This document shows positions 1-64,000 of a stretch of 64,000 nucleotides of DNA, one piece after another. Every line of letters starts with the position of its first letter. Positions within the stretch are counted from its first letter, which is position 1. The position numbers and the translations under genes are program-made. The notes below the pieces were generated by a model. It worked only from the letters and a program-made list of their open reading frames with translations. It did no database searches and was not told where the DNA came from. The stretch is from contig CAVXWZ010000002.1 in NCBI GenBank assembly GCA_963765575.1, forward strand, positions 512,001 through 576,000. Reading direction: 5' to 3'. The DNA is from an uncultured cyanobacterium (GTDB taxonomy: Bacteria > Cyanobacteriota > Cyanobacteriia > PCC-6307 > Cyanobiaceae).

Positions 1-65
1 TGCTGTTGCTGGCGGGGGCCGGAGCGCTGCTGCTCTGGAGCCGACGGAATGAGGTGCGGGCATGA
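1..65 (+). CDS. 3' end of an upstream gene, probably a carbohydrate ABC permease (partial)
   Basis: Open hydrophobic frame (LLLAGAGALLLWSRRNEVRA*). Its TGA at 63-65 overlaps the next ATG (ATGA coupling). Confidence 0.55.
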   Translation, partial: LLLAGAGALLLWSRRNEVRA

Positions 66-874
66 GGCGCAAGGCTCTGGTGGCGCTGCTGCTGCTCTGG
101 AGCCTGGGGCCGATGCTCTGGCAGCTCTACACCTCCCTGCGCACCCCCGAGGCGTTGCTGGCGGGCGCCGCCGGCCTGGGCGGCGGCTGGACCCTGGCCA
201 ACTACGGCGCCGTGCTGGGGGGCGATCCACCCTTCTGGCGCTATCTGCTCAACAGCACCGCGGTGGGGGCCCTCAGCACCCTGCTCACCCTGGCCCTGGC
301 GATTCCCTGCGCCTATGCCCTCAGTCGCCGCACGGGCCTGCTGCGGCTGCTGGTGGGCGGCGGCCTGCTGGCGGCGGCGGTGTTCCCCTACGTGCTGCTG
401 TTTCTGGCCCTGCTGCAGGTGGCCCGCCAGCTGGGCCTGGCCAACAACCTGCTCGCCCTCTGCCTGCCCTACGCCGGCCTGCAGCTGCCGCTGGCGGTGC
501 TGCTGCTGCAGGCGGCCTTCACCGAGCTGCCGGCGGAACTGGAGGAGAGCGCCCTGCTGGAGGGCTTCAGCCTCTGGCAGCGGCTGCGCTGGATCCTGCT
601 GCCGCTGATGGGCCCGGCGGTGGTGAGCACCGGCCTGCTGGTGTTCCTGTTCAGCTGGAATGAATTCCCGATCGCCCTCACCTGGATCAGCCGCAGCGAG
701 CTGCTCACCCTGGCCCCGGCGATGGCGCGCATCGCCGGCTCGTCGGTGTACACCGTGCCCTACGGCGCCTTCGCGGCGGCCACGGTGCTGGGCAGCCTGC
801 CCCTGCTGGCCCTGCTGCTGCTGTTCCAGCGCCAGATCGTCGCCGGCCTCACCCAGGGAGCGATCAAGGGATGA
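62..874 (+). CDS. Carbohydrate ABC transporter permease (MalG-like)
   Basis: Multiple TM segments, EAA motif ELEESALLEG, FSWNEF, and a C-terminal QRQIVAGLTQGAIKG. Confidence 0.93.
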   Translation: MRRKALVALLLLWSLGPMLWQLYTSLRTPEALLAGAAGLGGGWTLANYGAVLGGDPPFWRYLLNSTAVGALSTLLTLALAIPCAYALSRRTGLLRLLVGGGLLAAAVFPYVLLFLALLQVARQLGLANNLLALCLPYAGLQLPLAVLLLQAAFTELPAELEESALLEGFSLWQRLRWILLPLMGPAVVSTGLLVFLFSWNEFPIALTWISRSELLTLAPAMARIAGSSVYTVPYGAFAAATVLGSLPLLALLLLFQRQIVAGLTQGAIKG

Positions 875-920
875 CACCGTCAATCCAGGCAGAACGCCGG
901 CGCCGATGCCCCCTGATTCG

Positions 921-964
921 CCATGACCGCCTCGCCATGACCGCCGCACCATGATGGCCACACC

Positions 965-975
<11 letters not shown>
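921..975. repeat. Short imperfect tandem repeat CCATGACCGCC (about 4 copies) over the ATPase start region
   Basis: ccatgaccgcc at 921, 935 and 963, plus ccatgatggcc at 949. Confidence 0.7.
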
Positions 976-2003
<1,028 letters not shown>

Positions 2004-2070
2004 GGCGCGGCAGTTGGCAGCCCGGAGCGTTCGGCCTAGACCGAACGGCAGACCCCTCGCGTGAGAGCTG

Positions 2071-3999
2071 TTGATGGCCGACCAGCCCAGGCCCTGGTGG
2101 GAAGGCTGCGTGATCTACCAGCTGATGCCGCGCAGCTTCAACGACGCCAGCGGTGACGGCATCGGCGACCTGGCGGGTGTCACCGCCCGCCTGCCCTATC
2201 TGCAATGGCTGGGGATCGATGCCATCTGGCTGACGCCGATCTACCCCTCGCCGCTGCGCGACGGCGGCTACGACATCACCGACTTCACGGCGATCCACCC
2301 CGACCTGGGCAACCTCGACGATCTGGTGCAGCTGATCGACCAGGCCCATGCCCACGACATCCGCGTGATCCTCGATCTGGTGCTGAACCACACCAGCGTG
2401 CTGCACCCCTGGTTCCAGCGGGCCCGCTGGGCCCCCACCGGCAGTGCCGAGCGCGACTTCTACGTGTGGCGCGACCACGACCGCGGCTATCCCGAGGCGC
2501 CGGTGCTGTTCCGCCACTTCGAGCGCTCGAACTGGGAGTGGGATGACGTGGCCCGGCAGTACTACCTGCACCGCTTCCTGCGCCACCAGCCCGACCTCAA
2601 CTACGCCAACCCGGCGGTGCAGACGGCCATGCTCAGCGTGGTGGACTTCTGGCTGGAGCTGGAGGTGGACGGCTTCCGGCTCGACGCCGTGCCGTTCCTG
2701 TTCGAGGCGGAGGGCAGCCGCTGCGAGGGCCTGCCCGAAACCCATGCCTTCCTGCAGGAGGTGCGCGCGCGCGTGGAGGCCTGTGACCGGGACGTGCTGC
2801 TGCTGGCCGAGGCGATCCAGCCCGTGGTCGAATCAGCCCCCTACCTGGCTGCGGGCGAGCTGCACGCCGCCTTCGACTTCGTGCTCACAGCCCAGCTGTT
2901 CGCGGCCCTGGCCCAGGGCCGGGTGGAGGAGCTGCGCGAGTGTCTCGCCCATTCCCAGGAGCTGGTGCCGGGCTGCCGCTGGGCGCTGCCGCTGCGCAAC
3001 CATGACGAGCTCTGGCTGGGGGACGGCCACCTGGTGGAGGAGTCGGTGGTGGAAGCGATCCGGGCCGGCTTCCCCACCGCCGAAGGGCACTGGCTGAACT
3101 GGGGCATCAACCGGCGCCTGGCCCCGTTGCTCAACGGCGATCCGCGCCCCAACGCGCTGCTGCACGCCCTGCTCTACAGCCTCCCCGGCCTGCCCTGCCT
3201 CTACTACGGCGATGAGCTGGGCATGGGCGACTGGCCGGGCCTGCGCGACCGCGACCCCAACCGCACCCCCATGGCCTGGACCAGCGAGCGCAACGGTGGC
3301 TTTTCCAGCGCCCCCGACCCCCTGCTGGTGCTGCCGCCGATCACAGCCCCCGGCTACGACTACCGCGTGATGAACGTGGAGGTGCAGCAGCAACTCTCCG
3401 GCTCGCTGCTCAACTGGCACCGGCGCATGCTCACCAGCCGCCGGCACCTGCCGGCCCTGCGCCACGGCGACTTCAGCCTCTTGCCCAGCGACCACCCCAG
3501 CGTGCTCTGCTTCGCCCGCAGCAGCGCCAGCATGACCCTGGTGATCGCCGCCAATGTGTCCGGCGCCGGTGCCGCCACCCGTCTCGACCTCAGCCCCTGG
3601 CAGGGCAGCCAGGTGCGGGAGGTGATCTGGGGCTGCGAATTCCCCCCCGCCAGCGACGACTGGTTTGTGTACCTGCCCGCCTACGGCTTCTTCTGGTGGA
3701 TGGTGGGAGACGAGAAGACTGAAGAGCCCGCGGACGGGGGGGAGCAGGTGGCCGCCGATGCCGATCCCGACAACGCCGCCGATGCCCCCCCAGCCGCGAC
3801 CGCGGCCAGCGCCGTCAGCCGGCGGCGGCGGAAATCCCCGCGCGCTCCAGCTCCTGCTGCAGCAGCGCCCGCACCGGATCCTGCAGGCGCGCAGCCTCGG
3901 CCTGATCCACAAAGCCCAGCCGGCAGCGACGCTCCAGCACGTCGGCGGGCTCGCGGGCCCACTCGTGCCGCACGGCGTGGCGAACCTCGGCCGCGGTGA
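2071..3999 (+). CDS. treS: Trehalose synthase-like GH13 enzyme (maltose alpha-D-glucosyltransferase)
   Basis: DLVLNHTS, GFRLDAVPFL, LAEA, LRNHDEL, YYGDELGMGD, RTPMAW; low-complexity C-terminal tail. Confidence 0.82.
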   Translation: MMADQPRPWWEGCVIYQLMPRSFNDASGDGIGDLAGVTARLPYLQWLGIDAIWLTPIYPSPLRDGGYDITDFTAIHPDLGNLDDLVQLIDQAHAHDIRVILDLVLNHTSVLHPWFQRARWAPTGSAERDFYVWRDHDRGYPEAPVLFRHFERSNWEWDDVARQYYLHRFLRHQPDLNYANPAVQTAMLSVVDFWLELEVDGFRLDAVPFLFEAEGSRCEGLPETHAFLQEVRARVEACDRDVLLLAEAIQPVVESAPYLAAGELHAAFDFVLTAQLFAALAQGRVEELRECLAHSQELVPGCRWALPLRNHDELWLGDGHLVEESVVEAIRAGFPTAEGHWLNWGINRRLAPLLNGDPRPNALLHALLYSLPGLPCLYYGDELGMGDWPGLRDRDPNRTPMAWTSERNGGFSSAPDPLLVLPPITAPGYDYRVMNVEVQQQLSGSLLNWHRRMLTSRRHLPALRHGDFSLLPSDHPSVLCFARSSASMTLVIAANVSGAGAATRLDLSPWQGSQVREVIWGCEFPPASDDWFVYLPAYGFFWWMVGDEKTEEPADGGEQVAADADPDNAADAPPAATAASAVSRRRRKSPRAPAPAAAAPAPDPAGAQPRPDPQSPAGSDAPARRRARGPTRAARRGEPRPR

Positions 4000-5395
4000 G
4001 GGGGATCACGGCGCTCAGGGGCTCCAGCTCCGCCGCCGTGGCGGCACAGGCCAGCACCGCCTCCACCTGCAGGCCGTGGCTCGCCAGCAGGTGGGCCACC
4101 AGGGCGGGGGGATGGTGCTGCAGCAGGCGCTGCTCCAGCGCCGTCAGCTGAAGGCGGCTGGTGGCGCCATCGGCCGTCGCGCCCAGGATCGGGGTGGTGG
4201 CCTGGGGCGCCGGCAGCGGTCGGCCGAGCTGCTCAGCCACCGCCGCCAGGGCGTCGAGGGCCATCGGCCGGCAGGTGGTCCACTTGCCGCCCATCAGGCT
4301 CACCAGGCCGCAGGGCAGGGTTTCCACCGCGTGCTCGCGCACGATGCCGGCGGTGCCGCCAGCGGCGCCGGCGTCCGGCAGCAGCAGCGGGCGGCCGCCG
4401 GCCCAGCGGCTGGCCACCAGCGGTTCACCGTGGGCCGGGAACCAGCGCCGCACGTAGTCGAGCAGGTAAGACTCCTCATCGGCGCTGGGGGACTCAGCCG
4501 CACTAGCGGGGCAAGCGGTGTCGGTGGTGCCCACCAGCGTGCGCCCGTAGAAGGGCAGCACGAACAGCACGCGGCCGTCGTCGGTGGAGGGCACCAGCAG
4601 GCCGGTGCCGCCGGGGCAGAGATCGGCCTCCAGCACCACGTGCGCGCCGCGGCTCACCTGCAGGCGCGGGGCCACATCGGGCTCGGCCAGCCGGCGGATG
4701 GCATCGGCGCCGATGCCGGTGGCGTTGACCACCGCCGCCGCCTGCAGCCGCAGGGCGCTGCCGTCGCGCTGCTGCAGCACGGCACCGTTGAGCCGCCCCG
4801 CCCCGTCACGCAACAGCTCCACCACCGGCGCCTGGGTCCACACCCGCACGCCCAGGCCGGCGGCGGTGCGCGCCAGCAGCAGGTTGAGGCGGGCATCGTC
4901 GAACTGGCCGTCGCTGTAGGCCACCCCGCCGTGGCCGGGGGCGAGCTGGGGCAGCCGCTGCCGCACCTCATCGGCCGACACACAGCGGCTGGCGCCAATG
5001 CTGCGGCGGCCGGCGAGGGCGTCGTAGAGGGCCAGGCCGGTGCCGTAATAGAGCTTGGCGATCGGCTGGCGGGTGGGCAGCAGCAGCTCCAGGCGGCGGG
5101 CCAGGAACGGCGCCGCCTCCAGCCAGTGGCCCCGCTCGGCCAGGGCTTCGCGCACCAGCTGCAGCTGGCGCCGGTCGAAGCGGCGGAAGGCCAGCTCCAG
5201 ATAGCGCACGCCCCCGTGCAGCAGCTTGGTGCTGCGGCTGCTGGTGCCGCTGGCGATGTCATGGCCCTCCACCAGCGCCACCGCCAGGCCGCGGCGGGCG
5301 GCCTCGAAGGCGATCGAGGCGCCGCTGGCGCCGGCACCGATCACCAGCAGGTCGAAGTGGGGGTTGGGTTCGGCGGTGGCGGCGGCTGTCATCAA
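3815..5395 (-). CDS. glpD: FAD-dependent glycerol-3-phosphate dehydrogenase
   Basis: IGAGASG, GTSSRSTKLLHGGVRYLE, DGQFDDARL, GGKWTT. Confidence 0.93.
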   Translation of the reverse strand: MMTAAATAEPNPHFDLLVIGAGASGASIAFEAARRGLAVALVEGHDIASGTSSRSTKLLHGGVRYLELAFRRFDRRQLQLVREALAERGHWLEAAPFLARRLELLLPTRQPIAKLYYGTGLALYDALAGRRSIGASRCVSADEVRQRLPQLAPGHGGVAYSDGQFDDARLNLLLARTAAGLGVRVWTQAPVVELLRDGAGRLNGAVLQQRDGSALRLQAAAVVNATGIGADAIRRLAEPDVAPRLQVSRGAHVVLEADLCPGGTGLLVPSTDDGRVLFVLPFYGRTLVGTTDTACPASAAESPSADEESYLLDYVRRWFPAHGEPLVASRWAGGRPLLLPDAGAAGGTAGIVREHAVETLPCGLVSLMGGKWTTCRPMALDALAAVAEQLGRPLPAPQATTPILGATADGATSRLQLTALEQRLLQHHPPALVAHLLASHGLQVEAVLACAATAAELEPLSAVIPLTAAEVRHAVRHEWAREPADVLERRCRLGFVDQAEAARLQDPVRALLQQELERAGISAAAG

Positions 5396-6945
5396 AGCTG
5401 GGAGGGGGTGGGGCTGGCGGCTGGTGAACTGGGGGCGACAGCGGGGCTGTGCCAGGCGAGGCTGCGGCGCAGGGCCTCCTGCCAGCGGCCCAGCCAGCGC
5501 TCCCGTTCAAGGGTGTCCAGCTGAGGCTGGAACTGGCGGGCCGGCTGCTCACCGGGAACCTGGCGCCAGGCCGCCAGATCCGCCACCACTCCCCCCTGCC
5601 TAGCGGCCAGCAGGGCCACTCCGCGACCGGTGCTCTGCAGATCCGCCCGCCGCCGCACCACCAGACCGGTGGCGTCGGCCTGGGCCTGCAGCAGCAGATC
5701 AGCCGCCGCGGCCCCGCCGTCGGTGGCCAGCTGGGCCAGGGGTTCCGCCATGGCCTCGCTGGCGAGCTGCACCAGGGTGGCCACCGCCAGGGCGATGCCC
5801 TCCAGGGAGGCCCGCGCCAACTGGGCGGCATCGGTGTCGCGGGTGATGCCGATCAGCAGCCCCCGGGCCAGGGGGTCCCAGTGGGGCGTGCCCCAGCCGG
5901 TGAAGGCCGGCACCAGCATCAGGCCGCTGCGGGCGGCCGCCCGGCTGGCCAGGGCGTTCACCTCGTCGGCCTGCTCGATCACCCCCAGCCCGTCCCGCAG
6001 CCACTGCACCACGGTGCCGGCGTTCATGAGGCTGCCCTCAAGGCAGTAGGTGGCGCGGCCGTCGCTGTCGGGCCAGCCGTAGGTGCTGAGCAGACCCTGG
6101 CTGGAGCGGCGGATCTCCCGGCCGGTGTTGATCACCAGAAAGGCGCCGGTGCCATAGGTGCACTTGGCCTCGCCCACCGCCAGGCAGTTCTGGCCCAGGG
6201 TGGCGGCCTGCTGGTCGCCGAGCATGGCGGTGATCGGCACCCCGGCGAAGGGCAGGCCGGCGGCGATCGTGCCGAAGTCGGCGGCGCTGGGCAGCAGCTC
6301 CGGCAGCAGCGCCTGCGGCACCCCCAGCGCCTCGCAGAGCTGGCCATCCCAGCGGCCCGACTCCAGGTCCATCAGCAGGGTGCGGCTGGCGTTGCTGCGC
6401 TCGCTGGCATGGCGGCGGCCCGCAGTGAGTTGCCAGAGCAGCCAGCTGTCCACCGTGCCGAAGGCCAGCTCACCGGCGGCCGCCGCCGCCGCGGCGCCGT
6501 GCTCGCGCAGCTGCCACACGATCTTGCTGGCGGAGAAGTAGGGATCGGCCAGCAGGCCGGTGCGCTGGCGCAGCAGCGGCTCCAGGCCCTGGCGCTTCCA
6601 CTGGGCGCAGATGGGGGCGGTGCGGCCGTCCTGCCACACGATCGCCGGCCCGATCGGCTCGCCGCCTGAGCGCCGCCAGAGCAGGGTGGTCTCGCGCTGG
6701 TTGGCGATGCCGCAGGCCGCCACGGCACGCCGCTGCTCGGGGCTGATGGCCCGCTCCAGGGCGGCCATGGCCTCCCGCTGGCTGTGCCAGATCGCCATGC
6801 CGTCCTGCTCCACCCAGCCGTCGGCGGGGTAGTGGTTGGCCAGCAGGGCGCTGCAGCTGTGCAGCCGGCGTCCGCTGCTGTCGATAATCGCGGCCCGGGA
6901 GCTGGTGGTGCCCTGATCGAGGGCAAGCAGCAGGGGCGTGGTCAT
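5392..6945 (-). CDS. glpK: Glycerol kinase
   Basis: Starts MTTPLLLALDQGTTSSRA; NQRETT, DPYFSASK, GDQQAA, KCTYGTG. The ORF-track extension to 8250 is spurious. Confidence 0.95.
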   Translation of the reverse strand: MTTPLLLALDQGTTSSRAAIIDSSGRRLHSCSALLANHYPADGWVEQDGMAIWHSQREAMAALERAISPEQRRAVAACGIANQRETTLLWRRSGGEPIGPAIVWQDGRTAPICAQWKRQGLEPLLRQRTGLLADPYFSASKIVWQLREHGAAAAAAAGELAFGTVDSWLLWQLTAGRRHASERSNASRTLLMDLESGRWDGQLCEALGVPQALLPELLPSAADFGTIAAGLPFAGVPITAMLGDQQAATLGQNCLAVGEAKCTYGTGAFLVINTGREIRRSSQGLLSTYGWPDSDGRATYCLEGSLMNAGTVVQWLRDGLGVIEQADEVNALASRAAARSGLMLVPAFTGWGTPHWDPLARGLLIGITRDTDAAQLARASLEGIALAVATLVQLASEAMAEPLAQLATDGGAAAADLLLQAQADATGLVVRRRADLQSTGRGVALLAARQGGVVADLAAWRQVPGEQPARQFQPQLDTLERERWLGRWQEALRRSLAWHSPAVAPSSPAASPTPSQL

Positions 6946-7014
6946 GCGCGGTGTCCTCGGCGGGGGTGCCTGGTTTCGTGCTAGCGCTGCTGGCGCCGAG
7001 CACCAAGGGGATCG

Positions 7015-8454
7015 ATGGGGCTTGCAACACCGGCCTGGGTGGCCGACGCGGTGGTGCTTCAGGTGTTTCCCGATCGCTTCCGCCGCAGCGGCCGCGTGGG
7101 GGCGCAACAGGATCTGCAGCTGGTGCCCTGGGGCAGCCCGCCGGACGGGCAGGGCTTTCAGGGGGGTGATCTGTTCGGGGTGATCGATGGTCTCGACCGC
7201 ATCCAGGCCCTCGGCGTCACCGCCCTGTCCCTGAACCCGGTGTTCGCCTCGGCGGCCAACCACCGCTACCACACCTTCGAGTATTTCCAGGTGGATCCGC
7301 TGCTGGGCGGCAACACGGCGCTGGAGGCGCTGATCGAGGCGCTGCACGGGCGCGGCATGCGGCTGATCCTCGACGGCGTGTTCAACCACTGCGGCCGGGG
7401 CTTCTGGGCCTTCCACCACCTGCTGGAGAACGGCGCGGCCTCCCCCTACCGCGACTGGTTCCACGTGGAGCACTGGCCGCTGCGGCCCTATCCGGCGGCG
7501 GGCGAGAGCTGCGGCTACCACTGCTGGTGGAACGACCCGGCCCTGCCCCGCTTCAACCACGCCCACCCAGGGGTGCGGCGCTATCTGCTGGCGGTGGCCC
7601 GTCACTGGCTGCAGGCCGGCATCGACGGCTGGCGGCTGGATGTGGCCGATGAGGTGCCGCCGTCCTTCTGGCGCGAGTTCCGCAACGCGGTGCGCGCCAC
7701 CCACCCCGACGCCTGGATCGTGGGCGAGATCTGGCGCGACGGCCGCCCCTGGCTGGCGGAGCCGCCGCTGTTCGACGGGGTGATGAACTATCCCCTGACC
7801 TGGCCGATCCTGGGCTACTTCGGGGCGGCCAGCCTGCGCAGCGAGCTGGTGCTGCCGGCGCTCAACAGCGCTCCCTACCAGCCCCTCGACCGGGCCGGCT
7901 TCGAGCGGCGGGTGCAGGCGGTGCTGGGCTGGTATCCGGCCGCCACCCGCCGGGCCCAGCTCAACCTGCTGGACGGCCACGACACCCCCCGGGCCCTGCA
8001 CGTGCTGCGCGGCGACACCCAGGCCCTGCGGCTCTGCCTGCTGTTCCTGTTCCTGCTGCCCGGCGCCCCCTGCCTCTACTACGGCACCGAGCTGGAGCTG
8101 GCGGGGGGGCCGGAGCCCGGCTGCCGGGAGGCCTATCCCTGGGAGCGCAGCCCCGGCCCGCTGGCGGACTGGATCGCCCGCCTGGCGGCCCTGCGGCAGT
8201 CCCAGCCGGCGCTGCGCGCCGCTGAGCTGCGCTTCCTGCCCAGCCACCACGACGACCTGGTGCTGCTGGAGCGGGGGAGCGGGCCGCAGCGGCTGTGGGT
8301 GGCGATCAACCGCGGCGACCAGGAGCTGGCCGTGGCCGCACCGGCGGGGGCCGGCCCGGTGGTGTGGCCGCAGGCGGGGAGCAACGCCAGCGACAGCGGC
8401 GCCTGGCGGCTGCCGGCGCGCTCAGCCCTGCTGATGGCCCTGGAGCAGGGCTGA
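7015..8454 (+). CDS. GH13 neopullulanase/cyclomaltodextrinase-like alpha-amylase
   Basis: QVFPDRF, GGDLFGV, NHRYHT, DGVFNH, DGWRLDVADEV, GEIW, GHDTPR. Confidence 0.9.
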   Translation: MGLATPAWVADAVVLQVFPDRFRRSGRVGAQQDLQLVPWGSPPDGQGFQGGDLFGVIDGLDRIQALGVTALSLNPVFASAANHRYHTFEYFQVDPLLGGNTALEALIEALHGRGMRLILDGVFNHCGRGFWAFHHLLENGAASPYRDWFHVEHWPLRPYPAAGESCGYHCWWNDPALPRFNHAHPGVRRYLLAVARHWLQAGIDGWRLDVADEVPPSFWREFRNAVRATHPDAWIVGEIWRDGRPWLAEPPLFDGVMNYPLTWPILGYFGAASLRSELVLPALNSAPYQPLDRAGFERRVQAVLGWYPAATRRAQLNLLDGHDTPRALHVLRGDTQALRLCLLFLFLLPGAPCLYYGTELELAGGPEPGCREAYPWERSPGPLADWIARLAALRQSQPALRAAELRFLPSHHDDLVLLERGSGPQRLWVAINRGDQELAVAAPAGAGPVVWPQAGSNASDSGAWRLPARSALLMALEQG

Positions 8455-8488
8455 GCGCGCCAGCGAACACCGCTGAAACCCGGCCCGC

Positions 8489-9379
8489 TCAGACCATCGG
8501 CAGGGAGAAGCGCATTGAGAGGTCGAGCCAGGGGCTGCGGGTCACCGGGGCGCTGGTGGAGATCAGGTCCACCCGGCTGGCGGCATAGGCGCGCAACCGC
8601 TCCGGCGCCACACCGGAGGCCTCCAGCACCGGGGCGCCTCGCCCGGCCGCAGTCGCGGTGCTGGCGGCCAGCTGGCGCAGCTCGGGCACCAGGGCACTGA
8701 GCTGCTCGGGGCTGAAGCCATCCAGCAGCACGCCATCGGCCCCGGCCCGCACCGCCGCCCGCGCTTCGGCCTCGGTTTCGGCCTCCACGATCAGCCGCGC
8801 CGGCCAGGGGGCCTGGGCGCGCACCGCGGCGATCGCCGCGGCCACGCCGCCGGCCCAGGCCAGATGGTTCTCCTTGAGCATGGCGGCGTCGTCGAGGCCG
8901 AGGCGGTGGTTGATGCCGCCGCCACAGCGCACGGCGTATTTCTCCAGCATCCGCAGGCCCGGCGTGGTCTTGCGGGTGTCGGCCAACCCCACCCCCGTGC
9001 CCTCCAGCTCGGCCACCAGCGCCGCGGTGGCGGTGGCGATGCCGCTCAGGCGCATGGCCAGGTTGAGGGCGGTGCGCTCGGCGGCCACCAGGGCAGCGGC
9101 CTCCCCCTGCAGCTCCAGCACCACCTGGCCGGGCCGCAGCGCCTCGCCGTCGGCCACCAGCACCTGCACCGCCACCGCCGGATCGAGCAGGGCGAACAGG
9201 GGCCCCGCCAGCACCCCGCCGCAGAACACGCCCGCCTGCCGGGCGATCCAGCGGGCCGAGCCACGGCGGCCGAGCAGGGCCGGGGCGCTGAGGTCGCCGC
9301 GGCCGATGTCTTCAGCCAGCCAGGAGCGCAGCTGGGCCTCCAGGGCCGGGGTGAAGGCGAGGGTGGGTGGAGCGGCCAT
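8489..9379 (-). CDS. nadC: Nicotinate-nucleotide diphosphorylase (carboxylating)
   Basis: [40 protein letters not shown]. Confidence 0.95.
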
Positions 9380-9440
9380 GGCTCAGGCTGCCGCGGCGGC
9401 TGGGCGGACGCTAGGCCGGCGGGCCCTGGGGGGTCGCGGC

Positions 9441-10835
9441 TCACTTGCCGATGCAGAAGCGGGCGAACACCCGATCCAGCACCGCCTCGCTCACCGCCTC
9501 GCCGGTGATTTCGCCCAGGGTCCGCACCGCCTCGCGCAGGTCAATGGTCCAGAAGTCCCAGGGCAGCTCCTGGGCGGCGGCCTCGAGGCTGCGCTGCAGG
9601 GCCACGGCGGCGGCGGCGGCCAGATCCCGCTGGCGGGTGTTGAGCGCCACCTGCAGGCCCTCGGCCGGGGCGGCACCACAGCGCCGCAGCAGTTCCGCCT
9701 CCAGCTCCTGGCGGCCGGCGCCGCTGAGGGCGCTGAGGCTGAGCTCGGCCGGCGGCGGCAGGGCGCCAGCGCCGGGCTGGCCGGGGCCGGCCACCCGGCC
9801 GGCGGCAATCCCGGCGGCATCGGCCTTGTTGCCCACCAGCAGCAGCGGCACGCCGAGCGGCACCAGGGCGCGCAGCGCCTCGTCCTCAGGGGTCCAGCCG
9901 ACGCTGAGATCGAACAACAGCAGCACCCCATCGGCGGCGGCGAGCGCCTCGTGGCTGCGGGCGATGCCCAGCCGCTCGACGCGGTCGTCGGTGGGCCGGA
10001 TGCCGGCGGTGTCGAGCAGGGTGAGGGGCACGCCCTCAAGCACCAGCTCGCTCTCAAGCAGGTCGCGGGTGGTGCCGGGCAGGTCGGTCACGATCGCCCG
10101 CTGCCGCTGGCTGAGCAGGTTGAGCAGGCTGCTCTTGCCCACGTTGGGGCGGCCCACGATCGCCACCCGCAGGCCCTCGCGCAGCAGCTCCCCCTGGCGC
10201 CCCTCGGCCACCAGCTGCTCCAGCTCCCGACCCACCGCCGCCAGCTCAGCGGCCACGGCCTCGCCATCGAGGGGCGGCAGATCCTCCTCGAAGTCCACCC
10301 GCGCCTCCAGCTCGGCCAGCTGATCGAGCAAGCGGTTGCGCAGCCCGCCCAGGCGCCGCTGCAGGCCGCCGTCGAGACCGGCCATGGCCAGCTGGGCGGC
10401 GCGGCGGCTGCGGGCCGTGACCAGCTCGCCGATGGCCTCGGCGCGGGTGAGATCCAGGCGACCGTTGAGGAAGGCCCGCTGGCTGAACTCCCCCGCCAGG
10501 GCCCGGCGGGCGCCGGCGGCGAGCACCAGCTCCAGCACCCGTTGCACCGCCACCAGCCCGCCGTGGCCGTGGAGTTCGACCACGTCCTCGCGGGTGAAGC
10601 TGCGGGGGGCCTTCATCAGCAGCAGCAGGGCCTCATCCACCCGCTCACCACTGGCCGGATCCACCACATGGCCATAGAGCACCCGATGGCTGTCCCACAC
10701 CTGCCGACCGGGGGCCCGGAACAGCTGGCGGCCGATCGCCTCCGCCCGGGGGCCTGAGATTCGTACGATCGCAATGCTGCCCTCACCCGGTGCCACGGCC
10801 GTGGCGATGGCGGCGATGGTGTCCGTGGCGCTCAT
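9441..10835 (-). CDS. mnmE: tRNA modification GTPase
   Basis: DTIAAIATA, GRPNVGKSSL, PGTTRD, DTAG, NKAD, C-terminal FCIGK. Confidence 0.97.
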   Translation of the reverse strand: MSATDTIAAIATAVAPGEGSIAIVRISGPRAEAIGRQLFRAPGRQVWDSHRVLYGHVVDPASGERVDEALLLLMKAPRSFTREDVVELHGHGGLVAVQRVLELVLAAGARRALAGEFSQRAFLNGRLDLTRAEAIGELVTARSRRAAQLAMAGLDGGLQRRLGGLRNRLLDQLAELEARVDFEEDLPPLDGEAVAAELAAVGRELEQLVAEGRQGELLREGLRVAIVGRPNVGKSSLLNLLSQRQRAIVTDLPGTTRDLLESELVLEGVPLTLLDTAGIRPTDDRVERLGIARSHEALAAADGVLLLFDLSVGWTPEDEALRALVPLGVPLLLVGNKADAAGIAAGRVAGPGQPGAGALPPPAELSLSALSGAGRQELEAELLRRCGAAPAEGLQVALNTRQRDLAAAAAVALQRSLEAAAQELPWDFWTIDLREAVRTLGEITGEAVSEAVLDRVFARFCIGK

Positions 10836-11325
10836 GCCCCCATTTCAGCCCCACGCCTCACCCTTGCCGGCCCTGCTGCAGCGGCTGCTGACACGCGGCC
10901 GGGAGCTGCTGGCCTGGCTGTGGTCCCAGGAGGGCAGCCACAGCCAGCGGGCCCGGGGCCTGGCGGCGGGCATCTTCTGCGGCTGCTTCCCGTTCTTCGG
11001 CCTGCAGACCCTGCTGGGGGTGGCCCTGGCCTCGCTGGTGCGCGGCAACCACCTGCTGGCGGCGGCCGGCACCTGGATCAGCAATCCCTTCACCTACGTG
11101 CCGCTCTACTGGTTCAACTACAACCTGGGCTGCTGGCTGATCGGACCGGCCGAGGCCTGGCCCGGGATGGCCGCCCTGCAGGCCGACAACCTGGGCCAGC
11201 TGGGCTGGAGTGTGGCCAGCCGGCTGCTGCTGGGCTCCACCATCGTGGGGCTGGTGGCGAGCGCCGCCGGCGGCGGGCTCTACTGGCTGTGGCTGGAGCG
11301 GCAGCAGCGCCGCAACACTGACTGA
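10834..11325 (+). CDS. DUF2062 family membrane protein
   Basis: ARGLAAGIFCGCFPFFGLQT and GTWISNPFT. Start uncertain (ATG10834 or TTG10864). Confidence 0.8.
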   Translation: MPPFQPHASPLPALLQRLLTRGRELLAWLWSQEGSHSQRARGLAAGIFCGCFPFFGLQTLLGVALASLVRGNHLLAAAGTWISNPFTYVPLYWFNYNLGCWLIGPAEAWPGMAALQADNLGQLGWSVASRLLLGSTIVGLVASAAGGGLYWLWLERQQRRNTD

Positions 11326-11357
11326 GCTGAGCTGAGCTGACTGAGCTGAGCTGAGCA
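11317..11357. repeat. CTGAG pentanucleotide microsatellite between convergent genes
   Basis: actgactgagctgagctgagctgactgagctgagctgagca, about 8 units including two 4-nt variants. Confidence 0.9.
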
Positions 11358-11358
11358 C

Positions 11359-11547
11359 TCAGGGATTGGCCAGACCGGGAAACACCATCAGGTCGATCTG
11401 GCCGCCGGCGGGATGGCGCCATTCGCGGAACTCGGCCGCCAGGGCCTGCTGCTCCGGGCCCAGGGCCTGGGTCTGCAGGGCCTGGAGCCGGTGGTGCACC
11501 AGGGCCAGGGTGTCGTCGATCAAGCGGGCCGCCTGCTCGGAGGTCAT
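11359..11547 (-). CDS. Small hypothetical protein
   Basis: 62-aa ORF (MTSEQAARLIDDTLAL...) with host-like codon usage, filling the gap downstream of selO. Confidence 0.6.
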   Translation of the reverse strand: MTSEQAARLIDDTLALVHHRLQALQTQALGPEQQALAAEFREWRHPAGGQIDLMVFPGLANP

Positions 11548-11641
11548 CGCTGCAAGGAAATCAGTGGATCCTGTGTAGGCCGGCTGATCCGGGGCCGCTG
11601 TCGTGTAGAGCACGGCCCACCGCGCCTGTGGGGGAACGCCC

Positions 11642-13141
11642 TCAGTCGAGCCGCACCGCCGCCAGCCAGTCGTGCAGTGGCTGCCAGTCGTCGGCTTGAT
11701 CGATCGCCTCCCAGAGGCGCTCGATCAGGGGACGAACCGGCACCTCGCGCAGGTTCCAGCGCCGCAGGCTGGCGCTGATCCGGGCCGGATCCTGCTGGCG
11801 GCTGCAGGCCCACCAGGCATCGCGCCAGGCCAGCCAGGCGTTGCGGGGGGGATCCGGAGCAGCGGCCACGACGGGCGCCAGGGCCTCGGGATCCTCGGGC
11901 ACGCCATGGGCCTCGATCGCCGCCGCCAGGCCCGCGAAGAAGGCGCCGTAGCCCACCGGCCAGGCGGCCAGCAGCTGCAGGGTGAGGGGCACGGGGTCGC
12001 TCAGCTCCGCCATCGCCGCGGGGGTGTCAGCGAGGGTGGCGATCAGCCCCAGCCGGCGCTGCATCAGCAGGCGGTAGTGGGCGTTGTAGGCCGGCGCGAA
12101 GCCCTCCAGCCGCGCCTCCAGCTCGGCCCGGGGCAGCAGCATCGCCAGGGGCTCCTGCAGCAGGCGCAGGTTGTGGTGGCTGATCGCCGGCTGCTGGCCG
12201 TAGGCGTAGAGGCCGGAGTGGTCGAAGTAGGCCGCCGTGAAGCGCGGATCCCACTGGTCGAGGAAGGCGAAGGGGCCGTAGTCGAAGCTCTCGCCCGCCA
12301 GCGACATGTTGTCGGTGTTGAGCACCCCGTGGGTGAAGCCGGCCGCCATCCACTCGGCGGTGAGCCGCGCCACCCGCTGCACCAGCTCGCCGTAGAAGGC
12401 CAGGCCAGCGTCCGGGCGGGGCGGATGGGCCGCCGCCACGTCGGGGTAGTAGTGGGCCACCACATGGCGCAGCAGGCGCTCCAGCTTCTCCGGCTGGCGC
12501 AGGTAGAGCAGGCGTTCGCAGCTGCCGAAGCGCAGGTGGGTGCGGGCGAGGCGCACCATCACGGCGCTGCGGGTGGGCGAGGGCTCGTCGCCGCGCCAGA
12601 GGTCTTCTCCCGTTTCCACCAGGCTGACGGTGCGGCTGGTGCTCACACCCAGGCGCTGCAGGGCCTCGCTGGCGATGATCTCGCGCACACCGCCCTTGAG
12701 GGTGAGGCGGCCATCGCCGCCGCGGCTCCAGGGGGTGGTGCCGCTGCCCTTGGTGCCCAGGTCCTGCAGCCGGCCATGGCGGTCGCGCAGCTGGCCATAG
12801 AGGAAGCCGCGGCCATCGCCAAGCTGGGGGTTGTAGGTGCCGAATTGATAGCCGTGGTACCGCAGGGCCAGCAGCGGCGTGCGCGCCTCAAAGCGGCCGT
12901 AGGCGGCCTCCACATCGGCGTCAGCGATGGCGCCAGGATCCAGCCCCAGCTGGCGGAAGAGGTCGTCATTGCGGAAGCGCAGCTGGGTGCGGGGAAAGCG
13001 TGCCGCCTCCACCACATCCCAGTACTCGGGGCCCAGCCCCTCCACGGCGGGCTCGAAGGGCAGGGCCAGCAGGGGGTTGGCGATGGCGGCACCGCCTTCG
13101 GGGCCGGCCGCGGTGGACAAGGGCTGACTCTGAGCAGACAA
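11642..13141 (-). CDS. selO: Protein adenylyltransferase SelO (YdiU/UPF0061)
   Basis: YHGYQFG, QLGDGRG, KGSGTTPWSRGGDGR, HGVLNTDNM, DYGPF. Confidence 0.93.
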   Translation of the reverse strand: MSAQSQPLSTAAGPEGGAAIANPLLALPFEPAVEGLGPEYWDVVEAARFPRTQLRFRNDDLFRQLGLDPGAIADADVEAAYGRFEARTPLLALRYHGYQFGTYNPQLGDGRGFLYGQLRDRHGRLQDLGTKGSGTTPWSRGGDGRLTLKGGVREIIASEALQRLGVSTSRTVSLVETGEDLWRGDEPSPTRSAVMVRLARTHLRFGSCERLLYLRQPEKLERLLRHVVAHYYPDVAAAHPPRPDAGLAFYGELVQRVARLTAEWMAAGFTHGVLNTDNMSLAGESFDYGPFAFLDQWDPRFTAAYFDHSGLYAYGQQPAISHHNLRLLQEPLAMLLPRAELEARLEGFAPAYNAHYRLLMQRRLGLIATLADTPAAMAELSDPVPLTLQLLAAWPVGYGAFFAGLAAAIEAHGVPEDPEALAPVVAAAPDPPRNAWLAWRDAWWACSRQQDPARISASLRRWNLREVPVRPLIERLWEAIDQADDWQPLHDWLAAVRLD

Positions 13142-13183
13142 GGGACTGGGCGAGCAGCAACGTCCGGCCCACGATGGCCACGT

Positions 13184-13378
13184 TCAGGCCCGCTTGATCA
13201 CACGGATCAGCACCAGCAGCAGCACGGCTCCCATCGTGGCCACGAGGATGCTGCCGAGGATGCCCACAACCAGATCACCGAGGAGGCCAAAGCCACCGCC
13301 CTTCACGAGCACACCGGCCAGCCAGCCAGCGATCACACCCACCAACAGAAACCAGTGCACATTCAGGATGCGCAGCAT
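13184..13378 (-). CDS. GlsB/YeaQ/YmgE family membrane protein, apparently internally shortened
   Basis: WFLLVGVIAGWLAGVLVKGGGFGLLGDLVVG...VATMGAVLLLVLIRVIKRA; the middle segment typical of the family seems absent. Confidence 0.7.
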   Translation of the reverse strand: MLRILNVHWFLLVGVIAGWLAGVLVKGGGFGLLGDLVVGILGSILVATMGAVLLLVLIRVIKRA

Positions 13379-13431
13379 GCAGCAGGAGGGTGTGCCGGTT
13401 GCTGCGACCTCGGGGTGCAGCACCAGCGGGG

Positions 13432-15876
<2,445 letters not shown>

Positions 15877-15979
15877 GGGGTCCTGCGGAGTGGCTTCATC
15901 GTATGCAGGCGGCGAGACTCGGGGGCCATTCCGTGACGTCCTTGTTCAGTTTTCCGTTCTGTCCCCCCGGCTGCTGACC

Positions 15980-17611
15980 ATGGCCGACCCCGCCATGGCC
16001 GATCCCGCCAGCGCCAGCCCGGTGCTCAGCCTGCGGCAGCTCAAGGTGTCCTACCCCCAGAGCCCGCGCCCCACCCTGGACGGCCTCGATCTCAGCCTCA
16101 ACCCCGGCGAGACCCTGGCCCTGGTGGGCCCCTCGGGCTGCGGCAAGAGCACCGTGGCGCGGGCGGCGTTGCAACTGCTGCCCCAGGGCAGCACCTGCAG
16201 CGGCGAGCTGCTGCTGGCCGGCCGCGATCCGCGCAGCCTGCGGCGGCCGGCCCTGCGCCGGCTGCGGGGCGAGGCGGTGGGGCTGGTGTTTCAGGACCCG
16301 ATGACCCGGCTCAACCCGCTGCTCAGGATCGGTGCCCACCTCAGCGACACCCTGCGGGCCCATCGTCCCGGCTGGAGCCGCCGCCAGCTGCGCCAGCGGG
16401 CCGAAGAGCTGCTCAGCCGGGTGGGGATCGACGTGGACCGCTACGGCAGCTATCCCCATGAATTCAGTGGCGGCATGCGCCAGCGGCTGGCGATCGCCCT
16501 GGCCCTGGCCCTCAATCCACCGCTGGTGATCGCCGACGAGCCCACCACCAGCCTGGATGTGGCGGTGGCGGGCCAGGTGATGGCCGAGCTCACGGGCCTC
16601 TGCCGCGAGGCCGGCAGCGCCCTGCTGCTGATCAGCCACGACCTGGCCATGGCCGGGCGCTGGTGCGATCAGATCGCCGTGCTCGATGAGGGCCGCCTGA
16701 TCGAGCGGGCCCCGGCCCGGCAGCTGCTCACGGCACCGCAATCACCCCTGGCCCAGCGGCTGGTGGCCCGGGCGCGGGAGCGCGAGGGGCGCCAGAGCCA
16801 GGCCCCGGACGCGGCGCCGCTGCTGCTGGAGATCGAGGCGCTGCGCTGCTGGCATCCGCTGCCGGGCCTGCCCTGGCAGCGCCAGTGGCTGAAGGCGGTG
16901 GACGGCGTCAGCCTGCGGCTGCAGCAGGGCGAAAGCATCGGCCTGGTGGGGGCCTCGGGCTGCGGCAAGAGCACCCTCTGCCGGGCGTTGATGGGTCTGG
17001 CGCCGGTGCGCGGCGGCGCCGTGCGCCTGGAGGGGGTGGACCTGCAGCGGCTGCGGGGCGGCAGCCTGCGCCGCGCCCGACGGGGCCTGCAGATGGTGTT
17101 CCAGGACCCGCTGGCCTGCCTCAACCCGCAGATGCGGGTGGGCGAGGCGATCGCCGACCCGCTGCTGATCCATGGCCTGGCCAGCCGCGCCGCCGCCCGC
17201 GAGCGGGCCCGCGAGCTGATGGCGGCGGTGGGGCTGAACCCACCGGAGGCCTTCGACACCCGCCTGCCCCGCCAGCTCTCCGGCGGCCAGCAGCAGCGGG
17301 TGGCGATCGCCCGGGCCCTGATCCTCGAGCCCCGCGTGCTGCTCTGCGACGAGAGCGTGAGCATGCTCGACGCCGAAGTGCAGGCCGAAGTGCTGCAGCT
17401 GCTGCGCGATCTGCAGACCCGCCTGGGGCTGGGGATGCTGTTCGTGACCCACGACCTGGCGGTGGCCAGCGGCTTCTGCCACCGGGTGATCGTGCTCGAC
17501 GGCGGCCGCATCGTGGAGGAGGGCCCGGGGGCGGCGCTGCTGCGCCAGCCGCGGGCGGCGATCACCCGGCAGCTCGTGGAGGCCTGCCCGCGGCTGCCGG
17601 AGCTGGCCTAG
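15980..17611 (+). CDS. Peptide/nickel ABC transporter ATP-binding protein, double ATPase domain
   Basis: Two Walker A motifs (GPSGCGKS, GASGCGKS), FSGGMRQR and LSGGQQQR. The start MADPA is duplicated. Confidence 0.92.
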   Translation: MADPAMADPASASPVLSLRQLKVSYPQSPRPTLDGLDLSLNPGETLALVGPSGCGKSTVARAALQLLPQGSTCSGELLLAGRDPRSLRRPALRRLRGEAVGLVFQDPMTRLNPLLRIGAHLSDTLRAHRPGWSRRQLRQRAEELLSRVGIDVDRYGSYPHEFSGGMRQRLAIALALALNPPLVIADEPTTSLDVAVAGQVMAELTGLCREAGSALLLISHDLAMAGRWCDQIAVLDEGRLIERAPARQLLTAPQSPLAQRLVARAREREGRQSQAPDAAPLLLEIEALRCWHPLPGLPWQRQWLKAVDGVSLRLQQGESIGLVGASGCGKSTLCRALMGLAPVRGGAVRLEGVDLQRLRGGSLRRARRGLQMVFQDPLACLNPQMRVGEAIADPLLIHGLASRAAARERARELMAAVGLNPPEAFDTRLPRQLSGGQQQRVAIARALILEPRVLLCDESVSMLDAEVQAEVLQLLRDLQTRLGLGMLFVTHDLAVASGFCHRVIVLDGGRIVEEGPGAALLRQPRAAITRQLVEACPRLPELA

Positions 17612-18567
17612 GCCCCCTGGCCCGCCCGGCGGCGCAGGCGCAGCAGCAGCTGCTCGAACACCGGCGGCAGGGGCGCCTCGCACACCAGGCGCTCGCCGCT
17701 GATCGGATGGTTCAGCCCCAGCTGCACGGCATGCAGGGCCTGGCCGGGCAGCTCCAGCGGCAGCCGGCGACAGCGCGAATACACCGGATCGCCCACGATC
17801 GGGTGGTTGATGTGGGCGCAGTGCACCCGGATCTGGTGGGTGCGGCCGGTGTCGAGCTTGAAGCGCAGCAGGGCGTGGTCGCCCAGCCGCTCCACCACCC
17901 GCCAGTGGGTGCGGGCATCGCGGCCGCTGCCGTCGCTCACCACCGCGTACTTCTTGCGATCCACCGGGTGGCGGCCGATGGCGCCCACCACCATGCCGGT
18001 CTCGGCCGCCGGCTGGCCGTGCACCACCGCCAGGTACTGGCGCGAGGCGATGCGCTTCTGGATCTGCACCTGCAACTTCACCAGGGCCTCCTGGCTCTTG
18101 GCCACCACGATGCAGCCGGTGGTGTCCTTGTCGAGCCGGTGCACGATGCCCGGCCGCAGCTCACCGCCGATGCCGGGAAGGTCGGGGCAGTGGTGCAGCA
18201 GGCCGTTCACCAGGGTGCCGTCCCTGTTGCCCGGCGCCGGATGCACGGTGAGGCCGGCGGGCTTGTTGAGCACGATCAGGTGGGCGTCCTCGAAGAGCAC
18301 ATCCAGCGGCATCGCCTGGGCGAGCAGGTAGGGCAGGGGCTCGGGGGGCGGCATCCACAGCTCCACCGTGTCGCCGGGGCGCAGGGGCGTCTTGGCCCGG
18401 CCCGTGACGCCATTGACGCGCACGTAGCCGGCATCGATGAATTTCTGGATGCGGGCGCGGCTCTGCTCCGGCCGCTGGCTCACCAGCCAGCGATCCAGCC
18501 GCATCGGCAGCGGTCTGGGGTAGGTGAGCGTCAGCAGCTCGCCCGCACCGTGGCCAAAGCCGCTCAT
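17608..18567 (-). CDS. rluD: RluA/RluD family pseudouridine synthase
   Basis: S4 domain RLDRWL, NKPAGLTVHP, HRLDKDTTG, TGRTHQIRVH. Confidence 0.9.
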   Translation of the reverse strand: MSGFGHGAGELLTLTYPRPLPMRLDRWLVSQRPEQSRARIQKFIDAGYVRVNGVTGRAKTPLRPGDTVELWMPPPEPLPYLLAQAMPLDVLFEDAHLIVLNKPAGLTVHPAPGNRDGTLVNGLLHHCPDLPGIGGELRPGIVHRLDKDTTGCIVVAKSQEALVKLQVQIQKRIASRQYLAVVHGQPAAETGMVVGAIGRHPVDRKKYAVVSDGSGRDARTHWRVVERLGDHALLRFKLDTGRTHQIRVHCAHINHPIVGDPVYSRCRRLPLELPGQALHAVQLGLNHPISGERLVCEAPLPPVFEQLLLRLRRRAGQGA

Positions 18568-19487
18568 GGCGCCGGCGGCAGCTCCAGGCCGATCGCCCCC
18601 AGGCGGCTGCAGCGGAAGTCGTCGAGCAGCTTGGTGGCCATGCGCAGGCCATCGCCGCTGGTGTGGCGCTCGGCCGCCGCCAGCATCCAGCTCTCGGCAT
18701 CGGGGCCGCCCGTGGGCAGCACCCCCAGGGCGATGCCGTAGCGCCGCTCCAGCAGGCCGGGGGTGGCGCCCGCCGCCGGCAGCGCCTGCAGAGCGGTGAG
18801 CAGGGCGATGAAGGCCCGGGCCACCGCCTCGGCGTCGTAGGCCGCCTGGCCGATGTCATCACAGAGGGCCAGGCGCAGGGCCGCCTGCTGGTCGTCCAGC
18901 CGCGGCGGCAGCACGCCGGGGGCATCGAGCAGGTCGAGGTCCTGGCCCAGGCGCACCCAGCGCAGGCTGCGGGTGACGCCGGCGCGGCGGGCGCTCTCCA
19001 CCACCTTCTGACGCACCAGGCGGTTGATCAGGGCCGACTTGCCCACATTCGGGAAGCCCAGCATCAGGGCCCGCACCGGCCGCGGCCGCATGTCGCGGCC
19101 GCGGCGGCGGGCGTTGAGGGCATCGCCACTGCGGATCGCCGCCTGCTGCAGCTGCTTCACGCCGGTGCCCACCTTGGCGTCACACCACAGCAGCGTCTGG
19201 CCGCGGGCCCGGAACCAGTCCGTCCAGGCGGCCCGCAGCGGCGGCGGGATCATGTCCACCCGGTTGAGCACCAGCAGGTGCTGGCGGCTGCCGATCCAAC
19301 GCTGCAGGCGCGGGTGGCCGGTGGCCAGAGGCACACGGGCATCGCGCACCTCGATCACCAGGTCCACCTTCGCCAGGGCCGCGCGCAGGGCCCGCTCGGC
19401 CTTGGCGATGTGGCCGGGATACCACTGGATCGCCGGCGCGTTGACGCTCAGCCCCACGGCCGGCGGGACAGTGGCGGAATCGCCCAT
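18564..19487 (-). CDS. ylqF: Ribosome biogenesis GTPase YlqF/RbgA
   Basis: IQWYPGHIAKA, EVRDAR, GFPNVGKSALIN, DAPG. Confidence 0.94.
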   Translation of the reverse strand: MGDSATVPPAVGLSVNAPAIQWYPGHIAKAERALRAALAKVDLVIEVRDARVPLATGHPRLQRWIGSRQHLLVLNRVDMIPPPLRAAWTDWFRARGQTLLWCDAKVGTGVKQLQQAAIRSGDALNARRRGRDMRPRPVRALMLGFPNVGKSALINRLVRQKVVESARRAGVTRSLRWVRLGQDLDLLDAPGVLPPRLDDQQAALRLALCDDIGQAAYDAEAVARAFIALLTALQALPAAGATPGLLERRYGIALGVLPTGGPDAESWMLAAAERHTSGDGLRMATKLLDDFRCSRLGAIGLELPPAP

Positions 19488-19858
19488 CAGGGCACCACCA
19501 GCACGGGACAGGGGGCCAGCTGGATCACCCGTGCCGCCGTGCTGTGCTGATCGCTCTCCAGGGCGATGCCGCGGGTGCCCATCACGATCACATCGGCATC
19601 GATCTCGTCGGCCACATCGCCGATCACGAAGGCCGCCTTGCCGGCGCGCTCGATCACCTCACAGGCCACGCCGGCCTGCTGAAAGCTGCCGCGGGCCTGC
19701 TCCAGCAGTCGGGCCACGGCCGGCTCGTCGTCGTCGGGTTCCACCACCGAGAGCAGCACCAGACGGCTGCCATGCTCCTGCACGAGCTTCAGGGCCAGCG
19801 CGGCGGTCTCCATGGCCTGGCGGCTGCGATCGATCGGAAACAGAACGGTGTTGAACAT
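19487..19858 (-). CDS. Universal stress protein
   Basis: [28 protein letters not shown]. Confidence 0.92.
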
Positions 19859-19967
19859 GGCTGGGGTGGACCTGCCCCATCCAGGTGGGGCCGGGCAGGG
19901 ATTCAGTCTGGACGACGCCCTGCGGGCTAGGCTCCCGCCCGTTTATCCCTATTCCCAAACGCGTCCC

Positions 19968-21173
19968 ATGGCGAAACGATCCCTCACCAGCCTCAGCGTC
20001 GATGAACTGCGGGGCAAACGGGTGCTGGTGCGGGTCGACTTCAACGTGCCCCAGGACGACAGCGGCGCCATCACCGATGACACCCGCATCCGCGCCGCCC
20101 TGCCCACCATCGCCCACCTGCGCGGCAGCGGCGCCCGGGTGATCCTGGCCGCCCACTACGGCCGGCCCAAGGGCCAGGTGGTGGAGGGCATGCGCCTCAC
20201 CCAGGTGGCGGCCCGGCTCAGCGACCTGCTGGGGGTGCCGGTGGTCAAGACCGACAGCTGCATCGGCCCCGATGCCGAGGCCAAGGTGGCGGCCATGGCC
20301 GACGGCGATGTGGTGCTGCTGGAGAACGTGCGCTTCTTCGCCGAGGAGGAGAAGAACGCCCCCGAATTCGCCGCCAAGCTGGCGGCCCTGGCCGAGGTGT
20401 ACGTGAACGACGCCTTCGGCGCCGCCCACCGCGCCCATGCCTCCACCGAGGGCGTGGCGCGGGCCCTGAGCCCCAGCGTGGCCGGCCAGCTGATGGAGAA
20501 GGAGCTGGCCTACCTGCAGGGTGCGATCGACGCCCCCAAGCGGCCCCTGGCGGCGATCGTGGGCGGCTCCAAGGTGAGCAGCAAGATCGGCGTGCTCGAG
20601 GCCCTGATCGACAAGTGCGACAAGGTTCTCGTCGGTGGCGGCATGATCTTCACCTTCTACAAGGCCCGCGGCCTGGCGGTGGGCAAGAGCCTCGTGGAGG
20701 AGGACAAGCTGGAGCTCGCCAGGGAGCTGGAGGCCAAGGCGAAAGCCAAGGGGGTGCAGTTCCTGCTGCCCACCGATGTGGTGCTGGCCGACAACTTCGC
20801 CCCCGACGCCAACACCCAGGTGGCGCCGATCGAGGCCATCCCCGACGGCTGGATGGGCCTGGACATCGGTCCCGACTCGGTGACGGTGTTCCAGCAGGCC
20901 CTGGCTGACTGCAAGACGGTGATCTGGAACGGGCCGATGGGGGTGTTCGAATTCGACGCCTTCGCCGCCGGCACCAACGCCATCGCCCACACCCTCGCTG
21001 AGCTCAGCGCCCAGGGCACGATCACGATCATCGGCGGCGGCGATTCCGTGGCCGCCGTGGAGAAGGTGGGCGTGGCCGACAAGATGAGCCACATCTCCAC
21101 CGGCGGCGGCGCCAGCCTGGAGCTGTTGGAGGGCAAGGTGCTGCCGGGCGTGGCCGCCCTCGACGAGGCCTGA
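19968..21173 (+). CDS. pgk: Phosphoglycerate kinase
   Basis: [47 protein letters not shown]. Confidence 0.98.
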
Positions 21174-21177
21174 GGAA

Positions 21178-21225
21178 GGGCCTGACTGGCAGGCGGGGCT
21201 TGCCCCCGCGCTGTCAGTCAGACCC
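21178..21225. terminator. Hairpin between convergent pgk and haloperoxidase genes
   Basis: GGGCCTGACTGGCAG (21178-21192) pairs nearly perfectly with CTGTCAGTCAGACCC (21211-21225); no U-tract. Confidence 0.5.
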
Positions 21226-21232
21226 TCAGCCT

Positions 21233-23002
21233 TCAACGCTGCAACGCTCCGTTTACCCTCACCTCACCGTCGCCGACACCAATCCAATCGCCATCAAAGC
21301 TGCGAAAGGTAAAGGACAACGGCTTCTCGAAATACTCAGCGGTGCGTTTCCGCAGAATCTCGATCGTGATCTGCTCTCCCAGGCGCAAACTCCTGGTGTT
21401 GTCGGTGCGCCAGTGAACGCCTCCCATGCTGCGACCCACGGCAACATTGGAAGCGAGCTTGTTGAGCTCACCTCCCACAGTGATGCGATCGGCATCAGCC
21501 CCGGAGTAGGGCTGCGGTGCCTGAAAGTCCTCACCGCCTTGATGGGCTCCCGGCGCCAGCAGCGAGAGCGGGCCAAGCAGGGGGTCACGGCGACGGGATT
21601 CGGGGAAGGCATCAAGCAGATCACCGAGCTTCTGGTCCTCGTCAAACCAGGCTTTCAGTGCGGTGACGCAAGCACCGGCAACCGTGGCATGGCCCGCTCC
21701 ATAGGCGGGGTGATTCGGAGATCCGGCTGAGAACGCCATCGGCAGAAAAAAGCTGCCGAACTCGCTGTGGATCCTGTTCGCCGCCGGCAGCACGGTCGCC
21801 ACGGGCAGGTTGTAGTCCCGCCGATCCCCAGCCACGCCTTCGCACTGCATCTGGACCATGCCCCCATAGACCTCCGGGCGACAGCGACGGTGCACCAGCC
21901 ATTTCTGCCGCCACACCACTTTCAATGCCCGGCTGGCCACCTCAGAGACGAAGGTGAGCAGATCGGGCCCCCCGAGGGTGGCGAAACCTCCCTCCCGGCT
22001 GACGCGCACTCCCCCTTTGTAGGGATTCCCATCATCCACTGGGGCGCCAATACCATCGAGGAAAAGAGCCGCATTGAAATAGGCCTGGTGGAGAGCATCT
22101 CGATTCACAAAACGAGCCAGGTCTCGCATGGTTGAGATATGCCTGACCTTGAAGTCACTGGGATAATAATCAGCCCCGGCGGCCTGACGGCTGGCATTTT
22201 GCTGGTCACCAAAGTGATTGCAAGTACCATAGTCTCTGCCAAATTTATCCTTGCCAGTATTTTGCGCGAGCAACCAATCATCATAGGTCGTCAGAAAATC
22301 TCTTTTGCGGAGATACGGCACCTGCTGCACACTGATGGTTTGGGTGCCATAGCCGACATCACGAAGGAAGAATTGGCTTACAATCGGGCCAAACTCTTCA
22401 TCATGAAGCCCACTGCGGAAGAGCGTTTCGGGCCTGATGTCCAGTTGGCCTGTACTGGTCACCGGCAGATCCAGCCCAAGCTTCAGCCCTCCCTGGGCCC
22501 GGTCCTGATCCAGCGCCTGCTGGAAGGCCTCCCGGACCTGCGTGACAGCCTCTGCCAGATTGACTGCGGAGAAATCGTTGAGCGGCAGATCGCGTAGCAG
22601 CGCCATCCAATACAGCTCAACCATCTCTGCAGCGCTGCTGACTGACGAGATCGACGGTGCTGGTGGCATCTCAAGGGTCTTTGGATCCGGCCCAAACCCC
22701 TCGCTGGCGGCAGACGCCAAAGGATTCACGAAGCGGGCTACCCCAGTGGTGAGACCAGGTTCGGCGACTGGAGAGAAGTCAGCGGGCTGAATTTCATAGC
22801 TGGGTGTGCGCTCAAACTTGACTGGCGAGCCCGCCTCAATCTCCAGGCATGTGCGCATGAAGTCTCGATACTGTGCGCGATCAACCTCGCCGTACTTATT
22901 GTGCTGAAGTGTCTTGTGGAAATTGCCAATAAAAGCAACTGCCGATGGGCCGAATTGCCTGATTTCATCGCCATTTGGCGTTGGAAATACCATGGTGGCC
23001 AC
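21233..23002 (-). CDS. Vanadium-dependent haloperoxidase (bromo/iodoperoxidase type)
   Basis: Vanadate-site motifs QKWLVHRRCRPE, PNHPAYGAGHATVAGAC and ELNKLASNVAVGRSMGGVHWRTD; also NGDE, FHKTLQHNKYG and EMVELYWMALLRD. Confidence 0.93.
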   Translation of the reverse strand: MATMVFPTPNGDEIRQFGPSAVAFIGNFHKTLQHNKYGEVDRAQYRDFMRTCLEIEAGSPVKFERTPSYEIQPADFSPVAEPGLTTGVARFVNPLASAASEGFGPDPKTLEMPPAPSISSVSSAAEMVELYWMALLRDLPLNDFSAVNLAEAVTQVREAFQQALDQDRAQGGLKLGLDLPVTSTGQLDIRPETLFRSGLHDEEFGPIVSQFFLRDVGYGTQTISVQQVPYLRKRDFLTTYDDWLLAQNTGKDKFGRDYGTCNHFGDQQNASRQAAGADYYPSDFKVRHISTMRDLARFVNRDALHQAYFNAALFLDGIGAPVDDGNPYKGGVRVSREGGFATLGGPDLLTFVSEVASRALKVVWRQKWLVHRRCRPEVYGGMVQMQCEGVAGDRRDYNLPVATVLPAANRIHSEFGSFFLPMAFSAGSPNHPAYGAGHATVAGACVTALKAWFDEDQKLGDLLDAFPESRRRDPLLGPLSLLAPGAHQGGEDFQAPQPYSGADADRITVGGELNKLASNVAVGRSMGGVHWRTDNTRSLRLGEQITIEILRKRTAEYFEKPLSFTFRSFDGDWIGVGDGEVRVNGALQR

Positions 23003-23244
23003 TAGATGTTGGACAGCATGACCGCATCGATTCCGTCAACGCCAAAGCAGCATGGCGGCATTCATCGTGCGATCACTCAGCGACACAAGCACGAAATCTT
23101 TTCAGCAAGATTTTTTGGCATTGTTTTTTATTACAAGGCATCATTCCGGTCGCTGGATCCTCGCTGCGCCCGGCATCGACTGCGGTTGAACAAGCCCCGT
23201 GCTTCCTTATCTGGATGACCAGATCGCTTCCAGGCCAGGCCGAG

Positions 23245-24129
23245 ATGCCATCCCCAACCCCCACCGTGGCCTTCCTGGGGCTGGGAGCCCTGGGTGCCCC
23301 CATGGCCACCAATCTGCTGGCCGCTGGCTATCCGTTGCTGGTCCATAACCGCAGTCGGGCCAAGGAAGATCCCCTGGTGGCCGCCGGAGCCCAGCGGGCC
23401 GCGACCCCTGCAGCCGCCGCTGCGGCAGCGGACCTGCTCTGCGTCTGCGTGAGCGATGGGCCCGATGTGGAGGCCGTGCTCTTCGGCCCCAGCGGGGCGA
23501 TCGAGGGGCTGCGGGCCGGCTCGCTGGTGATCGACTTCTCGACCATCGCGCCGGCGACCAGCCGCAGGTTGGCGGCGCGGTTGGCGCCGCACGCAGTTGC
23601 TTACCTGGACGCCCCCGTCACAGGCGGCACCGAGGGCGCCGCTCGCGGCACCCTCTCAGTGCTGGTGGGCGGGGCGCCAGGGGACGTCGCCCGGGCCAAG
23701 CCCCTGCTGGAGGTGGTGGGCGAGCGCATCAGCCACCTCGGGCCGGTGGGGGCGGGCCAGCAGGCGAAGGCCGTGAACCAGGTGCTGGTGGCGGGCAGCT
23801 ACGCCGCCGTGGCCGAAGCCCTGGCCCTGGGCCAGCGGCTGGGGCTGCCGATGGCCCAGGTGGTGGAAGCCCTGCGCAGCGGTGCCGCCGGCTCCTGGGC
23901 CCTGGAGCACCGCAGTGCCGGCATGTTGCAGGGGGAGTTTCCCCTCGGCTTCCGGCTGAGCCTGCACCGCAAGGATCTGGCGATCGCCCTGGCGAGCGCC
24001 GCCGCCTGCGACCTTGAGCTGCCCTTGAGCCGGCTGGTGGCGGAGCTGGAGGACGGACTGATCGAGCTGGGCCATGGCGACGAGGACGTTTCAGCCCTGG
24101 CCCGGCTGTTCCAGCGGCCCCCGGGCTGA
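23245..24129 (+). CDS. NAD(P)-dependent oxidoreductase, 3-hydroxyisobutyrate/tartronate-semialdehyde reductase family
   Basis: FLGLGALGAPMATNL, DAPVTGGTEGA, AKAVNQ, F-x-L-x-L-HRKDL. Confidence 0.9.
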   Translation: MPSPTPTVAFLGLGALGAPMATNLLAAGYPLLVHNRSRAKEDPLVAAGAQRAATPAAAAAAADLLCVCVSDGPDVEAVLFGPSGAIEGLRAGSLVIDFSTIAPATSRRLAARLAPHAVAYLDAPVTGGTEGAARGTLSVLVGGAPGDVARAKPLLEVVGERISHLGPVGAGQQAKAVNQVLVAGSYAAVAEALALGQRLGLPMAQVVEALRSGAAGSWALEHRSAGMLQGEFPLGFRLSLHRKDLAIALASAAACDLELPLSRLVAELEDGLIELGHGDEDVSALARLFQRPPG

Positions 24130-24133
24130 GGCC

Positions 24134-24925
24134 TCAGGGTTGCAGCTGGTCGCGCTCGGCCACCACGCGCACCCGCTTGCTGGCGCTCACGAGCCCGTCG
24201 GGATGCACCAGCAGCACGGCCCAGGTCTGCTCTCCGGGATTGAGCGGGGCCCGCACGATCCGGAACAGGCCGCCACCGCCCAGGGCGCCGATGCGCAGCG
24301 TGGGGCTGTCGAACGCCGACACCTGGTCGCCCGTGAGGTCGGTGATGCCGCCGGCCAGGATCGCCCCGTCGAGGGGTTCATCGACGATCACGTCGACGTC
24401 GTAGCGCTCGCCGGTGAGCACGGTGTCGGGAATCATCACGGTCACCGGCAAGTCTTCCGGTCCGCTGCGCAACAGCGACTGATCGCGCAGCACCGTCTGG
24501 GCGTTGATGCGGCGGCCATCGCTCTCCAGCAGCAGCTGCTGTTCGGCCTCCAGCCGGAAACTCAGCGGGCCGTCCTCGCGGCTGCCGCGCACCTGCACCA
24601 GCACCGTGGCGCGGCCGCCCGGCAGCTCGGGGCCCGACACCAACTGCCAGCGGGCGTTGGGGAACTGGCTCAGCAGCCGCTTGCGGCGCGCCTGCACCGC
24701 CGCCGGGTCGAGGCCGGGCCCCGCCTCCAGCAGCAAGCCCAGATCACCCTGGCCGTTGAAGGCGGCCTCCAGGGCCTGGAGCTGCTGGGGCGTGGGCGCC
24801 GCCGCCCGGCCGGGCAGGGCCGCCGCGAGCAGCAGGGCCGCCATGCCCGCCAGGGCGGCGGCGCTCCGACCGCCGGATGCCGGCGCGCGGAGCGGGGAAC
24901 GGAAGGGGAAGGCGAAACGCCGCAT
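24134..24925 (-). CDS. Conserved cyanobacterial exported hypothetical protein
   Basis: Signal-peptide-like N-terminus; GERYDVDVIVDEPL and GGGGLFRIVRAP segments; host-like codon usage. Confidence 0.75.
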   Translation of the reverse strand: MRRFAFPFRSPLRAPASGGRSAAALAGMAALLLAAALPGRAAAPTPQQLQALEAAFNGQGDLGLLLEAGPGLDPAAVQARRKRLLSQFPNARWQLVSGPELPGGRATVLVQVRGSREDGPLSFRLEAEQQLLLESDGRRINAQTVLRDQSLLRSGPEDLPVTVMIPDTVLTGERYDVDVIVDEPLDGAILAGGITDLTGDQVSAFDSPTLRIGALGGGGLFRIVRAPLNPGEQTWAVLLVHPDGLVSASKRVRVVAERDQLQP

Positions 24926-24974
24926 GGGCCTTGGGGAAGCGCTTTTAAGTTAGGCGCGCTTGTGAGCGCCACCC

Positions 24975-26048
24975 ATGCCCAGGCTCCTTGTCGCCGCCAG
25001 CGGCACCGGAGGCCACCTGTTCCCGGCCCTGGCGGTGGCCGAGGCCCTGCCAGCCGGCTGGGAGGTGCGCTGGCTGGGGGTGCCCGACCGGCTGGAGCGG
25101 GAGCTGGTGCCAAGCCGCTACCCCCTGCACACGGTGCGGGCCGGTGGGCTGCAGGGCCGCGGCCTGCGCAAGCTGCTCAACCTGCTGCGCTTGCTGGGGG
25201 CGATCCGCAGCGTGCGGCGGCTGATCCGGCGCGAGCGCATCGACGTGGTCTTCAGCAGCGGCGGCTACATCGCCGCGCCGGCCATCCTGGCGGCGCGCTG
25301 GGGCGGCGTACCGGTGGTGCTGCATGACAGCAACGCCATCCCCGGTCGCGTCACGCGGCTGCTGGGGCGGCTCTGCACCCACGTGGCGGTGGGGCTGGTG
25401 GATGGGGCCGAGCGCCTGCCCCGTTGCCGGCCCCTGGTCACCGGCACACCCGTGCGCCGCGACTTCCTGGAGCCCGCCCCCGCTCCGTCCTGGCTGCCGC
25501 CGGGGGAGGGCCCCCTGCTGCTGGTGATGGGCGGCAGCCAGGGCGCGGTGGGGCTGAACCGCATGCTGCGCCCCCTGCTGGGGCGACTCAGCGACGCCGG
25601 CGTGCGGGTGGTGCACCTCACCGGCCGCAACGACCCCGAGGCCGGCGGGCCCCTGCCGCCCGGGGTGGTGGAACGGCCCTTCAGCACGGAGCTGGCCGGG
25701 CTGCTGCAGCACACCGACCTGGTGATCAGCCGGTCGGGGGCCGGGGCCCTCAGCGAGCTGGCCGTCTGCGCCACCCCGGCGATCCTGGTGCCCTACCCGG
25801 CGGCGGCCGATCACCACCAGGACGCCAATGCCCAGGCCGCGGCGCGGCTGGGGGCGGCGGTGATCGTGGCCGAACATTCCCCCGGGCAGCCGACGCTGGA
25901 GCGGACGATCTGGCGCCTGCTGGGGCCACGGCTGCGGGGGGTGGCCCCGGCGGCCGATCCACTCGAGGCGATGGGCGCGGGCATGGAGCGGCTGGCGGTG
26001 CGCGACGCCGACCGGCGCCTGGCAAAGCTGCTGGTGGATCTGGTGTAG
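24975..26048 (+). CDS. murG: Undecaprenyl-PP-MurNAc-pentapeptide GlcNAc transferase
   Basis: [44 protein letters not shown]. Confidence 0.96.
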
Positions 26049-26052
26049 GGCC

Positions 26053-27153
26053 TCAGCCCAGCTCCCGCTCCAGCGCCCGCACCAGGCGCCGGTGGCCGCG
26101 GCGGTGCTGCAGCCCGATGCGCAGCCAGTCCTCCCCCAGTCCCTCGAAGGAGCGGCAGCCGCGCACCAGGATGCCGTGGCGCTCCTCCAGGGCGCAGCGC
26201 AGGCCCTCGAGGGAGCGATCACCCCGCAGCAGCAGGAAGTTGGCGGCCGATGGCATGGGGCTGAGGCCCGGCCAGCGCTGCAACTGCCCGGCCAGCCAGG
26301 GTCCCTCCCGCGCCGTCCAGCGCTGCACCCGCGCCGTCCAGCGCGGCAGCCAGCCCGGCCGCTCCAGCAGGCTCTCCCCCACCGCCAGCGCCAGCCCGTT
26401 GACAGGCCAGGGATCGCGCCACCCCGCCCAGCGCGCCAGCCGCTGCGGGTCGCCAAGGGCGTAGCCCAGCCGCAGGCCCGCCAGTGAGAGCAGCTTGGTG
26501 AGGCTGCGCACCACCACCAGGTTGGGATGGCGCGTCAGCAACGGAATCAGCGACTGGGCCTCGCCGCCGCCCACCAGGGGCAGGAAGGCCTCATCGCAGA
26601 TCACCAGCGCCTGGCGCGCCAGCAGCGGCTCCAGCGAGGCGCGGCTCCAGAGCTGGCCGGTGGGGTTGTGGGGGTTGGTGAGCCAGAGCACCGGGGCGTC
26701 GGCCCGACTGGCGGGGAAGGGCTGGGGGAAGGCGCCATCCCAGCGCAGCGGCAGCGGCAGCGGGGTGGCGGTGCCGCCCCAGCAGGCCAGGGCGCGGTGG
26801 TAGTCAGCAAAACCTGGCGCCGGCAGCAGGCTCGACCCCAGCGCGGCCGCGTCCCGGGCCGCCCAGGTGAACAGTTCGGCGGCGCCGTTGCCCGGCAGCA
26901 CCCACTCGGCCGGCAGGCCGTGGTGCCGGCCCAGCAACGCCCGCAGGCGCTGCCAGCTGCGGTCGGGGTAGACCCTGGGCGCCGGCCCCAGCGCCGCCCG
27001 CAGCAGGGCCAGCCGCAACGCCGGCGGCGGCGCGAAGGGCACCAGGGAGGCGCTGGCATCGAGCAGGGAGCCGGGGGAGCGGCCCAGCCGCCGGGCGGCG
27101 GCCGCCAGGTTGCCGCCATGGCGCTCGCTCGCCTGCCCGCTGCCCATGGGCAA
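26053..27153 (-). CDS. cobD: Threonine-phosphate decarboxylase (PLP-dependent, cobalamin pathway)
   Basis: HGGNL, GNGAAELF, NPHNPTG, DEAFL, RSLTKLLSLAGLRLGY. Confidence 0.85.
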   Translation of the reverse strand: MPMGSGQASERHGGNLAAAARRLGRSPGSLLDASASLVPFAPPPALRLALLRAALGPAPRVYPDRSWQRLRALLGRHHGLPAEWVLPGNGAAELFTWAARDAAALGSSLLPAPGFADYHRALACWGGTATPLPLPLRWDGAFPQPFPASRADAPVLWLTNPHNPTGQLWSRASLEPLLARQALVICDEAFLPLVGGGEAQSLIPLLTRHPNLVVVRSLTKLLSLAGLRLGYALGDPQRLARWAGWRDPWPVNGLALAVGESLLERPGWLPRWTARVQRWTAREGPWLAGQLQRWPGLSPMPSAANFLLLRGDRSLEGLRCALEERHGILVRGCRSFEGLGEDWLRIGLQHRRGHRRLVRALERELG

Positions 27154-27229
27154 ACGCTACGGTCCGGGCCTGCTGGCCGCGGTAGCGAATCCGCAACGGC
27201 GCTATAAGGCAGAGGTGTGGATCCGGGCC

Positions 27230-28138
27230 ATGAACCAACATCGCCGGTTCAGCGGCGCCCAGGACGGCGCCACCACCGCGCAGGTCCCTGCCGCGGCCAG
27301 GCTGGTGGCGCGGGCTGGGGTGGCACTCACCGCCACGGCCTGGCTGCTCGGCAGCGCCCCGGCCGCCATCGCCCAGGGACGCCCCTCATCCCAGGCGTCA
27401 CCCGCCGGCGGCACCGAGGCCCTGATTCAGCTGCTGGAGCAGCGCAGCTGCCAGGGCTGCAATCTGGCCGGCGCCGATCTGGTGCATGCCCAACTGGCCG
27501 ATGCCGACCTCAGCGGCGCCCGGTTGCAACGGGCCAATCTCAGTCAGGCCAAGCTCGATGGTGCCCGGCTCAGTGGGGCCGACCTCAGCTTCACCAGCCT
27601 GCTGGGCGCCTCGCTGCGCGGCGCCGACCTGCGCGGCGCCCGCCTGGAGGGCACCGACCTGCGCCAGACGGATCTCAGCGGCGCCCAGCTCAGCCCCGGT
27701 GCCCTCAGCCGGGCCCACTGGCAGGGAGCGCGGGGTGTCGACCAGGGGCTGCTGAGCTTCGGGGAACTGCACAACGCCGGCGTCGAGGCCGCCCAGAAGG
27801 GCCGCTTCCCGGAGGCCGAACAGTGGTTCAGTGAGGCGATTCGCCGCGAACCCGCCGCCGGGGTGAGCTGGCTGGCGCGGGGCATCACCCGCAGTCAGAT
27901 GGGCAGGCGGGAGGAGGCCTCCAACGATTTCGCCTACGCCGCCAGCCTCTACGAGGCCGCCGGCGATGGCGACCAGGCCGCCCAGCTGCGCCAGGCCGCC
28001 GAGCAGGCGAAGGCCGACCCCGACCGGCCTGCAGGCGGTGGCAACGGCATCGGTTCGATGGCCCTCACCGGCGCCATGGGCCTGCTGCAGTTTCTGGCAC
28101 CGCTGGCCGGCAAGGCCTTCCTGCCCCTGCCCTTCTGA
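27230..28138 (+). CDS. Pentapeptide-repeat protein with C-terminal TPR
   Basis: CQGCNLAGADL followed by A(D/N)LxG repeats; TPR-like helices HNAGVEAAQKGRFPEAEQWF. Confidence 0.88.
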   Translation: MNQHRRFSGAQDGATTAQVPAAARLVARAGVALTATAWLLGSAPAAIAQGRPSSQASPAGGTEALIQLLEQRSCQGCNLAGADLVHAQLADADLSGARLQRANLSQAKLDGARLSGADLSFTSLLGASLRGADLRGARLEGTDLRQTDLSGAQLSPGALSRAHWQGARGVDQGLLSFGELHNAGVEAAQKGRFPEAEQWFSEAIRREPAAGVSWLARGITRSQMGRREEASNDFAYAASLYEAAGDGDQAAQLRQAAEQAKADPDRPAGGGNGIGSMALTGAMGLLQFLAPLAGKAFLPLPF

Positions 28139-28161
28139 AGCCCTCCGGCCAGCCCCGCTCT

Positions 28162-30515
28162 GTGGACAGTCCACGGCCCGCCGGCCACCTGGTTCTCGCC
28201 GGTGGCGGCCACACCCACGCGCTGGTGCTGCTGGGCTGGGCCATGGCCGCGGCTCGGCGGCGAAACGGCAGCCGCGGGGCGATGCGAGGGCTGGGCAGAG
28301 GAGTGGGCACAGGGACGAGCGGGCTGATCAGCCTGGTGAGCCGCGCCAGTTCGGCGCTCTACTCCGGCATGGTGCCGGGCCTGCTGGCCGGCCTCTACGA
28401 CCGCGACGCCTGCAGCATCGACCTGCGGCGCCTCTGCGAGCTGGCGGGGGTGACCTTCATCGCCGCCGAGATCACCGGCCTGGAGCCGGGGGCCCGCGCG
28501 CTGCTGCTGCAGGGCCGGCCGCCGCTGCACTGGGACTGGCTGAGCCTGGATGTGGGCTCCCAGACCGCCATGCCCGCACCCGATCCGAGCGCCGAGCAAG
28601 CGCCGGGAGGCCGCGCCACGGCCATGGCCGTCAAGCCCCTCGAGCCCTTTCTGGCCTGGGCCGACGCCCACCTGGCCGCGGCCAGCCCAGGGCCCCACGG
28701 CGCCGACGCGGGGACGCCGGATCTGCCCATCCGCGGCGGCGGCGCGGCGGCGGTGGAGGTGGCCCTGGCGCTGCGGGGACGCGGCCGGCGGCCGGCGTTG
28801 CTGCTGCGCGGCCAGCAGCTGCATCTGGGGTCGCGCGCGGCCAACCGGCTGGGTGAAGGGTTGCTGGCCGCGGCCGGCATTCCGCTGCGGCGCCAGGCGG
28901 GTCCGGCGGAGCCGGCAGTGCTGGCCTGCACCGGCAGCCGCGCGCCGCTCTGGCTGGGGGCGGCGGGCCTGCCCACCGAAGCCGCCAGTGGACGGGTGCT
29001 CACCGAGGCCACGCTGCAGGTGCTGGGCCACCCGCGGCTGTTCGCCTGCGGCGACTGCGCCGTGATCGCCGCCGACCCCAGACCGGCCTCGGGGGTGTGG
29101 GCGGTGCGGGCCGCGCCCACCCTGGGCGCCAACCTGGCGCGCTGCCTCAACGCGGCGCAGGCCCCAGAACCCAGGGGGATGCGGCGCTGGCGGCCCCAGC
29201 GCCGGGCCCTGCAGCTGCTCGCCGATGGCAGCAAACCCCGGCACCCCCGGGCGATCGCCCTCTGGGGCCCGTGGGCCGTGGGTCCGAGCCGGCTGCTGTG
29301 GCGGTGGAAGAACCGCATCGACCGCCGCTTCATGGAACGGTTCGAGGCCCTCGGGGCGATGGCGCCCGAGGGGGGGACGCCCCGGCGATGGCCTGCCGCG
29401 GCTGCGCCGCCAAGCTGCCGGCGGCCACCCTCTCGGCAGGCCTGCAGCAGGCAGGCCTCACAGCAGCCACCGGCGGGCCTTGCTCAAGGCGCCCGCCAGC
29501 CGCCGGAATCGGGCCAGCCCGCAGCCGCCGGCGCCGAGGACGCGGCCCTGATCGGACGCGACGCCCGGGGCCAGCTGCTGCTGCAGAGCGTCGATGGCTT
29601 TCCGGCCCTGGTGGGCGATCCCTGGCTCAACGCCCGCCTCACCACCCTGCACGCCTGCAGCGACCTGTGGGCCTGCGGCGCCCGCGTCAGCAGCGCCCAG
29701 GCCCTGGTGACCCTGCCGGAGGCGGCGCCGCGGCTGCAGCAGGAGTGGCTGGCCCACACCCTCGCCGGCATCCGCTCGGTGCTGGAGCCCCTGGGGGCGT
29801 CCCTGCTCGGCGGCCACACCCTCGAGGGCCGCGACGGCGCCGGCCTGGCCCTGGCCCTGAGCGTGAACGGCCGCGTGGCACCCCCGGACCACTGGCCCAA
29901 GGGGCCCCTGCGGCCAGGCCAGGTGCTGCTGCTCACGCGTCCGCTGGGCACCGGTGTGCTGTTTGCCGCCGCCATGGCGGCGGCCGCCCGGCCGGCCTGG
30001 ATCGACCAGGCCCTCGAGCAGATGCAGCAGAGCCAGGCGGAGCTGGTGCAACCGCTGCGGGAGCTGGGCTGCCGCGTCTGCACCGACATCACCGGCTTCG
30101 GGCTGCTGGGCCACCTGGGGGAGATGCTGGCCGCCAGCCCGCCGGGCCTGCGGGTGGAGCTGGATGCCTGGGCGGTGCCGGCCCTGCCCGGCACCCTTGA
30201 GCTCCTCGCCCAGGGCCGGGCCAGCAGCCTGGCTCCCACCAACGCCACCGCCCTGGCCCTGCTGGGGGGGCCGGTGCAGCTCGGCGCCCCGCCCGGCGCC
30301 AGGGCAACGGCGGCATTGGATCGGGCCCGGCAGGGCCTGCTGATCGATCCCCAGACCTGTGGCCCCCTGCTGGCGGCCCTGCCGGCCGGCGCCGCCGCGG
30401 CGGGCCTGGAGGCCCTGCGCGAGCACGGGTTTGGCGCGGCGCAGGTGATCGGCCGGGTGCTGGACCCTGCCGAAAACCGCGAGGGCACTGTCGCCAGCGC
30501 ACCGGGCCTGGGAGA

Positions 30516-30519
<4 letters not shown>
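28162..30519 (+). CDS. selD: FAD-dependent oxidoreductase fused to selenide,water dikinase; two compensating frameshifts near 29370 and 29470
   Basis: N-terminal LVLAGGGHTHA and YSGMVPG; C-terminal EDAA, QSVDGF, GGHT, TDITGFGLLGHL and DPQTCGPLL. The SelD motif MACRGCAAKL lies in another frame at 29388-29460. Confidence 0.85.
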
Positions 30520-32432
<1,913 letters not shown>

Positions 32433-33008
32433 ATGGCCGCCCCCCTGCACGCCCTGCGCTCCCGCCTGCAGCGCCTGGCGATCGGGCCGCGGCTGGCGGC
32501 GGTGCAGCTGCTGGTGTGCGACGTGGACGGGGTGCTCACCGACGGCGGCCTCCACTACGACGAGGCCGGCGCTGTTGTGAAGCGCTTTGATGTGCGCGAC
32601 GGCCTGGCCATCCGGCTGCTGCAGCAGGCCGGCCTCGAGGTGGCTCTGCTCAGCGGCGGCCGCAGCGGGGCGGTGGAGCACCGGGCCCGCCATCTGCAGA
32701 TCCGCCACTGCCGCGTGGGGGTGGGCGACAAGCTGACGGGGCTGCGGCAGCTGCAGGCGGAGCTGGGCGCGGCGCCGGCCCACACGGCCTTCATCGGCGA
32801 TGACCTCAACGATCTGGTGGTGCGGCCGGCGGCGGGGCTGCTGGTGGCGCCGGCCGATGCCGCCCGGGGCCTGCGTCGCCGGGCCGACTGGGTGCTGCGG
32901 CAACGGGGTGGCCACGGCGCCGTGCGGGAGCTGGCGGAGGCGCTGCTGCAAGCGCGCGGCGCCCTGCAGGCCCTGCACCGGCAGGGCTGGCGCGACGGCA
33001 ACGGCTGA
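32433..33008 (+). CDS. kdsC: KDO-8-phosphate phosphatase (HAD family)
   Basis: [31 protein letters not shown]. In frame with the kdsA C-terminus in this sequence. Confidence 0.9.
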
Positions 33009-33025
33009 TCAGGACAGTGCTGTGC

Positions 33026-33820
33026 TCAGGCTCCGGCGGCAGAGGAGCTCAGCCACCGCCTGGCTTGCTCCAGCTGCTCGGCGGTGTCCACCGAGAAGCA
33101 GTCCTGCTCCACCACGAAGGTGGCGATCGGCACGCCGGCCTCGATCAGCCTCAGCTGCTCGAGCTTCTCCAGCTGCTCCAACGGCGAAGGCGGCAAGGCC
33201 CCCCAGCCCGCCAGCACATCGGCTCGGTAGCCGTAGAGGCCCACGTGGCCCCAGTAGGTGGTGCGGCTGGCCCAGAGCTCGGGCGGCAGGTCGCGCACGT
33301 GGGGCAGGGCGCTGCGGGAGAAGGTGATGGCCCGACCATCGGCGGCTCGCAGCACCTTCACCACGTTGGGGTCGTGCAGCTTGGCGGCCTCGAGGGGGTA
33401 CACGGGCGTCAGCACCGGCGGAGCCCCCAGGGCCCGGAAGCGCTCCACCATCGCCTCGATGATCGAGGGATCGAGCAGGGGCTGATCTCCCTGCACATTG
33501 ATCACCAGGGTTTCGGCGGCGAGCCCGCCACCAGCTGCCACCAGCGCGTCGACCACCGAGGCCAGCCTCTCGCTGCCGCTGCTGCAACGGGGGGAGGTGA
33601 TCAGGGCCGCAAACCCCCAGGCGGCCGCCGCCTCCCGCACCAGCTCGCTGTCGGTGCACACCACCACGTGGTCCACCCCCCGGGCCTGGCCGCAGCGCTC
33701 GAGCACGTGGCGCAGCATCGGCCGGCCGGCGATGTCGGCGAGCACCTTGCCGGGCAGCCGCGAGGATTCCAGCCTCGCCGGAACGGCCACCACCACCGGG
33801 CAGGACATCACAGCGGCCAA
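33026..33820 (-). CDS. kdsB: CMP-KDO synthetase
   Basis: VPARLESSRLPGKVL, SGSERL, NVQGDQP, HVGLYGY, EKLEQLR, SVDT. Confidence 0.95.
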   Translation of the reverse strand: MAAVMSCPVVVAVPARLESSRLPGKVLADIAGRPMLRHVLERCGQARGVDHVVVCTDSELVREAAAAWGFAALITSPRCSSGSERLASVVDALVAAGGGLAAETLVINVQGDQPLLDPSIIEAMVERFRALGAPPVLTPVYPLEAAKLHDPNVVKVLRAADGRAITFSRSALPHVRDLPPELWASRTTYWGHVGLYGYRADVLAGWGALPPSPLEQLEKLEQLRLIEAGVPIATFVVEQDCFSVDTAEQLEQARRWLSSSAAGA

Positions 33821-33941
33821 GCGGGGTGATCGGCTGGGCGGATCCTATGGGGCAGGTGAGCGGTGCGCTGCGGGGTGGGGGGCTTGAGGAGGAGTCCAGA
33901 ACGACCAGACCACCCCACGGCTCGGACCGGAAGCCAGGGCG

Positions 33942-35177
33942 CTACAGCTTCTCCTGCTCCAGTCGCTCGGCTCGCAGCTGTCGCAGCCGCTCCCCCAGCC
34001 CAGGCCCCGGCGCCTGTCCCTGGGCGATCAGTTCCCTGGCCGCCAGCGGCGATTGGAGGTCCCGCCAGCGCAGCCACCAGCGCAGCAGTGGCCGGCGAGC
34101 GCCGCTGCCCGTGACCAACGCCAGCGCCACGGCCTCGGGGGCGATCCCGGGGGTCTCCAGCACGGCACACCAGGACACCACCGAGCGCGGCGCCGCCTCG
34201 CCGCCCAGCGCCGCCAGGGCGGCCCGCAGCTCCAGCCACTGGGCCAGCAGGCGGTGCTGGCGGTGGGGCAACTGCAGCCGCTCGGCCAGGGCGAGGGGAT
34301 CGGCGGCCCCGGCCACCAGGGCCACCAGCAGCGGCAGGCCGGCCCGCTGGGCCCAGCGCAGGCGGCGGTGCCAGTGGTGATCGGCCTGCAGCTGGGCATC
34401 CAGCAGGGCCAGACCACCCCAGTTCTGCAGCAGCGCCAGGGCCTGGGGCCAGGGTTCACGCCGCAGCAGCAGCTCCAGCTCCATGCGCAGCCGGGTGCCG
34501 AGGGCGGCTGGCGCCTGGCCCGGCCGCTCGCCGGAATGCCAGGCCCAGGGCCAGGCCGCCAGGGTGCGCCGGGCCTGCTCCCGGCTGCCGGCCTCCAGCT
34601 GGAACCCCAGCCGGGCCCCATAGCGGGCGCCGCGCACCAGCCGGCTGGGGTCGTCCCGCAGGCTGTGGGGGTGCAGCAGCCGCAGCTGCCGCCGCTGCAG
34701 GTCGGCCTGGCCGCCATGGGGGTCGAGCAGCTCGCCGCTGGCCAGATCCAGGGCGATGGCATTGATCGTGAAGTCGCGGCGGGCCAGGTCGTCGGCGAGC
34801 CGGCCCGGCACCACCTTCGGGTTCTCGCCCGGCTGCGGGTAGGTCTCGCGGCGGGCTGTGGCCACATCCAGCAGCACCGTCTGCCCCTCGAGGTGCAGCT
34901 CCAGCTCCACCGTGCCGAAGGCCCCGTGCTCCTGGGCCCCCCGCAGGGCCCCCGGCGGCAGGGCCGCCTCCAGCCGCCGCACCAGGGCGCTGGCGGAGCC
35001 ATCCGCCACCAGATCCAGGTCGGGCACGCCGCGCCAGGGGTCGTTGTGCACCCGGTGCAGCAGCAGATCGCGCACGGCGCCCCCCACCAGCGCCAGCCGC
35101 TGCCCGGAGGCCTCTCCCTGCCGCGCCACCGCGGCCAGGGCGGCCGAGAGCACCGCGGGAATGCCGGGAACGTCCAA
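33942..35177 (-). CDS. cca: tRNA nucleotidyltransferase (CCA-adding / poly(A) polymerase family)
   Basis: LVGGAVRDLL, DLDLV, DVATARRE, DLARRDFTINAIA, DDPSRLVRGARY. Start approximate. Confidence 0.88.
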   Translation of the reverse strand: MDVPGIPAVLSAALAAVARQGEASGQRLALVGGAVRDLLLHRVHNDPWRGVPDLDLVADGSASALVRRLEAALPPGALRGAQEHGAFGTVELELHLEGQTVLLDVATARRETYPQPGENPKVVPGRLADDLARRDFTINAIALDLASGELLDPHGGQADLQRRQLRLLHPHSLRDDPSRLVRGARYGARLGFQLEAGSREQARRTLAAWPWAWHSGERPGQAPAALGTRLRMELELLLRREPWPQALALLQNWGGLALLDAQLQADHHWHRRLRWAQRAGLPLLVALVAGAADPLALAERLQLPHRQHRLLAQWLELRAALAALGGEAAPRSVVSWCAVLETPGIAPEAVALALVTGSGARRPLLRWWLRWRDLQSPLAARELIAQGQAPGPGLGERLRQLRAERLEQEKL

Positions 35178-35185
35178 GGCCGGCC

Positions 35186-37592
35186 TCAGAGCGGCTCGAT
35201 CGGCGCCAGGCGCGGATCGAGGATCTTGGGGCCCATGCCGTCGAATTTCACGGCGATCGAGATCTTCTCGCCGCTGCCGAACAGGTGGGTCACGTGCCCC
35301 TCCCCGAAGGCGCTGTGGCGCAGCCGATCGCCCACCGCCCAGGTCTTGCCGGCGCCGCCGCCATCGCGCGCGGCGCACCGCATTGGCCGGGGCACCGGCG
35401 GCGCCGCCGGCGGCCACCCGGCGGCTGTCCTCGCGGTCCACCCGGCTGAGGCGATCGAGGCGCTGCTCGCGGCGGATGGCGGCGCCGCCGCTGCGGGGGA
35501 TGTCGCCCTGCACCAGCTCCTCGGGCAGCTCCGAGAGGAACACCGAGGGCACCGCCGGCTCCCGCATGCCCCCCCACAGCCGCCGCTCGCTGGCATGGGA
35601 GAGAAACAGCCGCTCCTTGGCGCGGGTAATGCCCACGTAGCAGAGGCGCCGCTCCTCCTCCAGGGCGGAGGGGTCATCCAGGGAGCGGTAGCTGGGGAAC
35701 AGGCCCTGCTCCATCCCCACCAGGAACACCACCGGAAACTCCAGGCCCTTGCTGGCGTGCAGGGTCATCAGCGTCACCCGATCCTGCTGGGTGTCCTTGC
35801 TGTCGGCATCGCTGGCCAGGGCCGCTGAGGCCAGGAAATCCTCGAGCGAGCCCTCCTCGTTCTCCTCCTGGTACTGCAGGGCGGCGTTCACCAGCTCGTT
35901 GAGGTTGCGGCGGCGGTCTTCGGCCTCGTCGGTGCCGGCGGCGATCAGCTCGGCCAGATAGCCGCTCTGCTCCATCACCCGCTGCAGCAGCTCCGACGGC
36001 GGCACGTCCTGGGCACAGCGCTGCAGGCCGTTGATCAGCTCGCAGAACTGCAGCAGACCCTTCGCCGATCGTCCCCCCAGCGAGCGCACCGCCTCGGCAT
36101 CGCTGACCACATCCCAGAGGGGGATGGCGAGCTGGCTGGCGGCATCGGTGAGGCGCTCGATCGTGGTCTTGCCGATGCCGCGGCGGGGCACATTCAGCAC
36201 CCGCAGCAGGCTCACCGTGTCGGCCGGATTCACCAGCAACTTCAGGTAGGCGAGGATGTCCTTCACCTCGCGCCGGTCGTAGAAGCGCAGGCCCCCCACC
36301 ACGATGTAGGGGATGCCCCAGCGCACCAGCGACTCCTCCATGGCCCGGCTCTGGGCGTTGGTGCGATAGAGCACGGCCATGTCGCCCCAGCGCAGCTCCT
36401 CGTGGGCGGCATCCAGCAGGCGCATGCGCTGCACCACCGCCTCGGCCTCGGCGATCTCGTCGTCGCAGCGGGTGAGGGTGATCGGCTCGCCCTCGCCGCG
36501 GGTGGGGCGCAGCACCTTGTCGATGCGCTCGCTGTTGTGGGCGATCAGGGCGTTGGCCGCCTCCAGGATCGTGGCGGTGGAGCGGTAGTTCTCCTCCAGC
36601 TTCACCATCGTGCGGGTGGCCTCATCGGCGGCGCCATCGCCGAAGTCGTCCTGAAAGCCCATCAGGATCGTGAAGTCGGCGGCGCGAAAGCTGTAGATGC
36701 TCTGGTCGGCATCACCCACCACGAACACCGAGCGGCCGCTCCAGTCGTCGAAGGTCTCCGGATCGCGGCCACCGGTGACCAGCAGCTTGATCAGGTCGTA
36801 CTGGGTGCGGTTGGTGTCCTGGTATTCATCCACCAGCACATGGCGAAAACGTCGGTGCCAGTAGTGGCGGATCTGCTCGTTCTGGCGCAGCAGCTGCACC
36901 GGCAACAGCAGCAGGTCGTCGAAGTCGAGGGCGTTGTTGGCCGCCAGGGCGCGGCGGTAGCGGCGGTAGGTGTCGGCCATCAGCTTGCCCCGCTGGCCGC
37001 CGGCATCGGCCTCCAGTTGCTCGGGCATCCAGCCCTGGTTCTTGGCGTTGCTGATCGCCCAGCGCACCTTCTTGGGCTCGAAGCGCTTGGGGTCGAGGCC
37101 CAGCTCCTGGGTCACGATCTCCTTCACCAGGCTCTGGGCGTCGCCCTCGTCGTAGATCGAGAACTGGCGCGTCCAGCTCAGCCCTTCCTGATCCCTGTAC
37201 TTGTCGATGTCGAAGCGCAGCAGCCGCGCGAACAGGGCGTGGAAGGTGCCGATCCAGAGGTCCTTGATCACCTCGCGGTAGATGCGGCTGCGCAGCTGGC
37301 GCTGCTCCACCGGCGGCAGGGTGCTCCAGGGCTGGCCGAACTGGCTCTGGGCCAGCTTCTGGGCCAGCAGCAGCTCCAGCCGCTCCTTCATCTCCCGTGC
37401 CGCCTTGTTGGTGAAGGTCACCGCCAGCAGCTCGGCCGGATCCACGCCGTGGTGGCCCACCAGGTGGGCGATGCGGTGGGTGAGGGCGCGGGTTTTGCCG
37501 CTGCCGGCACCGGCCACCACCAGCAGCGGACCGCTGTGGTGGTCCGCCGCCCGGCGCTGGGCGTCGTTCAGGCCGCTGAGAAAGGCGCTCAT
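35186..37592 (-). CDS. pcrA: ATP-dependent DNA helicase PcrA/UvrD, frameshift near 35370
   Basis: AGAGSGKT, DEYQDTN, GDADQSIYSFR, NYRST, TLHASKGLEF, EEERRLCYVGITRA. The C-terminal Tudor-like segment (WAVGDRLRHSAFGEG...APIEPL*) is in a different frame. Confidence 0.94.
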
Positions 37593-37602
37593 CGATCCAA
37601 CC

Positions 37603-38676
37603 CTAGGCACCGCGCCGCAGCCGGCCCGGGGGCAGCAGCCGGCGCAGACGGTCGCGCCAGCGGCGCCAGCGCAGGGCCATCAGCGCCGGCGCCCGCAGCG
37701 GCGGCTCGCCCGCCTCCAGCCGATCGAGGTGGCCATTGATCGCCTCCAGGGCCTGGCACCAGCACTGGCGCAGGCGGGGTTCGCTGTGCTCCTCCAGCAG
37801 GGCCTCCAGCCGCCGCGCTGGCGGCAGCCAGGCCCCCGGAGCGGCGACGGCGGCGGCGATGTGCTCCACGTCGGCCGCCAGGGTGCCGGCGCCGAGCTGG
37901 TGGGCCATGCCGCCGGGGTCGAGGCTGTCGGCCAGGGCGTGGTTGAAGCTGCTGAACACCACGCAGCCGCAGGCCAGGGCCTCCAGGGGCGGCAGGCCGA
38001 AGCCCTCGCTCACGCCACTGGCGCGCCAGTGGTCGGCCGAGTCGTAGAGCACCACCGTGGCGCTGTTGAACAGATCCACCAGGTCGTCCACCCAGCCGTC
38101 CTGCACCGTCACCGCCAGGCCGCGGGCGCGCAGGGCCGGCAGCAAGCGCTCCAGCAGGTAGGCACTGCTCTTGCGCCGCTGCACCAGCACATCAATCGAG
38201 CGCCCGCCCGGGGCTGGTTCGCCGGACAGGTTGGAGCCGCGATCGCCGCGCTGGTGCCAGCTCGGTGCGAGGGCGTTGGGCACCAGGAACAGGGGGTTGC
38301 GGCTGGCCCACTGACCCCAGTAGCCCAGGGTGTTGCGGCTGGCGGCGAGCACCGGCACCCCGGGCGGCAGCCGGAAGCCGTAGCCGCTGCTGTGGGCGTG
38401 GTAGGCCACCGGCCGGCCGCGCAGGGCGCGCAGCTGGCGCGGCACCTCAAATCCCCAGCTGACGATCCAGAGCGCCTGCCGGGCCGCGGCGCCGCTGAGC
38501 GGCTCGGCGCGCAGCAGATCGGCCAGAAACGGCCGGCCCGGCTCCCGCTGCCGGTAGGTCACCACCTCGGTGGGCAGCACATCCGCCAGCAGGCGAGCCG
38601 TCTGCAGCTCCACCAGCAGGCCACCGCTGCGCAGGCGGCCGCTGGTGCCGGGCACCAGAAAGCGGAGGGGACGCAA
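37603..38676 (-). CDS. Glycosyltransferase (GT4-like)
   Basis: SEGFGLPPLEALACGC motif. Confidence 0.85.
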   Translation of the reverse strand: MRPLRFLVPGTSGRLRSGGLLVELQTARLLADVLPTEVVTYRQREPGRPFLADLLRAEPLSGAAARQALWIVSWGFEVPRQLRALRGRPVAYHAHSSGYGFRLPPGVPVLAASRNTLGYWGQWASRNPLFLVPNALAPSWHQRGDRGSNLSGEPAPGGRSIDVLVQRRKSSAYLLERLLPALRARGLAVTVQDGWVDDLVDLFNSATVVLYDSADHWRASGVSEGFGLPPLEALACGCVVFSSFNHALADSLDPGGMAHQLGAGTLAADVEHIAAAVAAPGAWLPPARRLEALLEEHSEPRLRQCWCQALEAINGHLDRLEAGEPPLRAPALMALRWRRWRDRLRRLLPPGRLRRGA

Positions 38677-38737
38677 GGGTGACTCAGCCGGGCGAGCCGA
38701 CTTTGCCGCAACCGGGAGGCAACTCAGGCGCGGCGAC

Positions 38738-39457
38738 TCAGGCGGCGACGGGCTCGGTGCTGCCGGTGCGCTGGCGGCGGGTGAGGAAGCCGAACAGCAC
38801 CTTGCCGATGGCGGCGATCAGGTTGCCTTCCAGCTCCTGGAACATCTTCATGTTCAGGTGGAAGGCGTGGTTGGCCTCAGCCACGATGCGATCGGCGGTG
38901 GCCTGGTCGATCGGCAGGGCGTCGAGGGTGGCGCGATAGCCCACCTTGAAGGCCTTCTCGTCGGGGATGGCGTCGAACTCGTAGAAGCGCAGACCGTCGT
39001 GCTCCCCCAGGTTCATGGCCTTCTGGGCGATGTTCTTGAGGATCTGGCCACCGGAGAGATCACCGATGTAGCGGGTGTAGTGGTGACCCACCAGCAACTC
39101 GGGGCTCTCGGCCGCCAGCTGGTGGATGCGCGCCACATACTCCTGGGCGGCGGGGGTGGCGACGATGACCTTGCGCCAGTCGGCACCGAAGTAGTAGGCG
39201 AGGTCTTGCTCGAGGGCCTCCCGGCGGTTGAGTTCTGGAGAGCCCACCGGTGCCATCACCGGATGGCCCTGCTCGCGCAGCTTGCCGATCTCCTCCTCCA
39301 TCGCCGCGTACACGAAATAGAGGTCGGCCACCAGGGTGCGGTAGCTGGCCTTGTCCACCACACCCTTGAGGAAGCAACTCACGAAGCCGGTGTTCTCCGC
39401 CATCGTGTGGGCTTTCTTGGTCCCTTCACGAAGCTGGGAGGCGAGGGCAACGGCCAT
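38738..39457 (-). CDS. ho1: Heme oxygenase (biliverdin-producing)
   Basis: LREGTKKAHTMAEN, HHYTRYIGDLSGGQIL, EANHAFHLN. Confidence 0.96.
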   Translation of the reverse strand: MAVALASQLREGTKKAHTMAENTGFVSCFLKGVVDKASYRTLVADLYFVYAAMEEEIGKLREQGHPVMAPVGSPELNRREALEQDLAYYFGADWRKVIVATPAAQEYVARIHQLAAESPELLVGHHYTRYIGDLSGGQILKNIAQKAMNLGEHDGLRFYEFDAIPDEKAFKVGYRATLDALPIDQATADRIVAEANHAFHLNMKMFQELEGNLIAAIGKVLFGFLTRRQRTGSTEPVAA

Positions 39458-39535
39458 GGGATTGGGGGCTCGACGCAGTCAGGCAGCCACCGTAGTTCTG
39501 CCGTCCCGTGGCGGGCCTGTTCAGGTTGCGAAGGG

Positions 39536-40009
39536 TTACGCCACAGCGGCGTCACTGCCGCTGTCGGCGTCGCTGAACAGCTCGAACAGATCGCGGCAGA
39601 ACTGCTGCAGCTGGGCCACCACCACCGCCTGGGGCAGGTGGCTGCCGGAGGCCTGCCAGTCGCCCATGGTGGCCAGCCGCCAGCGTTCGCGCTCGTAGGT
39701 GAGGCCGCGGATCAGCACGCCGATCAGCCGCGGCCGCGCCGGCAGCTGCAGGGCCTGGGCCGGCCCCTGGGGCGGCTGCTCCAGGCGCAGCTGCACCAGC
39801 ATCGAGCGGCACTGGTTGCGCGGGTTCCAGCCGGGAAAGTGAAAGGAGAGGTCGAGGCTCTCCTGCTCGGCCCAGGCGCGGGTGAGCGGGTCGTCGCGCC
39901 AGGGGGTGAGGTTGGCCCGGGCGTCGGGAAAGCGGCTGCGAAACAGGGCACCCACCGAGGCGATCGCCTGGGCCAGTTCCAGATTGCGGGCCTGGTCGGC
40001 GGCGTTCAT
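39536..40009 (-). CDS. Conserved cyanobacterial hypothetical protein
   Basis: FPDARANLTPWRDDP and DLSFHFPGW segments; host-like codon usage; fills the ho1-icd gap. Confidence 0.75.
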   Translation of the reverse strand: MNAADQARNLELAQAIASVGALFRSRFPDARANLTPWRDDPLTRAWAEQESLDLSFHFPGWNPRNQCRSMLVQLRLEQPPQGPAQALQLPARPRLIGVLIRGLTYERERWRLATMGDWQASGSHLPQAVVVAQLQQFCRDLFELFSDADSGSDAAVA

Positions 40010-40121
40010 GCCGGATGCGCTGGTGAGCTGGTTTGGTGCGTCGTTGCGGACAAGCGGTTGCTGCTGAGCAGAACCGGCCGGACCTGAAACCTAATGTCGG
40101 CGCTGCATCAGTGCCGCAGGA

Positions 40122-41564
<1,443 letters not shown>

Positions 41565-41607
41565 GGCCCAGCCCCCAGCCCGCAACATCGCCGGGCAGAG
41601 TGAAGCC

Positions 41608-42939
41608 ATGACACTGCCCGGCCTACCGCAAGGGATCACCGACCCCTGCGTGCACTGCGGCTTCTGCCTGCCCAGCTGCGCCAGCTACCGGGTGCTGGGC
41701 ACGGAGATGGACTCGCCCCGGGGCCGCATCCACGCCCTCAAGGCGATCGAGGCCGGTGAGCTGCAGCTCGATGCCACGGTGGCGCAGCACTTCGACAGCT
41801 GCCTGGGCTGCCTGGCCTGCGTGAGCGCCTGCCCGTCGGGGGTGCGCTACGACCAGCTGATCGAGGCCACCCGCCCCAAACTGAACGCACCCGAGCTGCG
41901 CACGCCGGCCCAGCGCGCCCTGCGCCGACTGCTGTTCGCCCTTCTCCCCTACCCCAAACGGCTGCGGGCGGTGCTCACGCCCCTGCGGGCCTACGCCGGC
42001 ACACCGCTGCAGGCCCTGGCGCGGCGCAGCGGCCTCACCAAGCTGTTCGGGCCCCAGCTCGAGGCGATGGAGCGGCTGCTGCCGGCACTGGCGCCGGAGG
42101 CCTTCCGCGACGACCTCCCCCGGGTGGTGCCCGCCCAGGGAGAGCGGCGGGCGCGGGTGGGGCTGGTGCTGGGCTGCGTGCAGCGGCTGTTCGATCCGGC
42201 GGTCAACCGGGCGGCGCTGGAGGTGCTCAGCGCCAACGGCATCGAGGTGGTGATTCCGGCGGAGCAGGGCTGCTGCGGGGCCGCCACCCACCACCAGGGC
42301 GAACTGGAGCAGACGCGGGAGCTGGCGAGCGCCCTGGTCGAGAGCTTCGCGGCGGCGGGACCGCTGGATGCGGTGCTGGTGGCCGCCTCCGGCTGCGGCC
42401 ACACGCTCAAGCACTACGACGCGATCCTGGCCGAGGAGCCCGACTGGGCGGAGCGCGGCGCGGCCTTCGCGGGGCAGGTGCGGGACGCCCATGAGTTCCT
42501 GGCAACGCTGGGGCTGAGCGCGGCCTTCCGCTCGCGGCTGGCGCCGCTGCAGCACGCCGACGGCAGTGCGGCCAGTGCCGAGCGGCCGCTGGCGGTGGCC
42601 TACCACGACGCCTGCCACATGCTCCACGGCCAGGGCATCCGCGAGCAGCCACGCCAGCTGCTGCGCCACATCCCCCACCTGCGGCTGAAGGAGGCGGTGG
42701 AGGCGGGCGTGTGCTGCGGCAGCGCCGGCATTTACAACCTGGTGCAGCCGGTGGAGGCGGCGGAGCTGGGCCAGATCAAGGCCGCCGACCTCTGCGGCAC
42801 TGGCGCCGAGCTGGCGGCGAGTGCCAACATCGGCTGCACACTGCAGATCCGCCAGCACATGGCCAGCCAGGACCAGCCCCTGCCGGTGCTGCACCCTCTG
42901 GAGCTGCTGCAGCGCAGCTGGCAAGCGGGCAGGCGATGA
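41608..42939 (+). CDS. glcF: Glycolate oxidase iron-sulfur subunit
   Basis: CVHCGFCLPSC, SPRGRI, CLGCLACVSACPSG, CCG domains, YHDACH. Confidence 0.9.
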   Translation: MTLPGLPQGITDPCVHCGFCLPSCASYRVLGTEMDSPRGRIHALKAIEAGELQLDATVAQHFDSCLGCLACVSACPSGVRYDQLIEATRPKLNAPELRTPAQRALRRLLFALLPYPKRLRAVLTPLRAYAGTPLQALARRSGLTKLFGPQLEAMERLLPALAPEAFRDDLPRVVPAQGERRARVGLVLGCVQRLFDPAVNRAALEVLSANGIEVVIPAEQGCCGAATHHQGELEQTRELASALVESFAAAGPLDAVLVAASGCGHTLKHYDAILAEEPDWAERGAAFAGQVRDAHEFLATLGLSAAFRSRLAPLQHADGSAASAERPLAVAYHDACHMLHGQGIREQPRQLLRHIPHLRLKEAVEAGVCCGSAGIYNLVQPVEAAELGQIKAADLCGTGAELAASANIGCTLQIRQHMASQDQPLPVLHPLELLQRSWQAGRR

Positions 42940-43676
42940 GCCGCGAAGCGCCCAACCTGGCCGTGCTGATTGATTCCGACAACGCCCAGGCGGCCGTGAT
43001 CAGCGACCTGCTGGCGGAGATCGCCCAGGTGGGCACCGCCACCGTGAAACGCGCCTACGGCGACTGGACCACGCCGCAGCTGGGCAGCTGGAAGGAGGTG
43101 CTGAATGTGCACGCGATCGTGCCGGTGCAGCAGTTCAGCTACACCAGCGGCAAGAACGCCACCGATTCGGCCCTGATCATCGACGCCATGGACCTGATGC
43201 ACAGCGGCCGGGTGGAGGGCTTCTGCCTGGTGTCGTCAGACAGCGATTTCACCCGCCTGGCCACCCGCATCCGCGAGCAGGGGCTGCTGGTAATCGGCTT
43301 CGGCGAGCGCAAAACACCCAAGCCCTTCGTGGCCGCCTGCGACCGCTTTCTTTACACCGACATCCTCAAGCGCGGCGGCAGCTCCAGTGGCGGGAGCCGT
43401 CGCTCGGCCGGCGACAGCAGCGACGACAGCGCGCCACCACTGAAGCCTTTCCTGAGCGAGGCGATCATGGCTGTGACCCAGGAGGACGGCTGGGCGCCGC
43501 TGGGCATGGTGGGCAGCCTGCTGCAAAAGAACGACCCCTCCTTCGATGCCCGCAGCTATGGCTTCCGCAAACTGAGCGAGTTGGTGAAGGCCCAGACCTA
43601 CCTCAGGGTGAAGGAAGTGCCGATGGCCCAAGGCAGCCAGCAGATGCATCTGTTCGTGCAGGTGCATGGGGGGTGA
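42936..43676 (+). CDS. NYN (LabA/DUF88) domain ribonuclease with C-terminal OST-HTH/LOTUS domain
   Basis: LAVLIDSDNA, KRAYGDW, GKNATDSALIIDAMD, LVSSDSDFTRLA, FDARSYGFRKLSELV; ATGA-coupled to glcF. Confidence 0.92.
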   Translation: MSREAPNLAVLIDSDNAQAAVISDLLAEIAQVGTATVKRAYGDWTTPQLGSWKEVLNVHAIVPVQQFSYTSGKNATDSALIIDAMDLMHSGRVEGFCLVSSDSDFTRLATRIREQGLLVIGFGERKTPKPFVAACDRFLYTDILKRGGSSSGGSRRSAGDSSDDSAPPLKPFLSEAIMAVTQEDGWAPLGMVGSLLQKNDPSFDARSYGFRKLSELVKAQTYLRVKEVPMAQGSQQMHLFVQVHGG

Positions 43677-43702
43677 GGGTGGCAGGACTGGGCCGTGGAT
43701 AC

Positions 43703-43857
43703 CGGGTCCGCCTAACAAGCCAGGCCGCGGAGAGGGCAGCTTCAGACGTGTGATTGACACTGGCATTGAGGCTCTGGGAAGCGCAATGCAAAGCGGGATA
43801 GGCGGCAAGGGGCTGGCTACGCTGGTGGTTAACGGACCCGCATAATGAGCGTTAGGC
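43703..43857 (+). other. Degenerate long attC-like site
   Basis: GCCTAAC (43710-43716) and GTTAGGC (43851-43857) are complementary; CGGGTCCG (43703) pairs with CGGACCCG (43833); inner GCATTG/CAATGC stem. The two pairing registers conflict. Confidence 0.55.
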
Positions 43858-43942
43858 GGGCGAGAGCGTTACCAGCCTTCTGCAAGCCTCCCTGACGAAG
43901 CTCTAGGCTGTCAGCAACAGAGCCAAGCATTCATCTATCCGC

Positions 43943-44788
43943 ATGCCAAGTGCCACGATCAAAATATTCTTGGTTCATGGTGATCCGAAACGACTGCGAA
44001 CTGCTGAGATATCTAACTGGACCGGAAAAGCTGTCGCTGGGCCAAGAAGCGAGTTTGAAGGCGTCATCTCACGTGAAGAAGCCGAAGGCTCTGGCATCTA
44101 TCTTTTGACGGGTTCAGATCCTGAAAGTGGCAAGCCTTCAATCTACGTCGGAGAGGCCGAATGCATTCGTGATCGCCTGAAGTCTCACCTGCAAAAGGAT
44201 TTCTGGAATCAGGTTGCCTTCTTCGTCAGCAAAGACGAGAATCTTACCAAGGCTCATATCAGGCACCTGGAGGGAAAACTGATTGAGAAAGCACGCGAAG
44301 CCTCTCGAGCTGTAGTTGTTAACAATCAGAGCAGTGGCGCTCGTCTTCCTGAGTCGGACCGAGCGGATCTAGAGACTTTCCTTGAGAAAGTAAATCAACT
44401 CCTGCCTGTTCTTGGGATCGAACTCCTAGTCCCGACAGTAGCCAAACCCGAAGCCGAATTGGAAGTAGAGATGTTGTCATGTGAAATCAAGGGAGTCAAA
44501 GCACGAGGGCACCTGTCTCCGAACGGCTTTGTCATTCTTTCGGGCTCCCAGGCGGTGCTGAATGAGCGCCCATCAACGCAGAAGTATCCCTGGGCTCTGA
44601 ACATGAGGCTGAAGCTCAAGGAAGAAGGCTCTCTTGCTATCGCAACAGACGCTCTTGTCTTTACAAGAGATGTCGAGTTCACCAGTCCGAGTGCCGCGGC
44701 GGCAGTAGTCCATGGCGGACATGCCAATGGGCTTACTGCATGGAAGGATTCAGAGGGTCGCACCCTTAAGCAGGTTGAAGCCGTATAA
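43943..44788 (+). CDS. GIY-YIG nuclease with DUF4357 C-terminal domain (cassette gene)
   Basis: GIYLL...IYVGEA, RDRLKSH, HLEGKLI, VNNQ; C-terminal FTRDVEFTSPSAAAAVVHGGHANGLTAWK; atypical codon usage. Confidence 0.88.
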   Translation: MPSATIKIFLVHGDPKRLRTAEISNWTGKAVAGPRSEFEGVISREEAEGSGIYLLTGSDPESGKPSIYVGEAECIRDRLKSHLQKDFWNQVAFFVSKDENLTKAHIRHLEGKLIEKAREASRAVVVNNQSSGARLPESDRADLETFLEKVNQLLPVLGIELLVPTVAKPEAELEVEMLSCEIKGVKARGHLSPNGFVILSGSQAVLNERPSTQKYPWALNMRLKLKEEGSLAIATDALVFTRDVEFTSPSAAAAVVHGGHANGLTAWKDSEGRTLKQVEAV

Positions 44789-44869
44789 CATCCAGATACA
44801 GAAGGCAGGAGCGGAAAGCTGGCTCCTTGACTCTGATCAAGTGCCCGCTTCTGATCTGGAGCGTTAGGG
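44783..44869 (+). other. attC recombination site (87 bp)
   Basis: R'' GTATAAC contains the stop codon; TCCAGAT(A)CAGAAG pairs with CTTCTGATCTGGA leaving one extra-helical base; R' is GTTAGGG. Confidence 0.88.
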
Positions 44870-44889
44870 GTCAATAAGGCATTGAGACA

Positions 44890-45825
44890 ATGAAAGGAAA
44901 CGGAATGGACGCGCTAGAAAAGCACCTCAAGCAATGGAAGCAGATATCTGATCGATTGCACGGGCAGTTAGGGCCCGTTATGGAAGCGCAGAAGGCCATT
45001 GAGAAAGCTTTGCGCCCAACTCTTGAGTTACAGAAAGCTCTCAAATCTCCATTGGAGCCCTTCCTGGAAGAGCAAAGGATACTTCAGAAAACTTTCGAGG
45101 GTATAAAGTTACCCAGCTATCAGTTGCCTGACTTAAGTCCTTTTACAAAGGAAATTGAACAATACCAAAAATCTCTCAGTGGCATTATTAGTCCCGCCTT
45201 TGAGGAATTGCAGCGCTCTTTTGAAGAGCTACCTCCAAGAATTCAAGAGGCTCTGCTATTGCTGGCACAACACGGTTGGTATTTAGATTTCAATATGCCA
45301 CTTTCAAGTCTCTGGGAAATTAAGAAGGCAATATCCAGTGGCGAGATCGAAGAGGTAGAAGAGGCGCTAGTAGAATATTTTGAAGGTCAACTGGATGAAA
45401 TAGAAAAATCAATTAACGCTCAATTCCCACATAGATCGCATATCATAAGCTCTGCTGTTGAGGCGCATCGTAACGACGAATACTTCCTGTCAATCCCCGT
45501 GTTGCTGGCGCAAACAGACGGAGTATGCAAAGAAGTTGTAGATCAGTACTTATTTATGAAAAAAGATAGGAAGCCACGAACTGCTATTTATGTTGAGCAA
45601 GTAGCGGCGGACACTTTTAAAGCTGCACTATTAAGTCCATTGGCGGCCAGTTCACCAATAAGTGCCTCTGAGCACGAACGTGAAGCGGGTTTTGATCTTC
45701 TCAATAGGCATATGGTCCTGCACGGTGAGTCATTGGACTACGGAAATAAAACAAACAGTTTAAAAGCGATTTCGCTTATGAATTACGTATCGCAGGTACT
45801 GAAGCCAGATGCAGACTACCCCTAA
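44890..45825 (+). CDS. Hypothetical cassette protein: N-terminal helical region and C-terminal HEPN-like motif
   Basis: 311 aa, strongly AT-rich codons, LNRHMVLHGE (RxxxxH) near the C-terminus. Confidence 0.8.
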   Translation: MKGNGMDALEKHLKQWKQISDRLHGQLGPVMEAQKAIEKALRPTLELQKALKSPLEPFLEEQRILQKTFEGIKLPSYQLPDLSPFTKEIEQYQKSLSGIISPAFEELQRSFEELPPRIQEALLLLAQHGWYLDFNMPLSSLWEIKKAISSGEIEEVEEALVEYFEGQLDEIEKSINAQFPHRSHIISSAVEAHRNDEYFLSIPVLLAQTDGVCKEVVDQYLFMKKDRKPRTAIYVEQVAADTFKAALLSPLAASSPISASEHEREAGFDLLNRHMVLHGESLDYGNKTNSLKAISLMNYVSQVLKPDADYP

Positions 45826-45900
45826 CAAGAACGTAAACTCGGACGCATTTTTTATTCGCTGCGCTCACTACAAATGCGCCGGTTACGGCAAGCGTTACAC
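45820..45900 (+). other. attC recombination site (81 bp)
   Basis: R'' CCCTAAC contains the stop codon; CGTAA(A)C(T)CGG(A)CGCATTT pairs with AAATGCGCCGGTTACG leaving extra-helical bases; R' is GTTACAC. Confidence 0.92.
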
Positions 45901-45919
45901 TTACCAAAGGAAGAGACAT

Positions 45920-46395
45920 ATGAAGATTTTACTGGTCGGCGCAACAGGCACGATTGGAACTGCTGTAGCACATAAACTCGAAGCGCGGCACGAGGTCTTG
46001 TGCGCTAGCCATACCGGTGGGGCGCTCACGGTGGACCTAGCAGACCCTCTCATGGGCCAGGTGAACCTTGTCCGCCTCGGCATCGAGCTCGTCGCCAACG
46101 GGGGCTCCTTCACACTGACGAGCGGGATTGCGAGTCGGCAGCCGATGCCCGGCGGTGCGGTGATCAGCTTGGTAATGCCGGGCTGGAAGGATTTATACGC
46201 GCGGCGGCATTGGAGCTCCCCCGTGGTGTCCGTGTCAATGCAGTCGCTCCCGGTTGGGTGCGGGAGACGCTCGTGGCGATGAAGGCGGACCCCAGTTCTG
46301 GGGTGCCAGCGGCGCAGGTGGCGCAGACCTATGTGAGGTCGGTCGAGGGACTCATGACCGGACAAGTCCTCGATGCAATCGCTGGAGCTGGCTAA
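45920..46395 (+). pseudogene. Short-chain dehydrogenase/reductase cassette gene with an internal deletion and a frameshift
   Basis: MKILLVGATGTIG...VDLADP joins directly to LMGQVNLVR; frameshift near 46174; then ELPRGVRVNAVAPGWV...TGQVLD; stop lies in GGCTAAC. Confidence 0.85.
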
Positions 46396-46515
46396 CCCAT
46401 CGTTCGAGGTGAAGAAGATGGGCACATGTCACTGCGAAACTTCCCGGAAATGGGGCGCTGGCCCTGCAGGCACGCCCCGCCAGGGCCAGCAGTGACCTCA
46501 ACGTCGACATCAACA
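46390..46515 (+). other. attC site with a degenerate R' box
   Basis: R'' GGCTAAC; CGTT(C)GAGGT (46401) pairs with ACCTCAACG (46495); inner stem GCTGGCCCTG/CAGGGCCAGC; ATC stands where GTT is expected. Confidence 0.65.
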
Positions 46516-46800
46516 GCATGTGTGCGGGTCTTGCCGTGATCAATCAGGAGCTCGGCGCCACGGCCGCCCGGGCACACCGATGGGTCGATGCATGCAGAAG
46601 GACCTGCTGATCACGGCGGCGCAATACGGGGCGCTGGTCTGATCGTGCAATCTCAGCCGCGCCATGGGGCGTTCTCTGGCTGCAGCAACGCCGCGAGGCG
46701 GCGCTCCAGGGCGGGCTGGGGCTGCCGGTCGGCCTGGCCAGCCCCCAGCAGCCCCCGGCAGCAACGAGGATGGCAGCGGTCTTTCGCCACGCCCGCTCCC

Positions 46801-47694
46801 GTGCAACTCTCCCTTGGCTGCCGGCTGGAGCTGCAATGTGAGGCGCCCACGCCGGTGCTCACCCTGGTGCGGCCCCACCTCGGTCTGTTGCCGGATCTGC
46901 AGGCCCCGGAACGGGTGGACCTCAGCCCCGATCGCACCCTCGAGGCGCTCACCGATCGCAGCGGCAACCGCTGGAGCCGGATGGTGGCCCCCAGCGGCGT
47001 CACCCGCTTTCACTACGCCACCAGCATCAGCTGCCCGGACGGGCCCGATCCGGTGCAGCCCTCCGCCCGCCAGTGCCCGGTGGAGGCCTTGCCGATCGAC
47101 ACCTACCCCTTTCTCACCGCCAGCACCTACTGCGACACGCCAGCCCTGATGTCGCTGGCCTGGCGGGAGTTCGGTGCGACCCCCGCGGGCTGGAAGCGCG
47201 TGCAGGCCATCTGCGACTGGGTGCATGGGCACATCCGTTTCGATTACGAGGCGGTGCAGCCCCACAAGACCGCCAGCCACACCCTCAGCGACGCCGCCGG
47301 TGTGTGCCGCGACTTCGCCCATCTGGCCATCAGCTTCTGCCGCTGCCTCAACATCCCCGCCCGCTACTGCACCGGCTACCTCGGGTACACGGGCATCCCG
47401 GTGGGCGAAGCGCCGGTGGACTTCTCCGCCTGGTTCGAGGCCTTCCTCGGCGATCGCTGGTATGTGTTCGACGCCCGCCACAACATCCCCCGCTGCGGCC
47501 GGGTACTGATCGCCCGCGGCCGCGACGCCGGCGATGTGCCCTTCCTGCTCTCCTTCGGTGAGCACCAGCTGCTCAGCTTCGAGGTGATCACCGAGGAGCT
47601 GATCCCCAGCCCGCTCAGCGGCACCGCCACGGGTGGGACCTCCGGCAGGGAGTCGATGGCCCTGGGAACTGCAGATGTGGGCAGTTCAACCTAA
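46801..47694 (+). CDS. Transglutaminase-like (cysteine protease fold) protein
   Basis: DRSGNRWSR, RVQAICDWVH, GVCRDFAHLAI, PARYCTGYL, DFSAWFE, GRDAGDV. Probable GTG start. Confidence 0.9.
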   Translation: MQLSLGCRLELQCEAPTPVLTLVRPHLGLLPDLQAPERVDLSPDRTLEALTDRSGNRWSRMVAPSGVTRFHYATSISCPDGPDPVQPSARQCPVEALPIDTYPFLTASTYCDTPALMSLAWREFGATPAGWKRVQAICDWVHGHIRFDYEAVQPHKTASHTLSDAAGVCRDFAHLAISFCRCLNIPARYCTGYLGYTGIPVGEAPVDFSAWFEAFLGDRWYVFDARHNIPRCGRVLIARGRDAGDVPFLLSFGEHQLLSFEVITEELIPSPLSGTATGGTSGRESMALGTADVGSST

Positions 47695-47780
47695 GAGTTC
47701 AAGCCAGAATTTCCCTGCAAAACAACATCGCCTCTCGTTTCAGGCATGCCTGTAAAATCCCAGCCAGCAACGTGTTTCCC

Positions 47781-48086
47781 ATGGGATTTGCTGCTGCGCT
47801 TGCCGCCGCAATCATCCTCGCCCCAACGGCCGCCCGCGCTGAGGATCCCGGAACCGATTGGCGCTCCTTCAGAGACTGGCTGTTGAGCAGTGGCCGGCCC
47901 GAACTGCTGAAAATCTGCGCCATCGGTCAACAGGTCAACGCCCGGGACCAATCCCTTCGCGATCCCGCCGTCGCCAAGCAATACACCGACCAACTGCTGC
48001 TGGCCGGCAACGGCCTCGCCTGGATTTCGGCCACCAGGGCGGGCTTCTCCACGGCGATGGATCAGGCCTGCCCGGACGTGTGGTGA
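47781..48086 (+). CDS. Small secreted hypothetical protein
   Basis: Signal peptide ending ARA-ED; two Cys residues (C-terminal ACPDVW); AT-richer upstream region. Confidence 0.65.
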   Translation: MGFAAALAAAIILAPTAARAEDPGTDWRSFRDWLLSSGRPELLKICAIGQQVNARDQSLRDPAVAKQYTDQLLLAGNGLAWISATRAGFSTAMDQACPDVW

Positions 48087-48114
48087 GTTCGTGTGGTGAG
48101 CTCGTGTGGTGAGC
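48078..48114. repeat. 13-bp tandem repeat GTGTGGTGAG(N)TC, 3 copies, containing the stop codon
   Basis: gtgtggtgagttc gtgtggtgagctc gtgtggtgagc. Confidence 0.8.
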
Positions 48115-48263
48115 GTGAGGCCCCCCGTCAGGCGCACGGCCCACACCAGCAAGTTTGACAAGCCGAATCAGGCAGCCGACTGACACCAACGGCTGCCGAG
48201 GCTGATGGCAGGTCTGGGGCACAGAGCCGGTAATTTCGATGGACCGCCGGTGCCCAGCCCAGG

Positions 48264-49334
48264 ATGTCCCAACGTCGACCTGACGGTCCTCCCAGCCCTT
48301 CCGGCACCGGGCCCGCCCGCGGCCGCCGCCTCGCGGCGGGACTGCTGGCCGCTGGCGCCCTGGCCGTGGTAGGGGGCGTGGCCTTCCGAGCGCAGCTGCG
48401 CTCCAGCGCCCCGGCCCTGGCCGACGCCGCCGCTCCGGCGGTCATGGAGGCCCCTGCCACGGCCGTGACCCTGCCCTCGGATCCGGCCCAGCCGCGCCTG
48501 GCCGATGGCCGTCACTACCCCTTGGTGCCGGCCGATCCGGCCGAGCTGGCGGCCCTGCTCACGGCGGTCGAGACGGCCCTGCGCGAGCCCACCACCCCCG
48601 CCGCACAGCTGCCGCGCCTCGGCCACCAGCAGCAGGTGATCTACCGCCGGCTCTCCCACGACCCCGCCCGCTCCGACGCCGTCCTGGCTCGCCTGGATCC
48701 GGCCTGGCGCAGCGTGGCCGACCGCCACCTGGCGGCCCGCCGCGAGTTCCTGAGCATGCAGCGCCGCAGCCGGCCGCTCACGACCCTGCCGGCCTGGCGG
48801 ATCATCCCCCCCGCCCCGGCCGAGGAGTTGCTGGCCCACTACCGCAAGGCCGCCGCCACCACCGGTATCGACTGGGAGGTGCTGGCGGCGATCAACCTGG
48901 TGGAAACCGGCATGGGCCGCATCGACGGCGTGTCCGTGGCCAACGCCCAGGGCCCGATGCAGTTTCTGCCCACCACCTGGGCCCAGCCCGGCGTGGGCCA
49001 GGGCGACATCCGCGATCCCCACGACGCCATCCAGGCCGCCGCCCGCTACCTGGTGCGCCGCGGTGGCGCCCAGGACATCCGCAAGGGCCTGTGGGGCTAC
49101 AACAACAGCGACTACTACGGCCGCGCCGTGCTGCTCTACGCCTCGCTGCTGCGCGACGACCCGCGGGCCTACACCGGCCTCTACCACTGGGAGATCCACG
49201 TGCAGTCGGCGGCCGGTGACCTCTGGCTGCCGGTGGGCTATGCCCAGAGCCAGCCGGTGCCGGTGGCCACCTACCTGCAGCAGGTGCCTGCCAGCGCCCC
49301 ACCCAGGAGCGCCCCTGGCGCGGCCGGGGGATGA
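48264..49334 (+). CDS. Lytic transglycosylase (SLT domain)
   Basis: WEVLAAINLVET, AQGPMQFLPTTW, DAIQAAARYL, YNNSDYY; N-terminal TM anchor. Confidence 0.88.
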   Translation: MSQRRPDGPPSPSGTGPARGRRLAAGLLAAGALAVVGGVAFRAQLRSSAPALADAAAPAVMEAPATAVTLPSDPAQPRLADGRHYPLVPADPAELAALLTAVETALREPTTPAAQLPRLGHQQQVIYRRLSHDPARSDAVLARLDPAWRSVADRHLAARREFLSMQRRSRPLTTLPAWRIIPPAPAEELLAHYRKAAATTGIDWEVLAAINLVETGMGRIDGVSVANAQGPMQFLPTTWAQPGVGQGDIRDPHDAIQAAARYLVRRGGAQDIRKGLWGYNNSDYYGRAVLLYASLLRDDPRAYTGLYHWEIHVQSAAGDLWLPVGYAQSQPVPVATYLQQVPASAPPRSAPGAAGG

Positions 49335-50650
49335 GCAACACGCTCGTGCTGTTGGCCGCCGCAGCGGGGCTGGACCCCCTGCTGGACTGGCTGGAACTGC
49401 AGCAGACCAGCCTGGCCGGGTTCCGCCTCCTGGCCAACACCGAGCTCGCCCAGGCGCTCGCCAGCCGCCCCGTCAGCGCCGGGCTGAAACTCAGCGAGCA
49501 GCACACGCTGGGCAGCCTCGAGGGCGGCGCCGACATCCGCGCCGCCGCCCTGGTGCTCGACGGCGACGCAGCCGCCGTGGTGGCCTTCCCCGATCCCCGC
49601 TCAGCCGCCCATCAGCAGGCGGATACGGCGCTGCTGATCCGGGCCTGCGCCATCGCCCAGACCCCCCTGGCCCTCAACGCCGCCAGCGCCGATCTGGCCC
49701 TGCGGGGCCTGGGCCGCAGCCGGCTGGCCTACCTGCTGTTCAATCCGGTGGCGGGCAACGGCGATGCCGGCGCCGAGCTGGCCCGCATCCGCTTCCTGCT
49801 CGAGCCCCAGCTGCTGGTGACGGTGGTGCACACCCGCGCGGACGTGGATCCAGCCGCCCAGACCCACAAGCTGGTGGAGCTGATCGAGGCCAGGCCCGAG
49901 GGCCATCCCGCCGGCGCCATGGTGGTGGCCTGCGGCGGTGACGGCACCGTGTCGGCCGCGGCCAGTGTGCTGGCCGGCACCACCATCCCCCTGGGGGTGA
50001 TCCCCCGCGGCACCGCCAACGCCTTCGCCACCGCCCTCGGCATCCCCACCGACCTGACGGCCGCCTGCCAGGTGCTGCTGGCCGGCCACGAACGACGCCT
50101 CGACACCGCCCTGTGCAACGGGCGGCCGATGGTGCTGCTGGCGGGGCTCGGCTTCGAGGCCGGCATGGTGGAGCGGGCCAACCGCGAGCTCAAGAGCCGC
50201 TTCGGCTCCCTGGCCTACGTGCTCGCCGGAGCCCAGCAGCTGCTCAGCCAGCAGCCGTTCCAGGCCCGCCTCAGCATCGACGGCAAGACCAGCGAGCTGC
50301 AGGCAGTGGCGATCACCGTGGCCAACGTGGCCCCCGGCACCTCCGTGCTCGCCCAGGGCTTCGGGGAGGTGGTGCCCGATGACGGGCTGCTGGAGGTGAC
50401 CGTGGCCACCCCCGCCAGCCGCCTGCAGGGCCTCAATGCCCTGGCGGCGCTGATGGCCTCGGCCGTGGTGCAGTCACCCACCAGCCACCCCGACCTGCTC
50501 TGCCTGCGGGCCCGCGAGATCCGCATCGAGACCGACAGCCCCCAGAAGCTGGTGATCGATGGGGAGATGATCACCAGTGCCAGCGTGGAGATCGGCTGCC
50601 GTCCCGATTCCCTCAGCGTGGTCACCCCCCTGGCCGTCACGCCGGCCTGA
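49331..50650 (+). CDS. YegS/BmrU-family lipid kinase with an N-terminal methylglyoxal-synthase-like domain
   Basis: FNPVAG, ACGGDGTVS, IPRGTANAFA, DDGLLEV, IDGE; N-terminal GADIRAAA...LIRAC...PLALN. Confidence 0.85.
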   Translation: MSNTLVLLAAAAGLDPLLDWLELQQTSLAGFRLLANTELAQALASRPVSAGLKLSEQHTLGSLEGGADIRAAALVLDGDAAAVVAFPDPRSAAHQQADTALLIRACAIAQTPLALNAASADLALRGLGRSRLAYLLFNPVAGNGDAGAELARIRFLLEPQLLVTVVHTRADVDPAAQTHKLVELIEARPEGHPAGAMVVACGGDGTVSAAASVLAGTTIPLGVIPRGTANAFATALGIPTDLTAACQVLLAGHERRLDTALCNGRPMVLLAGLGFEAGMVERANRELKSRFGSLAYVLAGAQQLLSQQPFQARLSIDGKTSELQAVAITVANVAPGTSVLAQGFGEVVPDDGLLEVTVATPASRLQGLNALAALMASAVVQSPTSHPDLLCLRAREIRIETDSPQKLVIDGEMITSASVEIGCRPDSLSVVTPLAVTPA

Positions 50651-50675
50651 TCCGCCCCTGGCGCCGCATCCGCCC

Positions 50676-52253
50676 ATGACCTTCGCCAGCGAAGCCGGTA
50701 TCCCCACCAAGATCCGGCGCATGGCCGAGAGGGTGCGCTGGGGGCATCCGGCCCTGGCGGCGGCGGGCGTCGATCCCTGCCGGTTGGCTCTGGAGGGCGA
50801 CCCGGGTGGCAGCGGGGCCTTCAGCTTCCTGGTGATCGGCGACAGCGGCACCGGCCGCCGCGGCCGCAACGACCCCCAGCGGCTGGTGGCCGAGCTGCTG
50901 CTGGCCCATGGCGACGACGCCAGCTTCCTGCTGCACACCGGCGATGTGGTGTACCTGGTGGGCTCCAGCGAGCAGTACCGCCGCAACTTCATCCGCCCCT
51001 ACCGCGAGTGGCTGGTGGGGGGCGAGCAGTGGCGACGGCTGCGCCCCCGCGAGCTGGTGTTCCGCCGGCCGTTTCTGCCGGTGCTCGGCAACCACGACTA
51101 CTACGACCTGCCCCTGGCCCTGGCCCTGCTGTCGGTGCTCACGGCCCTGCCCCGCCGGCTGCTGCGGCCCTGGGTCAACCTCGATGTGGGCTGGCACGGT
51201 TCCTTCTGCGGCCAGGCCTGGAGCGAGGCCTTCGTGGATGGGCTGGCGGCCGTGCCGGAGGGGCGCCTGGCCGCCCACCTGGCGTCCACCCGCAGCGCGC
51301 CGGTGGATGGCCCGGGCGGACGCCGGGCCCTGCTCTACCGCCCCGGTCACTTCACGCGTCTGCCCAACCGCTACTACGCCAGCCGCTGGGCGGGGATCGA
51401 CCTGTTCGCCCTTGACTCCAACACCTTCAACGCCCCCCTCGCCGAGGCCTGGGGCGAGGCGGAGCGCCAGGACCTGCTGCGGCAACGCCAGACCCTGGAG
51501 GCTGAACGGGCAGAGCTGCTGCGGGAGCTGGGGGGCACCTGGCTGGCGGGGCGCCACGACGAGCAGGCCGACGACAGCCTCGCCGATGCCCTGGGCCTGG
51601 TCGAGGAGCTGGACGAGCGCATCCACGACATCAACAAGCAGCTGGCCAGTGCCGCCGCCGCCCGCTCCGGCCGTTCCCCCGCCCTCGACCAGGAGCAGCT
51701 GGCCTGGTTCGAGCGCGAGCTGCTGGCCTCCTGGCGCAACCCGGCCGTGCGCGGCCGGCTGCTGGTGCTGCACCACCCGCCCTACGTCACCGAGGCCACC
51801 AAGTGGAACCAGGCCCAGACCCTGGCGGTGCGCCACCAGCTGCAGCAGGTGCTGGATCGGGTGGCCGACCAGCTGGGGGAGCGGCCGGGCGGCAGGCCGC
51901 TGCTGGATCTGGCCTGCAGCGGCCACGCCCACTGCCTGGAGCTGGTGCGGGTGGGCGCCACCGGCCGCGGCGATGCCGGCATCCCCTGGCTGGTGTGCGG
52001 TGGTGGCGGCTACAGCCTGCGCCGCCAGCGGCCAGAGGGGCCGGTGCTCAGCGATGCCGGCGGCCGCCCCCTGGCCCGCTCGCACCTGTTCCATGGCCGC
52101 GACGGCCATGGCGCCGAGCTGCGACGCCGCTACTCCGGGGTGCGCGTGGATGTGGACGCCGGTTCGCCGCCGCGGTTCACGCTCACCCCCCTGGTGGCGG
52201 AGCGGGCCAGGGGCCGCTGGCACTGCCGGCCGTTGGCACCGATCCGGATCTGA
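50676..52253 (+). CDS. Calcineurin-like metallophosphoesterase
   Basis: IGDSG, HTGDVVY, LGNHDYY, HHPPY, SGHAH. Confidence 0.88.
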   Translation: MTFASEAGIPTKIRRMAERVRWGHPALAAAGVDPCRLALEGDPGGSGAFSFLVIGDSGTGRRGRNDPQRLVAELLLAHGDDASFLLHTGDVVYLVGSSEQYRRNFIRPYREWLVGGEQWRRLRPRELVFRRPFLPVLGNHDYYDLPLALALLSVLTALPRRLLRPWVNLDVGWHGSFCGQAWSEAFVDGLAAVPEGRLAAHLASTRSAPVDGPGGRRALLYRPGHFTRLPNRYYASRWAGIDLFALDSNTFNAPLAEAWGEAERQDLLRQRQTLEAERAELLRELGGTWLAGRHDEQADDSLADALGLVEELDERIHDINKQLASAAAARSGRSPALDQEQLAWFERELLASWRNPAVRGRLLVLHHPPYVTEATKWNQAQTLAVRHQLQQVLDRVADQLGERPGGRPLLDLACSGHAHCLELVRVGATGRGDAGIPWLVCGGGGYSLRRQRPEGPVLSDAGGRPLARSHLFHGRDGHGAELRRRYSGVRVDVDAGSPPRFTLTPLVAERARGRWHCRPLAPIRI

Positions 52254-53673
52254 GCCCAGGCCGCATCAGCGCCCAGGCCTGGCGCAGGGTGCCGGCATCA
52301 CCCAGGTTGCCGGGGAAGGTGAGCAGCGGCAGCCCCGCCAGCGCCCGATCGCCGGCGGGCAGGAGCACCAGCGACAGCCCCGGCAGCAGCTGGCCCTGCA
52401 GCTCCACCAGCCCCGCCCCCAAACCGTCGGCCAGCAGGGTGTGGGTGGTGATGCCGCCCTTGCTGATCACGTAGCCCAGCCGCGGCGCCAGGGCTGCGAC
52501 CAGCCGCGCCATCAGGGCCGCCAGCTCCAGCCCCAGCCGGCGCCGCTCGCCGGCCGAGCGGCAGGCCAGCTCGCCGCGGCTGCTGAACAGCACCGGCGTG
52601 CGTCCGGCGGCCAGCGCCGCCTCCAGCCGCTGCAGCCAGGTGCGCTCCAACGAGGCCAACAGCGCGCCGGGCAGGGGGCCCTCCAGCACCCGGGCCACCT
52701 TGGCCACCTGCACCTCGATCGCGGCGCAGCCGGGTTCAGCCAGCAACGCCTCCAGCTGGGCATCGGCCAGGGGCACATGGGAGCCCACCAGCACCAGGCC
52801 CGGCAGCGGCACCCCCTGGGCGTCCCGGCGGCGCAGGCCCGCCAGGGCCGCCGGATCCAGGGGCTGGGGGTCGAGGGGCGCCAGGGCATTGAGCAGGCTG
52901 GCGGCCGCCTGGAACAGAAACTGGCGCGGCCGGCCCCAGCGCTGTGCGGCGGCGGGCCCCGTGAGCTCCCGCACCGCCGCCCCCAGGGCCGCCAGCTGCT
53001 GGGGCTGCTCCGCGTCCACCGCCACGCAGCAGTTGTCCGCCAGCGCCGCCAGCCGCCCACACAGCGCCCCAAACCCCGGCCCCTGAGGATCGCCTGCGGC
53101 GGCATCCAATGTCGCCAGGTCGATGCGCTGCACCGCGGCCGCCGGAATCCGCCCGCCGCTCTTCTCCTCCACCCACGCCGGCAGAAAGCTGCTGCGGTAG
53201 CCCAGCAGGCGGTCGCGGGCGAAGGCGGTGGTGTGCACCGGCTCACCCTGCAAATAGTGGACGCCGCCCCGGGTGGTGCGCCCCCCCGGCAGGAAGGCCG
53301 GCACCAGCAGGGTGGCATCGATGCCGGCGGGTCCGCCCAGCTCGGCGGCGATCACCTCCAGCTCCAGGGGGAAATGGCTGCGCAGGGTGGAGTCGCCGCG
53401 GCTCACCAGCAACCAGCGCCCGATCAGCCCCTCGCGGCGGGCCGCCGCCAGGGCCGGCGCCAGGGCCCGGCAGATCTGCCCCACCCGCGCCGCCGCCGCC
53501 GCCGGATCCAGGGCGCGGGTGTTGGCCAGGAGGAACAGAAACGGTGAGGGATGGGCCAGGCCGGCGCGCAGGCTGGCGGCATCCCAGCGCAGCAGCAGCG
53601 GACAGCTGTGCAGGGTCTGGGAGCCGGTGGGGTCGTCGTCGAAGACAACGATCTTGAGGGGGACGGCGGCCAT
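52183..53673 (-). CDS. Four-carbon acid sugar kinase family protein (DUF1537)
   Basis: DDDPTGSQT, SRGDSTLR, PAFLPGGRTT, SKGGITT, FPGNLG. Confidence 0.9.
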   Translation of the reverse strand: MAAVPLKIVVFDDDPTGSQTLHSCPLLLRWDAASLRAGLAHPSPFLFLLANTRALDPAAAAARVGQICRALAPALAAARREGLIGRWLLVSRGDSTLRSHFPLELEVIAAELGGPAGIDATLLVPAFLPGGRTTRGGVHYLQGEPVHTTAFARDRLLGYRSSFLPAWVEEKSGGRIPAAAVQRIDLATLDAAAGDPQGPGFGALCGRLAALADNCCVAVDAEQPQQLAALGAAVRELTGPAAAQRWGRPRQFLFQAAASLLNALAPLDPQPLDPAALAGLRRRDAQGVPLPGLVLVGSHVPLADAQLEALLAEPGCAAIEVQVAKVARVLEGPLPGALLASLERTWLQRLEAALAAGRTPVLFSSRGELACRSAGERRRLGLELAALMARLVAALAPRLGYVISKGGITTHTLLADGLGAGLVELQGQLLPGLSLVLLPAGDRALAGLPLLTFPGNLGDAGTLRQAWALMRPGLRSGSVPTAGSASGPWPAPPPGG

Positions 53674-53687
53674 GGCACCATCGTGCC

Positions 53688-54989
53688 GTGATGCGCCCTG
53701 AGCCCAGCGAACTGCAGGAGCTGGTGCGGGATCTGCACCGGCAGGCCACCCCCTGGCTGCCGGCCGGCAGCGGCAGCCGCCTGGACTGGGGGCCGCCGGT
53801 GCAGCCCGGGCCTGAGCGCAGCGAGCCCCTGGCGCTGAGCACCGCCCGCCTGGACCGGATCGTGGAGCACAACCCGGGCGACTTCACCATCACCGTCCAG
53901 GCCGGCACACCATTGGTAGTGGTGCAGCAGGAGCTGGCACGCCACCGGCAGTGGCTGAGCCTGGACTGGCCCTGGGGCACCGCCGAGCTTGCCGGCGCCC
54001 CCGAGGCCAGCAGTGGCAGCTTTGGTGCCAGCAGTGGCAGCCTTGGTGCCGGCAGCGTCGGCGGGCTGGTGGCCCGGGGTCTGGCCGGCGGCTACCGCCA
54101 GCGCCACCTGGGGGTGCGCGACCAGCTGATCGGCATCGCCCTGCTGCGGGCCGACGGCACCGCCGCCCGCGCCGGCGGCAAGGTGGTGAAGAACGTGGCC
54201 GGCTACGACCTGATGCGGCCGCTGTGCGGCAGCTGGGGCTCCCTGGCCCTGATCACCGAGGTCACCCTGCGCACCCAGCCGTTGCCGCCCCAGCGCCGCG
54301 GGCTCTGGCTGCCCGGCCCGCTGTCGCAGCTGCAGCCCCTGGCCCGCTGGCTGCTCAACTCCAGCCTCAGCCCGGAACGGCTCGACTGGCACCGCCACAC
54401 CCTGCCCGCCGCGCCGGAGCCAGCCGAGAGCGGCAGCGAGACCGCGGCCCTGCTGATCAGCCTGGCCAGCATCAGCCCCGAAACCCTTGAGGATCAGCTC
54501 ACCTGCATCGGCCGCGAAGCCGACCAGGCCGGCCTGGTGGCCGAGCGCCTCGACCCCGAGCGCCTGGAGGCCCACCTGGAGCTGGGCCGGGGGGCGGCAC
54601 AGCCACGGCCCGACTGGCTGCTGCGTGGCGGCGTGCTGCCCAGCCGGGTGCCGGCGCTGTTGGAGGCCCCCGAGCTGCGCGGCGTGAGCGCGGTGATCGG
54701 GGCCGGCAGCGGCCTGGGTGACCTCTGGGCCGCTGCCGCTGCGCTGCCGGCCTACCGGGTGCAGGCCCTGCGCCGCCGCTGCCAGGAGCTGGGCGGCCAC
54801 CTCACCGTGCTGCGCCAGCCGCCCGGCCCGCCGGACAGCGCCATTCCGGCCTGGCTGGATGCCCCGTCGCGGCCACTGATCGAGGCGCTCAAGCGGCAGT
54901 TCGATCCGAAACAGCAGCTGGCCCGGGGCCGGTTGCCGGGGGTTCAGCCCCAGCCCCTTCCCCGGCAGCGGGACTCGCCGCCGAACTGA
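53688..54989 (+). CDS. glcE: Glycolate oxidase FAD-binding subunit
   Basis: TITVQAGTPL, GVRDQLIGI, AGGKVVKNVAGYDLMR, LKRQFDP. Confidence 0.88.
   Translation: MMRPEPSELQELVRDLHRQATPWLPAGSGSRLDWGPPVQPGPERSEPLALSTARLDRIVEHNPGDFTITVQAGTPLVVVQQELARHRQWLSLDWPWGTAELAGAPEASSGSFGASSGSLGAGSVGGLVARGLAGGYRQRHLGVRDQLIGIALLRADGTAARAGGKVVKNVAGYDLMRPLCGSWGSLALITEVTLRTQPLPPQRRGLWLPGPLSQLQPLARWLLNSSLSPERLDWHRHTLPAAPEPAESGSETAALLISLASISPETLEDQLTCIGREADQAGLVAERLDPERLEAHLELGRGAAQPRPDWLLRGGVLPSRVPALLEAPELRGVSAVIGAGSGLGDLWAAAAALPAYRVQALRRRCQELGGHLTVLRQPPGPPDSAIPAWLDAPSRPLIEALKRQFDPKQQLARGRLPGVQPQPLPRQRDSPPN
54006..54047. repeat. In-frame 21-bp tandem duplication in glcE
   Basis: gccagcagtggcagctttggt followed by gccagcagtggcagccttggt (ASSGSFG-ASSGSLG). 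Confidence 0.9.
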
Positions 54990-55866
54990 GGCCGGCCAGC
55001 CACTCCAGCAGGGCGGCATTCACCTGTTCCGGCACTTCGTCGTGGGGACAGTGGCCGGCCTCCAGCACCACCTCGCTGGTGGCCGCCGGCGCGTGCCGCT
55101 GGAAGGCGGCCCGGCGGCCGGCGGCGTTGATCCAGGGATCGCGGATGCCCCAGAGCAGCAGCAGCGGGCAGTTCAGCTCGGCGAAGAGTTCATCGAGGGG
55201 CTGGCCCCGGGGGATGTCGAACACGGTGCGGAACACCCCGAACGCCCCCGGATCCAGCGAGGGACGACGGATCGCCTCCACCAGCTCCGCATCGACATGG
55301 GTGCGGTCGATGTACACCTGGTTGAGGGTGCGGCGAATGGTCGCCGGACGGCGCAGGTTCTCGAACAGCAACCGCTGCAGCACCGGGCTGCGCAGCAGGG
55401 CGCCGCCGATCGTCTGACGGGCGATCGCCCCCCAGCCCCGCGGCGGCGCCTGCTCATCGCTGAAGGGCCCGGCGGCATTGAGCAGCGCCACCCCCGCCGC
55501 CTGCTCAGCCAGGGCCACGGCCGCGGCCAGGCAGGCGAAGCCGCCCAGGGAATTGCCCACCAGCACCGTGGGCCGGCCGATGCGCTCGGCCACATAGGCA
55601 CTGAGCTGGTCGCGCCAGAGGGCGCCGCCGTAGGCCAGGCCGGCGGGCTTGGCGCTGCGTCCAAACCCCAGCAGATCGATGGCATGCACCTCATGGCGGC
55701 GGGCCAGCACCGGCAGGTTGTGGCGCCAGTGGTCGGTGGAGGCGCCGAAGCCATGCACCAGCAGCAGCGCCGGCCCCTGCGGCCGCTCCGGCACGGCCTT
55801 CAGCGCATGGACTGCATGGCCGCGGTACTGCCAGGGCTGCACCCGGATCGCCGCGCCCGATTCCAT
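54889..55866 (-). CDS. Alpha/beta-fold hydrolase
   Basis: VHGFGAS, DLLGFG, GNSLGG, WGIRDPW, GHCPHDE. Confidence 0.92.
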   Translation of the reverse strand: MESGAAIRVQPWQYRGHAVHALKAVPERPQGPALLLVHGFGASTDHWRHNLPVLARRHEVHAIDLLGFGRSAKPAGLAYGGALWRDQLSAYVAERIGRPTVLVGNSLGGFACLAAAVALAEQAAGVALLNAAGPFSDEQAPPRGWGAIARQTIGGALLRSPVLQRLLFENLRRPATIRRTLNQVYIDRTHVDAELVEAIRRPSLDPGAFGVFRTVFDIPRGQPLDELFAELNCPLLLLWGIRDPWINAAGRRAAFQRHAPAATSEVVLEAGHCPHDEVPEQVNAALLEWLAGLSSAASPAAGEGAGAEPPATGPGPAAVSDRTAA

Positions 55867-55954
55867 CTTGCCGCTCACCGCACTCACCGCCGACTCCCTG
55901 GGGTGGTTGATGCTAGGGATCACACCCCAGCGTCGGCCCCGCCCCGGCTCCCCC

Positions 55955-56263
55955 ATGGTTGTGCCCCACTGGATTCCCCTGCTGCCCGGCACCGCCTTCT
56001 GGGCGCTGGCGCTCTACCTGCCCCTGAGCCTGCCGCTGGCGCGCCTGGAGGCGGCGCTGGCCGCCGGCAGCCTGCCCGAGAACCTGCAGCAGCTGGTGCT
56101 GGTGGTCGGCAGCCTGCTGCTGGCCCTGGCGGTGGGGGGCCTCACCAACCTGGCCCTGAGCTGGGCCCTGGGCCCCAGCTGGGCCAGCAGCATGGGGCTG
56201 ATCGCCGCCGGCTGGGGCGCCTTCACAGCCCTCGCCAGTCAAGCCAGGGACAACGGGGAATGA
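55955..56263 (+). CDS. Small membrane hypothetical protein
   Basis: Three hydrophobic segments (GTAFWALALYLPLS...SWALGPSWA). Confidence 0.65.
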   Translation: MVVPHWIPLLPGTAFWALALYLPLSLPLARLEAALAAGSLPENLQQLVLVVGSLLLALAVGGLTNLALSWALGPSWASSMGLIAAGWGAFTALASQARDNGE

Positions 56264-56825
56264 TCGCCGGCGTGCTGCTGCGGTAGGCGGCATAGCTGGG
56301 ATGGAGGCGCTGCAGGCCCCGCTCCTCGCGCCGGGCCTTGCCCCCCAGCACCACCACCAGGGCCAGCAACAACCCGAGGTGCAGCAGGCTGCCCAGGGCC
56401 AGCGTCAGGCCCAGGGAGCACACCAGCACCGCCTGGTAGAGGGGGTGACGGCAGCGGGCGTAGGCACCCGTGGTCACCAGCGCCGCGTCAGCCATCGGCT
56501 CGGGCAGGGGCGTGAGGTTGGATCCCAGCCGCAGGAAGGCCTGCAGCGCCAGCAGCAGCCCCGCCAGCAGCAGCGCAGCGCCAGCGAAGGCCAGGGGCAG
56601 CGGCCAGGCGACACCCCAGGAGCCCGGGGCCGGCCAGGCAGGCAGCAGGTGGGCGGCGATCAGCAGCAGCTGGGCCAGCAGCCACCACTCGCCACGCCGG
56701 TTGTCGAGCCAGCCGCCCCAGCTCAGGCCCCAGCGCCGGGGCAGCTCCAGCAGGGGGCGGGAGGCAGGGCCAGCGGCCGGATCAGGTGGGGATTTCGGCG
56801 AGGGGGTCAAGGTCCGGTCCTCCAC
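56223..56825 (-). CDS. Isoprenylcysteine carboxyl methyltransferase / PEMT family membrane protein
   Basis: LTPLPEP, LVTTGAYARCRHPLY, KARREE, YAAYR. Start uncertain. Confidence 0.85.
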   Translation of the reverse strand: MEDRTLTPSPKSPPDPAAGPASRPLLELPRRWGLSWGGWLDNRRGEWWLLAQLLLIAAHLLPAWPAPGSWGVAWPLPLAFAGAALLLAGLLLALQAFLRLGSNLTPLPEPMADAALVTTGAYARCRHPLYQAVLVCSLGLTLALGSLLHLGLLLALVVVLGGKARREERGLQRLHPSYAAYRSSTPAIIPRCPWLDWRGL

Positions 56826-58149
56826 TGCTGCCGCTGAGCACCACCCGTAGCAGAATCGGCGCCAGGAAGGTGGTACCGATCACCATCAGCAGGATGGCGG
56901 CCTCCAGGGGCTTGGTGAGCAGGCCGGCCTGGGTGCCCAGGCCCAGAAAGATCAGACCCACCTCACCCCGCGGCATCATCCCCAGACCCACCACCAGGCG
57001 GTTGGTCTTCTCCTTGCTGATGTAGCTCCAGCCGGCGGCGATCTTGCCGGCGATCGCCACCACCAACAGGAAGGCGGCGATGATCAGCCCCTCGCGGTTG
57101 TCGGGGTTGAAGGGGTTGAGCACCGCCAGGTCCATGCTGGTGCCGATCAGCACGAAGAAGATGGTGGCGAACAGGGCCACCAGGGGCTTGACCGCCGCAT
57201 CGATGGCGTGGGTGTGCTTGGAGGCGCTGAGGATCAGGCCGGCGGCGAAGGCGCCCAGGGCGGCCTCAAGGCCGATCGCCTGGGCGGCGAAGCAGCAGAG
57301 CGAGAGCACCACGAAGGAGGCCACCACCACCTCACCGGGGGCCTTGAGGCGATCCAGCAGCCAGTCGAAGCCTGGGGCGGCGGTGCGGCTGAGGAACAGG
57401 GCCGCGGCCACGAACACGCCGGCGGCGGCCACCAGCTTGAGGATCGGTCCGAGGCTGAAGCCGGCACCACCCGCCAGGCTCACCACCACCGCCAGGATGA
57501 CGATGCCGAGGATGTCATCGAGCACGGCGGCGCCGATCACGGTCTGGCCCTCGCGGGTCTTGAGAAACTTGAGCTCCCCGAAGACGCTGGCGGTGATGCC
57601 GATCGAGGTGGCGGTCATCGCCGCGCCGGCGAAGATCGCCGGAATCAGCGGCACATCAAAGAAGTAGTAGAGGCCGGCGGTGCCCAGGGCGAAGGGGAGC
57701 ACCACCCCGGTCACGGCCACGGTGGTGGCCTGCATGCCCACGGCCACCAGCTCGTCGAGTTCGCTCTCCAGGCCGGTGAGGAAGAGCAGCGCGTAGAGGC
57801 CGATCTCCGAGACGGCCTGGAGGTTGGGGAAGGTTTCGCTGTAGAGCTCCTGCACGGTGTCGGGCGAGACCTCGGAGAGGGAGCCCACCAGGGAGAGCAG
57901 CCAGCCGCTGAGCTGGGCCTGGGTTTCAGGGGGCACGATCAGGTGCAGGCCGGAGACGCCGATGAGCACACCGGCCACCAGCTCGCCGAGGATGGTGGGT
58001 AGCTGGATGCGCACCATCAGCTCAGCGAGCAGCCGCGCCGCCACGAAGATCACCAGAAATTCGCCCACGGCGATGAGGGTTTCGGCCACCTCGAGCTGAT
58101 GGCTGCCCACCTCCAGCAGCAGCGACGGCAGGATCATGGGCAACTCCAT
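56782..58149 (-). CDS. Cation:proton antiporter (CPA2, NhaS3-like)
   Basis: LFLTGLES, ATSIGIT, GAAVLDDILG, GMMPRGEVG; many TM helices. Confidence 0.92.
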   Translation of the reverse strand: MELPMILPSLLLEVGSHQLEVAETLIAVGEFLVIFVAARLLAELMVRIQLPTILGELVAGVLIGVSGLHLIVPPETQAQLSGWLLSLVGSLSEVSPDTVQELYSETFPNLQAVSEIGLYALLFLTGLESELDELVAVGMQATTVAVTGVVLPFALGTAGLYYFFDVPLIPAIFAGAAMTATSIGITASVFGELKFLKTREGQTVIGAAVLDDILGIVILAVVVSLAGGAGFSLGPILKLVAAAGVFVAAALFLSRTAAPGFDWLLDRLKAPGEVVVASFVVLSLCCFAAQAIGLEAALGAFAAGLILSASKHTHAIDAAVKPLVALFATIFFVLIGTSMDLAVLNPFNPDNREGLIIAAFLLVVAIAGKIAAGWSYISKEKTNRLVVGLGMMPRGEVGLIFLGLGTQAGLLTKPLEAAILLMVIGTTFLAPILLRVVLSGSSGGPDLDPLAEIPT

Positions 58150-58300
58150 GGTCAGGGGGATCGATAGGGAAAAGCGGGCCCGACCATAAGGCGATTCGCC
58201 GCAGCGCAGCCGCAGGCCGGTGTTCGCTTGCTGATCCCTAGTCGCAGGAGGCAGTCGGCCGTGGCAGCGGTGGCTACGGTCGGCAGACTCCGGTTCCCGC

Positions 58301-60871
58301 ATGACGCAGGCCAACCCGCTCACCCCGATCGAGCCCGAGCGGCTCGCCGCCAGTCGGCCGGCCAACCTGCGCCTGCCCACCCCGGGCTGCTACGCCGACC
58401 CCCACCGCAGCGGCCTGGGCGCCAGCGAGGTGTTCGACGGCATGACCGAGCACCTCTTCTACACGCTCGGCAAGCTCGCCCCCACCGCCAGCCGCCACGA
58501 CCTCTACATGGCGCTCAGCTTCGCGGTGCGCGACCGGCTGATGACCCGCTATCTGGCCGGCGTGGAGGCCCTGCGCGCCACCCCCACCCGGGTGGTGGCC
58601 TACCTCTCGGCCGAGTTCCTGATCGGGCCCCAGCTGGGCAACAACCTGCTGATGCTCGGCATTCAGGAGGCGGCGGCCGAGGCCCTCAAGGGCTTCGGCA
58701 TCCAAGACCTCGGCGAGATCCTCGATGTGGAGGAGGAGCCGGGGCTGGGCAATGGCGGCCTCGGCCGCCTGGCGGCCTGCTTCCTGGAATCCCTGGCCTC
58801 CCTGGAGATCCCGGCTACCGGCTACGGCATCCGCTACGAATTCGGCATCTTCGACCAGCTGATCCGCGACGGCTGGCAGGTGGAGATCACCGACAAGTGG
58901 CTGAAGGCCGGCTGGCCGTGGGAGCTGCCCCAGCCCGACCAGGCCTGCTTCGTGGGCTTCGGGGGCCGCACCGAGACCTACAGCGACAGCCACGGCGTGC
59001 AGCGCAGCCGCTGGATCCCGGCCGAGCACGCCATCGGCGTGCCCCACGACGTGCCGGTGCTGGGCTACCGGGTGAACACCTGCGACCGGTTGCGGCTGTG
59101 GCGGGCCGACGCCACCGAGAGCTTCGATTTCTACGCCTTCAACATCGGCGACTACTACGGCGCCGTGGAGGAGAAGGTGGGCAGTGAAACCCTCTCCAAG
59201 GTGCTCTACCCCAACGACGGCACCGATGAGGGCCGGCGGCTGCGGCTCAAGCAGCAGCACTTCTTCGTGAGCTGTTCCCTGCAGGACATGATCCGCAGCC
59301 TCGAGGCCCGCGGCATCCCGGTGCAGGAGTTTCCCCAGCACTGGGCGGTGCAGCTCAACGACACCCACCCCTCGATCGCGGTGGCCGAACTGATGCGGCT
59401 GCTGCTCGATGAGAAGCATCTCGAATGGGAGGACGCCTGGACGATCACCACCGCCTCACTCGCCTACACCAACCACACCCTGCTCCCCGAGGCGCTGGAG
59501 AAGTGGGGGGTTGATTTGATGGGCTCGCTGCTGCCGCGCCACCTGGAGATCATCTACGAGATCAACCGCCGCTTCCTGCAGCAGGTGCGGATACGCCATC
59601 CCGGCGATGAACAGATGCTGCGACGCGTGTCGATCATCGATGAGGACGGCCCCAAGGCCGTGCGCATGGCCCACCTGGCCACGATCGGCTGCCACCATGT
59701 GAACGGTGTGGCGGCCCTGCACAGCGATCTGGTGCAGCGGGACCTGTTCCCCGACTTTGCCGCTCTGTGGCCGCAGAAGTTCACCAATGTGACCAACGGC
59801 GTCACCCCACGGCGCTGGCTGGCCCTGGCCAATCCCCGACTCTCCAGCCTGATCAGCGACGCCATCGGCGACGGCTGGGTGAAGGATCTCGATCAATTGC
59901 GCCGACTGGAGGCCTTTGCCGACGACGACGGCTTCCTGGAGCGCTGGGGTGACACCAAGCTGGCGGTGAAGACCCAGCTTGCCAATTACATCAAGAGCCA
60001 CACTGGCGTGCTGGTGGATCCCACATCCCTGTTCGACGTGCAGGTGAAGCGCATCCACGAATACAAACGCCAGCACCTCTGCGCCCTGCAGGTGATCGCC
60101 CACTACCTGCGCATCAAGAGCGGCACCGGCGACGATCTGCCGTCACGCACGGTGATCTTTGGTGGCAAGGCAGCTCCCGGCTACTACATGGCCAAGCTGA
60201 TCATCCGCTTCATCAACGGCATCGCCCAAACGGTGAACTCCGATCCCGATATGGACGGGCGCCTGCGGGTGATCTTCCTGGCCGATTACAGCGTCAAGCT
60301 GGGTGAGAAGGTGTATCCGGCCACCGACCTCTCCGAGCAGGTCTCGACTGCCGGCAAGGAGGCTTCGGGCACCGGCAACATGAAGTTCGCCATGAATGGT
60401 GCGCTCACCATCGGCACCCTCGATGGCGCCAACGTGGAGATTCGCGAGCAGGTGGGCGCGGACAACTTCTTCCTGTTCGGCCGCACCGCCGACGAGATCG
60501 CCGCCCTGCGCGCCGAGGGCTACCGCCCCTGGGAATGGATCAGCTCAATCCCCGAGCTGGGGGAGGTGCTGCGCCTGATCGAGCAGGGCCACTTCAGCGA
60601 CGGCGACAGTGATCTGTTCCGGCCGCTGCTGCAGAACCTCACCGGCCAGGACCCCTTCTTCGTGCTGGCCGATTTCCAGGACTACCTGCGCGCCCAGAGC
60701 GAGGTGAACCAGGCCTGGGCCGATCGCCGGCGCTGGAACCGCATGGCCCTGCTCAATTCGGCCCGCACGGGCTTTTTCTCCTCCGACCGCTCGATCCGCG
60801 AGTACGCCGAGCGCATCTGGGACGCCCAGCCCTACCCGGTGACGATCACCTGCGAGACAGATCAGGCCTGA
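58301..60871 (+). CDS. glgP: Glycogen phosphorylase
   Basis: GLGNGGLGRLAAC, QLNDTHP, VKRIHEYKRQ, EASGTGNMKF. Confidence 0.97.
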   Translation: MTQANPLTPIEPERLAASRPANLRLPTPGCYADPHRSGLGASEVFDGMTEHLFYTLGKLAPTASRHDLYMALSFAVRDRLMTRYLAGVEALRATPTRVVAYLSAEFLIGPQLGNNLLMLGIQEAAAEALKGFGIQDLGEILDVEEEPGLGNGGLGRLAACFLESLASLEIPATGYGIRYEFGIFDQLIRDGWQVEITDKWLKAGWPWELPQPDQACFVGFGGRTETYSDSHGVQRSRWIPAEHAIGVPHDVPVLGYRVNTCDRLRLWRADATESFDFYAFNIGDYYGAVEEKVGSETLSKVLYPNDGTDEGRRLRLKQQHFFVSCSLQDMIRSLEARGIPVQEFPQHWAVQLNDTHPSIAVAELMRLLLDEKHLEWEDAWTITTASLAYTNHTLLPEALEKWGVDLMGSLLPRHLEIIYEINRRFLQQVRIRHPGDEQMLRRVSIIDEDGPKAVRMAHLATIGCHHVNGVAALHSDLVQRDLFPDFAALWPQKFTNVTNGVTPRRWLALANPRLSSLISDAIGDGWVKDLDQLRRLEAFADDDGFLERWGDTKLAVKTQLANYIKSHTGVLVDPTSLFDVQVKRIHEYKRQHLCALQVIAHYLRIKSGTGDDLPSRTVIFGGKAAPGYYMAKLIIRFINGIAQTVNSDPDMDGRLRVIFLADYSVKLGEKVYPATDLSEQVSTAGKEASGTGNMKFAMNGALTIGTLDGANVEIREQVGADNFFLFGRTADEIAALRAEGYRPWEWISSIPELGEVLRLIEQGHFSDGDSDLFRPLLQNLTGQDPFFVLADFQDYLRAQSEVNQAWADRRRWNRMALLNSARTGFFSSDRSIREYAERIWDAQPYPVTITCETDQA

Positions 60872-60909
60872 CAAATCAGGCCTGAACGCCGGATCGGGGC
60901 TGATCGCGC

Positions 60910-61407
60910 TCAGCCCCGGTCCGGCAGATCGGGGGTCTGGTGCAGCAGCCGGTTGAGCCGCAGCCGGTCCGCGTTGAGGGGGTCGGGGGCCAGCTCGCCG
61001 GCCTGCTCATGGAAGGTTTGCTCCACCTCCTCGGGCACGCGCACATCGAAGATGCGCTCCATCAGCGCCTCGATCGAGAACAGGTGGGCATTGATGTTCT
61101 CCAGATCAGCCAGGGCCTGCTGCATGGCATCGGGCTCGCTCTGCTCGTCCGGCTCGGCCCCAGGGGCGACAACGGCTCCGGCAGGGCCGGCGACGGGCTG
61201 GGCCTCATTGGCATCCTGCCGCTTCTGCAGCTCCTCCATCACCCGACCGGCGAGGGTGCGGAACGACTGCAGGGCCGCCCAATTGAGTTCCTGCTGCTGT
61301 CGCAGGCTGGGATTTTCGCGGATCAGTCGGTCATGCTCCCGATAGAAACGCTGGCAATCAGGGCACTGGCAGGGCTCTTCGGGCACCGCGCTCCCTATCC
61401 GTCGCAA
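60910..61407 (-). CDS. Hypothetical protein with an N-terminal CxCxxC motif
   Basis: PCQCPDCQRFYREHDRLIRE followed by coiled-coil-like segments. Confidence 0.7.
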   Translation of the reverse strand: MRRIGSAVPEEPCQCPDCQRFYREHDRLIRENPSLRQQQELNWAALQSFRTLAGRVMEELQKRQDANEAQPVAGPAGAVVAPGAEPDEQSEPDAMQQALADLENINAHLFSIEALMERIFDVRVPEEVEQTFHEQAGELAPDPLNADRLRLNRLLHQTPDLPDRG

Positions 61408-61433
61408 CCCCCATCATGGCATCAGGGAACACA

Positions 61434-61733
61434 TCAGGCCGCTGATGGGTCGGATTCGTCGGCCGACGGCAGCGGAATCTCGATTGAGGTCACCACGTTG
61501 ATCACATCGCGCAGCCGCATCGAATCGGCAAACCAGCCCATGGCCTGCTCGGTGTCGCCCCGGCGCTCGGCATCACAGGCCTGCTCCTCGTGGGCTTCGA
61601 TCAACAGGGCCAGCCAGCAGAGGCAGCGGGCCTGCACCACGGAGAGGTCGAGTTCATCGGGCTGGGTGTCGAGGATCTGCTGGGTTTCCTGCTGAACCAG
61701 CAGACGCAGCCTGAGGTCGTGCAGCTGGGTCAT
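61434..61733 (-). CDS. Small hypothetical protein
   Basis: 99-aa ORF, same strand as its neighbour, host-like codon usage. Confidence 0.7.
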   Translation of the reverse strand: MTQLHDLRLRLLVQQETQQILDTQPDELDLSVVQARCLCWLALLIEAHEEQACDAERRGDTEQAMGWFADSMRLRDVINVVTSIEIPLPSADESDPSAA

Positions 61734-61907
61734 CGCGGGATGGCGACTGCTGACACGCTAGCGGCAGTGGCTGATTTCTCCAGGGCACCATTCGTAGCGT
61801 TCACTACCACAGCTCCACAAAGCGGCCGCCGCAGCGATGGTTGACATCAGGGGCGGCTCTGCGCAGGGTTTAGGAGATCCCCACCTGAGCCCCGAAGCCC
61901 AGAGCTG

Positions 61908-63524
61908 ATGCCCATTGTGATTCCTGAAGCCATACCCTCGCTCGTGCCCATGCCAGGCCCGTCGACGGCGCCCCTGGCCGTCCTTCCCGACGCCGCCGGA
62001 GCGGCCGGCAACCCGCTCCAAGCCGTGATCGGACCCCAGCTGATGGGCATGGTGGGCAACCTGCTGGGCGCCCTGGGGGTGCTGGTTCTGGGCTTCGTGG
62101 TGGCCGCCCTGCTGGCCCGCGGAGTGCGCCGCCTGGCGCGCCGCACTGGCTTGGACGGGCGCATCGCCGGGGCCGTGAGCGGCGACGGCGAGCGCCGGAT
62201 GCCGCGGCTTGAACGCCTGCTGGCGGCGGTGGTGTTCTGGGTGGTGATGGTGCTGGCCATCGTGGCCGCCCTGAACGTGCTGCAGCTCACGACCGTCTCG
62301 GAGCCGCTCAACGAGTTTCTCAATCAGATCTTCGCCTACCTGCCCAAGCTGGGCGCGGCCGCCTTGCTGGCGGCGCTCGCCTGGCTGCTGGCCACCGTGG
62401 CCCGGGCCGCCCTGCGGCGTGTGACCCAGGGTCTCGGCCACAACCAGCTCCTGGCCCCTCCGGCCGATGGGTCCGAAGCGGCCGCCGCCCCGGTGGCCCA
62501 GGTGGGCAACGCCCTGGCCGAGGTCGTCTACTGGCTGGTGCTGCTCTTCTTCCTGCCGCTGATCCTCAACGCCCTCAACCTGGGCTCCCAGGTCACCCCG
62601 GTGGTGAACCTGTTCGACACCTTCCTCGGCGCCCTGCCCCAGATCGCCAAGGCCGCCCTGATCGCGGCGGTGGGCTGGTTTGTGGCCCGCACCGTGCGGC
62701 TGCTGGTGGCCAACCTGCTGGCCTCCAGCGGCATCGACCAGGTGGGCGCCGGCCTCGGCCTCGACCCCAGCCAGGGCGGCCGCAAGCTGTCCTGGCTGGT
62801 GGGCACCGTGGCGTACGTGCTGATCCTGATCCCCACCGCCACCGCCGCCCTCGATGCCCTGGCGATTCCGGCGATCTCTGAGCCGGCCACGGCGATGCTC
62901 GACCGCATCCTCACCGCCCTGCCCCAGATCTTCACCGCCGTGCTGGTGCTGGCGCTGGGCGTGGTGGCGGGCCGCTTCATCGGCCAGCTGGTGAGCCGTC
63001 TACTGGCGGGGGTGGGCTTCGACCGCCTCTACAGCTGGATGGGGCTGGAGGGGCTGAACCGCAGCGGCGGCAGCGCCACGGGCCGCAGCCCCTCGGAACT
63101 GCTGGGGGTGGTGGCCCAGGTGGGCGTGGTGCTGTTCGCCGCCGTGGCCGCCACCAACGTGCTCAACCTGCCCGGCCTGGCCGAGGTGGTGGAAGGACTG
63201 CTGCTGCTGTTCGGCCAGATTCTCTCGGGCCTGGTGGTGTTCGCCGTGGGCCTCTACCTGGCGCAGCTGGCGCACCAGCTGGTGAGCAGCTCCAGCGGCC
63301 ACCAGGCGCCGCTGCTGGCCCAGATCGCGCGGGTGGCGATCATCGGTTTCACCGGCGCCATGGCGCTGCAGCAGATCGGCGTTGCCCCGAACATCGTGGG
63401 CCTGGCCTTCGGGCTGGTGCTGGGGTCGTTGGCGGTGGCCGCTGCGGTGGCCTTCGGACTCGGCGGCCGCGAAGTGGCGGGCGAGCAACTGCGCGAGTGG
63501 GTGGCGAGTCTCAAGCGCCGCTGA
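61908..63524 (+). CDS. TM-helix repeat / mechanosensitive-channel-associated membrane protein (CmpX-like)
   Basis: Repeated LP(K/Q)I-xxA TM units; AVAAAVAFGLGGRE C-terminus. Confidence 0.85.
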   Translation: MPIVIPEAIPSLVPMPGPSTAPLAVLPDAAGAAGNPLQAVIGPQLMGMVGNLLGALGVLVLGFVVAALLARGVRRLARRTGLDGRIAGAVSGDGERRMPRLERLLAAVVFWVVMVLAIVAALNVLQLTTVSEPLNEFLNQIFAYLPKLGAAALLAALAWLLATVARAALRRVTQGLGHNQLLAPPADGSEAAAAPVAQVGNALAEVVYWLVLLFFLPLILNALNLGSQVTPVVNLFDTFLGALPQIAKAALIAAVGWFVARTVRLLVANLLASSGIDQVGAGLGLDPSQGGRKLSWLVGTVAYVLILIPTATAALDALAIPAISEPATAMLDRILTALPQIFTAVLVLALGVVAGRFIGQLVSRLLAGVGFDRLYSWMGLEGLNRSGGSATGRSPSELLGVVAQVGVVLFAAVAATNVLNLPGLAEVVEGLLLLFGQILSGLVVFAVGLYLAQLAHQLVSSSSGHQAPLLAQIARVAIIGFTGAMALQQIGVAPNIVGLAFGLVLGSLAVAAAVAFGLGGREVAGEQLREWVASLKRR

Positions 63525-63560
63525 CGCCAGAGGCCAGTGCCGGCAGCCAGGGGTTGTCAA

Positions 63561-63634
<74 letters not shown>

Positions 63635-63691
63635 AGGAACCGGGCTGACGCCCAGCACTTGGTCATTATCCGCCACAGGTGATGATGGGCT

Positions 63692-64000
63692 GGAAAGCAG
63701 GCGAGGTGATCGCGATCAGGGGGCTGGCGGTCTTCGGGCCGCCGCTCCACCTGGTTGAGGAAAGTCCGGGCTCCCCAATGGCCAGGCTTGCTGGGTAACG
63801 CCCAGTGCGGGTGACCGTGAGGACAGTGCCACAGAAACACACCGCCGATGGCCCGGAGGCTCGCCTCCGCGGCACAGGCAAGGGTGCAAGGGTGCGGTAA
63901 GAGCGCACCAGCAGCATCGAGAGGTGCTGGCTCGGTAAACCCCGGCCGGGAGCAAGGCCCAGGGACAACGGTTGGCCATGACACCCGTCCCGCCACAAGT
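63692..64000 (+). ncRNA. rnpB: RNase P RNA (type A), 3' end beyond the window
   Basis: GAGGAAAGTCCGGGCT, AGTGCCACAGAAA, GGTAAGAGCGCACC, GGTAAACCCC...GAGCAAG. Confidence 0.96.

What the first reader, a model, noticed from the sequence alone, without database searches (positions are those of the whole stretch)
43703..46639. Integron cassette array (CALIN) in a picocyanobacterial core region, carrying predicted nucleases
Seen: three same-strand, AT-richer genes whose TAA stops each sit inside an R''-type box (GTATAAC, CCCTAAC, GGCTAAC). Each is followed by an imperfect palindrome with extra-helical bases, and two of these end in a GTTA core. The second cassette starts with GTTAGGG (44863) and ends with its exact complement CCCTAAC (45820), as expected for a unit integrated from a circle. 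No tyrosine recombinase is present in the 64 kb. Known: this is attC architecture, integrons are little studied in cyanobacteria, and cassette arrays can hold anti-phage genes. Inference: an orphan array acquired by IntI-mediated events that serves as a small defence locus.
Basis: partly seen in the sequence, partly recalled or inferred. Interest (0 to 1): 0.85.

Follow-up and report, generated by a model that had tools for sequence, protein, structure and literature searches.

The report
Spare integron docking site in picocyanobacteria
This small array of captured genes is a real integron cassette array that has no recombinase gene beside it but keeps its own docking site, and related cyanobacteria carry many such spare sites that still appear to take in new DNA, probably through a recombinase encoded elsewhere in the chromosome.

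Summary
The array is real: two full attC sites (44783-44869, 45820-45900) and one half site (46390). It is not a plain orphan. The genome encodes an intact IntI 230 kb away. The array starts with a ~165-bp three-box leader (43695-43854), the attI region that follows intI in this genus. All four arrays of the genome begin with it; only one has intI. The leader occurs in 27 of 31 congeners and 59 of 140 family genomes, up to 19 copies each; 58 of 86 inspected copies lack intI. Signs that intI-less copies still load DNA: a gene-less mini-cassette is 100% identical at intI-linked and intI-less leaders within single genomes, and an environmental contig shows this same leader with another first occupant (that element has its own recombinase). 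Cargo: an untested defence candidate (PDC-S14), a possible HEPN RNase and a broken dehydrogenase. No recombination was tested. The scan noted orphan attI heads before in other genomes; my paper searches did not find them described.

The parts
42936..43676 (+). Host NYN + OST-HTH gene; left flank, not a cassette
   Evidence: Pfam PF01936 and PF12872; found at E <= 1e-100 in 17 of 24 congeners, 85-91% identity; homology with empty alleles ends at its stop codon
43695..43854 (+). Three-box attI leader, homologous to the region between the intI stop and the first cassette in complete integrons of this genus. Box 1 43698-43715, box 2 43797-43805, box 3 43828-43845, crossover G|TT at 43851/43852
   Evidence: 47.7 bits, E 7.9e-14, only hit in the window with model R1 built from 18 intI-linked leaders; 45 bits with an HMM that excludes this genome; box positions; alignment
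43851..44863 (+). Cassette 1; ORF 43943-44788 (281 aa), GIY-YIG-like motifs plus DUF4357, PADLOC candidate PDC-S14
   Evidence: PF14267; PDC-S14 E 3e-101; motifs by pattern (GIY-YIG label recalled); the six closest homologues (81-98%) each end in an attC and run into a different next sequence
44783..44869 (+). attC1, of a family also found in the intI-linked array and on contig C11
   Evidence: (80% identity to C2:327436)
44863..45894 (+). Cassette 2; ORF 44890-45825 (311 aa), helical, invariant R-H-x3-H motif (R273, H278), possible HEPN RNase
   Evidence: homologues up to 96%, 72-89% in named gammaproteobacteria; invariant columns in 60 sequences; weak fold matches Z 3-5 that include several HEPN domains; no Pfam or PADLOC hit; boundaries
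45820..45900 (+). attC2, a type that travels with cassette 2 in metagenome contigs
   Evidence: weak scores
45894..46409 (+). Decayed cassette 3: short-chain dehydrogenase pseudogene (45920-46395) with the left half of an attC (46390-46409)
   Evidence: PRK07578 matches in two pieces; comparison with an intact relative; folds
46458..46636 (.). Remnant of a host-type gene; right flank of the array
   Evidence: 72-80% DNA matches 3-11 kb downstream of NYN in G002, G009, G012, G019

Best explanation
The window holds a satellite integron platform: an attI region plus cassette array with no intI beside it. Shown: the array begins with the same three-box leader that follows intI in this genus, cassettes join it at G|TT, and such intI-less leaders are the majority in these genomes. 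Inferred: the platform arrived behind the NYN gene as a whole intI-attI unit and lost intI by deletion; the boxes are IntI-binding sites; and the intact IntI encoded 230 kb away acts on it in trans, adding cassettes at the leader end while the far end decays. One enzyme would thus serve four scattered capture sites in this genome.
For: Intact IntI at C2:324869-325849: 464 bits against a cut-off of 265, catalytic motifs present. Leader behind 18 of 20 genus intI loci read to the GTT; one is split by an IS and one cut by a contig end. An HMM from relatives' intI-linked leaders finds exactly four full copies in this genome, each heading an array. 86 leaders in 12 genomes: 17 with near-full intI, 9 with fragments, 58 with none in 1.4-2 kb, 2 with too little upstream DNA; 50 of 53 intI-less ones are followed by DNA under 60% GC, mean 0.50 against 0.70 upstream. 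At one shared locus (behind a hydrogenase large-subunit gene; label recalled) 0 of 23 genomes have intI, 15 have a leader at >= 18 bits, and 13 readable first positions show 12 different starts; boxes are 77% and spacers 47% identical in 10 of them. A 138-bp gene-less cassette: 22 of 28 copies lie directly behind a leader hit; it is 100% identical between an intI-linked and an intI-less leader in G008 and G392, and between two intI-less leaders in G012, against 75-94% between genomes. Run X2 has a contig matching 43684-43853 with one difference that continues into a different element at the GTT. Polarity: cassettes 1 and 2 intact, cassette 3 decayed; runs X2 and X8 show a further deletion there.
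Against: No recombination, binding or expression data. No cassette is shared between the four arrays of this genome, and it has no copy of the mini-cassette. The alternative first occupant at this leader encodes its own tyrosine recombinase and an IS91-type transposase, so it shows that the site is used, not that IntI uses it; that contig is 195 nt and starts 8 bp after the NYN stop, so its locus is inferred. Different first cassettes could also come from uneven loss from old arrays. The four leaders of this genome are only 49-59% identical, so one IntI may not recognise all. Leaders were found with a model weighted to the boxes, which inflates box conservation. No intI remnant lies next to this leader, no relative has intI at this locus (0 of 17 in 1.5 kb), and the motif upstream of intI is not enriched before intI-less leaders (0 of 58 against 8 of 174 controls), so loss by deletion is inferred only from the 9 fragment-bearing loci. 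No sigma-70-like promoter match in 43600-46800 (0 found, 1.5 expected). Genomes are related and are not independent trials.
Confidence: 0.7

Rival explanations
1. Dead remnant. A complete integron once sat here, lost intI, and the leader and array are now frozen and decaying; differences between strains come from deletion and homologous exchange.
For: Cassette 3 and its attC are broken and more is deleted in wild strains. 9 of 86 leaders have decayed intI beside them and this genome has another intI fragment on C1. Some leaders have a degenerate core or IS insertions (G002 at this locus). Frequent intI pseudogenes are known (PMC2426708, passages).
Against: Identical mini-cassettes at intI-linked and intI-less leaders within genomes; a different occupant at exactly G|TT of this leader; cassettes 1 and 2 have homologues at 98% (partial) and 96%; box conservation and 12 different starts in 13 at an intI-less locus.
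Confidence: 0.18
2. The intI-less leaders are used only by selfish elements with their own enzymes (the tyrosine-recombinase plus IS91-type unit, which might also move the mini-cassette), not by IntI.
For: That unit's start occupies the first position at 9 of 86 leaders and at this leader in run X2; it encodes PF00589 and PF04986/PF14319 proteins.
Against: The mini-cassette has a canonical attC with an R'' that complements its own start; most intI-less leaders are followed by ordinary cassette-like genes.
Confidence: 0.07
3. Plain CALIN: a fragment split from the main array by rearrangement, or cassettes inserted one after another at a secondary attG site.
For: Shares an attC family with the main array; both routes are published proposals (PMC4889954; 10.1101/2022.09.11.507474; passages).
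Against: Neither route explains a full 165-bp leader at the head of the array, of a lineage only 57% identical to the genome's intI-linked leader, nor the same arrangement at two more loci in the genome.
Confidence: 0.04

Closest known systems
[quoted passage not shown] 2016, PMC4889954; passages read)
   Same: At least two attC sites, no intI nearby, IntI elsewhere in the genome (true of half of CALINs in that paper).
   Different: CALINs are defined without regard to attI, which the paper says is unknown for most integrons and cannot be searched for. This array keeps an attI region and appears to accept new elements; the paper discusses CALINs mainly as cassette donors.
[quoted passage not shown]
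   Same: The genome's complete integron has intI transcribed towards attI; that paper places a Synechococcus IntI near the Treponema branch.
   Different: That paper states one attI per integron and long single arrays. Here there are several short arrays at many loci, most without intI, and a ~165-bp three-box leader.
SALIN and attG insertion (10.1101/2022.09.11.507474; passages read)
   Same: Cassettes scattered at several chromosomal sites in a genome with IntI.
   Different: attG sites are described as unlike attI in sequence and structure; here each scattered array has a full attI-type leader.
Xanthomonas CALINs at conserved secondary loci (10.1101/2025.06.18.660453; passages read)
   Same: CALINs recur at fixed loci across species, apart from the intI locus.
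   Different: The passages seen do not report an attI at those CALINs; intI there has one locus, whereas here it occupies at least seven.
PADLOC candidate PDC-S14 and integron-borne anti-phage cassettes (PMC10855318, passages; 10.1101/2024.07.02.601686, search listing only)
   Same: Cassette 1 matches PDC-S14 over its full length.
   Different: PDC systems are not experimentally validated; only one of three cassettes has such a match.

Membership tests
CALIN | [quoted passage not shown] | tested here: met
   attC1 by covariance model and fold; attC2 by covariation and cassette boundaries. IntegronFinder itself was not available.
CALIN | No intI nearby | tested here: met
   No IntI-profile hit in the 64 kb; nearest intI 230 kb away
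Complete integron (at this locus) | intI adjacent to attI and array | tested here: not met
   NYN gene ends where intI would end; met at C2:324869-328400
attI site | Homologous to the sequence between intI and the first cassette in complete integrons | tested here: met
attI site | Different cassettes join at one G|TT point | tested here: met
   This leader: (one contig). Family:
attI site | Bound and recombined by IntI | not testable with these tools
   needs a recombination or binding assay
attI platform | Pc promoter driving the cassettes | tested here: inconclusive
   no sigma-70 consensus match; cyanobacterial promoters often lack a -35 (recalled); no RNA run listed
attG / SALIN insertion | Cassette joined to plain host DNA with no att site | tested here: not met
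   a full leader precedes cassette 1
Treponema-type (same-direction) integron | intI transcribed towards attI and cassettes | tested here: met
   genome's complete integron and 20 genus loci; common ancestry with Treponema IntI not tested
PDC-S14 defence candidate (cassette 1) | Full-length profile match | tested here: met
   E 3e-101, residues 3-280
PDC-S14 defence candidate (cassette 1) | Anti-phage activity | not testable with these tools
   needs phage challenge
HEPN RNase (cassette 2) | Conserved Rx4-6H motif with a polar residue after R (PMC3710099, passages) | tested here: met
   R273 and H278 invariant, H274 nearly so, in 60 homologues
HEPN RNase (cassette 2) | HEPN helical fold | tested here: inconclusive
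   model pLDDT 57; best Z 5.2 (Roquin N-terminus), HEPN entries Z 3.2-3.8, below the level the tool calls reliable; Foldseek nothing at E <= 0.001

The most novel reading that the evidence does not exclude
Larger-genome picocyanobacteria run a distributed integron: one or a few IntI genes serve up to about 19 chromosomal attI platforms that selection keeps after, or without, a linked intI. The three-box leader may itself move to new sites as an intI-free module (three unrelated leaders sit right behind the same NYN gene in three genomes, and a fourth sits inverted nearby), and a gene-less promoter-like mini-cassette and a recombinase-transposase element compete for its first position.
Probability: 0.25. 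Interest if true: 0.85.

Novelty: new variant of a known kind. Interest (0 to 1): 0.62.

Why it matters
The origin and status of CALINs is open: the paper that defined them says attI cannot be searched for in most integrons and that loss of intI, rearrangement and secondary insertion are hard to tell apart (PMC4889954). Here attI is recognisable across a family, so each CALIN can be classed and the question tested directly. If the reading holds, many integrase-less arrays are live capture sites, gene-capture capacity in freshwater-type picocyanobacteria is several times what intI counts suggest, and these abundant primary producers take up toxin-antitoxin and candidate defence genes shared with Proteobacteria at many chromosomal points.

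Tried and rejected
1. Reading 43710-43857 as a long attC (GCCTAAC ... GTTAGGC): no L-box hairpin and it aligns with intI-linked leaders instead. 2. CCTCAAC at 46497 as the L' box of the third site: it lies inside a host-gene remnant. 3. A trace of the intI upstream motif at the NYN junction: a 19-mer match with 3 mismatches occurs 5 times elsewhere in the genome, and the motif scores >= 6 bits before 0 of 58 intI-less leaders against 8 of 174 control windows. 4. An ancestral platform at this locus: leaders behind NYN in G000, G002 and G019 are 51-54% identical, the all-pairs mean is 54%, against 61% at the shared hydrogenase locus. 5. An exact core pattern from this genome: 1 match in 60 relatives, too narrow. 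6. My pattern scanner for attC: first version mis-set, 0 hits; corrected version gave 9 hits genome-wide against 5 and 8 in two shuffles, so it is not significant alone and misses many sites; only 7 of 75 cassette-1 homologue loci passed it (0 controls). 7. Rfam: nothing in the region. 8. Cassette 2: single-sequence fold failed; Pfam, PADLOC, NCBIfam, Foldseek and the protein atlas named no family. 9. Cassette 1: no solved relative. 10. No RNA holder listed. 11. Plasmid search with cassette 3 gave two short matches only. 12. The IntI tree shows several IntI clades at one locus and one clade at several loci; it gives no direction or mechanism. 13. PMC2426708 does not mention Synechococcus in its main text; my recollection that it does was not confirmed.
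Full report
Observation. attC1 (44783-44869) folds as an attC (z = -3.8) and scores 76 bits with a covariance model built from 10 other sites of its family. attC2 (45820-45900) scores poorly alone (z = -1.7; 10.8 bits), but 7 of 27 pairs covary across 6 homologous sites; 7 of 9 metagenome homologues of the gene are preceded by a GTTAGGG or near-identical start (read by eye); and one environmental assembly holds the cassette with ends at 44863 and 45897 in another context. The third site is a left half only. Its gene is a broken short-chain dehydrogenase, and 46458-46636 is a remnant of a host-type gene. In the 8 closest of 20 relatives fetched, NYN and the transglutaminase-like gene are adjacent. 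A contig from run X1 spans 43545-43898 with one difference, so the NYN-leader-cassette junction exists outside this assembly.

The genome. It encodes one full IntI at C2:324869-325849 and a fragment on C1. Cassettes follow intI in the same direction: mazEF, a PemK-type pair and DUF1349. Two more arrays lie on C11, one with hicAB. The four arrays share attC families and each begins with a similar leader: a box about 135 bp before the crossover, a half box, and a box ending 5 bp before GTTAG. In a leave-one-out matrix scan the left-out site ranked next after the three training sites each time. The core looks like an Xer-type arm-spacer-arm site; that likeness is recalled, not tested.

What the leader is. 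IntI occurs in 23 of 31 congeners, at seven or more different loci. All 20 genus intI loci fetched are followed by the leader: 18 read through to GTT, one split by an IS, one cut by a contig end; the 10 intI loci from other families show none. A model built from 18 intI-linked leaders, none of them a satellite, hits the window once, at 43695-43854, E 7.9e-14. It gives 150 matches in this genome and 27 of 31 congeners and none in 29 more distant genomes. In a wider draw it hits 59 of 140 family genomes and 16 of 33 genera, up to 19 copies. I fetched 82 of the 83 matches in 11 good genomes; one fell under my 18-bit cut and one extra appeared, giving 86 with the four here. Of these 17 have a near-full intI upstream, 9 a fragment, 58 none in at least 1.4 kb, and 2 too little sequence. 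Low-GC DNA follows 50 of 53 intI-less leaders with 1 kb of downstream sequence.

Are the intI-less leaders in use? Three lines bear on it. First, behind a hydrogenase large-subunit gene (label recalled) 23 of 24 genomes had downstream sequence: none has intI in it, 15 have a leader at 18 bits or more, 4 a weak one and 4 none; 13 readable first positions show 12 different starts. Boxes are 77% and spacers 47% identical in 10 of them, with the bias that the model favours boxes. Second, a 138-bp gene-less cassette with a canonical attC has 28 copies in my two searches, the wider of which scored at most two per genome; 22 lie directly behind a leader hit, 2 to 3 inside arrays, and the rest behind leader-like ends with no hit. 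The complete genome G012 has four copies, all at leaders. Copies are 100% identical between an intI-linked and intI-less leaders in G008 and G392 and between two intI-less leaders in G012; other within-genome pairs are 87-99%, and copies in other genomes are 75-94% identical to the G012 query. Identity starts at G|TT while the leaders and next cassettes differ, which fits site-specific insertion better than gene conversion. Third, run X2 has a 195-nt contig that matches 43684-43853 with one difference and continues into the start of a different element. That element encodes a tyrosine recombinase and an IS91-type transposase, so it may not need IntI. Against activity: no cassette is shared among this genome's arrays, the mini-cassette is absent here, and the four leaders are only 49-59% identical.

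How the platform got here. Leaders sit right behind NYN in 2 of 17 relatives and inverted 3.3 kb away in a third. They are no more alike than random pairs, so arrivals were probably independent. Nine loci with intI fragments suggest birth of whole intI-attI units followed by loss of intI, but no remnant survives here and the test for the intI upstream motif was negative. The route of arrival is not resolved. The IntI tree mixes clades and loci.

Cargo. Cassette 1 matches PDC-S14, a class described as not experimentally validated (PMC10855318, passages). Its six closest homologues are cassettes with different neighbours, one directly behind a leader. Cassette 2 has close homologues in Gammaproteobacteria, an invariant R-H-x3-H motif of the HEPN type (PMC3710099, passages), and only weak fold support. 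Defence is plausible for two cassettes and shown for none.

Relation to what is known. The array meets the CALIN definition (PMC4889954, passages). That paper notes that attI is unknown for most integrons and lists loss of intI, rearrangement and secondary insertion as origins. In-trans excision from CALINs is stated in PMC9668308 and 10.1101/2025.06.18.660453 (passages). An engineered attI served in trans is described in 10.64898/2026.03.17.712381 (passages). Same-direction intI is known from Treponema (PMC3607928, passages), attG insertion from 10.1101/2022.09.11.507474 (passages), promoter activity in gene-less cassettes from 10.1101/2023.11.21.568050 (listing only). Searches for integron + Synechococcus + attC, integron + Cyanobium, CALIN + attI + in trans, integron + cyanobacteria + IntegronFinder + CALIN, 'multiple attI' and integron + IS91 + attI listed no title or abstract on natural multi-copy intI-less attI platforms or on picocyanobacterial integrons. 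I opened only some of the listed papers, and the library lacks most subscription journals. Earlier notes of this scan report orphan attI heads in other genomes. I recorded my reading before seeing them and did not test their claims; they are not independent support.

Verdict. A real array and a new variant of a known kind: an attI-headed CALIN, one of many in its family, with comparative evidence of continued use. The mechanism in trans is inferred (0.7). Interest 0.62.

Noticed in passing
G000:C2:324869-328400 (L003:12870-16400): Complete integron with intI in the same direction as its cassettes (mazEF, PemK-type pair, DUF1349); the same intI locus is in G008 and G011 at 93-94% identity.
   Followed up: yes
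G000:C11:393642-395730 and C11:664050-665500: Two more intI-less leaders with arrays, one with hicAB and a second toxin-antitoxin-like pair; the first locus is shared by most of the genus.
   Followed up: partly
L098:2220-2358 and 27 other copies: 138-bp gene-less cassette that prefers the first position at leaders; a conserved TAnnnT hexamer in its 56-bp body suggests a promoter cassette (by eye, untested).
   Followed up: partly
L162:1905-4090 (minus strand); run X2 at window 43853: Element with a tyrosine recombinase and an IS91-type (Y2) transposase whose start sits at the leader's GTT in 9 of 86 leaders; often breaks assemblies; may target attI with its own enzymes.
   Followed up: partly
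25-45 bp upstream of intI in 18 of 18 loci scanned: Conserved 10-bp motif GG(C/G)AAnnCTG at the host-integron boundary; promoter, operator or recombination site unknown.
   Followed up: partly
leader boxes in L021, L026, L028 against L029, L031: The three boxes within a leader vary together by lineage, as if matched to each IntI's specificity.
   Followed up: no
G000:C1:347582-347860: intI fragment at a locus where six relatives have a full intI; here no leader was detected.
   Followed up: partly
G000:C2:101212, C2:386135, C11:351060: Three identical copies of a 35-bp sequence in low-GC islands, probably IS ends.
   Followed up: no
window 21001-23000: A second low-GC stretch (55% in 22001-23000) with no attC or leader hit.
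   Followed up: no
window 63561-64000: tRNA gene on the minus strand next to the RNase P RNA gene.
   Followed up: no
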